DNA from: Bugula neritina
Lineage: Eukaryota > Animalia > Bryozoa
Length of the DNA: 64,000 bases
NCBI GenBank assembly: GCA_964035545.1
Contig: OZ037770.1
Location: forward strand, 10,994,463-11,058,462
Direction of reading: 5' to 3'
The position numbers were made by a program, and so were the translations under genes. Positions 1 through 64,000 of this stretch are shown piece after piece. Positions within the stretch are counted from its first letter, which is position 1; the number at the start of each line of letters is the position of its first letter. The notes under the pieces were generated by a model, which searched no databases, was not told the DNA's origin, and saw only the letters and a list, made by a program, of their open reading frames with translations.

Positions 1-350
1 TTTCTTTCCTATATTGAAGAAAAAACAGCCATTTAGTTTAGACTTAGCAAAGGCTAGTAACTGTAAGATATGTAGTATTAGTCAAGTAGCTAACCTGTTA
101 CACAGGAAACTTAATAAATAAAATGTTCTGCCTCAGCAAAAGAAGTTTAAGATTTTTACAACCGTGGCTCATTAAATGCTTGAATATTTTTATGTATAAA
201 CACCTAAAGTAAGTTTGTGATTTGAAATTAATGGCAAAAGGTTAGACTCAACTTATTTACTATTGCCTTTCTCGGCCTGGGCCCAACCAGGCTAAGCAAC
301 TTAATTGACTACTAAAAGTTTATGGAGAACTCGAACAGCTGACGTGTAAA

Positions 351-2744
351 ACCATGTAAAAGTCAGCCGATCAGCATTGTGTACCAGGTCAACACCCCAC
401 TATTATAGTTTATATAAAATTCTGCAAGTTCAGTTGCAAAATGCATGCTTCTAGAAAGCAGTTGTGCAACTTTTTTCAAGTGCATTACTTTATTTCATAT
501 CTTAAATTTATGATCTTTGATGTATTTTTCAAAACAATTAAATTGAGTGTGTATAAAATGCAATTAAAAATTGTATGTCTACAAAAATGACCTGGTACAC
601 TTTTGCAGCTGAAGGCCAGTTGTTACATAACTCTTAGCTTTATTTGTTCTCTATTATACTAGTATGAACTCTTGTTCTCCAATATGCCAGCTGGTAATGA
701 GCCACCAGATTTTGGTACAGAACTCTGATTAGCCGGGTTTTTGAATGGTTTTCTAATACATACATCTGATTGCCTGAATAGTGCACACTCCATCTACATT
801 TACATGGTGCAAGCTACAGGGTAGTATTATACCAACTTTCTGTTTACTAATCTTTTGTTCACAATAGTAAATAGGCTATTCAGCAAAGATTTTATGGCAT
901 GTAAGCCATGGGAACCATCAACCCTCTCTGCTGTATATATTTTAGCTTGTAATAGCAAGTCTACATCATAGTGTTACTACCAATATTCTCATATAAACTT
1001 ATTCAATTTTCTTCAGATAATAAAATCCCTCCTTCACTCATAGAAAATAACAAGCAATCATTCAATGATTTAGCTTTGGTAAACTATCATGTACAGTTTT
1101 TAAATGCATTTCTTTTAGACTACCCTATTCTTCAGCTTACCAATACCATAGCTTAAAAAATGTGTATTGCAGCTTATGCTAAGCCTGAGTTGGCCGTTTC
1201 TGAACCTAAAATACTGTTTGTCTCTTATATTTGGACAATAGGTTGAACTAGTCATATTATATTTACTTGCAGGATTTAAAATGCAAGTTTAGCAACAACA
1301 TAGGTTTTTCTTTCAATGAATTATAAACACATAAATTATTGGTGTAGAGAAATTGCAATTTATGCTGCTTATGATAACATAATGTTTTTACACGATCTAA
1401 TCTCATAGCTTTAAAATATCGTAAGAAATTTTTCTATGAAAGTACTGGATTTCATCAGTTATAGAGAAAGTACTAGACTTCATCAGTTATAGAGGGTGGC
1501 TGCAGATTGCAGAGATCCCAGCAGACAATAGGACTTTCAAGAAATGCTAGCTGAAGGCTTTACCCAATACTTTACCATTCAAACAGAATGTAATGGGTGT
1601 CAACATGCATTACATAATGTTGTGACTATGCATAGTAATCTGGCTGTATGAGACAAGGCTTTGTTCATGAATTTAAGCAAATACTTCTGACAAACAACTA
1701 TTGCTTTACTTAGTAGCTGGTTTAAACCCATGCAGCTATAACAACAATAATTTTAATGAATGTTGTGTTTAAGCAATGGGTATAAATCATTCTTACTTTA
1801 AACACTGAAGTATTATCGGGCAATGACTAGTAATGAGGTGGTCAATTTTGATAGACTTTAAAGACAAGTATAAATGAAGCTAATTTACTCCTAAAAAAAA
1901 TTGCAACCAAAAAAGTTTATTCTTTACTGAGTATAGGATTGTCGCATGTTAAATTATAACCTTAACTAAATAAGTCAAGACAGCAAGTGAACTACTTTAG
2001 GTGATAGATGAATACTCTATATAAAACATCTTTTCTAAATATGTAAACTGCTAAACCCTACAGATAAATAATAAATACATGTGGTTTAACTACTAATGTT
2101 TATTGAAACAATTTCAAAGTTTAGTAGAAAGAACTATAATGGGACAGATGCATAAGCAATATTAGCAGCAGTGATGGTTGATTAAACCTCTTTAGTAGTT
2201 CCCATGGCTTACACGCCATAAAATCCTTGCTAAATAGCCTATTTACTATTATGAACAAAAGATTGATAAACAGAAAGATGGTATAATACTACCCTGTAGC
2301 TTGCACCATGTAAAGGTAGACGGAGTGTACACTATTCAGGCAATCAGATGTATGTATTAGAAAACCATTCAAAAACCCAGCTAATCAGAGTTCTGTACCA
2401 AAAGCTGGCATATTGGAGAACAAGAGTTCATACTAGTATAATAGAGAACAAATAAAGCTAAGAGTTATGTAACAACTGGCCTTCAGCTGCAAAAGTGTAC
2501 CAGGTCATTTTTTTGGACATACAATTTTTAATTGCATTTTATACACACTTACTTTAGATGTTTTGAAAATACATCAGAGTGTCATAAATTTAAGATATGA
2601 AATAAAGTAATGCACTTAAAAAAAGTTGCACAACTGCTTTCTAGAAGAATGCATTTTGCAACTGAACTTGCAGAATTTTATATAAACTATATTAGTGGGG
2701 TGTTGACCTGGTACACTTTGCTGATCGGCTGACTTTTACATGGT
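351..2744. mobile_element. Non-autonomous foldback/MULE-like DNA element with ~560-590 bp terminal inverted repeats
   Basis: 351-~935 (accatgtaaaagtcagccgatcagca...taagccatgggaac) is the near-exact reverse complement of ~2160-2744 (gttcccatggcttac...tgctgatcggctgacttttacatggt). No transposase ORF inside and no clear TSD. Confidence 0.8.
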
Positions 2745-5700
2745 CTAAGTAATTTTAGAGGTAATGGCTTTCATTATAGAGCTAATAACAGGCTCCAACC
2801 TTATAGAGATACACAAAGGGCTACATAAGGACAACAACAACTACAATAAGTATAACATAGGACATGAAGTTTGAAGCAATTTTGCTGGCAATTCCCCAAA
2901 GAATTAATATTATACCTAACTAATGTAAACTTTAAACACATTTTTTTCAACTTGCTGAAACTTCATACCAGCAAGAAATCTGTTTAACGAAGATAAATTG
3001 CATTTTGTAAAACTGTTTGATGTTGCTGTGCAGCTCTGGCTGAATTATAATGAAACATAGAGCAAGCCATTTATTTTGCAAAACTAATCATAAAGTACAG
3101 AATAAATCATGAAAAGTTGTATAATTTTGTATTTTATATCAAAAAAAGTTTTCTTTAGTTAAATTAACATTTCAGTTGTGGAAAGAACAACTGTTATATT
3201 GTTTCTAATAGTTTCACTTGAAGCTTTCCTGCAGTGTAGCAGTGTTTGTTCTATCTATTCAGTCAGTTACCTAATTATTTATTAGTTTGTAGGCTGTTCT
3301 ATTTACTCTAGGCCCTAGGCTTTAAGAATGAAGAACTAGCACTATTTAGCACCATCTAGCAATTGTAACCTATTGATAGTCCAGGGTGCTTTACTTGCCA
3401 TACTCTGGCTTGCAGATCGAAGGATTCAAATTGCTTTTTATGACTAGATACCTGTTACATTTTGCTCTTACAAGATAAATCAATTTTAAAATATTCTCAA
3501 AGTAAAAACATGTTTAATGGTAGCACCATACATTGTTGTTCAGTTTGTATCTCTACCTCAATATTTTGCATTATTTTGTTCTATCAATTTGTGAAAAGAG
3601 CTACTGAAAGAGCTGTTGATGAAACTTAAAACAAATTGAAACATTTACCCCATACTCAACTTGCTGGATTGCTCTCTATCATGGTAGGCTATCAACAAAG
3701 CAAGCCAAAATTGCTTATTCTGAAGTTTAGCTTTTGTGAAAATTGGCAAGCTTTAGTTAATAACCTGTAATTATATAGCCAAGTTGTTTAATTAAGATTT
3801 AAAGTAGCATTGTGTTACACACAATAGTTTCGGAAAATAATTGAAAGAAAAATTTAATAATATATTACTATAAAGTACCAGGAAAGTCTTGCTGATGTTC
3901 ATAAAGCATGCATTAAACATTCTGTATTTCAATGGAAGATGACTTACACATTGTAGAAGGAAAGTTGTCTACTTGTCTTAGTTTACAAGGCTATGTCGTA
4001 ATGCTAGTAGTAGACTGATACCCAAACAAAAAAAAAAGGAAAAAATCTGGTGCTTGTCATAAATATTATGTTAGATTTGTCTCTCTAGCATTAGGACAAA
4101 AAGAGAGATGAACCAGTTGCATATATAGTGCGATTGTGCATAAACTGCTATCCTAGCTTACAAATTGTTGAGTGCCAATATTTGAATTGTCAATATATTT
4201 ATGCCAGGTAAGGCCAGTAAGAAAATGTAGTTTACCAGTACAAGATTAAATAAAAAGTACGTAAAAGCAGTAACAGAGACGAGTTCTGAAACGTCTGCTC
4301 ATGCAAACAAAATGCCCAATTGCTAAGAGTTGGGAGCAGTTTTGAAGAAGCTTGTATATTATACCACTAATTGTTAACATTAAATCTATAAAAGTTACTG
4401 CTAAAGATTGAAAAAAAAATCAAGGCACATTCAGAAGCTTGCTAATATATTTTTTTTGAAGCTATTGCAATTAAAGAGTAATTTGTAGTGTAACTGCTGC
4501 ATTTCTAGCCAACAAAAAGTTTCAATAGCTTATAAAAGGCTAGACAACATGGTTTTCAAATTTTGTTTTAGTACACATAGCTTCAGGTTTTTTAAGAAGC
4601 ACTATTTTATATATTAGCAACTGTGAAAGATATAGTTAGGGGTTGCTCTTATTTGTGCTCCGTAAAGCATTTAAAAAAAGAACTCAGATATGGGTTTGAG
4701 AAGAAAGAGCATATAATTAGTAGCCTTACATTCAGCTTTAACTCAATATATTTTACTGAAGCATTGAGTTAATCGCTATAGACTTTAGAGCATATGAAAG
4801 TGTACTAGCCGACTGTTTTGTGTGCACTATAGCAAAGAATCACAGTTCAAAGTACATTTTCAGATATAAATGATTGTGAAAAATATATTCTAATTGGTTT
4901 AATCTTATCATATATTACAAGTCTCTTTGTTATGTAAATTCAAATAGAATACTATAATTATTTTGAAATAAATATTAAAAAATTATCAGCCTATTGTGCA
5001 TTAGTACTTCAAATAATATTAGCAATGACAAAAATATTAGTAGGACATTTTGTTCTCATATGATGCATCATGAAGATGAAGTGCAGAAAATGTGCTAATA
5101 TTCTTAAGATTAGTTTAAAGCAATGGTGTTCTGCGTGTTCTTTAATGATTGATTACAAACAGTGCTCTCAAATTGCTATCTATATAACTGTTCAAAGAAT
5201 CACCAAGGCAGACTTTTAAGAAATCTGCAAAATACTGTACCTATACGGTTGATTTAATGAAAGGAATAGCTATAGTAAAACTTCAAAAATAAGCCTTTGA
5301 AGCAAATCGTTTAGCATCTGGTAAATAGAAGTGCATACTTGGCCGTTTTTTTTAGTATAATACCTATATAGTGGTGCTATCTATCCAATTGTTTTTTATT
5401 AAAAGACTTTAGAACATATAGCTAGTTTAGAAATTAGTTTTATCTTGCTTATTTGTCCGAATTATAGTAGGTATATGCATGGTAGCTAAATGAACTTAAC
5501 ACACATATTTTTTAATACGCAGGAAAATACTATAGATATTAGATATTAGAGTATAAACTGGCTGCAATCAAATTGAGTAATTTTTAAAATAAAATATACA
5601 TTATACGTTTCATTCATTCTTTAAGTATACAATATAGGCTTATAATAATTTGAGGCAACTTTTAATTAATTAATTATATCTGTATTTTGTCAACTAACTG

Positions 5701-6350
5701 CTATTCTATTTTTGCTATTACAATATTTTACTTCACTTGCTTATTGAATGACGTGCAATTTCTTTTTCAAAGTACTTGTTTTTACAGTTTAAAACTATAT
5801 ACACTTGGTTCAATTTAATTGAACTTTTCCTGTTATATAAAAAAATATATATATACAACTTTCATTACCTAAACAAAATATAAGAATAAGCAAAACATCA
5901 ACAAATGTAATGAGGATGATACAGGGTGCACTTCGAATTATTAGACATGAAAATCCTTATTCGATTTTAAAAAGGAAATACATAACATAGGAAATTGAAG
6001 TGTAATTTTTTTTATTTTGAACGCATGGCTATATCAGTTCCTTACAGAGAGTAATGGCATAGTGTGAATAGAAGTTGAAAAATAATTTTTTTTTAACTGA
6101 AATTGTTGGATAATTAATTATAGCAGACAAAGTAGAACAAAACCAATTGAGTTTCTATACTTTGCATAGTACAAATGTAATATAGCTTTTATTACTCAAA
6201 AAGTAAAAATGAGAAGACAATTTCAAAGTAAAAATAATATGATATATTCTGATAACAGAGGGGGCTCTGTTTATAGGCCCCCTATGGTATCGAAATATAC
6301 CAAATGCATATAAGCCCCCTATGAGCAGCCCCCTATGAAACCACATTTAA

Positions 6351-6352
<2 letters not shown>

Positions 6353-6441
<89 letters not shown>
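6353..6441. repeat. (TA)n microsatellite
   Basis: Direct reading. Confidence 0.97.
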
Positions 6442-6445
<4 letters not shown>

Positions 6446-8164
6446 CATCAATTACTTGTAACTTCTTGCAGCTTTCGTCTGGCATTTGTTCAAGCTTTGT
6501 TCCTACACAACATATTGAAGCTTTTCTTGAATTTCAGAAGCATATAAGTTTATAGAAACAAATTGAATACTAGATAAATCTCTGGTATTTTCCTGGGTAA
6601 GAAGGTTTCATGCTACATTTGAGAAACTATGTTCAAATTCATGTGAACTTAAAGACCTTCTTTTCAATTTGTCTTCAGGATTTAAAAAAAATTGTTTTTT
6701 TTTGTTTGAAATTGAATTTAGTGCATTTCTATCTATGCAATATGAATACAAGAGCTGTAACATAATAAAAGACTTTCTCAGACAACAGCATACTCAGAAC
6801 TCATGTCATTAGCAGATCTACCTGTGAAATATGAGATGTTATATTACTCGATGTTCATCAAGAAGGAAGTTGGAAAGCAATTGAAAATAATTGTTAAGTA
6901 CAAAATATAATTTATGTAACTCCAGATATCTAAGGAACTTTAAAAGTTCGTTTACGCCAACTCGATTGTATATTGGACAAAAAAGACTATTCCACACGCA
7001 GCAGAAAAACCCGCATTACTTGGGCAAGAGCTGTTGTCATTCAAACATGAGTCAACTAATCTATAACTAATTACAAGTTGTAGCAAATCGGATTGATAAA
7101 ACATGATTGCTAAGTGCAGAGGGCTTCATACAAGCCTTTATGATAGTGTCTAGCATTCGATGAGAATATATAAGATATTAATGTATACATGTAGTAGCAA
7201 CTATAATATAATACGGCTGTATTGTTTAAGAGAAAGTATGTGTGTGCTGTACTGCTGTAAACAGCTATTTCTGTAAATATCACCACACCTAATCATAATA
7301 GAAAATTGGAGATCATAATATCAACATCTAACTATAATAAATATTGTTGCTAAAATGCTTCAAGCCTCCAATGTATTTTAATTGTGTTTTTTCTTTGAAT
7401 AAACTCTAAAAACCTTTTCAACTTTTACATGATTACACAGCAATTCTAATCATATGCTCATCATAGGTATAAAAAAGATCATCATATTAAAAACTATGAG
7501 GTTATATAGGTTTTAAATTGCAGTTTACGGAATAAAAAGATATATCAAGTTCAGTACAATTTACGGTTCAGCTTTTAATTTTTCTTCTAATGTTTCCCTT
7601 CTACATTTTGTTCTTAGATATGTGAATTAAATTCAATTTGAGTACCCATTACTTGATTGCTGTACTGTGAGATTGCTTCATGCTCCATTTGAATATTTGT
7701 AAACTCAATAGGCCTACATTGTTGTCAGTTTTAACTCCAGGGCTACAGGGAAGTTTTTGCAGGTTTAAAACCCAATTCAGTACATTATTTTCATGAATTC
7801 ATTTTTGAATACAAGTGCTGTCATGTAATATAAGACGTTCTTATACATTATAGCATACCAAGAATGCATTGATTATTATACCAGAGCTACCTGTGAAATA
7901 TAATATGGTGCTTAACTTTCTGTTCTTCAAGAAGGAAGTTGAAAAGCAGTTGAGAATAATTGTTAAGTACAAAATATAAGTTATGTAACTCTAAAAAAAA
8001 ATATATATATAACTCTAAAAGCACGCTACCATCCACGTGACTGCATGCTGAACAAGTCTAACTAGCTACATTTTGTAGCAAATCAGCTAAGGCAAAACAT
8101 GATTACTATAACTGCAAAAGTTTGTAAAGTAGCTTTTATAATATTGTCTTTTTTTATTGTTGTG

Positions 8165-8640
8165 AGCAAACAGCAGTTGCCCGGACAGATTCAGGTTTGA
8201 CTTCAAACTTCAACATCAAGAAAGGAGTCGGACAAGTGTGTGTACTTTCATTTAGTTTGTTCAATATGTATACATGCAGTGAAACTATTAAAAAGGTAGC
8301 ACATATGTCTAGTGCCAATTTAATATAAAGAGGAAAGAATATCAGTTATGCTGATGAAACAGCTTTAATGTGTTTATTTTGAATTAACATGCAGAATCTG
8401 CTAAATGCAGTAAACGAAGCAGCAAGACCTTATGGTATAGAAATGAACATTTTTATAACGAAACCAAAATATAGTTGAAAGTAATTTTGTCCCAAAACCT
8501 GAAATTGGCACATAACTCTGAACGCTACACCAGTACAACAAACAACAAAAATGGTATATCTTGGGAGCATTCTTAACTGATGATGGTAGATGTGAACAAG
8601 AAATCAACAGACAGGGTAATATAAGAGAACCGACCAAAAT
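8165..8640 (+). mobile_element. Degenerate LINE (RTE-like) reverse-transcriptase fragment
   Basis: Broken frames give KGVGQVCVLSFSLFNMY, YADETAL, LLNAVNEAARPYGIEMN, MVYLGS, DGRCEQEINR, matching non-LTR RT motifs (GVRQGC.LSP.LFN.Y, YADD, YLG). Confidence 0.75.
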
Positions 8641-8984
8641 GAACTGCAGAGAATGTGTATGAATGACAGAAAATAGATCTATGCAAATTGAGATTTATGA
8701 CATTCAACGTGCTTGCAAGTATAATAATTATTGTTGCTGGAACATTCTAAACTGACAATTTATTTGGTAGAGAATTGGTTTTCTAATGACTGTCAACCTT
8801 TGAATAATTTATAAAATCACTTGACCAATTTTTACTAGAATGAGCAGTTTTAGGTGTATGCGTTATATGGCCAAAAAGAAAAAAAGAATATTTTAAACTT
8901 TGTCCAGCAGTTGTTCAAGCTTTGCTTCTATACAATACACAAAAAAAACAGCTCACTACTGCAAGTTTTACAGTTACCATGTCA

Positions 8985-9163
8985 TTTTGAGAAACTCCTG
9001 ATAGAAAGGTTTTCGTTAAATTGAACTAAATGCTTATTCAATGAGGCACAGGAGCAATTATGACCAGATGCTCTTCCTATAACATCATCAATGGCTTTTC
9101 CTGAAGATCGAACTCATGGCTATAGAGGCTTACTAAGCTAACTCTCTTACCCCTAGACCACGA
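8985..9163 (-). mobile_element. tRNA-derived SINE copy
   Basis: Reverse-complement homolog of 59890-60095 (cccctagaccacg = A-box end; gaggcacaggagcaatta..gatgctctt core). Confidence 0.75.
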
Positions 9164-10684
9164 CTGTTTCATTACACAATGTATAAAAGTTTTTCCTTAG
9201 GTATTTTTGAAAGCATGAATCTATAGAAAAAAATTCAATACCAATTAATATCAAGTAACTCACTGTGCGAGAAGGTTTCATGCTACATTTGAGAAATTAT
9301 GTTAAACTCCATGTGAATTCTATAAGTTTTATTTTCAATTTATTTTCAGGCATCCAAAAAATTGTTCTGTCTGTTTGAAATTACATTTAAAACATTTTAA
9401 TGAATACATGCATCCAAGTAATTGATTGTAATGTAATATATGCAGCATATCAAACATTCATGCTAAATTAGCAGAGCTACCTGTGAAATATGATATGGTA
9501 TTCATCTTTCTGTTCTTGATGAAGGAAGTTGGGGAAAGTGACTGAAAGAAGTTTTAAGTGCAAAATTTAATCCATGCAACTCCGAAAAAAGTTTTGTAAC
9601 GTGCTCTGAAAACACGTTCATCTCGCTTAACTGTTGTGCAAAATATTTTGTGTAACAGCGTAAAATATTCTTACTTTTAAGATAATGCGCTGTTGAAATT
9701 TATAAAACACAAGACAAAATGATTAACTAATTACAAGTAGTCTACCAACAAATTATTTAAAAGAAAATAAAAAAATAGCTGCAGAATCTTACAAAAAAGC
9801 TTATATATTACAGTTTTTGAAGTTAGTGTGTAACAATATAAGAAAATATATATAGAAGAATAACAACTACAATATAGTTCTGATGAGTTGTTTAGTTGAA
9901 AGCATGCTTGCACTATATTACTGTAAACAACTAAACTTGTCTGCACCAAAACTAATTATAGTAGAAACTTAGATTATAAAATAAACATGCAGCTATAGTA
10001 ATTATTGTTGCTGTGCAAAAAACATTTCTAGACAACAATGAATCTGATGGAGGATTGAGTTTTAATGACTTTTCTTTTTTGAATGAATTAGAAAAACACA
10101 ATTATAGCCAATTTTTAGTAGAACCAGCATTTCTAAACATATGTTTTTCTATAGGCATAAGCTCTAGAGCCTATATATCAGATTAACCTGCAGTTTATAA
10201 AATACAAGTTATGAAGAATTAACAACCATGCACTCAGTGCTCAGCTTTTAGTTTTATGGTAAAGTCTCCTTTGTCCCTAGATACGTGAATTGAAACAAAT
10301 TCAAGTGTTAAATTATTATCTGATATTTTTGCTGTGTAAGAACTATACGTGTGAAATATGATATAATATCTAACTATATCTGTTCTTAAATTAAGAAGAA
10401 AGTTGGAGAGTATAACAGTATATTTGAAAATAAAATTATCAAGTGAAATTATAATTTATGTAACTGTAAAAGCATCTCTACACCTAAAATTGTCTTACAA
10501 AAAACATAGTTTAGTATAAGACAACTTCATAAATCTATAAATAATTTAGCAGCCCTTCAAAAACGTTATCAGCGCATATGTTTTGTATACAGTCATTTTA
10601 AAAAGGAACGTTATTTTGTCTACGACAAGCATTTTGAATTACTCAAAGAGTCACTTAGCTGAAAACTTTCGATATTCAATTAAA

Positions 10685-10876
10685 AAAGTCACCATCCCTG
10701 TGAAAAAACTCCTGATATAGAAATAATTTTTTGTTAAATCAGGCTAAGTACTTATTGAGATGAGGCACAGGAGCAATTATGATTAGATGCTCTTCCTAAC
10801 ATTACCAATGGCCTTTGTCGTTTTGAACCCATGACTTCATGTTTACTAAGCAAACACTCTAACCTCTAGACCACGG
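10685..10876 (-). mobile_element. tRNA-derived SINE copy
   Basis: Same core (gaggcacaggagcaattatgattagatgctcttcctaacattaccaatggcctttgtc...ctctagaccacgg). Confidence 0.75.
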
Positions 10877-11302
10877 TTATAAACCAAAAGGTTGTAAGTA
10901 TTTCATAACTTTTTTTTATATTTGGTGTTTCAATGAGACCTTTTGTATAAATGACTGCTTTATTGACTTTTAAAAAGCCTCAAACAACAAGTAGGCTGCA
11001 ATTGCTGAATTTTTATTAATCTTTGGGCCATGCAACTGTAATTTTTGACAAGTTTCAGAATATAACAATTCAAAATGCTTTGTATGGTTCCACTGCAGCT
11101 TAATAGGAAACAATTTTTTTAGATATAAATATAACCTCATCTAGAATGCACTTTGTGCGGAGCAATTTTAGTTTGAAAAAACGTTTTGAAGGTTTTATTC
11201 TGATTGGATGAAAAAAGTTTATAGACCTTTATTTTACAAGTTTTCAAAATTATCACTTTTAGATTATCCAATCATGTAAGAGATGCTATTTACAAAATTT
11301 AG

Positions 11303-11405
11303 TATAAATAAGAGTGTAGCTAAGGCTTTGTATCATTCATTTCGACACTATTATACTCAGAAGTATAATTTGTACAAACCAAGAAGCTTTTGTGACTTTT
11401 AAAAG
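11303..11405 (+). promoter_or_regulatory. Probable core promoter and non-coding first exon of BRICHOS gene 1
   Basis: TATAAATA at 11303-11310, Inr-like TCATTC with the A at 11335 (32 nt downstream), CCAAT-like motifs just upstream, donor AAAAG|GTTAGT at 11405/6. The ATG at 11969 directly follows an acceptor AG, implying an upstream UTR exon. Confidence 0.6.
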
Positions 11406-11968
11406 GTTAGTATCAACTATAGTTTTGCATTAGTGATATTTCTAAAACAAATATTCAAAGATTATTTGCTAAGTAAATAAAATTATTGGTGATCAGAAAT
11501 AAATCAACTTTTTCTGAGAATAATTTTTAAGACAGAGTGCATGTTTTAAAAATTAGCAGTATATATATGCATATATAAATCATGTTTGTTCAATGTAAGA
11601 TAAACAATATATGAAGAGTTATTGTTTCATAATAAATTTTTGAGCAATTTTTTCTCACCTTTCTCTGCTTTTTCCTGATCGGGTGGCAACTTTGGATAGC
11701 AAAAAATCTAATTGAAAAATTTTGTTTCAAGTTTGAAATATTTTCAACAAAATTTTGGAAATAAAAATAGAATTCACCTCAGATTATTAAAACAATGAAA
11801 TATATAAAAATAGAAGGTTGATAAACACTTTTCATCAATTAATATCTAGAATGCAATTTTATTAAAAAGCTTACAGCTGCTGCCAAGTGGAAGGAAGTAC
11901 TTATTTGTAAGTACCATTTGATTTGAAAATTCTAAAGACCATAAAATAATATAAATTTTTGCTACTAG

Positions 11969-12325
11969 ATGAAATACTCCCAGGCTGGTAGAGGTAAATG
12001 GCAGGTGCTCGTTCTGGTGGTAGTTGTCTTCTCGCAAATATGTCATCACAGTTATGGAAAATTCATTGAAGCTGAATTGTCGCAGGTAAGCTAAGTCAAT
12101 AAGTAAGCTTGTCAACAGGTAAACTGTTTGTTAATTATGATAAATACATTTTATAACACACACACAACACAACACAGCACACACACACACACAACACACA
12201 CATACATATATATAGACACACATACATATATATATAGACACACATACATATATATATAGACACACATACATATATATATAGACACACATACATATATATA
12301 TAGACACACATACATATATATATAG

Positions 12326-12356
<31 letters not shown>

Positions 12357-13315
12357 GACACACATACATATATATATATATATATAGACACACATACATA
12401 TATATATAGACACACATCTTTGTTTATTTTAGGGAGGCTCCATCCTTGTAAATGTGCAATATAATGAGGCGAGGAATGTTGCCATTTGTGAATTTGAAGA
12501 TGACACAAAAAGCGTGCAAGATTACGACAAGGTGAAGCAAATAGTATATAGAATATTGGTGTTGCTTTTGATGTCTTTGTTTTTCTAGATCTTTTAAAAA
12601 CATGTCAAAAAAATATCATTTCATGTAGAATGTCCACGTGGCTCAAGATCCCGAGACCGGAGTTTGCTATGTCACTAAACTCCATGAAACAGCTGAAGAA
12701 GGGAATTGGTTGGATGAGTACTTGAATGACGAGAGTTCTGATTACCAAGTTAGGGCACGCAAGTATTCACTCCGCTTTCTGGATGACTTAGAAGAAGGCA
12801 GCAGTCTCATTCCAAGGGAAGCTGAAGAGTTTTGCTTTAACGGGTATAAGAGAGCCGTGCATGACTGTTCAACAAGCACCTCTAACTGGTTAGTCTTTTT
12901 TTCTATTATATATAAATCAACTTAGGATTGCAAACTGCATTCATTCTTATATCATACTGATTTCTATTGACCAAAAATTCAAGTTAAAGTTTGCTTGTGC
13001 AATAAGACTTTCACATAGGCCCATATTACGCCTTTTAGTTTAAAGGAAGGCTTCTTGATCTCTTTAGTAAGTAAGACTGCTGCAGCTGGCAATGTTATAG
13101 TTTATAAGCTCTATAAGCAATGTTCTGGTGATGTATTTTCAGAGCCTCGAACTAGGTTCCGTCGTTTCGGCTTCAGATTCAGATTCAGAGTCGGAACCTT
13201 TGTCAGAAGCGTTGTTGTGCCTGTTGCGACAAAGGCAGCTGTTGCTGCTATTTTGGCTCGCTCAGAAACCACTTCTCCTGATGCGGAGATAATAGCCATT
13301 GAAGTAACTAAGTAA
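11969..13315 (+). CDS. BRICHOS-domain precursor 1 with cationic peptide (putative antimicrobial peptide precursor); exons 11969-12085, 12433-12531, 12629-12888, 13143 (or 13156)-13315
   Basis: MKYSQAGRGKWQVLVLVVVVFSQICHHSYG signal/anchor; ...VQDYDKNVHVAQDPETGVCYVTKL...LIPREAEEFCFNGY (BRICHOS Asp, CY and second Cys); last exon RTRFRR-FGFRFRFRVGTFVRSVVVPVATKAAVAAILAR-SETTSPDAEIIAIEVTK. Last junction has a phase anomaly (see findings). Confidence 0.8.
12157..12416. repeat. Compound (CA)/(TA) micro/minisatellite, ~22-bp unit gacacacatacatatatatata, in an intron of gene 1
   Basis: Direct reading. Confidence 0.95.
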
Positions 13316-14689
13316 CAGCTCCTGCCCGACACTTCATTAAAAAAGTTGCTGCTTTGACTTTTTTTCTCCCTTTTAAATTATGACCTTTGAAATTTTTAAA
13401 CACTTAGTAATATCATACTTAGCTTTTCTAATTTTTCCGGTTTCAACTTTACTGTAACAAATAAACATCGTTTTGTTTAGTAATCAACATACTTGCATAA
13501 TTTTTATATAAAAATTAATTTTTGTTGTAAGCATTTCATTTTTAATAAAACTTTGTCTTTTCACTTAAAATATTTTTCACTATTGATATTTCCTTAATCA
13601 ATATTAAAGTATAAAAATATCAGTAAAGCTTCCAAATAGGGCTGACAAGCATTTTTACATTTCAAGTAAAATTCAACTACTAGTGCATATTGAGTGTTTG
13701 ATTGTATTATGTCATTGTAAAAGTATGTCAATATAAATCCTCACAATGATAACTGTAACAGAAAGTGCTAAAAGCTATATCTGCTGTGTAAGAATCATAC
13801 ATGCAATGTTGCAATAGTTCTTTGCAATTGAATATAAATCCTATGCTAAAAATAATAAGTAATTTTGGTGATTCAAATCGCAAGGCACGAGCTGTTAGGT
13901 CCGAAACCTCAGCGCAACTGTCGTTTTATGAATAATTGAATAATAGGTTTGTGCAATACTCTTTGTGCATATAGCTGTTATTAGCAGGTCATATTATTAG
14001 TAGTATATTAGTAGCTTTATATTATTATTCTCTAAGGACATGAATGCTAGGGTGAGGATTGACTACATTTCGTGGCCTGAATGCCTTAAGAAGAAAAAGT
14101 GAAAATGATCAGCGGCTCTTAGAATTCTGCAGTAGAAACAGTTTAAGCATTAAAAAAAGTTCCTTCCCTAGTAAACAGCACAGAAAAACTATTTTTGTTT
14201 GAAGACTTGGCACCAACTTGACTTTGTGATTATATTTTATCAAAAACAGCAATATAAAGTCCTTAACACAAGTACCTACTACAGTGCTGCAGACTGCGAC
14301 ACTGATCACAGCTCTATTGTATCATCAATGGCATTGCAGGCTAAACCAGTGGTTCCCAACCTCTTTTATACTATTCCCCCCTTTCCTAAATGTTGGCTAT
14401 TAATTCCCCGCCTTTTGAAAATCGAAACAAATTTATGACTGACATAATGATAATATATATGATACAATGCAATGTATTTTGTTCAATTATATTTGCATAT
14501 AACATTATAACTATCACAATATTGTGATAGTTATAATTGAACTGCTCTGTATTTTATAACAATAATATAACTATAAAGTTATATTATTGTTATAAAATAC
14601 AGAGCAGTTCAATTATTAATGTTATGGCTGCAGTTGATGCTTTTGTGCCAGCTTGCTTAAGCCTGGCTCTGTTTTTGACCAGGCCAATC

Positions 14690-16244
14690 TGTAGTGAATT
14701 TTAAAAATGTAATTAGTAATTTAGTTTATATATCGAAAGGGTCGACTCTATGTCATGTTATTGTGGATGTCAACACATCTTACCCAGCCGACAGCATCTT
14801 ATAGTCGACATTGGCACCACTGATGCTAGCCAATCAGGAGTGACTGCTAATTAGTATCAGGTGGAGCTAGCTACGTATAGTGGAAGCACGCTAAGCAGCT
14901 AGCCGGGCAGACGAACAAACTGGACTACCCGACGGACACGCACACTGATACAGGCATTAATAGGGACGGACAACAATCGACGGAGTGACGAGTGCAGACG
15001 GACTTTTTCAACAATGAAGCGACTAAAGATACACATATCTCAACACTTTACTGCATGTAACTTTCTGTCCCTGTGGGGTCCACCACTTTTACAGGGACGC
15101 TATACTGCGACACCAAAGGACCCAGAACTGTTACATCGGACATTTATACAAAGTCGACGCTGACTCATACACTGAATTTCGAGACTTGATCCTACCACAT
15201 CTGACTGACCCAGACCGCAGACAGACGCTACTGTACCAGTTCTCCGCCACTCGACCGACAGTAGAAAGCGACTCAGACGCAGACCCCCAGTCCCCAGAGA
15301 CCACGACGACAACACATACTTCAGACGTGACAACACAGCCCCTTCGTGTTATTGTGACCCGCACTGGACGCACGATAGAAAAAGACTCACAACCCCCGAC
15401 TACAACTATCTCTTATGTGCCTAGTCGCCAGCAGAGGAAGAGAAAAAGTACTAGAAGTGCGACTAAGGAGAACACTAGCCCTGACCAGTTCCTACTGACA
15501 GACATAAAGAAGTTACAGAGACGTATGGCTCGTCTCTGCAAGGAGCAGAAGAGGGCGACTACTGAGTTAGCTAAATTGCAGACACGACCCGAGAAACGAC
15601 TGGCAAAAGAGTGAACAGAGGAGCTGTTCCCTTTCCCCTTCTCCCCCGTCTTCTTCTACTAGGACTGTGTGTCACGATGTAAATAGACTGTGTGTAACTA
15701 AATAGATTGTGCGTAGTAGAATCTTTTTTATCTCGTGTGTACGTATACTTATCCTGTCATGTATATTCTTTTTCTATCTTTTTTATATATCTAATCTTTT
15801 TAGTAATTCTCCCATGCCTGATTTAATCATAGAGTGTACCTTTCGATAGGTGTGGAGAGTGTAGTGGATTTTAATAATGTAATCAGTAATTTAGTTTATA
15901 TATCGAAAGGGTTGACTCTATGTCATGTTATTGTGGAGGTCAACACATCTTACCCAGCCGACAGCATCTTATAGTCGACAATGGCACCACTGATGCTAGC
16001 CAATCGGGAGTGACCGCTAATTAGTATCAGCTAAGCAGCTAGCCGGGAAGAGCAGCTTGGGACTTGACATAGAGTAGTTGTGTATAGATTGCTCTGCATT
16101 ATGTAATCGCGTAATTAGTTTAGTAGTTTCATTTATTGTATCTTTTGTAAATAATAAATTCTATATAACGTGATCAACCTGGTGAAGTATATAGCTTTGA
16201 ATAAGTAGACCCACATAATATAGTGGATTGTGAAATTCACTACA
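14690..16244 (+). mobile_element. Internally deleted LTR retrotransposon: truncated 5' LTR 14690-~14906, full 3' LTR 15860-16244
   Basis: Direct repeat of ~200 bp at 14690 and 15860; element termini TGTAGTGAATTT...AAATTCACTACA (12-bp inverted, TG..CA); purine-rich AGGTGTGGAGAG directly before the 3' LTR; no gag/pol left. Confidence 0.85.
14940..15614 (+). pseudogene. Accessory ORF of the LTR element (Cys/His zinc-finger-like N-part, T-rich middle, coiled-coil end), frameshifted
   Basis: CRRTFSTMKRLKIHISQH then, after a frameshift near 15060, FCPCGVHHFYRDAILRHQRTQNC...EFRDL continuing in frame into ORF 15186-15614. Confidence 0.55.
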
Positions 16245-17832
16245 CATTTTAAGTCACTTTACAGGTTAAGGCAATTTCTCTTTTCTTTGAAATGATGAAA
16301 ATGTTGTTGGTTTTTGCAAATTTTTTGACCTCCATTTGAAAGTAGCAAAGGAAGCAGTTAGGGTAGAGTAATTAATAAACACATCCATGTAGAAGTAAAC
16401 TGAGAATGTAGAATATCGTATGGTTAAATAAATGAACTAATATGGAGGTTTATAGATGTATATTATACATATACATGTATCTTATGCAAGAGCTCGAAAA
16501 GGTTTCATCAAACTTCGTAAATTTTTCAAAATTTTAAATTTCTCCTTAAAATGTCCGAATTCTCTCCAGGTTGGAAACCACTGGGCTAGACGGTATCATT
16601 GTCAATGTAAATAATCCATGAAGATAGATTTGAGTACAGCAGAGTCACTTGAACTTTGAAAACAATACTGTTATACGTTAAATGCTAAGCTTGGTAAGTT
16701 TAAGGATTTAGGCACTGATGTTGAAAGTTGCTGGAACGACCTGCAAAGAGCCGCATACTCAACTCCACAATTGATACTTTTAGACGTCGGAGGCGTTTAG
16801 ATTATTAATTGAATAGAGAATGATGTGACACCATTGAGCCTATCTTTGAAAGAGAACACGGAGCAATGCTCAAAATGTAATCAATAATTTTTCATGCCTC
16901 ACTTTGGCTCAAAAACCAGTTCATGAAAGTGCGAAGGTATTCTGATATTCAATATGTTCTCATATTGAAATTGCTAAAAACTCTGGAAACAGAAGGAAAT
17001 GTTTACTGTCAGCAAAACAGCCACAGGTCCTTATATTCAGACCTGCAGCATACTGAAGGACAAAATGGCTCTATCATAGCAGACAATTTCTAAAAGCTTT
17101 ATCGCTGGTTAGAGCATTACACAGTGAGCTTTATAGAGCTGTAGGCACAGCCAGCCATAACCATGGCAATAAAATCCCAGACTCGCCATGCAGTTCTAGA
17201 ACATCTAGGTATGACGCACATTTTTTTTAAAAATTATCACTATTATTCAGAACCTATGATCTGGTAAAGCTTCTAGTAGTCATGAAATCCTATTGGAGCT
17301 TTTCAAGTATGGCTTAGACCAACTGGCTAAACATCTACATTGTCTGATGAATAACTGCTGGCTTTCTTGATCTGCACCGCAGGGGTTTAAAGATGCAAAA
17401 TTTACTACTCTGTAAAAAATAGGACCGAATATGTGACAGAAATAACTACCTTGGAATTTCATTATTAAATGTTTCTGGCAGTCTTTGCGGCAACAAGAAG
17501 CTGATACAATATACTCTGAGTCACAATGTGAGTTCCACACACAACGATCAGCAAAAAACATGATTTTTGCTGTTTGCCAAATGATGGAGATTAACCGTGA
17601 GCAGAGAAGACCACGTCGGACTTTAGCTTTTGTAGACCCAGGCAAACTTCTGCCACTCATCACTGGCAAGTTGCAAAAGTTTTCATGCTACGAAACAAAT
17701 TTGTAGGTGAATAATTTTAAAATAAAAATTTGGTCAATTTTAACCTATAAAATCATAGCATCTGCAGGCTAAATCTTTTCAGAAAAATTTTGAGCACTAT
17801 TTTATAACTAGTATTACACTATCGTTTACCTA

Positions 17833-17839
17833 TTATATA

Positions 17840-17911
<72 letters not shown>
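17833..17911. repeat. (TA)n microsatellite
   Basis: Direct reading. Confidence 0.95.
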
Positions 17912-17914
<3 letters not shown>

Positions 17915-17974
17915 AAATGAGTGTTTATAAAACGTTACTAGAGTGCTCTATAGAAATAAATCTAGAGCGTAAAC

Positions 17975-18178
17975 ATTAGAAGAAATAAAATGAGATTTGA
18001 TTAATATAATGGCATTTATTACTAGTAGTTTCGTACACAAGAACGATGTGCACTCGTCAGATAAATTAGCCACTAGTGGCTAATTAGTGGCTAATTTATC
18101 TGACGAGTGCACATCGTTCTTGTGTACGAAACTACTAGTAATAAATGCCATTATATTAATCAAATCTCATTTTATTTC

Positions 18179-18185
<7 letters not shown>
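17975..18185. repeat. Perfect 101-bp-arm inverted repeat with 9-nt spacer
   Basis: 17975-18075 is the reverse complement of 18085-18185. Confidence 0.9.

Positions 18186-18259
<74 letters not shown>
18184..18259. repeat. (TA)n microsatellite
   Basis: Direct reading. Confidence 0.95.
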
Positions 18260-18262
<3 letters not shown>

Positions 18263-19810
18263 AACAATTACAAAATAATAAAGCGCTAGTATAACAAAGG
18301 TTCAAAATAGGATAACACATAAGAAAAATATAATTTGCCCTTTATAATGCAACTGCTATATGTTGATATTCTATATTATGTTGAAGTTATACTCTCCTTG
18401 AATCATGGCTATGAGAGCAAGAGAAAAAATTATAATCATTTAACTTCTGTTTAGGAGTTACCTGATTTTATATAATATTATATATGATGGCTCTTCCTTT
18501 TTGGTGTATGAAGTAGAACATAATTGAACAGCAAATGACACTCTGGTATTTAGCTGCATCCTTTGGGGTTTCAGTTTTCCTTTTTGGAGTTATGCTCTAA
18601 TGCCGGTGAACTCAATAATTTCTATTCAATTTTATCTGCAAGGTTGCAGGGAGGTTTATGCAATTTCAAAGTCACATCAGTTGTTAAAATATTTGAAGGC
18701 AAGGCTTGTCACGTAATATAAATTTTTTTATGCAGCAGCATACCATAAACTCATACTATTAGCATACCTGCATGCCTGTGAAATATGATATAGTATTCAT
18801 CTCTCTGTTCTTCAAAACAGAATTTATGGGAAGTGACTGAAAGAGGTTTCAATGCAAAATATATGTTACACAATTTTAAAAGCATGACTTATACTTCGCA
18901 ATTATTTAATTGCATGAAAACGTAATTTAGTAGAAATCAAATTTATTTGTCTCAGAATCATATAATTGTGGCATCTTAAACACTTTGGCTGTGCACATTT
19001 GTTTGGTAGATTTAAAAAGCAGGTATGAGTACTTCTTAATTTGATTTACTCAAAAATCTTAAGATTTTTTCAGCAGTTCAAGTCAAAAGTTCAAGTTGTG
19101 TAATGCTATTAGTTTTTTATGATTGCTTCTATAAATTGTCTATAAATTTGTTTTTATATCAGCTTTTTGACTTTATTAAAAAATAAATTGTTCAATTTCT
19201 GAAGTGATTTAAGAAATCAGTTTTTATCGTGCAGTGTATTTTATTAATAACATGTATGTAAGTAGAATTTGCTTCGTATTCTACAAAATTCCTATTGAAC
19301 AAACTATCAAATTATATAATTGTTTGCTTATGCTTTATAAGTTTTCAATTGCTTTTCACTAAAAATAGAAATAGTTGCATGTCATGGTTTATCAAAACTG
19401 ACCAATAAACTGCAAGAGCTGGGGAGAATGTAGTGTTTATGCATGAAAGGAATCATTGACTATCTATTCTTGTTCGATACCCACGAAAGGAAGGTGGGCT
19501 GTTTTAATTTATCGATGCTTTAGTAATAATTGTTTTAATTATATTATAGAGATCAATTTCATCATTTTTAAATATTAGCCATAATTTGAATGTCTTCATC
19601 TGACAAAAATTGTGGCGTTGTGTAACGGTGCAACATTATTTTTGTAACCATAAATTTACAAAAGTTTAATTTTAAAAGCATTTTGAGCTTCACTAACTAC
19701 ACCTGATGCTGTTTTGACTATCAAAACTTAACAGTACAATTATATAGCAAATATCTTTTTGTGCATTTCAAATACAGCTAATAGGTTCGCTATTGTTTCT
19801 GCACATACAG

Positions 19811-21879
19811 ATGGAGAAGTGGCTGTCCGTATCGAGTAAATGGAAGGTTTTCGTTTTGATTTTCATCTTCTTATTGCAACTTAACTCAAAGATTGAGGGA
19901 AGACTGTGCCCAGTTGACACTTGGAGTGTACGTATGTTCATTTAGTTTAGTCAAACGCAACATTTTTGATCCTCGTAAATCATATATTGTTTAATTTCAA
20001 AAAAGTGTGCTACTTGGGACGCTAGAAAGTCTAAAAAGTTCACAATATTTTGATTTATGGCAACATTGTTTAGTTAGGAGCAGCTGGTGTGGTGTAGTCG
20101 CTACAGTACTGCATGGCTAAGTACATACAAATGTTTATTTATATAGTCATAACTGCTCTTTTAAGCTACAATAATGTATAAGTCCTGAGCACTGCATATA
20201 CTTCGCAAAAAAAACTTTTTATAAATTATCGCTTTCATAAACTAAAAACATATGTGAGCTTTTTCATCATGCTGATAATTTTTACCACTCATATCATTTG
20301 AGTGGAATTGATTGCAGCTTGAAGTTCTCTATTAAAAACGCTACTTTTGATTTTTTTGACCTTCATTTCTAATTGTTATATATAACTTATTTTGAAATGC
20401 CATTGACTGTTATATAATTTTTATTATAATTAATTTTGAATACCTGTATGAGAGCATTAATAATATTTTATTTTGTAGAATCGGGGCATATTTCTAGACA
20501 TTGATTATGTAGAGGAAAGAAATGTAGCCATTTTTACTTTTGGCAACATGCAAAGTTTGCAAGACTATGACACGGTAAGAAGTTTCTTTTTATACAGTCA
20601 ATTTGTTTAAACTTGAATAATAATTCAGATATTTGCTAATCTTCAAAAATATATATAACACAGCAAACAAAATAAATTTGCAGCACTGAAAATAATATTT
20701 ATAATTGTAGGTGAATTAATAAGTTTTTAACTTGTCAATTTACAGATTGGTTTTGCAACGATGTTTGGGAAACCATATTTTTTTACAATTGGGAGCCAAT
20801 ATCAAATATGTGTATCTCAAAAAACTGCTGTACAGCAAAAAAACATATATACTAAATCATCTGCATTTTGTAACAATTTTGCTTTAGTGCAAAATTGTCC
20901 ATCGATTGGTATTTTTAGATAACTGTTTAAAGTTTGTGCCTGCAATAATTTTACAGGGTGTAAATATAGTGAAGAATCCAGTGACTGGTGTGTGCTATGT
21001 GACAAAGCTCCAGCAATCACCTGACTCTGGCGAAGATTGGCAAGTTTACCTGAATGGCTCCATGCCTGCTTGTCGGCTCAAAAGCACCCCCTACACGCTC
21101 AGCAATGTGACGGAAATGGAAGACACTAGCTACCTGCCCCCTGAGGCTCATGAGATTTGTCTTGATGGATACAAGGAAGCAGACGTGATGCCTTTGATTA
21201 GACGTAGACGTTGTAAGTATTAAACTGTTACGTTTCTTGTAGGCTAGAAAGTATAACAAACCTTTTTTATTTGTTTTGTATTTTCCAATTATTATTGTTA
21301 AAATAAAAGCACAGCGTTATTTAGTTAGCATTACTTTGATTTCTAACTGTTGCTTGAGGCTATATAATATGTATCATTTTTAAAATTTTGAAATGCACTT
21401 TTTCCATTTTGCTTGACCATTCTAAAGTGCGTTTAGCTTAGAAAAATTGAAAACATTTTTGAGATTTAAAAAGGTTTAACCATAATTTTTTTATTAATAC
21501 TTCTTTATTTTAAATAAAATAAGCAGACAAAAATTTAGCCGAAATTCTATATTATAAATTGCTGTTGATAGTTCGATTTCCGTGGAGTTACAAACCCAAA
21601 AGAAAACCAAAGCCAAGTTCAATATTTAGGCATGGATTTGGTGGGAGAGGATTTGGTTGGAGCCGAAACAAGTTCTTTGGACGAAAACGCTACTTGTGGA
21701 GAAGAGATATGACCACCCCTACTAGAAGTACTGTGTCCACTGAGACACTGACTATGAATTCAACTTCCATAACTCCCCAACCAACTCCCGAAGCTTCTAC
21801 AACTACTGAGAGCATTCCTGATGAGAAGTGGATAACAGCTCGAGGGACAAGAATTGTTGAGATTGAAATTCAATGTTAG
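19811..21879 (+). CDS. BRICHOS-domain precursor 2 with cationic peptide and S/T-rich spacer (~258 aa); exons 19811-19927, 20479-20574, 20957-21212, 21572-21879
   Basis: All junctions GT-AG and in phase (0,0,1). MEKWLSVSSKWKVFVLIFIFLLQLNSKIEG signal; LQDYDTGVNIVKNPVTGVCYVTKL...LPPEAHEICLDGY; IRRRR-FRFPWSYKPKRKPKPSSIFRHGFGGRGFGWSRNKFFGRKRYLWRR-DMTTP...RIVEIEIQC. Exon sizes match gene 1 (117, 96 vs 99). Confidence 0.85.
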
Positions 21880-22449
21880 ATAGACTTGCTTCCTGTTTTA
21901 AAAAAATACAAAATAATTCTGATTAACCTGCACTAAATACTACATATAACATTGTTTTTAATATATAATATGTGCATGCATGTCTTGCAATTTAATTTAC
22001 TTTATTTCATCTAAATCTTTTTGTTGTTTCATACTAACCAATAATTAGGAGCTGCAAAACAACTTGGTTGCATAATATGCAAATTATATCTATATATAAG
22101 ATAATGAGGAATTTCTTTTAATTTTGTTTTAAAATTTAAACTGTATCATTTTGAAAACTAACCACTGTCAATTTACATGAGAAATAAAGTCTTCCAAAAT
22201 CTTAACTCTGTAAATGTTTACAATTTATCTTTTGCTAAAGTAATGTAAATATACTTCTCCTTATGATCAAAATATACACCTAATATAGATTAAATATTTC
22301 TGTGCTTGCATATAGCTCTTGCTCATCATTATGCTTCTAAAGATTTAATTATTTTTAAATTAAAGTACAGGAACAGACGTTCTCGCCTCATCCAATGCAC
22401 ACGTAAATATATAAGTTTAATTTGCTTTTACATAATTTACTCTGTCTTT

Positions 22450-22578
22450 CACACACACACACACACGCACACACGCACACACGCACACACGCACACACGC
22501 ACACACGCACACACGCACACACGCACACACGCACACACGCACACACGCACACACGCACACACGCACACATGCACACAA
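22450..22578. repeat. (CA)n/(CACACACG)n microsatellite
   Basis: Direct reading. Confidence 0.95.
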
Positions 22579-22849
22579 ACTCATAATTAAAGATGCATTT
22601 GCTAAAATGTATTTAAATAGTGCAAATATGCGAATACAAGGCAAAAGGCACAAGTAGCCAAGAGCTTATCATATAGTATGCAACAGCCTAATTGTGCAGC
22701 TACATAATCAAAGTTCCAACAGTCATAGATGTTTCCATAAGTATGACTTAAGGCTATATTTACTCAGTTTGATTAAAGTAACTACATTAAATATACAATT
22801 TTGCTGGGTATAGTCAACTGTACGTATTAAGTTCTTGATAGCCTGTTAA

Positions 22850-23062
22850 CTCACGCAAGTTTATAGTCACTATAATAATCTATGTGAGAAACCACCGATG
22901 GAACGGGTATGTTGCTAAATCAGGCTAAAAACTTATTCAAATTGAGAACAGAAACAATTATGACTGGATGCTCTGCCTAACATCATTAATGGCCTTTGTC
23001 ATGACTTAAACTCATGGCTTTGTGCTTACTAGGCAAGCGCTCGAACCCCTAGACCACGGCTG
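22850..23062 (-). mobile_element. tRNA-derived SINE copy
   Basis: Homologous to 59890-60095 (aacccctagaccacgg, ctggatgctct, atggcctttgtca, gtttatagtcacta). Confidence 0.75.
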
Positions 23063-24706
23063 CCCCCTATATATGGCTTGATAGGCTGTTGCTGATTTCA
23101 AATTACTTATTTTAAACTTTACGTTAAGATTATGTTTGTCAATTCAGTACAATGCAAGTGTAAGTGTATGATTTACTTTTGGAGTTGAGATTCTCTAGTA
23201 GCTCCTGTATTGCAATGGTTGGCACGTTGGCGTACAAGTCGGAGGGCTGTGGTTTCATGTCTACAAAGAAATATTTTTACAAGGGCATAAGTTCCTTGTT
23301 AGCTGGCGTTACAACTGTGAGGCATGACTCTCAGTTTTAAGAACATTCTTGTTAACAATATATTTTCTATAGAAAGACATTTTATATAAACTGATAAATG
23401 AACAGATAAAATCTGCACCAGGTTAAAAGATTAAACCATTTATCAGCATTCATAATGACTGAAATAAAGAATTTGAATGACAAAAGACTTAATGGGAGAA
23501 AACAAGATCAAATAGATATGATAGAAAGTAGTTTAAGGAAGTTCCGCATTGAAAAAAACAAGCATTCACAGATATAATCTAATTACCTGCGCGGTATTTC
23601 TATAGACTATAGAGCTTAGGCTTGACATCACCTCTATCAGGCTGATGCTACTCGTTTTGATGATGTATAGCTTTGTAATCACCTAAAATCTAGGGTACCA
23701 TCTTTGATTGGCTTCTACTTATTCAAAACATCAGCTATGTCAAATAGAGCAAGAAACAGCAAGTTGTGACATTATAAGTATGTTTAATTTTGACAAGAAG
23801 TCCTCACATTTTACAGCATATGTTGAGACCCATGCTTTATTTGTTAAAAACAAAACTCTAATTTGCTGCTAGAGCAGAATTATAACTTTTGTTTCTGTTA
23901 AACAAATGAAATATGGCTCATTGTATCCAATGTTGATTTATGTACACTAACTGCAGCTACTTCATCAGTTAATTTTACACAAGTTTAGCAGAAGTAATCA
24001 ACGTTGTTTGGATGGAAATTATAGATGAAAAGACACCATAATTATAGCTAAACAAATAGTTATTATATAGCTATTACTGTAAGTATACTATCAACCAAGT
24101 TTTTAAATTATTTTTTCATTTTTAGCACAACAAGGAAAGTAAAATTTTTATTAGATTGAGCTTGAATGTTACATGCATTGCAGTACTTCCTTCTTACTTA
24201 GCCTGTGTTCTCTAAACTATGAAATAAACTTTAAATATATGTATTATTGTCTTGAGCTCAGTCTATGATTTAAACTCATCTTTGTTATCTGTTAACTTGA
24301 CTTCAATACATCTATTGTTTAAGGTTCTATTTGTATCATTGTTAACATATACTCATTGAATTCAATCAGTTGAAACCATCTCTGCGTCCGGGTAACACAC
24401 ATTCTACCAGCTCACAGGTAAATTTATCTACCAGTAAACTTATAGATATGTTTTCTACTTTCATGTACTTATTATAGCTATACGTTTTTTGACTACTTTT
24501 TAAGGAGATATTATGTTTTATAGTGAAAACAGCATTTATTAATGCAAAAAGTAAGCACAATTGATTTTTAGCACTCCTCAAACAATTTTAAGTTTCTTAG
24601 AGTAATCATGCAGTTATGTGTTTTTTGGGTTTCAAGGCTTTGTGGTACTAAATTAACAACAAATTCACTTATGTCTGTTTTATATAATACAGTTTGGAAA
24701 TCAGAA

Positions 24707-27184
24707 ATGGAGTACAAACTAACAAGTAGATGTTATGTCTTCGTACTGACGGCAGTTGTGTTTTTGCAACTTTCTCATCAAAGTTCTGGCACCATGTTTC
24801 GAGTGAGACTTCCCGGGGTATGCTATATGTCCATGATTTAATAAATTATGTGAATTAAGAAACATGTTAAAAACAAAAACATTCTTTTTAATAATATTAC
24901 AACTTTTATAGACGAACAAAATGCGTTTTCATTGATTGGAAACTTAAGACTTCCTGGCTTTAGCCAAAAGCAATGTTCTAATAAGTGTTTGTTATAAAAA
25001 GAAAATAATTTCTGAAAAAGGCACCATTTTACCTACTGAATAGGCCTACTGCATTTATTTTGCATCTATGCAATCATAACTAAAGGGGTTTTGTTTGCAT
25101 ATTTTATACTAGATCAACTTATAAATACATCCCAAGCCTTCCAATTGCAGTGATTTCTGTTTATGATTCAAGTAGAAACAATTAGTGGGCTGCACCTAAG
25201 CTGGTATGAAATATGTGATATTCTAACTGTTGTAGGGTCACGACCTGGAGGTTGACGTAACCTACAATCGCCAAGAAGCTGTTGCAACGTGTCAATATAA
25301 GAGTGGTCTCATCGTGCTACAAGACTATGATAAGGTAAGATAACGATCATGGAGACTATTCAATATTTTTCAATTGCAAGAATCAGGTGTTAAATCTATC
25401 TATTGTATACTGGAATGCTCGTATCAAAAGAAATCTTCAATATAAAGTTCAATCAGAAACTATATAATGTATTGTGAGTTGTTCACCTTGTGTAAACCAT
25501 AATATATAACTATTGAAACAGACAAATGAAGCAACAAAGCATTTAGTTGAAAATATTTAACCAAGCTTATTTGGCACTTGATGTATCCATTATTCATTTG
25601 TGAGTTTTACTTTTCTAAAGTTATTATTAATTTATTGAAGTATATACTTTTAATAAAATTCATTCTAGTTGGTCTTTTTTAACTAAATTATGATATATTT
25701 TGCAAAACATAGAAATTTCTAGAATATTTATGCTGATTAGGTAAAAATTAATAAAAGAAAAATTTGATTGTATTGGTCAAAATAAGTTTGTATATACTTT
25801 TAGATGTCAAAGGTAGCTAGAGATCCAACCACAAAGTTGTGCTATGTGGGAAGGTTTGACAGTCAATCGCCTATGGATGGTCTAATAATTGACCAGTACC
25901 TAAAACAAAATTCTAAACTTAACAAGTGAGTAATATCAAAAGCCTGTAAGAATTGAAAAACTGTTACATCTCCGCCTTGCACAAAGCACCAAAAGCTAGC
26001 ACATCTTATTTTAAAGTTCTTGTATATAAAATGAATTAAGTTACATAACCTATCAACAAGCTTTTTGCATTTAGATTATATTTTAACTGTAAAATATCAA
26101 TATTTTCTAGGTATATTTGTGCATTAATTATCGCAATGACTGCACAAATGGAAATTTCAACATTGGCCCTATTTATTAAACTTGGTTTGCCTACAAACCA
26201 GACTACATTATTTAACCTTGCTTGATATCTTTTGCATTGATTAATGGTGCTGTTTTAAAGTTTATCTAGTTTTAAAACTTTACCAAGAAAGCTTGTTATT
26301 ATAAAAATTGTATTTTAATAGGCTGGTTCTGAAAGTTGAGAAGAAGCCCTACTTTCTTGCAAATCCCTCACTGCCATTTGAAGATTTGGTCCCAAAGAAT
26401 GCTGAAGACCTTTGTCCTGAAGGATTCATTCCAATAACTAAGAAAGCGGAATTTGGTATAATATATATTTACCTAAATCTATAATATAATATCTAAGAAA
26501 GTCTAAGTTATAATATTTCTAGTTACTTACAGTAATCATTACCTCAGGCTAAAGGCGGTTGACAGACAAAACTTTTGCAAGACACCCTGTGAAGCATATT
26601 TTGAAATAAATGTTCATTATTTTTTATGAGAGCACCATTTGCATATGTATTAAACATTCAACCACACATATCACCTGCAGTGTCTATAATAGCTTTAGCT
26701 ATAGTTTACTTTTGTAAACTTAAACATCTTTTCCTGCATTCAAGGTTTTATGCAAAAATTGTTTACAAAACTTGATTATTTAAACTGTCTGTTCAAAGCA
26801 TATAATGCATAATCACAATGTTTTTTAAGAAAAGAATGCGTCACAAAAAGTAAAAAAAATTATGCTTATTAGACACACTATATTTTTGCAAATAAATTTA
26901 ATGACTGCTAATTAAGAAAACCTAATTGACATTATGTAAGAAGTATAAATCAACGTTTGAAAGGAGTAACCATTTTGGTTGAAATATATCAGTTTGGCTT
27001 CTTATAATGCATGAAAATAGTCTAAGCTAATAAAAGTTGAGAGAGCTGTAAAGTCAATTATGAAGTTTCACATATGTTTATATATGTCACAGCTGCTGAT
27101 GATCCTGAGCTTACCAAGCCAACTGTGGAAATTGGGCTAGAGGTTATCCTGGAGTACAACATGGATGATGACATAATTCAATAG
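24707..27184 (+). CDS. BRICHOS-domain precursor 3, no cationic peptide (~185 aa); exons 24707-24817, 25236-25334, 25804-25925, 26322-26455, 27093-27184
   Basis: GT-AG junctions in phase (0,0,2,1). MEYKLTSRCYVFVLTAVVFLQLSHQSSG signal; LQDYDKMSKVARDPTTKLCYVGRF...LVPKNAEDLCPEGF; tail AADDPELTKPTVEIGLEVILEYNMDDDIIQ. Mostly invisible in the ORF track. Confidence 0.82.
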
Positions 27185-29056
27185 CTTGCCTCTGTCTATA
27201 TAAGAGGCCTCAACACATCTCTGATTCCTAAAGAATATTTGAAACATCATTTTTAGATACATCTTGAAATATATGATTTTGATAATTCTGCATGAAATCT
27301 AAGTGAAAAACATTTTATTTATTGTCATAATATTTATAATTATACTTAATTGAGCTTGTGTCAAACGTGTCTGCTGCACTAGCATCAAATCAAGTTGCAC
27401 AATGTCTAACATTGCATGTATTTTTTTAACAATTGTACTAATTTTTTATTTTTAGTCTAATAAAAAGTTCAACAATAAATTGAAACCAAGAAATATTTGT
27501 ATTTTCTATAGTCAATGTAATTAATTTACAAATGCTATGAAGTAATGATAAATTAAATAAGATTTAAAGCTCTATAACGTACTTTCCTAAAGTAAAATTG
27601 AGAATATCAATTATTATGGGAACTAATACTGCATGCATAGAGAAGTGCAAGTTATGGTGAAAGTGCCTTTAATTAGTTCAACTATTCAGTTAGTAAATTC
27701 TGCTCACAGCATTGCATTATAGGTCATACTATTGTAGATTTAGGTTTTTTATAGTGAAAAATAGTAATTGCCTTTTCACTAGGATATTAGAAACCTATTA
27801 CCATGCATGCACTACACCACTGGAAAAATTGTTAAACCCAATACATACACATGGCATTAAGATTTTGCTACTTTAACCATCAGATTGGTAATTTACTGTG
27901 AAAAGACCTAAATACATTTTATTAAACTGCAGTACATTTCATAGTATAGCCGGCTGTAGGCAAGCAATTTAGAGGGAAAGTCCAGCAAGGATAGAAAACA
28001 ATAATAATAAACAAATATAGAATAATGCAGTTCTGATGCATTTTCAAAACTAAAGTTTACTTAGCCTAGGTATCTTGTAATTTAATATATAGCTTTATAT
28101 AGAAAATCGGATGCAATACCTTTACTAAGCTATAGGCGTCATAACTCCAAAACTAGTTGTTTGAATTTATCTTTAAGTATTTTGCTGAATATTTATTACC
28201 ATTTGATTGGCTATAGTTTATATGAGGATATATATATGACTGGTCCTTAAAGTGCTGGGCTGTGAAAGCTTATGTTACTGAAAGTTATCAAAACATTGGT
28301 TTGGAGTCTAAACATACTCTGTCTATAGACGGTTAGTTTTCAATAAAATGATTTCTATATCATCTGTTTCTGGCTTATTATAGAGGCTTTTTGATCTATG
28401 CATTAAGGGAGAGGAGAATATGTGCTAATTAACAGAACCTAGACAAACAGTTGAAATACTCAAGTAATTAAAATACTATTTGTAATGAATTTTATACATT
28501 AAGATGTTGTATTGTTAAAAAAGGAACAAGATGTAAACATTGTTTTTGAAAATTAGAACATTTTTAATATATAATGTATATATTATAGCTGTATATATAC
28601 AAACACACGCACACGGTATAATCATATAAGATTTAATATTTTGAAAGGAAATCATGCATTGATTGTCAGAGGTCATTTTAAAAACAGTTTACAAACTGTA
28701 AGACTCAGCATAATGAAGGAAGAGTTTTAATTAAACAGTAAATTAGTTTTGCTTGACTCGCTTCTAATAAATTTTTTAAATTGATCCACCTTTAAACCTT
28801 TTTAATTTCCTTTCGTGCAGAAGTAAAATGGTTTTCAGCAATATGCGGGGCATAATTCAAATAACTTAAAAGGAAATGATGTATCAATTAGTATAACTTT
28901 GATCAATATTTTTACAGCATTCAGTTCTTGCATAAACAACTGCAAGAAAAAATATTAAGCAAAAGTTTGCTCAAGTTTGCATATGATATGGTTCGTCCTT
29001 TTGTAACCAACTTGATATTTTGATATTTTGCTTTGGTTGTTAAAAGTTTGAATAAA

Positions 29057-31678
29057 ATGACTGGCCTATTTTTGACATCAAGATTTGGTAAGTTGAATTC
29101 TGGATGTTATTGCATGTGGTTTTTTTTTCTCACCTATCTCTGCTTTGTCCTGTCCTGTGATTTATAGTAAAGTAATATAGCATATTGTATTGTATTGATA
29201 TATAGTTAAATATTATATGGTTATGCCATTAAATGTGAACAATTGTTGCAGTATAATATGGTTTACATTATGTTTTGTCATTTGGTTTAGTGTTTTGACT
29301 AAGTTTAAAAAGCCAAAATTCTAAAATAATAAACAATGAAACTGCATATAAATATAACCGCATGTAATTCAATTGGTTTTGTTGTGAAACTCAGACTCAA
29401 CATAATTTCCCTTCATTTATTGCAGCTATAAGTTTTTTTTATTCATGCATAAAAGGTATATTGAGTTATTATAGCTTATACACGTTTAAATTAGTGTAAC
29501 GAACTAAACAGCATATATAAGAAGTTTTGCTGTTTTTCAGGCAAACCGAAATATGCAAATATCATTACATATAATAAATAATTAAGTTAATATATGACAT
29601 ACAACATTATTATATTCTTACAGATGAACTATGTATGTATATACATATAGTAAGAACATTTACTTTTGGTAAATACATATTTTCTGCTGAATAGTACTTA
29701 TCTTTTTTCTCATTGTGATATATTTGAAAAAGAAATGATAAAAAAAAAAAATATTCATATATTAATTATTGGATTTTGCCAATAGTATAGCAATTACCAA
29801 ATTTCTACGCGCAAAAAGCACTAATATACTATGTAATATCAAACATATAAATCTATGGGCTGTTTTGTAATTCAATGTGTAGCTGCTATTACCTATAGGC
29901 AACAAAATAAATTCTTATACAAAAGTGCTTAACTAATGCTATTGCTAGTTTTAATCTATTAATTTGCAAATTTCTAATTTCTCCAGTTAATGAAGAGCTG
30001 TGAAATTACATCTATTTTAAAGATTGTAGGCATAAATAATGTTTCAGGTTTGTATTTTGATCTCTTTTCAAGTACTTATAGTAGAACCTGCTGCTCTGGC
30101 TGCGTTTGGTTACCAGACTGTCCTCTACAAGAGTTATGTCATACCAGAATCTCTATCCAACATTTCACTGTATGACTCCGGGACAGCCATCTCCACCAGC
30201 TACTGTGGCTTTGATTGTATGAGAAGAGAAGAATGCAATGAATTCACATTTGATTAGCTAACCAAGAAGTGCTCTGTTAAAACATCTGTTAACTCTAATC
30301 TGTATTCTGAAGGACAGGGAGATGATTCTGATTTCTACATTCGAGCAGATGTTCGAAAGCGGTTTAGTAAATTACTGGCTAGGAGTAAGTATAGTTGCTT
30401 AAATCCAATTAAAATGATAATATATTGTTAAAAAAATTGATAGTTTTTGTTTTAAAATTTAGTGAAAAGGCATAATAAAATTAATTATAAGCACTGACTA
30501 TTTTGGAAATGTTAATTTTTTTTAACATTTTCTTAGTAAATTCTCTGAAGTCCTTTCTTTAAAAAAATTATTGTATTATAACAAGTTTTGTGAATTCATA
30601 CCTTATTATAATATTTAATTGATTTAATACACATTATGAATTGAAATTCATTGAAAAATAAAAAAATATTGTAGAAAAGTCAGCTAAGCTGTCATCTGTA
30701 AGGATTAGTCCTCAAGCACATATTTCCCATGGTGCAGTTTTGGCTGTTGATGGATTTTATGAACCAAAAACTAGGGTGCATGATTCATTGGCACACAGTA
30801 AGAAAGAGAATAGACCATGGTGGAGAGTAAACCTGGAAGATGTACACTGTGTCTGGGCTGTCAACATTCTGAATAGATATGCAAGTGAGTGAAATATTTT
30901 GAGAGCTTATAGAGTGATTTGCAGCTTTAATCTAATTCTGATGATTTTTTTTGAGTCCATTACAATTTTAGAATTATTTTGTGAAGGTGAAAATGAGTTT
31001 TATGGAGTCAGTTAGATGTTGTTACTCCATGAAAACTAAAACAGTAAAAAAAGTGTAATAAATCTTCTCTACACTATCACTCCTAAAAAACACAGTTTTA
31101 TATTTCTGATTCATAAGGCCAATGCTAATTTTTGACAAATGTACCTCTTCTTATGTATACTATCGCGATGTTTTCTAATGCCAACTTATTTTAAGCAACA
31201 CTTTAAACATTTTATTCAAAACTCTTTATTCTATAAAACATGCAGTATAGTTAAAATTGTTGATGACTTTATTTTTAAAAAATCTGGCTCTTTTGAAGTT
31301 TATATTGAATTAATGCTTTTTACATTTAAACAAATACTTATAAGACACATTGTTTCTTGTTTATAAAATAAAAATACCTGCTTTACCAATTGTAATGACA
31401 GCATAAACGTTATATTGTCATAAACATGACGTTTTTCAGAAATAGAACATAGCCAGAGATCAATCGACACCGAAGTAACAGTTGCTGTAATGGTAGAGGA
31501 AGATATAGAGTTTACTGGATCTAACAGAGAAGTTCTGTGTAAATATGTTGATGGTTATCTCAACAGATACTACACTTTGATTACTTGTGATCAACCAATC
31601 AGTGGCCGCTTTGTCCAGATTCTGTTCAATGCTACAACCGCGCCTAATTTAAATGAGATTGAAGTTCATGGTTATTAA
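29057..31678 (+). pseudogene. PAN/apple + F-type lectin (fucolectin-like) paralog A with premature stop; exons 29057-29087, 30073-30384, 30675-30884, 31440-31678
   Basis: Same 4-exon phase-1 structure as paralogs B and C; AVDG, AHS, RPWWRV, GRFVQI, LNEIEV motifs; TGG>TAG at 30255-30257 where paralogs have Trp (FTFDW). Confidence 0.8.
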
Positions 31679-33319
31679 AAATAAAATGACAGCTTTGCTT
31701 ATAAAAAATACTATTAATCCAGCATAAAGTTTCTATTATAGCTATTATAATAGCTGTGCCCTTTTTCCAATTTATAAAAACAATATATGTAGTCTTTAAT
31801 TGTCAAAAATTATGAGCAAATATTTGTCTTGAGTTTTATAGCAATTGAGAAAAATCTTAGCCAGAGTGAGTTATATATGCATGCGTTTAAGAATGAATAG
31901 TGTCAATGACTTTTGTGTTAGTATATGAGTTTAAAGAAAAATATATACAAATTCCAATGAAATATTATTTATAAATTTTGTATGCACATGTTGATCAGGC
32001 ACGGTTGGCCAAAGCCACTTGGCAGAGATATTAGGGTGTTTTATATGTATGCTTAAAAGTATTTCCTGCAATATGAAACAATTGAAGTATAAACATATAT
32101 CTATGCAATATGAGATTGCAAAGCTTTATAGTATTTTCTGCTGGTGTTTCAACAATTGTCAATAAAATTGGACAGTTTTAGTATATGCACTTAAGTTTAT
32201 ATACAGCATCTAAAGCCTATATTTTTTGAAGTTGTGTAGCTAATTTTTATTATAGCTCTATTGTAATATTTTGTATTTCTTTTTTCTTGAATACAAAGTA
32301 ATTGTTTTTGTTGTTGTTATTGTTTTTTTGATTTTAATATTATAATTGTCTTCAAAAGAAATTGTTGTTGCTTTACATTTTTATCAAAATTAATAGAAAT
32401 AATATTGCAATTCAACAGATGAGAATTTCAAAGCTGACAAAATCGCCAATGCATTGCATACCAGCTGTAACTGCAAGTAAAACACTGTCTGTGTCATAAT
32501 TATTAAAAAATAAAAGACGTATCTTCACAGCAAGGGAATATGTGCCAATGTTACTCAAAGATTATAATATACTTCAAGTGTCTGCCGGGATCACTAAAGC
32601 CGCAGAGCAAGTTAATAAAGCCACAAAGCAAGTTAAGAGACCTTTCTTGCTAAAAAAAAATGAACTCAAACACTTTTATAATGTGACAGAAACTTCAAGG
32701 ATTTCTCACATCATATGCCTTTCAATAATCTTGTATTTGCCTCTAGAAGTTTAAGCTTTAATTTTTCTGTAAAAATTAGTCCACATGTGACAGCAATATG
32801 TTTGTGTGAAATCATATAGGGCAAATATTTGAAAAGCCTATATAATGTACTGCAGAATGATGTAAATAAATGCAACGTTAATTATATAAAACTATAAAAC
32901 AAAAGTAAAACAGAAATTATTGATTTGAACATGTCAGCAGAAGGTGACATCTCTATGCTATCCATTATAGTGATGATGTTAATTACAATTTCAATCTACG
33001 ATGACATGTGTAACCTAATGTTTTATATAATATATAAACTGTAAAGTTTTATCACATATGGTAAATAAAACATTTCTTTACATGACCTACTGTAAGCTTT
33101 GCGATTTCAAAAATTGATTCTCTAACTTTAATTATTTTAAAATGTTTCTCTCAAGCTCAGTAACTTTAATTATTCAAAGTGTACACTATGATTCTAAGCT
33201 TTTTATTATTTGATGAACTGACTACAGGCTGAGAAGTCTTGAACTTGTAAGCTGTTTAAAATAAAATCTGCCAGAGCTTGTATACAGAGTAGCCTATTCT
33301 TGAAACTAGCAGCAAGAAG

Positions 33320-34282
33320 ATGGAGAACAACAGCTTCCTGTGTGAGAATGTTCCAGAACTATGTGCTGACTCAACTATTTCTACAGCTGCTACTTTACTC
33401 AACATGTTTAGCGTGGTGTGCAACATTCTAAACTTGATTGCGCTAAAAAGCTTGGACAAGTCAAAGAGAAATGGATACTTTTGGGTCGTGATAAATATTG
33501 GAATTTTAGACATAGCTACAGGTATAATCTTTACCTTATATGTCAGCTGTGACTTTAACAGGCTTGTGGTAAAACTCTCTGACAGAGAGGTCTTGGTGTA
33601 TCAAGTTGTAATCAACATACTTGGCTTTGCCACATACTTTGCTCAAAACCTCATCTTGGTAACTGGTAGCTATGAAAGATATACATGTCTCCATATGTCA
33701 ACCATTCAATGTACAGACAAACAAAGTGCTTAACAACTTAGGAGCTTGCCTTGGAACAATCTGGATAGTTAGTCTTGTCGTGATGGGTGTTCCCTTAGCC
33801 TCTGACACTAAAAACTACTGTTTTAGTCTATTTGGATCTATGCCAATGGAATTCAATGTTCAAACTGACGTAGTGTTTGCAAGCTCCATAACAATAACTT
33901 TAACAACGTGTGTGATTCTGCTATTCAAAACTTGGAAAGAACTTAGAAGAATGCAACAAAGGAACACAGCTAGAGCAGATGACTTGATGGTGAAAAGATC
34001 AGCTCAATACATTTTGATTATTTGTGTCACATTTTACTTGCAATATGTTCCAGCTTTCATGTCAGTAACCTTTAATGTAATTGAAGCTTTGCCAAAGGAA
34101 ATAGCTATTGTCACCAGGTGGATATCTATGTTTTACCAATCTGTTTATGGTATCCTAAACATTGCTGCTTACATCATATAATGACTTCTGGCTACAGATC
34201 CCATATCATCAGAATACTTCGAGTTAGGAAAATCGAGATACAACCCGCCGAAAATGTCTCTACCAACAGAGGAAATTGTTGA
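33320..34282 (+). pseudogene. Class A (rhodopsin-like) GPCR paralog with two frameshifts
   Basis: Highly similar to 44146-45102; +4 nt (ACAT) right after the ERY codons (~33681) and +2 nt at ~34178; split into ORFs 33320-33733 and 33672-34181. Confidence 0.85.
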
Positions 34283-37200
34283 TCATACATCTCGTCTTAT
34301 AATTAGAAACTTATTAGTTCAGACAAAGTTTTTCCAATATACTTTCATGCAGTTTGAAAATGGACATGTATGTTGCTTTATAATGTTGTTATTCAATGCC
34401 TAATCTTTATACTTAATTTGTTGTAGCTTAAAACTAAAAAAAATATTAAATTAATTTTGAATGTCTTGTTTTGCTATTTATTTTGTCCTTCAACTGCATG
34501 TCTCTCAATCATTGATGCAATGCAATGCTGTTTATATTGCAATAAACTACTTATCTACAAAAATTCACATCATTTTTACTTTAAGGTTGCTATTTAATAA
34601 TTGCAAAAGTTTTGCAATCATTAAATAGCAAATTGCTAAAACATTTGTGTCAATACGTTTGCAGCTATTTGTACTTCAAATAATTTTCCTGTGGTTTACA
34701 ACTACTTTATTCCACAAAATATACTAAACAATGGCTGAATAAGATGGACAGCATTTATAAAACAGCATTACTATACATAACCACAGTCTTACTGTTTGAC
34801 TGCTATTAGTTAAGCTACTACTTTGAAATACAAAGACAATGGTATAATGTAACATAATGGCAGGTTAAATATTACATAACAACTGCTTTCACAAAAAAAT
34901 CATAAGCACTTTATTACTCCTTAAACTCAATATCATAATATGAACATAGAAGTATTTTGCATGTGTTAAGCTATTTAGGTGGTCTCTTTGTTTGATAGGC
35001 TACTCCAACTCTGAATCATTTAGGAATTATTATTATTGTTATAGGTGCATAATCGATTCAGTTGCTTGCATACATATATGCATTTGCTAGCATTATTAGT
35101 TGTAAAAGAAAATGCATAGAAAATCCTCCTACAGTAATATACTAAAATGTTCATGAAGCTGCATACATTATATGGCAGTAACAACTAAAACCTTGCATTC
35201 ATTTCTTAAGTTTTGCATGCATAAAATGTTTATTATAATGCAGTTATATATAGACAAAGCAATGTCTTGATACACTGAACATGTTGTGAAGTTTATAAAT
35301 ATGTATATGTTGTTTGATCTGTGTCATATTTAAACAAAGCCATTCAAAATGCTGCAACAGTAAAATAAAGAGAATTCAAAAAATTTGTATATTAAATTAT
35401 CGATTATCATGATAATCGATAATTTAATTTACAATTGATGAAACACTGCCTGATATCTCAATGGTATGACAACACTTTGAGGTTTTGGACCATAAAGAAA
35501 CAATATGTTTTACTTTTGAACAACAAAAAATGTTTTAATGCCAACGTTTGTCTGGTTTTGATAAAAGAACAATTAGCAATTTGCAAAGGTTTTCAGTATT
35601 TTTGCTATGTTTGCTTCATTAGATTCAGAAACTGGTTGAAGAGTTTATGATAACTTATTGTTTAATATATTAAAGATCCACTCTGGATAGATCTAAAAGC
35701 ACAAATTGTCTACTATAATAAATAACACGAACAACATAGTATAAACATTTACAAACAAAGACAAAGCTTATTCAGCATATCATCAACATTTAGATTGTTT
35801 GTATTTTAGCTGAAAATGTTGTCATGAGTAGATAACTTCAAATATCACTCTTTTAATTTATTCAGTAATTGTAACTAAGTTTGAGAAGAATTGTAATCTG
35901 CAGACTTAGAAGATTAAAAAACAAAATCAGAATAGTATATAGAAGTTATTATACAATCACCTTGCTATAAGTGATGATGTAGTTGTTTCAAATATAATAA
36001 CAAAAAATCAGTTGGATGATTTAAGGTATTGTGATTTATAAATGTTGCATGCAATAAGATTGTGGACCTCAGAGCTGTGAAAGTACACAAATATAAAAAA
36101 GATCTTTTATGAAATAATTAAAATCAAAATTAATCAAGCACTATACACATACCATAACTTAATCTTTGGCAAAAATATTTTATTCACTAATATGAATTTT
36201 TACATTGAATATGTAGCAACAATTTCAGTTTAATGTACAAAAATGGTCACACTGTAAAAAATTATAATGCACAGACAATAGTGTGTTCTGGAAGATGGTG
36301 TATGAGTAGCACAATTAAGGTGAGATATAGTGAGATTGTTAGAAACAGCTTGTTACAGAAATGGTCCCGGTTGGACTATGGAAATCGGCAGGAAATGCAA
36401 ATTGTAAATATGAATGAAGTAAACAGGTTCAGAGTTGGTCACAGTAAGAGCAAATGGATACGGAGGAGGTGGATATTTCTCTAAGAGAGGAGATGAGACA
36501 GAGATGGTGGTTGGTTTAGGAGGATTGTTATATGATAGAATATCAGAGCTGGTGGTTATTTTTACTACTATTTGTTGGTATAATACAGCAGTTCGTTTGG
36601 TCAAAGAGCCATTCAGATCTCTGGAATATCAAACATAGACAGAGTAAAACATAAAGTAAACTAGAATAATAGACTGAGTTATATAACTATAAGATGGTCC
36701 AAAGACAATACATGCAGTAGCTGAATAGGAAATAACATGACTCCCGACAACAAATTGAAACTAGAAATTTTAAATGATAGAATTCAACTTGGCGGAAAAG
36801 TTTAATAAAAATTGATGATAATATATAGACAATCTTGAAATTAGAAAAAATGTATGTGTAGATTAATTTTGGGTAATATAAAAATATGAAATAACAGGTA
36901 TTTTCATACAGTAAATTAAAACAATCTGAACAGCCAAATTATGCATCACAAAGTATAAAATACGTTTATTTCTTATAAAGTGAAGCACTATCAATATTTT
37001 TTATATCGTGGCATACTGAATAATAATTTGGTGCACTGCTATGAATATATTTACAAATGAATTTATAAACTATTACCTTTAAAAGACCATTTCTAATTTG
37101 CATCAATTATATATTAAATTAAAAGAAAATTATCTATGATATCAAGTTAAATTAGAAACACTCACCTAAACAGAGAACCGACGAGATATTTAGCTAAACT

Positions 37201-37736
37201 TTCAAATGGCAGGTTTTGACACTTACATACAAGATGTGCGAGTGCCACCATCAGTGTCAGGAGTTGTCTGACCGGCTTAGAAAGAGACAAGAGAAGTCTG
37301 TAAAATTACAATATAAATTTATTACATAGTAATACCTATAAATTCTAAATGAGAGAAGTAGAGAACATATATAGTTAAGAAAACACTTGATAAATATGTT
37401 ATTGTTATGCATTTACTCAAAATATGCATGCATGCTCTAAAGGAGATGGAAGCTATTATTCGAAAGTGCATGCATGGCATATCATATTGGATGTTGACCA
37501 ATTAACTGAATTTAAACATAACTATATATAATATTGAGCCTACACAGAGAGAAATATTAGTGTTGGAGTGAACATTAGCTGACAACTAAAACAGCTCGTT
37601 TTTTGGCTCCTAAATTGACCAGCAGTGAATAGAAATTAGTGTCAGGTAATGTTCACAGTGAATAGTATGTTAGATCAATGTTGATATAAAGAGTTGTGAA
37701 GTTGATTCTTTGTATTTATCACAATAAGCCAAGTTA

Positions 37737-38030
37737 TGTTCAATGGTGATCTTATATATCTTCAATGGTGAGCTTATATATGTTCAATGGTGATTTTATT
37801 TATGCTCAATAGTGATATTATATATGTTTAATAGTGATCTTATTTATGTTCAATGATGATCTTAGATATGCTCAATGGTGAGCTTATATATGTTCAATAG
37901 TGAGCTTATTTATACTCAATAGTGATATTATATATGTTTAATGATGATCTTATTTCTGTTCAATGATGATCTTAGATATGCTCAATGCTGAACTAAGTTA
38001 TATTCAAAGCTGAACTTATAAATGTTCCAT
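37737..38030. repeat. 22-bp minisatellite (tgttcaatggtgatcttatata), ~12-13 copies
   Basis: Direct reading; units 2-6 are mirrored by units 7-11. Confidence 0.9.
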
Positions 38031-38329
38031 GCTGCTCTAATTTTTGTTGGAGATAAGCTTCTGCAAAAATTATTACTGATCACTCTGAACTAACTTGTCA
38101 TAACTTCTAACCAGTATGAGAGTATAGTAATGTGGATTTTATTGTATATGATAGTTGAATATAAGAAATGCAACAAAAAATAACTTCTAAAGATTAAAAT
38201 AAGAAAAAAAGCATGAAAATAAACATTTGCAGAATTTTTCTACAACTGTAAATTCAGTTAACTTTTCTCAATATTAACCTGCTAAGACCATAGTGTGTGT
38301 CATTACATTCTTGCTCTGTAGTATAGCGA

Positions 38330-38605
38330 TAACCAAGCAGTTGTGGTGTGTAATGGTAACCCAAGTACGGGAGGGGAGAGGGGGGAGGGAGGGGGAAGTT
38401 TTATAACTAATTCCAGCAGTTAGTAAAGTGTGGTAGTACTCCGAGAGGAGTTGAGTGGTCAGGGAAGCTTGAAGGAGTAGTATAAAAAAGGCAGCTGAGT
38501 TCTTGAAAAGTGGGTAAGGTGTAGTGTCGAGAGCACACAGTGACGCTTGTAATGTAGTGGTGAGTGCGCCTGCTTGCAGGCTGAAGGTCTCAGCATGATT
38601 CAAAG
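38330..38605 (+). mobile_element. Probable SINE with tRNA-like segments (second family)
   Basis: tRNA-like relic gtaatgtagtggtgagtgcgcctgcttgcaggctgaaggtctcag; resembles the reverse complement of 59580-59880 and 58890-58940. Confidence 0.45.
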
Positions 38606-41600
38606 TTTTTTAGCGGTCAAATTCTTTTTTGTGCTCCTATTCAGCATCTTTGAGTGCATGTTCTTAAAAAATGTTATGGGATCTACAACAAAAGATAAAA
38701 GTTGAGTTATATTTAAACTGTATTAGTATGAGCATTATACATTTGGTTAAGATATACAATCACAAGCAGCGTAAATAAATTAAGTTCAACTTTGAAGAAG
38801 CTGAAGTCTAAGGCCAGAACTAATAGTATCAATGATGTTAGCTATGGATCTTTCAGCATATTTTCAGCGCCACCATACCAATTGTTTGACTCTGAATAAC
38901 CATACAGGCTTTGGCAAACTTATGATCATAGTGTTGCGTAGTGTTTGAGTTAGTTTGAGCTTATCAAAATTTATTAACAATTTTGGCCATCATTTTATTT
39001 TACTCCTTTCTTAATAACAAATGCAAGAGCTGTTGGGCATAATTAGTTTAGTTAATAGAAGCTTCTCTGCATTAAAATTATCTCAAAATGTCAGTGAACC
39101 ACAATTTAAGTTAGAGTCAGCATTTTATATAGACCCCTCATATCGAGATAACAGATATTGATAAGTTTCAGTATGTCTATAAATTGAAAAACAAATAAAG
39201 TACTACCAAGAAAAATATTGCTACTTAAACATGATGTTTTATATTTAATTGTGCTGTGCAAAGATAAATGAAAGAATAAACTGGTAGCACGAAAGTTAAT
39301 AAAAAATTTTGCCAACTTTGCAAACTCACCACTAATATTGGCATTTTGGTACTTAGCTATAAAACAAGAAGCTAGCTTGGCAGCTGCTTAAGGCTAATAA
39401 CCACTTGTAGGCTGCTACCATGCATTATTAACAATACTTCTACAATGGGGGGGAGGGAATTCAAATTAATGATTTTAGCACAAATTGCTAGAAGGTGAAG
39501 TGGAAATAAAACGCTAATTTTTTTGAAAATAGATTGCTACAGGAAAACTCGTATCAAATTGATATAGGAATAGAGTAGTTTGGGAAATATCAGTCAATGT
39601 GGTCGCTTAAAAGTTATAATTGCACAAATTTAATTATCTGTCTACGGCAATAGTCATACTGTCATTGTGATATAAAATGACAACGTTAAGCAAATGATTG
39701 AACTTACCTTTTGCTGCAATGACAATTTCAGTTCCTCACTCTGAAAGAAAGTGATCATCTTCTATCTCTGAGAGGTAGCTGCAATCTTCACCCATGTGAT
39801 GAAATGATTCAATGTTTTCCATGTTGTGGGGTTGTTTGGAAGCACAAACTCACTGAATCTCAAAGCACAACCTCTTAGTCTGAGCCTCTGGTGTTCACTA
39901 TGCTGGCAGAATATTTCTTCTGTCAATAGCAGTGAATGAAAACTATGTGCTGTTATGTAATAACTTTTGTTTTGCTCTTTCCATGCTTGGTAAGCCAGTT
40001 TCTTGCCTTTGAATTACAATTTAAATATTTCCTTACTATAGCTCTGTTATGCAACATCTTCTTTTGTTCCACCAGGTAGTTTACACAAGGCTTTTGAAGT
40101 GGTTCACCTGATCCACAATTGACTTTTCAGTAGCTTGTTTCTTTGTTAATTTTAAGCTTCTTGTTTGAAACACATTTGCTGATAACTGAGTACATTGGAG
40201 TTTAATGGTGCATCTCCCTGATCTCTCTTTTACACACATTTTAAATTAGTTGGCTTTCCTTTCCATGAATGAAATTGACTAGTGAAGCCTAAACTACCCA
40301 TGCAAGAGATATGTGCAGTTGAAATTTTTTGTTGATAAATTCAACTTAAGTCTTTGATAAACGGAGTGGGGCAATGTTTAATAGTAGTCTGGTAACAAGC
40401 TATTTGAAAATGTCTTGAGTTCAAAAAAATTTCGAAATCCTAAACAGCTAGTAGGTTGAAGGAGTTTCATTCCACTTATATGCTCCCCAGTTAGGTTGTA
40501 TTTTTTGTTTTGGTACTAAGTATTATATACCTATATACCCTTATATAACTTTCATATCAATTGCTAAACATAAAATAACCATTAATATGATATATTTGCA
40601 ATAATATTTAAATTTTCCCATATTTGTGTTGAAAAAAAGCATTAAATGCATTAATAATAACATTTTTTCAAAAAAAAGAATTATAGAACATGTAAAATTA
40701 ATAGGTTTATGCAGAGCAAAGTAATTTAATTGTGTGCCAATTATAAAAAGCAATTGACTCAAATTTATTTAAATACACATATATTTCAATAGTATTCAAA
40801 TAAATTGCACGTGAATGTATAAATAGCATCTAACTGGGAAGCATCAATTGAAATGACCCAAATGTAGGGTTCTACTCTATCCTCGCTTCCTATAAAGGTT
40901 TGTGATCATCATTAGTGCACATGTGAACGAATAATGTTGTTAGATGAACAACTGCCAACTGTTCCATAACTCTTAGGTAAATAAAATTTTGCTTGAACAT
41001 ATGTAGTTGTAGCATTGATCTCACTTTGTGTTCCTATCAACTACTGTTTAGCTTCATTCAGACCTAGGGATGATGATTACGTAATACTTGTGAAAAGTAG
41101 CGTTGACTTAACAACTAAGTGGTTTCAGAGCTACTACAAAATATTTTTCAGCTTACACTAATCGGATTAACTTTCAATTTCATCAAAATAAGTGCAAGTC
41201 TAACAACTATTAGAAGTGTGGTGCAGGCTATACCGACAATAAAAGGCTCTTTGAACAACTTTAGTGCAAGCGCTGCACTAATATTTCTCTCTGTGTAATA
41301 ACTTATTTATTGTTTTGTTTTTCCTTTTGCTGGTTCTTTAGTTTTCACAATGTTCAATAATTTCTTTTCAATTTAATTTCCTAGAAGGCCACCCGGTATG
41401 GGGAGAAAAAAACTTGTGCAATGTGATGTATGGCATTAAAAATGTTTATGCTAGCAGACTTACACGGACATATGCAGCTATAGTATTACGTTATACTGTT
41501 TTGACGAACTGCTTACATGATTCATGCTTGGACATTAAGCTTGAATCTAATTAGGGAGACAAAATTTAACAAAACAAAAGCTTTTTTGCCTGAATATTAT

Positions 41601-41844
41601 TACATAATGGATGTGGTATAGTAGCAGCCAGTTGAAGCTTTAATGTATTTTGTCAAAGTTGCAAACCTTAGAATTCTAAACTTATTTTATTTTAATTTTT
41701 TATAATTTTAAATTAGCAAGATGATCTCTCAAAAGGTTGAAAGCAAAAAATTACTAATATATAATTTCATAATTTTACACTATGATAAGAGTGTTTTTCA
41801 CAAATATTCTGTAAATGCTTAAACATGTATTTTGAGATATTTTG

Positions 41845-42620
41845 TATTTATTATGCATCAGAACCTAAATTGTATAAATTATTGTGACGCTTACATATGA
41901 GCAATTTTTTCTAATTCTGATTTATTAAGTTCTAGAAATATGTTATGCATTTACAAGTGATGATAGGTGTACACAAATCAATAAAATATCAATCATGATT
42001 GTTGCTAAATGATACCTTTCAACTTGCTTGTAGTAAAGCATATAGAAATAATACAACCTAAAAAGCACAATAATTACGTAGTTGTAATAATAGAAGCAGT
42101 GAATGATCAAGGGGAGCTGATCACATAATATAGAAGCATCTTACAAACCATATTATTGTGTTTTACTCAAACATATCTAAGCTATGCAAACATTATAATA
42201 TAATTTTAATAAAAAGGATGCATTTTACAATGGTTATATATGGTACACATGCCAAATCAATAAAAACTCATCAAAACTTCTTCAAAGCGCACCGCTCCAA
42301 TTTCTGTACAACAAATGCTATTAAATCAATGTAGAATATATGCCTAGTATAATACATAATCATAGAAGATAAGAGCATATATAGTAATAATCCGCTAAAT
42401 GCAGTTAGTGTGCTGCAACTATAAACTATAAATTATGATATTTCTAAGATTTTACTGCTTCTTGATAACTATAGTGAATGTACATATAACAGATACACAC
42501 TATCCTACTAAACTGACAAGAAAATATCAATTTAAATAGCTAAATAGTTACTGCCACATTACATAGTGATTGACAAAGATTTATTCAGCACAAAAAGTTT
42601 GCAAATTAACATATTTCATT
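41845..42620. repeat. Non-coding segmental duplicate, copy 1 (copy 2 at ~49295-50230)
   Basis: Collinear anchors: tttattatgcatcagaa, aaagcatatagaaata, aaactcatcaaaactt, tagtgtgctgcaa, agtttgcaaa. Confidence 0.75.
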
Positions 42621-43108
42621 GAATATATGTATCTGTTTGTGTCTCTAACACGTTACCAGTAAAGAATAATCATTCAATATGCTAATAACTATTAATAGAC
42701 TTAGATTTGCTAACTTGCCTATTTTTATAAAACTGCTTTTATAAATAGTTTTTCACGACAGTTTAAGGTGTATTTAGTTTATTTTTTAGCTGCTGAGTGT
42801 CACAGAATTCAAATATAAGTTGGTTCTTTATTATAGGATTGTGGGTTATATATAATTAACAGAAAATGAAGATACATTTTCATCAAACAAAGACCTTTAT
42901 TCAAATTGAAGAATTAAAAGGATAACACGTCTGACTTTAATATAACAGGGCACTACATTGACTTCTAACATTTTTATGCTAAACTCCTGAAAATCTCAGA
43001 TGCAGGCAGTCTTAACATAGCTTTGGAGAAAAGAATTTACAATGAAATGCTGTCAATTGAAAGCATAAGTAATTATAGTGTTCACTTATACCTATAACCT
43101 TTTCTAGT

Positions 43109-43110
<2 letters not shown>

Positions 43111-43173
<63 letters not shown>
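43111..43173. repeat. (TA)n microsatellite
   Basis: Direct reading. Confidence 0.95.
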
Positions 43174-43176
<3 letters not shown>

Positions 43177-44145
43177 TCTTTGATTTTACAAAACGTTAGA
43201 TTCTACAATTATAAAGTTTGAAGCTCAATACACTACTAGATTACTGAAGCTCAGAATTAAAAGATGTGTCGCTATTTATCTTTATTGAAGTGTCTATAAT
43301 TTTTTTGATTTCCCTTAACATATAGTACTGTTCTAATTATGCTTCTCTAAAGACTATGATTGCAATTTAGTTTCAAGTATAAATGGCAGACTAGATATTA
43401 AAGAACCATTCACCTTTTTTCTATTATTTCATCCAATACTCCTTTAATAAATATTTTTGCAATAAAACACTCAATAATCATAAACACAGCCTTTTTGAGA
43501 AAGAGAGAATCATATTTAAAGGACGTGTTAACATATTATTAAGCTGCATGCTATATAAAACTGTAACAAGTTGGCTGGCAGATTCCTGACCTGCAAATTC
43601 AGTAAGTTTTTCATTATAAAGTTTTGGTGTTTTTATAAAACAACATGACATTGTACATTGTAGCAGAATGAACTATAAAATTATTATTTCATTACTTTTC
43701 ACTGTAATATTTCTTACTTTAATTTATTTCATGATATTACTTGAAAACGCTAAAATTATTATGATAATTTGCACAATAGCAACTAAATATTTTTGTGTAC
43801 CTGTAACAATATGTTATATTTAATATTAAAATGATCTGCTGCGGGTGTTTAGACAATCAAGTATAAATGTTTAAACAAAAGCTTCTATCTAATGATTCCT
43901 CAAGAATTAAAACCTATTGATTTTTATTTCTAATTTCATCCATGATTGACAGCTGTAAAATATTGCATCTACTTTGAAAATTTATAATTTTACTTAGTCA
44001 AAGTATATAAAATAATATCTTTCTTACCATTTTATTAGTTGATGAACTGATCCCGGGCTGGGAAGCCTTGAACTTGTAAGCTGTTCAAAATAAATCTACC
44101 AGAAGTTGTATACATATAATACCCCTGAACGCCAGCAGCAAGAAA

Positions 44146-45102
44146 ATGGCAAACAACAGTATTCTGTGTGAGAATGTTCCAGAACTCTGTGCTGATTCAA
44201 CTATTTCCACAGCTTTCATGACACTCAACGTCGTTGGTGTTGTATGCAATATGCTACACTTGTTTGCGCTAAAAAGCTTGAACAAGTCAAAGAGAAATGG
44301 ATACTTCTGGGTGATAGTAAATATTGGAATTTCAGACATAGCTACAGGTATAGTCTTTACCTTATATGTCAGCTGTGACCTTAACAGGCTTGTGGTAAAA
44401 CTCTCCGATAAAGAGGCACTGGTGTATCAAGTTGTAATCAACATACTTGGCTCTGCCACATACTTTGCTCGAAATCTCATCTTGGTAACTGGTAGCTATG
44501 AAAGATATGTCTCCATATGTCAACCATTCAATGTACGGACAAACAAAGTGCTGAACAACTTAGGAGCTTGTCTTGGAGCAATCTGGATAGCTAGTCTTAT
44601 CGTGATGGGTGTTCCCTTAGCTTCTGACACTAAAAACTACTGTTTTAGTGTATTTGGATCCATGCCAATGGAATTCAATGTTCAAACTGATGTAGTGTTT
44701 GCAAGCTCCATAACAATAACTTTAACAACGTGTGTGATTCTGCTATTCAAAACTTGGAAAGAACTTAGAAAAATGCAACAAAGGAACACAGCTGGAGCAA
44801 ATGAGTTGATTGTGAAAAGATCAGCCCAATACATTCTGATTATTTGCATTACATTTTACTTGCTTTATGTTCCAACTTTTCTAGCAGTAATTTTTAATGT
44901 AATTAAAGTTTTGCCAAAGAAACTGGCTATTGTGACCAGATGGATATCCATCTATTACCAAGCTATTTATGGTACTTTAAACATCGTTGTATACATCGTG
45001 ATGACTCCTGGCTACAGAACCCACATCATGAGAGTACTTCCAGTTAACACAATCAGAGTACAGCCCATCGAAAATATCTCCAACAACAGAAATAATTGTT
45101 GA
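44146..45102 (+). CDS. Intronless orphan class A GPCR (318 aa), possibly chemosensory
   Basis: Seven hydrophobic segments; TM1 CN, TM2 NIGISD, TM3 SYERYVSICQPF, TM4 W, ECL2 Cys, TM6 YVP, TM7 LNIVVY (non-canonical NPxxY). Confidence 0.9.
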   Translation: MANNSILCENVPELCADSTISTAFMTLNVVGVVCNMLHLFALKSLNKSKRNGYFWVIVNIGISDIATGIVFTLYVSCDLNRLVVKLSDKEALVYQVVINILGSATYFARNLILVTGSYERYVSICQPFNVRTNKVLNNLGACLGAIWIASLIVMGVPLASDTKNYCFSVFGSMPMEFNVQTDVVFASSITITLTTCVILLFKTWKELRKMQQRNTAGANELIVKRSAQYILIICITFYLLYVPTFLAVIFNVIKVLPKKLAIVTRWISIYYQAIYGTLNIVVYIVMTPGYRTHIMRVLPVNTIRVQPIENISNNRNNC

Positions 45103-46345
45103 TCATACATTACGTTATAAACATAACTTCATGATTTCACACAAAGCATTTGCAATAAACAGTGGCGCAATTTGAAGATGAATCTATGTTGTAATTTGAT
45201 GTTGTTATTTGATGCGTTTTTATTTTATAGTAAATTTGTTGTAGTTCAAAACTCAATAACTGGTAAAATTAATGTCATATTGCTTCGTTTTGATAATTTT
45301 TGTCATTAAACTGTATATATATCTGTATCTGCAGTGTTTTATTTCCTAACAATAAACTGCTTTTACTAAAATTTACTTTACTGTTACTTTAATGTTGTCA
45401 TTTAATGCTTGCAATTACGCTTCGCATACATTTTTACTAAAATATTTGTGTAAATAAGCTGGCAGATATTTGTACTCAAAATAGTTTTGTGGTTTAGAAC
45501 TACTTTATTTTAAAAATGCTCGACTGCAGTTTCTCACTAAAACTAACTAAAACAGCAAATAATTACCTATAAACTAGAGTGTAATTTTGTGAGTGTTATT
45601 GAGCAATTACTCTAAAATATGAAAACTGTGGTATAAATGAATATATTTTTAATTTAGCTCTATTATTACTTAAATAACCTTGCTGCTTTCACAATAAAGT
45701 CATGAACACCACAATACCCCTTGAAATCGATGTCACAGTATGAACATGGAAATATTTTATGTGAAAAGTCAGCCAGCAATTTGAGTGTTCTCCTTAATTC
45801 CCTGTTCGAAGGACTGCGTCTCTCTGGCTAATCTCATCAAACGCATCACCCTCTGCATTATTTAACATTTAGTATCATTTTAACAGTACTCTTTTTCATC
45901 CATAGTAGTTGTATGCCTTTGCTTAGAACTACTACATCAACCGAGGCAAATTGCCGGTCTATTGGGCTGTTTTACCATTGTTATTCTGTTCTGCAGATTC
46001 CACATGAGAAACATGGCCATAGTTGTTCATTTTACCCTCACCACTTTGTTTGATATTAGTAATGTGATGAATTAAGTTTTAATGAGTTAATAATGCATAA
46101 CTTTGTTTAAAATTTAACCAACGCATACTACTTTAGCTTTGTGACAGTATACCTAGCATGTACTGGTTGATATGCATTCCGCTTCTTCTTGCATATAAAA
46201 AACTTCATATTAAAAGTATATTTATTTAAAAGTAATAATAAAAATTTGTAATTGACTGTCACATTCTGACAATTTATTTATGAAATTGAAGACACTACGC
46301 ATGCTGCTGCTTGGACACGCATTGATTCTGTAAATGCGATATAAG

Positions 46346-46556
<211 letters not shown>

Positions 46557-46959
46557 ATAGTCTTTTTCTATTTTCATCACTCTAGAAATGCAATTTATGA
46601 GTAAGGCTCAACATACTAATTTAAAGAGTTTTATTATGTTTTATAATGAATTTGCTGCTTAATGTATGAGTTTTGCTATTAAATGTATAAATGATTTTGC
46701 AAGCTTGTTTTCATTTCTTCAGCAAATTATTTCAAACATCATTAACAGTTTAAAGCCATTCATGTGTTTGAGGGAAAGTGATACTTTTGTTGTCTATATA
46801 ATATATGTATTGCTTTAATCAATATGTTATCATTATTCTTTTTGCAATAAGATACTTGACAAAATATCAAACAAATAGCAGCTCGCTCAGCTGTAACGCG
46901 TGTAGTTTAAAAGTATTTTTTTCTCAAAACAGTAAAAAGTTGGTAGAAATCTTAAGAAA

Positions 46960-48699
46960 ATGACAGGAAATTTCTTACCTTGCAGATTTAGTAAGTTAAA
47001 AGCTTATAAACTATTTCTATGTATGTTTTATTAAAATAACCCTACATTACATATTACATTATAATTATTTTGCAGATTATTAAACTGCAGAAATACATTT
47101 TATAACTATTACCAATTTAACTTTGATTTAGAAAATTGTATTTGCTTTGATTTTATGTAAAAGTAAAAAAGTTATCATTACTAGATAATTCTTAAGCTAA
47201 GAATTTAATTATTTAATACTTTTATCTAATAATTGTTCTTAGCCAATAAAAACTATTGCAATAAAATTTGATGTGTGATTGCAATAATTTTCTATGTAAT
47301 GTTCATTTTCTTGCAGTTCTATTAGTAAAGCTTACAGCTCTGGTGGCTGTATTTGGTTACCAGACCGTCCTCTACAAGAGTTATGTCATGCCAGAATCTC
47401 TGTCTAACATTTCTCAACATGACTCTGGGACAGCTCCTTCTGCAATGTCCTGTGCTTCTGGTTGTACCAGGAAAGAAGACTGCGATGGGTTCACATATGA
47501 TTGGCTAACTAAGAAGTGCTCTGGTAAGATGTGTGTCAACCCTAATCTGTATTCTGAAGGAGAAGGAGATGGTTATTACATCAGAGCTGATGTTGGAGAA
47601 CGCTTCACTAAATTATTAGCTAGAGGTGAATACATTTTCCGTTTCTTTTCTCAAACTTGCCCATGTTTGAGTAAATTTTATATAATTTACTTAGTTTTTA
47701 TTTTTAGTACAACAAGTTAGTACTAATCATATATTTTAACAATTATTGAATGATTTGGTGAAAAATAAATTTTTTTTCAAGTTTTGAAACAATTGCTATT
47801 ATATAAAATAAAAAATAGTAGTGTTTCTTCATGGGTGAGTCAGCATCACATTTTAAGATCGAATCCATATTTTTATTTAGATAAACCAGCAAAGCTATCA
47901 TCTGTTTTTGTGCACTTCACTGAAATGTACACCTTTGAGGCTAACTTTGCTGTTGATGGAGTCTATGAGCTGTCGGATGAGCTTTATTCTCTGGCACATA
48001 GTAACAAGGAGACTAGACCATGGTGGAGAGTAGACCTGGGAGGTGTACACTGTGTCTGGGCCGTGAACATTTTAAACAGATATACAAGTAAGTTGATTTG
48101 TATTAAAAAGTGCGATTTTCATAAAAGATAACAAAATAATGAAAAAAAAATCATGACAGTTGTTTCTAGTATTGGTGAATCTTTTTTCTTGCTACCATAA
48201 TTTTTGATGTACCCTTTAACATTATTACTTTAGTCATTTTGATGCATATATTCTTGTTATGGCAGAATACTTATTACAGCAGAACCAAAGCATTAAACTG
48301 CTTTATATTTTATATGCAAAGACTTCCTCAAACTGCAATCTTTCAAAAGAAACTCAGACACTGTCAAAATTCTTGTTGTATTCTATTGAGGTGACGCATT
48401 TATTTACTTTCTATATGTATGTATAACACGTTGACGATAACTATTTGAATAACATTGTTTTAGAGGTATGGCACAGTAGAAGATCAATCAACACTGAAGT
48501 TACAGTTGCTATGGTAGAGGAAGATATAGAGTTTACTGGATCTAACAGAGAAGTTCTGTGTAAATATGTTGATGGTTATCTCAACCAATACTACACTCTG
48601 ATTACATGTGATCAACCAATCACTGGGCGCTTTGTCCAGATTTTGTTCAATGCCACAACTTGGTTGAATCTGCATGAGGTTGAAGTTCAAGGTTATTAG
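46960..48699 (+). CDS. Secreted PAN/apple + F-type lectin paralog B; exons 46960-46990, 47317-47625, 47881-48087, 48464-48699
   Basis: MTGNFLPCRFILLVKLTALVAVFG signal; CASGCTRKEDCDGFTYDWLTKKC (PAN); ANFAVDG, AHSNKETRPWWRVDLG, GRFVQI, LHEVEVQG (F-type lectin/FA58C fold); all introns phase 1, GT-AG. Confidence 0.87.
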
Positions 48700-49294
48700 A
48701 CATTTGAAGCTAATTTAATTTCAATAGTCTAAGTTTATCTGCTTTACCTAAATTTGCAATGTGATACGTGTACTGTTGTGTGTTCATAAAATAATATGAC
48801 TAGTCTATTAGCTATCTCCTAATATAGACTACTAATTCTTCTAACTGTGAGTATGCAAGACCATTAATAGCAAATTATATTATCTTGAATTCAATCAATG
48901 CTAAGAAATTTCAGTTAAGTATGCAATATTATACAAATAAAACTATATTTGATAAAGATGCTGCTTGCAATTAATTTGGAATGAGCTGACTTACTGAGAA
49001 ATATTTTTCTCTAGATTTATCATACATGAAAGCTCTACTGAATACTGGATACTTTTAAATGTTAATTAATGGTTTCTAAAACACATTTCCATATATTCTT
49101 TGACTAAGCTTTCTTTCATTTTATCATCAATATTGTGCATTGCTTTGTTTTCATAGCCACACTATTTTATTGTGCTTATAATAGCTGTAAGGAGACATGT
49201 ATATTGCTACTGCATTTCATGGCAGGTTATTATAAGTGAGTCATTGTTGTCATACAAATATAATTACTTTAAAAAAATTTCTGTTACTGTTTGT

Positions 49295-50230
49295 GTTTAT
49301 TATGCATCAGAAACTAAATTATATAAAATAGTGTGATCTTTATTATATATGAGCAAAGTTTTTGAAGTAACATTGAAAGAAATTTAATCCCTCTACCTGA
49401 ACAGGACAAAGTGGAAATACAGGTGAAAATTGAAAAAAAAATCCATCAGTAATTGTAGGCTCTTTACCAACTTTTCTGTTTATTTTTGTTGTTTAAATTA
49501 TTATGTTCAGCTGTTTCCATGTCTTACATTCTGATTTACAAAGTGCTATAGGAAATATATTATGCATTCACGAGTGACAGTTTAAGAGAAAACAAATCAA
49601 TAAAACCCAATCATAAGCTACCAAAGGATGCAGCCTTTCAACTTTCTTGTATAGAAAAGCATATAGAAATATTACAACTTGAAAAGCACATAGCCATATA
49701 TGCATGCAGTGGTAATAATAGCAGTAGTGAATAATCAAAGAAAACATAATCTATAGAAGCATGTTACCAACCATATTATTGACTATGCTTTACCCAAACA
49801 GATTGTTATGCAAGCACATAATTAATAAAGAGAATACATTTTACAATGATATGATACATGTGCACAAATCAATGAAAACTCATCAAAACTTGTTCGGAGC
49901 AACACTCCAATTTATGTACAACGAATGCTATAAAATCAACGTAGAACATGCTTATAGTAATATATAATCATTATAGAATACAAGGGCATAATATAGTAAT
50001 AGTTCTTAACAGCTATAGTGTGCTGCAAATAGGTAATTACAACATTTTAGAGATTTCATTAATTCTTCATAACTATATAGTAGCATAAATACATGCACTA
50101 TGTTACTAAACTGCATGGAAACAAATTAAAAACTAAAATAACTAGATATTTGGCTGTCACAAAACATAGTGATTTTAAGAAAGAATAATTCTGCAAAAAC
50201 AGTTTGCAAAATAACACATTGTTTCATTAA
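49295..50230. repeat. Non-coding segmental duplicate, copy 2
   Basis: See 41845-42620; carries an extra ~170 bp near 49370-49530. Confidence 0.7.
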
Positions 50231-52364
50231 CAATTTTATGTGTTTTTTACGGAGTTAACCCTATTATACCTCTCATTCACAATTTGATGTACCGAACGTT
50301 GTAACAGCAAATGTCAGCCATCTTTTGTTAATATCCGGACTGAATTATACCACGGTATAAATTTCGGCATTGATCTAACACTTCTTGATTAAAAAAGTCA
50401 CTTTGGGCTTTTATTGGGTAGAGTTGACATAGTAGTAAAATTTAAAGAATATTTTTGCTGGTTCATTTCAATCACTTATTGTTGATTTAATTTACTTTAT
50501 AACTTCATAACTTCTATAACTTCAGAAGATAAAAAAACTCTTTATCAGGCTTGTTTAAATTAAGTGTAGCCTAAAAATCTAGCTTTTACCAATCACAAAA
50601 AATATCTCAAAATTAATTAGGTGGCTTAAATATTTATTATTCAAATTAATTTGCACAGTTATTTTAGGGACACCTATTCGAAAGACAGTTTTCTTCTTTT
50701 AATTGCTTTTATCTAGTCAATAACAATTATGTTACATCTTTCGGAAAGAATGTTTTAAAAAATTAATTTGTGAATAATACCCAAAAACATATACAAGTCT
50801 CCGCAGACAAGAATTAGCTTTATTATGATTGCTTACAGCTCAAGTTCATGCCTTGTACTTTTTTTTAGTGTGTGAACTGTGAACTCATTTTGACAAAACA
50901 TAACAGCAGCGCATTTTCTTTTGGCTGTTACGGTGTACAATAAGGCAAAGTGTGAATGCATGAGAAGATTACCATTGCCGCTTTTGTCAAAATATAATTC
51001 TTTGTTTTAAGTCTAACGCACATTTAGATTAAAGTGAATTTTGATATGAGTTTAGTGCTACATAAACTTAGCAATCTAGATCATTGAACTAGAAAAGATC
51101 GTTTGAGTTCAGTTATCCAGATTAAAATAATATAGCTGTTGGTATTACAACTTGTACGATTGAAATAACTAATAGTGTGACTCAGTTGCAGCTGCAATAT
51201 TTATTTCTCACTCTTCATCTGCCTAACCAAGTATTTACAGGTAGAACTGTAATCACAAGCAGGGAGAGAAATGTCGTGGCAGGATTTTTAAGTTATTGGT
51301 AGTTGTCTTATTTTACTGTTGCGTGTATGGGGAGTGCACAACTCTGAGATATTTGCATCAACATAGGTAATATAGTGTGGGTGTGGCCTGTGTGAGTGTT
51401 GCATATATAAAACAGAGTGTGTATGAGAAGAGATTTAAATTATTGATTGAATTGATTGATTGAAGATTGTGAAAAGAAGAGAATAGAATGCGTGCGAACA
51501 CAATAGAATGTGTTAGGGTATGTTAGTTTGAGTGCTAGCCCAGGATACTAAACTGAAGAGCACCACTAGACAAATACTCTAACCCAGAGTCTCAACTTCA
51601 CTTGTGCAGATGGATAGGAGCTGAGTTATGTTCAATAAAAAATAAGCAAAAATCATTGCAATGTTTAAAAATAAATCAAGCTGTAATTTTACTAGAATTT
51701 TCAATTTCAATACTAAATTGAGCATATTGGCCCAAAATTGTACTACAGAAACTGAAATCTGCTGATTTTTTAAAATATTTTTGTCGAGAACATATTTAGC
51801 TTTCCATTGATATGCATATTACCCTATATCACCTTAGAAATATTGAGTAAATTATCAATTACTCATAAACAATAAGTTTATTTTGAGCGGTCCCATAATT
51901 AAGATCACCACTGTATAGCTTATTTATTATAGTTTTGCATTTTCATTTAGAATTTTTAAATTATTTTAGTGTATTGTTCAATCAATTAGAGTGCATAGTG
52001 CGCATCTCCCATATGGTTACACTGATTTTGTTTGTTATTTTTGTCTGTAAAAGAAAGTTTCTCATACACGAAGTTCTTGTATAGCAGCATTGACAGCGAT
52101 TTCTATTTATACCTCATAAATACTTAAAAACCCAGATCAATATGTGGTTGACTTTAAACTTCAAATGCTCATGCATATAAAATCAATGCAGATTCATCAT
52201 ATCAAACAGATACACAATGGGGAGACAGTTGAAAAGAAAAATTAAAGCTTATCTAGAGAGTTCTTATAGCTAATTTATAGTATAGCTATATAAGCCAATG
52301 TTGTCATCAAAAACTACTTACACAGTCATTTAAAAAGCGAAACAAAATTTATTTTGATTTCTTG

Positions 52365-52995
52365 CAATGGAGTCACTTTCATATTTCTACTATAACAATT
52401 GAATCAAAGTGTGTCTTCTATACGTAGGGTTATAAATGCTTTTCAGCATGTAAGGCACCATCTTTATAGTTACAGGCAAGAATACATAAATATATGTTTC
52501 CAATAGTGAGAAACAAATACATTTACACTAACAATTTACTTAAGCAGTACAAAGGCAAAACCCATCATAAAAGTTCAAAAAGGTGTAATATCTAATAGCC
52601 CTGAACTTCAACCTCACAAAGGTTTAATCTTGTTTTTGCAAGAATCTGGAAAAAGCGGCCACTGATTGGTTGATCACATGTAATCACAGCAAAACATAAT
52701 TTATTTTGTTATAGAATTGTTATAGCTAGTTTCTTTAGATGGAGTCACTCTCATATGTCTACTGCAGTTTAATCAAAATGTGCCTCATATATACCTGTAT
52801 AGGGCTAAAAATTTTCAGCATGCTATGGGCACCCATCTATAGCTCCAGGCCCTAGACCCTATAAGAGTGGGTAAATATATGTATTCAATAATGAGAGACA
52901 AGTGCTTTACACTAGAGTAGTTTACTTAAGCAGTACAGTGACAAAACCCATCATAAAGTTTCAACAACCTGTAATACCTAATAGCCATGAACTTT
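52365..52995. repeat. Diverged tandem duplication, ~370-bp period
   Basis: atggagtcact.tcatat (52367/52739), tttacttaagcagtaca, caaaacccatcataaa and ctaatagcc.tgaactt each occur twice. Confidence 0.8.
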
Positions 52996-54059
52996 ATTAC
53001 TTGTAAAAAAAAACAATTACACTTGCAAATGTTTCTTTTAATGTTGCATGCATGTAATCCGCAAGGTTATTTGTATTTTTACTCAATATATGTTCAATGT
53101 TTAGTTAATCTTGTGTAGTCAATAAAGAAAGAAGAATGTGTTATACAGAATCATATTTAATTGTAGTAGGTAAAATAATTTAAGTTTTAATGTAGTAATG
53201 TGCACTATCGGGAATTAGTAAAAGTTGTATAAATTTTATAAACTAGCTTTCAAGTGTCTATATAATATGTTATATATCTAGTGCGGTCTTTTTGATAAGT
53301 AGCATAAACCTAGTTTAATAAACTTATAGATAAATATAGTTTGCAACAGTTTAAACATCAAAGCCTCAGGCGAGCTAAGCAACTAAAAAGCATGAAATAG
53401 AAGATAGCAACATATTTCAGTATTATTTGTATAGATATTCTTATAAATAATACTTATATTCTTGCATTATTTAACATTTAGTTAACTAAAGTATATAGTT
53501 TTGTGTTTCATGAAGAGTAATGTTTTGAGTTTTAATATGGAGCTCTTTCCTAAAATTTGATTACTTTTAAAAAAATCAATTACTGCATTTGCAAATGTTT
53601 CTTATGATGTTTCATGCGCATGTAATCCTAATGTAATCTTAATGGTTTGTTTCAAGTGATTAAAGAGAAATGTTATATTCTAAAATGTACAGTTCATAAA
53701 GTTCATTATTCTGGATCTAAGAACCAGATCTATGAAAAGGTTGTTTTACATATATTTAAATTTATTTGATTTTGCTTATTATGTTACAAGTTTAATTAAA
53801 GTTTTCAAAATGAAATGAATGCAATCAATATAAGTAGTTTGAAACAACTAATATATATCTAATGGACGTATGAATATTATCATGTTGGTATAACTTTATC
53901 AATATTTTTAAAATTATTTTTATTATAGATGACCGTGAGCAGTTATTATTTACCAAGAAGAGCAGTCTAGCTGTATGCAGTGTGTTTGAGTTAGCCAAAG
54001 TATAATCTTTCCTGATATATGTTGCTAAACTCTTTATGACTACCCAAGGTTTGGAGAGA

Positions 54060-56518
<2,459 letters not shown>

Positions 56519-57634
56519 CCACTCAAAGCTATTCTTACTATACACAATGGCTCACTAATTACTTAAATTCTCTTGTACCTTTCTATCAGTGTTTAATCAG
56601 ATTTGTCAACTGGCGTATTTTAGCCACCCTACGGATTAGTTGTTGAAAGTCTTGGGCAGAACTGCCTCACAAAGTAAAGCGCATGATGTCGATTTTAATT
56701 TAATTTGGTTACATAGTCAATTGATGTCTGGCAATTTTTTTCTGTATAGCTGACTGGAATAGTTTCCATAAATTAGTAAAGTTAATGCCGCTATAGTGTA
56801 GTTGTAAAACAACTGAGCAAGGTTGAATTATAATACACACTCTGATTAGCATTACGTGATTGATTTTCTCATTTGATGCATAGGATACGTGTCATCCTTC
56901 CATAAGTGTTGTCCCTTACAAAGCCATTCAAATCATGTGAATGCAGTTATATAGATTTATAGTGAATATATATATATTAGGTAACTTTTTATTACTAGTG
57001 GTTAATGCTATAAACCTATATAAACAATGTTTTACTAAATTTATGACCGGAGTATGAAAGTGTTTTCACATGTCTTGTTGCAAGAATAATAATATTGTGA
57101 TTTTTATTCAATAACCAACTTGAAGCAATTATCTTTTGTGACTCTTCAATAAATTAGTCTTTGTTTGAGAAGTTTAATTGTGCTATACATTATGTAAAGC
57201 ACTTGAAAGTTAATAAATTTATTAGCTATTGTTTAAAGAAAAAGGGAGTGCTCCTTTGGTAAACTATGGAAGTTTACTATCAATTCGTGTATAACTGTTA
57301 ATTAAGCATTTTAATTTACAAATTTTCTTTTGTTTAGTAATCACTGTGATCTAAATAAAAGATGTTCTTATTGTGGTATTTTGATTTAATTTTAAAATTG
57401 GGCACTGTATAAAAATTTTTCTTCGTTGCAAACATACACAAAAAATCATATATCATAAGCTAAGTAAGATTTTACACCAGAATTGCTGAATAATGCTTTA
57501 TAAACTTTTCCACAGACTAATGATAAGATATCTCTGGCAGAATGGATTTAGGAATATTCGGTTCTTACGTTAAACTGAACTAGAAGTATACGTAGATGGA
57601 TTTGTGATAAATGTGGTATTAAGGGGTTTGCTAA

Positions 57635-57760
57635 GCATGTGGTAGGTGTGTGGTATGTCTGTGGTATATAACATGCATGGTATATGTGTGCTACTTGTGT
57701 GGTATGCGTGTGTGGTATAGGTGTATGGTAAGTGTGTGGTATAGGTGTATGATAAGTGTT
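57635..57760. repeat. Degenerate TG-rich minisatellite (gtgtggtat core)
   Basis: Direct reading. Confidence 0.7.
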
Positions 57761-57991
57761 TAATGTTAATCCTGAATGTAGGTTACTTTACAGTGAGCAA
57801 GGTACAATTTTTAAAGAACAGCTATACAGAGACTCAAATACTCCAAAACATTTGACAATTTAAGACATTTACTTTAAAATGTATTCATATTTGCTAGCAT
57901 ACAAGAACCATTTATAAAGATTAATTTTACAACAAATAATAAATTGAATAGTGCTTTAGCATAAGCCATGCAATGAAAAAATGAAGCCAAA

Positions 57992-58272
57992 TCAATTATA
58001 GAGTGTGTATATAATTATGACATACTCAGGGTAAACTTTATTGTTATTAAACAGCTGGTAATGATATGGGGTTTCTATATTATTTACAAATGACGCAAAC
58101 TGAGATCTATTAGGTGAGCCTAGGTCACTGCTCTGATATTTATGTAATTTTCCAGTGACCGCTCGAACTCTTACATATACATGAGAGTCATATTCATAAG
58201 GCTGATCAATCACTTGTTCTGTATCACCAACTCTTGGACGAAAATAAATGCTCTGTGTTATTTTGCCAAAGC
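57992..58272 (-). pseudogene. Terminal exon resembling the C-terminal half of a PARP (mono-ART type) catalytic domain; upstream exons not identified
   Basis: Acceptor tttttag at 58273; FGK...SIYF, VYVRVRAVTG, FASFVNNIETPYHYQLFNNNKVYPEYVI match the PARP7/11-15 pattern G.GvYFA...arVltG...yDS.Vd....P..fVif...q.YPEYlI. Confidence 0.55.
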
Positions 58273-58938
58273 CTAAAAAATATATTACCAAACTTATGGC
58301 TCCCTTTGAACATTTCACAACTGCTTCATTATAGAATCATGGTGTCAGGCTGTTTCAAATGTATGGATTGTATGATATTTATCAGGTCAAGGTGATGTTT
58401 AAATCAATAAAGTTATCCACCATACAGACTACAACATCATTTCAGTAACAAATTGAACTGCAGTGAAAGTGGGTTTTAAACAGCTGTTAAATTTATCAAA
58501 CAAAAATCCTGAATATACATCTTCTGTGTTTAACAAAATAGTCTTAATTATGTATTATAGCTTCTTATTAGATAGTTTTATGATGAATGTATAAGATGAT
58601 TACATAATTTACTATAAACCATTTTAAATGACCAGGAAGACACAAAAAGAGGTTTTGAAAAATCTAACTTGGTGAAAATCTAAAATTATACATTCTTAGC
58701 TTTACCAGATTTTGAATGACATATATACTAAATAAAGTATACATTACAGATTTATGTCATTTTTGCACAATACATAAAACCTACTAATTAAATACAATAG
58801 TTGTATACTTAGTAGTTTGCTGGTACCTTTAACATTGGTACGGAAATTCAGTAAGTGATTTTGGTAAGTGATTTTTGAACAATAATTTTGCCCCCACCTG
58901 AGTCCTCTGGCTTGCAAGCAAGTGTGCTACCATTACAT

Positions 58939-58941
<3 letters not shown>

Positions 58942-59005
<64 letters not shown>
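58942..59005. repeat. (TA)n microsatellite
   Basis: Direct reading. Confidence 0.95.
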
Positions 59006-59020
<15 letters not shown>

Positions 59021-59889
59021 TTTATATAAACACATTATATAATCTGAATCAGCATGGTTTCATGTTTTAATTCTCAAAATAATGGCAATCTTTTGTATTA
59101 CATCACTTTGAGCTGCCATTATAATATTCAAATCTAGATAACCACTCAAGTATGTTAGATCTCCAGCAATTAGTATCTCAGTAACAGCAAAGACCATAGT
59201 TAATCTACTTACAGATAAGAAAATCTTAAATGCTAAGAGCATAACAAGATAAAAATTATTATATATGCCTACATGGTTGTTTAAAAATTGATAACATTGA
59301 TTGCGCAAGTGCCTTTATATTATCTCTCCCAGTAACTGTAAATTTTCACTTACCTTAGTATTCACACAAAGAACAGCACACTTAAGTATGTGCAGGCACA
59401 TTATATATACTAACTGACTGCTATAATTACTTGCCATTTGTTCAAAGATTACTGAAGGGATATCTGAGACTACAACAGTGCTATAGTAAGTCTACATTCA
59501 TAGAAGCTGCTTCTGCTGCTTTGACCTTAAAGTTGTACAGCTGAATGTTTTATTAAATATTGTTTTGTATTCTTTAAATAAATGCCCCCACCTGGGTTTA
59601 AACCACAGACCTCAGGTTTGCAAGCAAGCGCTTGCTAACCAATTATACCACAAGGGCTTCTGGATTCCAAATAACAATCCTCCCAGTTCTCTCCAGAACT
59701 GCACTGCCCCCCCCCCACATACTTTGTCAGTTTATGGGCTCCACTTGCTACTCAACTTGCTGAGAGTACCTCCACAAAACAAGGCCAAAATAGCTTATGA
59801 AAAAACTTTGTCCCAACTGGGATTTGAACCTGAGACCTCTGGCTTTCAAGCAAAAATGCTAACCATTTACACCATGAGTATGCTGGGTA

Positions 59890-60095
59890 AACATGGTCTA
59901 GGGGTTAGAGTGTTTGCCTAGTAAGCACTGAGTCGTAGGCTCGAGCCCTGACAAAGGCCATTGGTAATGTTAACAAGAGCATCCAGTAGTAATTGCTCCT
60001 TTGCCTCATCTTAATAAGTCCTCAGCCCGATTTAACGAAAACCCCTTCCATCAGGGGTTTCTCACAGGGATAGTGACTATAAACTCACGTGAGTT
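59890..60095 (+). mobile_element. tRNA-derived SINE (best-preserved copy)
   Basis: A-box TGGTCTAGGGG and B-box-like GGCTCGAGCCC followed by a non-tRNA body shared with three minus-strand copies; flanked by duplicated tatgctgggtaaac (59879/60099) as a probable TSD. Confidence 0.8.
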
Positions 60096-60306
60096 TTTTA
60101 TGCTGGGTAAACTCAACACTACATATTATTTAAACAATAATGTCACTTAAGACACTAATCAGTTTGATATTAGACATGCAATTTCTTTACACACTATGCA
60201 GCAATGCAAGTTGCTAATGTCAAAAATTTTACCTAAAAGATTAAGGTAAAGCTTATTATATTGATTTTAGCAATCTATACATTTGCAGCAGACTCAGTTG
60301 TAGAAA

Positions 60307-63300
60307 ATGGCAACTGCTGCAAGTTTGGATACAATAAGAAGAGAATGTGGTTTCTGTCTTCAAGTAGACGATGATTTGGTAGATCCTAAGCAACTTCCCT
60401 GTTCTCATGTACACTGTGGCCCGTGCCTCAAAGGGGCTTTTAGTATTGCAAGAATACTGAAATGTCCCCATTGCAGGTAATGCCATGCAGTTTAATAAAT
60501 TATGTGCATTAAGCAAGTTTTTAGAGTGACCTCTAGGCTTTTGTGCATGACACCTTGCAGTTGTTTTTTCAAATTCTATATGCATTAATTCTTTGTTTCA
60601 AAAATCGATAAGTCCATTCAATTGATAGTGTTACCGGCAAAACTTTTTGGATGCCTATATACGGTTGTTGTAGATTCAGTACAAGTATTTCAATTTATTG
60701 TATCAAAATTATATATTCAAAAAAACTAATGGTTATTGGAGCTTAAGCACTTTGGTGTTTTAGAAATCTTTTTCATACACATTATTTGACATCGCTTAGA
60801 TTTTAATATGATATTTTTGTGCAAAATATTTTTTTTCAAGTTTAATTTTTTAAAGGGAGTTACAAAAAGATATGGTTTTTTTATAATCATTTCTTACGAA
60901 TATATGCAGTGTATATTTTTCTTGGCACAAATCATCTCACTTATACAATACTGTTTGCAGTGAAGTATTTGGAGAAGATGTCGACAATTTGCCTTCAGCT
61001 GAACAGCTCACAGAAGATTCTTTACAGATAAAATGTGATCCTTGTTATGACAATGAAGGAGTTACTGTTCCAGCTGTTATCTGTTGTCCAGAATGCCAAC
61101 AAAATTACTGCCTTTCACACAAGGAGGTTTAGTATTAGTTATGTACATTAACATGATGGGTTGTTAAGCTGTTTGGATTCCAATAAGTATTATAATTGAA
61201 ATGCTATATCAACTTACGCACCAGTACAAAATGTTATATCCTTGAAGATATCATACAGGTCACTGCTTTGCATAATCATAAGATTTATCAAATAGGTTAA
61301 TCGAGTAGGTATGTAGATGATGGTCATCTTTGCAGAATTCGACTGGCAAATTAAAATACAATTGTGCATGCATATTCAAAAAATTTGATCTTTTATAAAA
61401 AATTACTAAACTTTTTTCTGAGGTCTATCTAATATTACCTTTAAAATTCTGATTTGTGTCCTTCCAAAGTGAATTATAGGTTGAACTTTCGTATAAAGAG
61501 CTAACTCATTAAAAATTAAAGTTTGTCTGCTACTTAAAATTTTAATTGTGCGATATAATTATAATTTTAGAAAATATATATTTTGAAATAAACACACATA
61601 TTAGCAGTTTGATCAAAATAAACTTTAAAAAATTTCCTTTGTGAAAAATGTTGAACAAAATAAATTTGAAAGTACTTTTGAGGTTTTGGCTGCTGAGCAA
61701 TACTGAAGTGCCACTTCAGCATTGCTCAGTAACTAAAAAGTGTGTTCAACAATTTTCGTTTTAGGAGGACACAACTCCTAAGTGTAAGTGACATCTTTTT
61801 GGAGATTTCTAAAAAGAGTCTTATACTGTATGAACAAATTTAAATGATCAATATTTGAACCAATATCCGGTATAATCAACCTTAGAAAAATTTTGAGTTC
61901 TAAATTTTAAACTTTTGCAGCAACATGAAAAGCTTCTTCGTAATCATAAAACTCTTACAACACAAGAATATAGAGCTAATGCTAACAAGATGAAGGTTAG
62001 GTTCTGTGATAAACATAGAGATCAACCTTACAGTGTTGGATGTAGAGATTGTTTGAGTCTCTGTTGTGTGAAATGTCTGTCTGGTTTGAAGAACTGTACC
62101 AGCACCGGTGAGTGGATAATAAATAATAATTATATACCAGCATTGGTGATTGGTTAATAATTATTAACGCAGTCACATTAGTTATGGGTCAACAGCTATA
62201 TGTACCAGCACTGATGATTGGCTGGCAACTATATATCCACACTTGTGATTGCATGTCTGATCAACAATTTTATACTATATAAGTGGTTATGTAATCTCTC
62301 AACTCATCAACCAAGAGTTTTTTTCTGGAACGGTATATTTAGAAAATATAATATGACAATATAGACAAAAATAGTCCTGTTGAAAAATCTTCAATAAACT
62401 ACATTTGTAAAAAAGACTTTAAAACTCAATTTCTGATGATATATCTACAGTTTTCTTGTAGATAATAGCTAGTCTTTTTGGTTTATGTCTACAAAGTTTC
62501 ATGTCGGAATCTTTGTAGGCAATCCTTGTCATTAGCCAATGACATCCTAACTTAGCTGAGAGCTATTCAAATAATAGTCACATTATATTCTATATGTTCT
62601 AGAGATATGTATTTACACAATGGTGTGAGACTCAGATGTACTTGTAGGTGTCAATCACAAACTCTGCTCTCTTGAAGAACTGACGTCTGAGTTGAAACAA
62701 GACATCAATGCACTGACTTCTAAACTCAGCAACAAAGAGGGAAAATGGGCTTCTATTAGCAAGTCCACTAGTACCTTGTTATCTGACTTCACATTGAAAA
62801 CGGAGAGGTTCGTTGATTCCTTGGAAAAAACAAAAGAAGAGCAGGTAAATGTTACATGTCTCAGTTTTGCTTAAGGTAAATTGTGTTGTTAGTTTCAGAA
62901 TATCAGTAACATTACAATAAATTTTCTAATTAGATTTTTTGCTACTAGGTTAAAATTACATTACAATAATTATGTCTATATTTAAACTAAAGAAATCACA
63001 AAAACAATTGAAAAGTTATGCTGAGAAAATAAAATAAGTGGAATCGAAAAATTACCACCAAAGTGGCTTACCGTTATAGATTGTTGGGTAATCTAATTAC
63101 CGCATGTTAGTAGTCAATTGCTACTCAAACTAATGTAAAAGTAATTTAAAAGTATTATTTCATTTGTTTACTCAAATGGCTAGCTTTTAATAAATTTTCT
63201 TGATGCATAACACTTTTTGAAAGATTGGAGAACTTACTTCAAAATATGAAAGTTTGAAATCGGACTTTCTAAAACAACGACAAGAAATTCAGAAAAAGAT

Positions 63301-63954
63301 AAACCAGTTTATAGAAGCAGATGTAAATGAAGAGTGTTCAAATTTTTGGACGCAAAGAGTAAGAATTTTGGCTAAGCTTCGTCAAAATCATCAAGTACGT
63401 ATCTGCATGTTTTTAGGTGTACCGTAGTTAACAAAAGTTGTTAAGAAAATTATTGCATATCATATAGACTGAAAGTACAGTTTAAAAATGTATGAAATAT
63501 AAGTAGATTTACTTAATTTAACAGTCTCTAGTTACAATAAACAGGGCGTTAATAAGATTTTTTATCAACATTGACCAAATATGATAATGCTTTTTATGCC
63601 ATATTTTTTATTATTAAAATATTGCTTAAACAACATATTCAAAAGTTGTTTTTTCTTTATTTAAGGCTATGTTAAGCTCAACTAAAAGTGTATTTGTAGT
63701 ATAAATTATACAAAATTACTTTATGAACTCATATTTCAAACTTGATCAAAAATAACTTACCACTCACATTTTATTCTTGAACTGGGCGCTTTTTTATTAA
63801 ATTTCTTAGGACCACCTGTTATAGTGTTTTTTATTTGTGATAAAGGTTGACATTGTTAATGACTACAGAGAGATCAAGCAGCATATAGATAATCTTCTAG
63901 GCAAAGCGACACCTGCTTTACAGTTGAAGAAAATACCAGAACTGAGAACTACAG
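60307..63954 (+). CDS. TRIM-family E3 ubiquitin ligase (RING, B-box1, B-box2, coiled coil), 3'-partial; exons 60307-60476, 60961-61126, 61921-62107, 62648-62844, 63224-63394, 63846-63954
   Basis: CGFC...LPCSHVHCGPC...CPHC (C3HC4 RING); CDPC...CCPECQQNYCLSHKEQHEKLLRNH (B-box1); CDKHRDQPYSVGCRDCLSLCCVKC...H (B-box2); heptad-rich exons; all junctions in phase; continues past the window. Confidence 0.9.
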
Positions 63955-64000
63955 GTGAGACAAACCCCAAGTTCAGGTTAAAGGAAACTATATGGTATTA

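Follow-up and report, generated by a model that had tools for sequence, protein, structure and literature searches.

A tandem cluster of divergent BRICHOS-type precursor genes with hypervariable internal peptides in Bugula neritina, a candidate host-defence system

Polychaete BRICHOS precursors release tested antimicrobial peptides (AMPs) of several structural classes, including the Cys-free linear peptides HfBRI-28, -20 and -23, and HfBRI-54, in which a hairpin is followed by a Thr-rich tail (PMC10745061). Reviews call this BRICHOS-AMP family polychaete-only (PMC6780910, PMC10745061). The bryozoan genes described here have in common with it (arenicin, alvinellacin, capitellacin, nicomicin, HfBRI; PMC6780910, PMC10745061) a signal or anchor, a BRICHOS domain with an Asp and two Cys, a furin-type site, diverse cationic cargo that includes Cys-free linear peptides, and an organisation as tandem multigene families with recombination (PMC5431198). 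However, the bryozoan cargo is internal, with an acidic linker and then a conserved strand behind it; some of it is Pro/Arg-rich; and it is without Cys, so that the disulfide-closed hairpin of the classical definition (exceptions in PMC10745061) would be missing. In Alvinella it is the chaperone that diversifies while the peptide stays conserved, whereas the bryozoan genes show the reverse, with last-exon exchange in addition. The cathelicidins of artiodactyls and cetaceans (PMC7582929) likewise have three conserved pro-region exons and a fourth with a variable peptide, and their tandem paralogues carry unrelated classes, Pro/Arg-rich peptides among them. Their carrier fold (cathelin) is, however, unrelated, and their peptide ends the precursor, without a docking strand after it; a cathelin domain was found by neither Pfam nor fold matching. 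Cathelicidins are no more than a functional analogue. Bri2/ITM2, gastrokine and OAF (PMC9714404) share the BRICHOS fold including extra N-terminal strands, and in them, as apparently in the bryozoan models, a beta segment at the C-terminus lies on the domain. In those proteins this segment is itself the mature product, whereas in the bryozoan models a separate disordered peptide precedes it. The earlier note did not recognise the architecture as described, but Cys-free BRICHOS peptides are known, and HfBRI-54 is a precedent for a tail behind the peptide. Literature searches found no paper on bryozoan BRICHOS proteins, on bryozoan gene-encoded antimicrobial peptides, or on BRICHOS precursors with internal payloads or Pro/Arg cargo. 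In piscidin/pleurocidin, styelin and mytilin-type precursors a cationic peptide is followed by an anionic C-terminal propiece, as here; compared from general knowledge, those precursors have no BRICHOS carrier.

The window, that is the whole 64,000-nucleotide stretch analysed, carries on its plus strand all three of the paralogues noticed earlier. The cluster is larger than was then thought, comprising five genes, of which two are on the minus strand outside the window, 14-25 kb upstream. Searches with the window genes used single exons, and natural full-length relatives were folded in place of the window proteins; joined window-gene models were used for frame checks and local comparison only, with an X placed at the gene 1 break in comparisons. 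The features are as follows.

11303..11405, plus strand: gene 1, TATA-like box and what is probably a non-coding first exon (donor GT 11406), judged by resemblance to the 5′ UTR of L061
11969..12085, plus strand: gene 1 coding exon 1, signal-peptide-like N-terminus (hydropathy)
12433..12531, plus strand: gene 1 exon 2, beta-strands and conserved Asp (QDYD), with equivalent strands in the P0103 model
12629..12888, plus strand: gene 1 exon 3, BRICHOS core containing the two Cys; 260 nt, with a frameshift near 12857-12869 in the assembly haplotype
13143..13315, plus strand: gene 1 last exon (orthologue L056)
13154-13165, plus strand: gene 1 furin motif RFRR, within the last exon
13166-13261, plus strand: gene 1 payload, 32 aa, Arg/Phe-rich then hydrophobic, net +6, with the acidic linker next
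13286-13306, plus strand: gene 1 terminal strand EIIAIEV, in the last exon behind the acidic linker
19811..19927, plus strand: gene 2 exon 1, signal-peptide-like N-terminus (orthologue)
20479..20574, plus strand: gene 2 exon 2 (QDYD), open frame
20957..21212, plus strand: gene 2 exon 3, BRICHOS core (profile score), RRRR furin motif at its end (21200-21211)
21572..21879, plus strand: gene 2 last exon (orthologue)
to 21705, plus strand: gene 2 payload, 45 aa, Lys/Arg/Gly/aromatic, net +15, then a Ser/Thr-rich tail
21850-21876, plus strand: gene 2 terminal strand and C-terminal Cys, in the last exon
24707..24817, plus strand: gene 3 exon 1 (annotated orthologue EB796_007678)
25236..25334, plus strand: gene 3 exon 2, open frame
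25804..25925, plus strand: gene 3 exon 3, first Cys, open frame
26322..26455, plus strand: gene 3 exon 4, second Cys and KK, without furin motif
27093..27184, plus strand: gene 3 last exon, short acidic linker and hydrophobic strand, without cationic payload

Genes 2 and 3 have open frames, canonical GT-AG sites and a phase 1 last exon, with exons of 117/96/256/308 nt (258 aa) and 111/99/122/134/92 nt (185 aa) respectively. Of the matching exon sizes and phases claimed earlier, the phase-1 last exon stands, but gene 3 has one extra intron and exon 3 of gene 1 measures 260 nt. Three conserved exons come first, and the fourth coding exon holds the variable peptide, whose placement on a phase-1 last exon was confirmed; the furin motif of gene 2 sits at the end of exon 3. 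Splicing to the last exon was seen in a relative, whose intronless contig (L061) encodes a full 259-aa precursor, while the window genes themselves rest on predicted splice models, a look for RNA runs covering the window having turned up none. All three window genes contain the QDYD, CYV and second-Cys motifs and the hydrophobic/acidic terminal strand, and each begins with a short hydrophobic N-terminus that hydropathy suggests is signal-peptide-like; by the same measure a relative (P0082) has a long N-terminal anchor in place of the short h-region. Elsewhere in the same genome there are paralogues in which a KR site is followed by classic four-Cys cargo. A scan of metagenomes gave one doubtful locus (L053).

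In the assembly haplotype the exons of gene 1 cannot be joined in frame. The GTTAGT donor is reached after 260 nt in its exon 3 and after 256 nt in most sister genes, which places a frameshift near 12857-12869. Alternative donors were rejected, as 12866 leads to a stop and both 12843 and 12888 change the frame. In one sequencing run (probably DNA) a contig is identical to the assembly at gene 1, and an assembly error was therefore rejected; a second contig of equal depth has 4 fewer bases there and is in frame, as is the gene 1 orthologue in the other Bugula lineage (L056).

The BRICHOS assignment proposed earlier was upheld by fold and by the Asp/Cys/Cys pattern, but not by Pfam: PF04089, suggested as a check, detected no window exon and gave one weak unrelated match in the genome, and relatives reached only E values of 5e-4 to 0.04, under 25 bits. 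A sequence profile against the PDB found no match. With a profile built without any cluster member, exon 3 of genes 1 and 2 scored 41 and 42 bits respectively (at most 8.6 in 300 shuffles), and gene 3 exons alone scored marginally; judged by these scores, homology of the gene 1 and gene 2 exons to the wider family is beyond chance. The conserved Asp (QDY), the CYV Cys and the second Cys fall in the expected BRICHOS elements in all three window genes. The top Atlas matches of the P0081 model were three BRICHOS clusters (TM 0.56-0.58; next at most 0.42), whose features agree with a BRICHOS fold, and the P0103 model has a Bri2-like strand order, with Bri2 and proSP-C BRICHOS ranking 2 and 3. PDB Z-scores were only 4.5-5.6, tied with unrelated folds, and Foldseek against the PDB gave no significant match, with proSP-C at rank 50. 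These predicted models, of full-length relatives to which the window exons are linked by profile, support a divergent bryozoan BRICHOS subfamily.

A conserved scaffold around a hypervariable internal payload, as the earlier note had it, was evident among eight gene-1-type copies from two Bugula lineages (28 pairs), where median identity was 79% in exon 3, 71% in the furin segment and 73% in the terminal 11-mer, as against 21% in the payload. Between gene 1 and its orthologue dN/dS was 1.19 in the payload, 0.23 in exon 3 and 0.32 in the tail, values that rest on 27-44 codons with none significantly above 1. Payload indels are in frame, and the last exon is fast-evolving, through substitution as well as indels and the expansion of repeats. 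Moreover, the exon-3 and last-exon trees conflict, indicating that last-exon cassettes have been exchanged between tandem paralogues, in line with the swappable cassette first suggested.

With gene 2 and its orthologue added, ten payloads were compared, and all 10 are preceded by a furin motif R-X-[KR]-R (present in genes 1, 2 and every sister copy) and end in Arg. They are of Pro/Arg-rich, Arg/Phe-rich, Gly/Lys-rich and near-neutral types, and none contains Cys. The payloads had been called cationic, which describes the eight with a net charge of +5 to +15, but neither the two at +1 nor gene 3, which has none. The Pro-rich ones (24-31% Pro, net +7 to +14) belong to upstream paralogue A and two sister copies rather than to the three window genes. 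No payload forms the precursor C-terminus, as 14-60 residues of net -1 to -4 come after it. Most copies have only one Arg at the C-terminal boundary, which leaves the second cut uncertain; one payload ends in KR and that of gene 2 has a G-RKR motif, although amidation was rejected as a conserved feature because the signal is not kept in the orthologue. The furin motif was not found in gene 3, where the short acidic linker noted before is indeed all that precedes the strand, and this gene is probably a payload-less carrier.

The model of the intronless-contig precursor has a disordered payload and a terminal strand apparently paired with the domain, either on face A or at the edge of the sheet. 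The P0103 payload has a pLDDT of 38-58 and its lone terminal strand (E250-258) one of 85; in P0081 the lone terminal strand was assigned E at pLDDT 65-68. Pairing was read from DSSP and pLDDT, not contacts, and an alignment placed the relatives' C-termini under the strand; so read, the P0103 model may agree with the suggested packing of the strand on the BRICHOS sheet. When the strand was tested by profile as ancestral cargo only gene 2 scored (17/2000 shuffles), with no score for gene 3, P0081 or C2 exons, so this origin is suggested by exon position and models only.

We put a probability of roughly 0.6 on these genes encoding secreted precursors on a BRICHOS carrier that serve cathelicidin-like host defence. 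Exons 1-3 encode the conserved signal and carrier, and the last exon a furin motif, variable peptide, Arg, acidic linker and short beta-strand. The terminal strand may fill the client site of the chaperone as a built-in latch, with acidic carrier and tail masking the cationic loop while the precursor is secreted. Release of the peptide would take two cuts, one by a proprotein convertase at R-X-[KR]-R and another at the Arg further downstream. Pro/Arg-rich payloads might then act like PrAMPs, and Arg/Phe-rich and Gly/Lys-rich ones on membranes. Both the antimicrobial activity and the double cleavage are inferred.

Were only the furin site cut, everything C-terminal to it (payload, acidic tail and strand) would be the mature product or stay carrier-bound, and perhaps be antimicrobial or self-assembling (adhesive, cuticle). 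One cut and a beta-prone C-terminal product is the ordinary BRICHOS layout (PMC9714404, PMC10182729), a lone Arg often marks the second boundary, and alternation is strong in the payload of gene 1 (beta moment 1.06). We nevertheless think it unlikely, since the boundary Arg is kept in all ten payloads while the payload diverges, the charge of the cationic part would be partly offset by that of the acidic tail, and fibrils are not formed by Pro-rich payloads. That the payload is a neutrally drifting linker in a decaying cluster, where only the carrier matters, we strongly doubt: the frameshifted gene 1 haplotype, a sister copy (L054) with its first Cys context lost and a short payload, the persistence of gene 3 without payload and a dN/dS near 1 all fit, yet furin motifs are kept, indels stay in frame, composition themes (Pro/Arg, Arg/Phe, Gly/Lys) are strong and distinct, and net charge is kept in orthologues (gene 2 +15/+13, payload dN/dS 0.66).

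Hypervariability at 21% identity and the orthologue of gene 2 without an amidation signal make neuropeptides or hormones scarcely credible, despite the prohormone-like layout of a signal peptide and a basic-flanked internal peptide, the KR end and the G-RKR motif. Cationic amphipathic peptides often also lyse eukaryotic cells, and bryozoans are sessile; the same anatomy and fast divergence would suit peptides directed against eukaryotic grazers, settlers or competitors (as deterrent, antifouling or cytolytic agents) instead of microbes. We regard this as quite improbable, as the Pro/Arg-rich repeats resemble peptides that target the bacterial ribosome (PMC7582929) and the BRICHOS cargo tested in worms is antimicrobial.

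Within the host-defence reading we would go further only tentatively, at rather less than even odds, to a self-latched BRICHOS carrier: the retained terminal strand would occupy the chaperone, leaving an internal loop to carry any peptide class, Pro/Arg-rich antibiotics included, on a payload exon that is shuffled between paralogues and differs between alleles, an independently evolved, cathelicidin-like diversification of AMPs in bryozoans. The cluster would take BRICHOS-borne AMPs beyond annelids, and its exon layout converges on that of cathelicidins. The chaperone client would moreover be separated from the cargo, which bears on the role of BRICHOS in these precursors. About ten candidates, belonging to several structural classes, are ready to be synthesised. 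Bugula neritina lives with a defensive symbiont, and a part for host peptides in shaping its microbiota would therefore be directly testable.

Splicing of the window sequence gave three paralogues, and a genome search located two further cluster members, A and B, upstream of the window.

Gene 1: 11969-12085, 12433-12531, 12629-12888, 13143-13315, plus strand; four coding exons.
Gene 2: 19811-19927, 20479-20574, 20957-21212, 21572-21879, plus strand; four coding exons, 258 aa.
Gene 3: 24707-24817, 25236-25334, 25804-25925, 26322-26455, 27093-27184, plus strand; five coding exons, 185 aa.
Paralogue A (L018): C6:10979.2-10981.2 kb (10.980 Mb), minus strand; 64-aa Pro/Arg-rich payload.
Paralogue B (L019): C6:10968.9-10970.4 kb (10.970 Mb), minus strand; 26-aa near-neutral payload ending in KR.

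Genes 2 and 3 have open frames and canonical splice sites. The last exon of gene 1 is as the earlier note had described it, but its in-frame joining did not hold, as no canonical donor giving an in-frame junction to that exon was found in the window sequence; the GTTAGT donor lies after 260 nt in gene 1 and after 256 nt in most sister genes (259 in one). In the only public run found, of unrecorded type and with introns covered, a contig across the break (depth 59.7) is identical to the assembly and a second (depth 58.8) has 4 bases fewer, against flanks at about 113-119; gene 1 is therefore read as having an in-frame and a broken haplotype. At the payload the aligned depth was no more than about 59, with a likeness of 88%, suggesting that the second allele carries a diverged payload. 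Window exons were searched one by one, joined models being used for frame checks and local comparison only, with X placed at the gene 1 break in the comparisons.

The closest protein match belongs to a cluster that includes B. neritina EB796_007679, and a published B. neritina contig is syntenic with the window across gene 2, gene 3 and the GPCR gene that follows (DNA identity about 73-85%). Therefore, the window comes from a Bugula, probably a sister lineage within the neritina complex. On the published contig (L055:1-8100) the 8 kb preceding gene 2 contain no gene-1-type gene. Its annotated gene 2 (EB796_007679, 97 aa) lacks the payload exon, and gene 3 is annotated in truncated form. A whole-library profile search returned 25 proteins, the named members examined all being from Bugula or Watersipora. 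Two intronless GPCR genes of the rhodopsin family (7tm_1, TAS2R-like), near-duplicates of each other, also lie in the window, at 33320-34181 (split over two frames) and 44146-45102. A repeat of about 1.35-1.5 kb at 14690-16250 is dispersed through the genome in dozens of copies (65-88%); it has 171-nt direct repeats spaced 1170 apart, lacks a long ORF and looks like a non-autonomous LTR-type element. A palindromic element at 17912-18190 (106-nt arms, 98% complementary) sits within a TA microsatellite and has a related copy in intron 1 of paralogue A.

Pfam BRICHOS gave no match on the window exons, and relatives score under the cut-off. What stands of the proposed BRICHOS identity is the Asp and both Cys of the pattern and the predicted folds, obtained for two natural full-length relatives, P0081 and P0103, rather than for the window proteins. 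A profile built without cluster members found exon 3 of genes 1 and 2 at 41-42 bits, and two relatives, P0081 among them, carry the UniRef label "BRICHOS domain-containing". The best Atlas matches of the P0081 model (pLDDT 81) are three BRICHOS clusters (TM 0.56-0.58 over about 140 residues), the next match being at TM 0.42 or less. The P0103 model has the strand and helix order described for Bri2 BRICHOS (PMC9714404), and structure comparison placed Bri2 BRICHOS second and proSP-C BRICHOS third, at a Z of only 4.5-4.7. Language-model features accord with BRICHOS at the level of a lead (0.86). Gene 3 is the weakest case, its exons being marginal alone with motifs present; its orthologue in a second Bugula lineage is intact (dN/dS 0.36). 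These lines are consistent despite the Pfam miss, and it is on motifs and fold, rather than Pfam, that the window-type protein was classed as BRICHOS. Elsewhere, L001 (C2:27.567 Mb), of a separate subfamily, has an exon whose C-terminal half is closer to canonical BRICHOS, with a weak PF04089 match.

The claim of an internal hypervariable payload on a conserved scaffold was borne out. Eight gene-1-type copies were compared, three of them from the window's genome and five belonging to the other lineage. Exon 3 has a median pairwise identity of 79% and the last 11 residues one of 73%; the furin segment stands at 71% and the payload at 21%. In these eight, gene 2 and its orthologue, R-X-[KR]-R precedes the payload and an Arg follows it (10/10), with an acidic tail behind (net -1 to -4) ending in a hydrophobic strand. 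Payloads comprise Pro/Arg-rich repeats (36-74 aa, +7 to +14), the Arg/Phe alternating, then hydrophobic type of gene 1 (+6) and the Gly/Lys/aromatic type of gene 2 (+13 to +15); two further peptides are near-neutral (+1), and one payload is a short remnant. Cys is absent from all ten, as the earlier note had observed for the window's payloads, though this is not new since Cys-free linear BRICHOS cargo has been described, together with one hairpin with a Thr-rich tail (PMC10745061). A contig of 997 nt that lacks the intron present in its genomic copy encodes the cluster-type protein P0103; in this relative at least, splicing of the phase-1 last exon, on which the peptide had been placed, thus agrees with the model. 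The P0103 structure model shows a disordered payload and, at 250-258, an isolated last beta-strand (pLDDT 85) that would probably pair with the domain, as judged from strand assignment and pLDDT; its placement was helped by an alignment that puts relatives' C-termini there. Gene 2 has three extra Cys codons (19907-19909, after the signal; 21074-21076, mid-domain; 21874-21876, C-terminal), all kept in the orthologue, and two of them could bind the terminal strand covalently.

The suggestion that the payload is a swappable cassette gained support from conflicting trees. Exon 3 of paralogue A is gene-1-type (93-94% DNA identity), whilst its affinities in intron 3, the end of the last exon and the 3′ UTR are with the Pro/Arg lineage. 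Likewise, in the P0103 gene an exon 3 of B type (89%; bootstrap 97) is combined with a Pro/Arg payload, as against the near-neutral payload of B in the window's genome. The exon-3 and last-exon partitions each reject the other's tree (AU p 3e-5 and 5e-7, optimistic values from post hoc trees). Between gene 1 and its orthologue, the payload shows a dN/dS of 1.19 and a 5-codon indel, while the ratio is 0.23 for exon 3 and 0.32 for the tail. For gene 2 the payload value is 0.66, against 0.45. These ratios derive from small counts and do not prove positive selection.

Distant relatives lie on C2, C3 and C9. They carry a type II anchor and are arranged in the ordinary way, with a beta-prone cargo at the C-terminus behind a basic site and the last exon at the same phase-1 intron as in the cluster. 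The cargo is short Ile/Thr/Lys strands on C3 and at C2:29.4 Mb, and four-Cys peptides at C2:12.3 Mb.

C2:12.25-12.29 Mb: five BRICHOS-like paralogues (L043-L046, L048); in their last exons, KR is followed by differing peptides with four or five Cys.

In the window's genome, the highest Pfam BRICHOS scores for the family come from exon 3 of these five. At L012 (C2:29.416 Mb), a single BRICHOS-like gene has two candidate last exons behind it that are near-duplicates (6340-6400 and 6569-6630), each with a KRK site and a 12-13 residue beta-prone peptide. The type II anchored paralogues at C3:22.516, C3:22.522 and C9:7.90 Mb (the last with a frameshifted exon 3) end in short cationic peptides of alternating Ile/Lys/Thr. 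In the simplest history, the cluster genes would have retained a strand as the client and acquired a further peptide ahead of it; we infer this step, because profile comparison found no significant sequence similarity between the terminal strands of the two groups.

The gene structures, the fold class of the relatives, the pattern of conservation, the splicing seen in one relative and the conflict between trees are established. Beyond these, we propose that the precursor would be secreted, that two cuts would free the payload peptide, that the terminal strand would act as a latch and that the released peptide would be antimicrobial, and put the joint probability at roughly 0.6. That the protein is cut only once, retaining the tail, is unlikely, and rather less likely is a peptide that deters eukaryotes. 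A payload serving as a neutral linker is more improbable again, and a neuropeptide the least probable of these.

Reviews treat BRICHOS-AMPs as polychaete-only, with C-terminal cargo (PMC6780910), a definition outside which the cluster genes fall. Tandem copies and recombination have been reported, with exon shuffling absent and the peptide conserved (PMC5431198). In the literature covered, mostly outside subscription journals, we found no description of a bryozoan BRICHOS, Bugula antimicrobial peptides or proline-rich BRICHOS cargo. Cathelicidins share the three-plus-one exon logic of the bryozoan cluster, although their carrier differs (PMC7582929). The cluster protein quite probably works like a BRICHOS-AMP or cathelicidin precursor.
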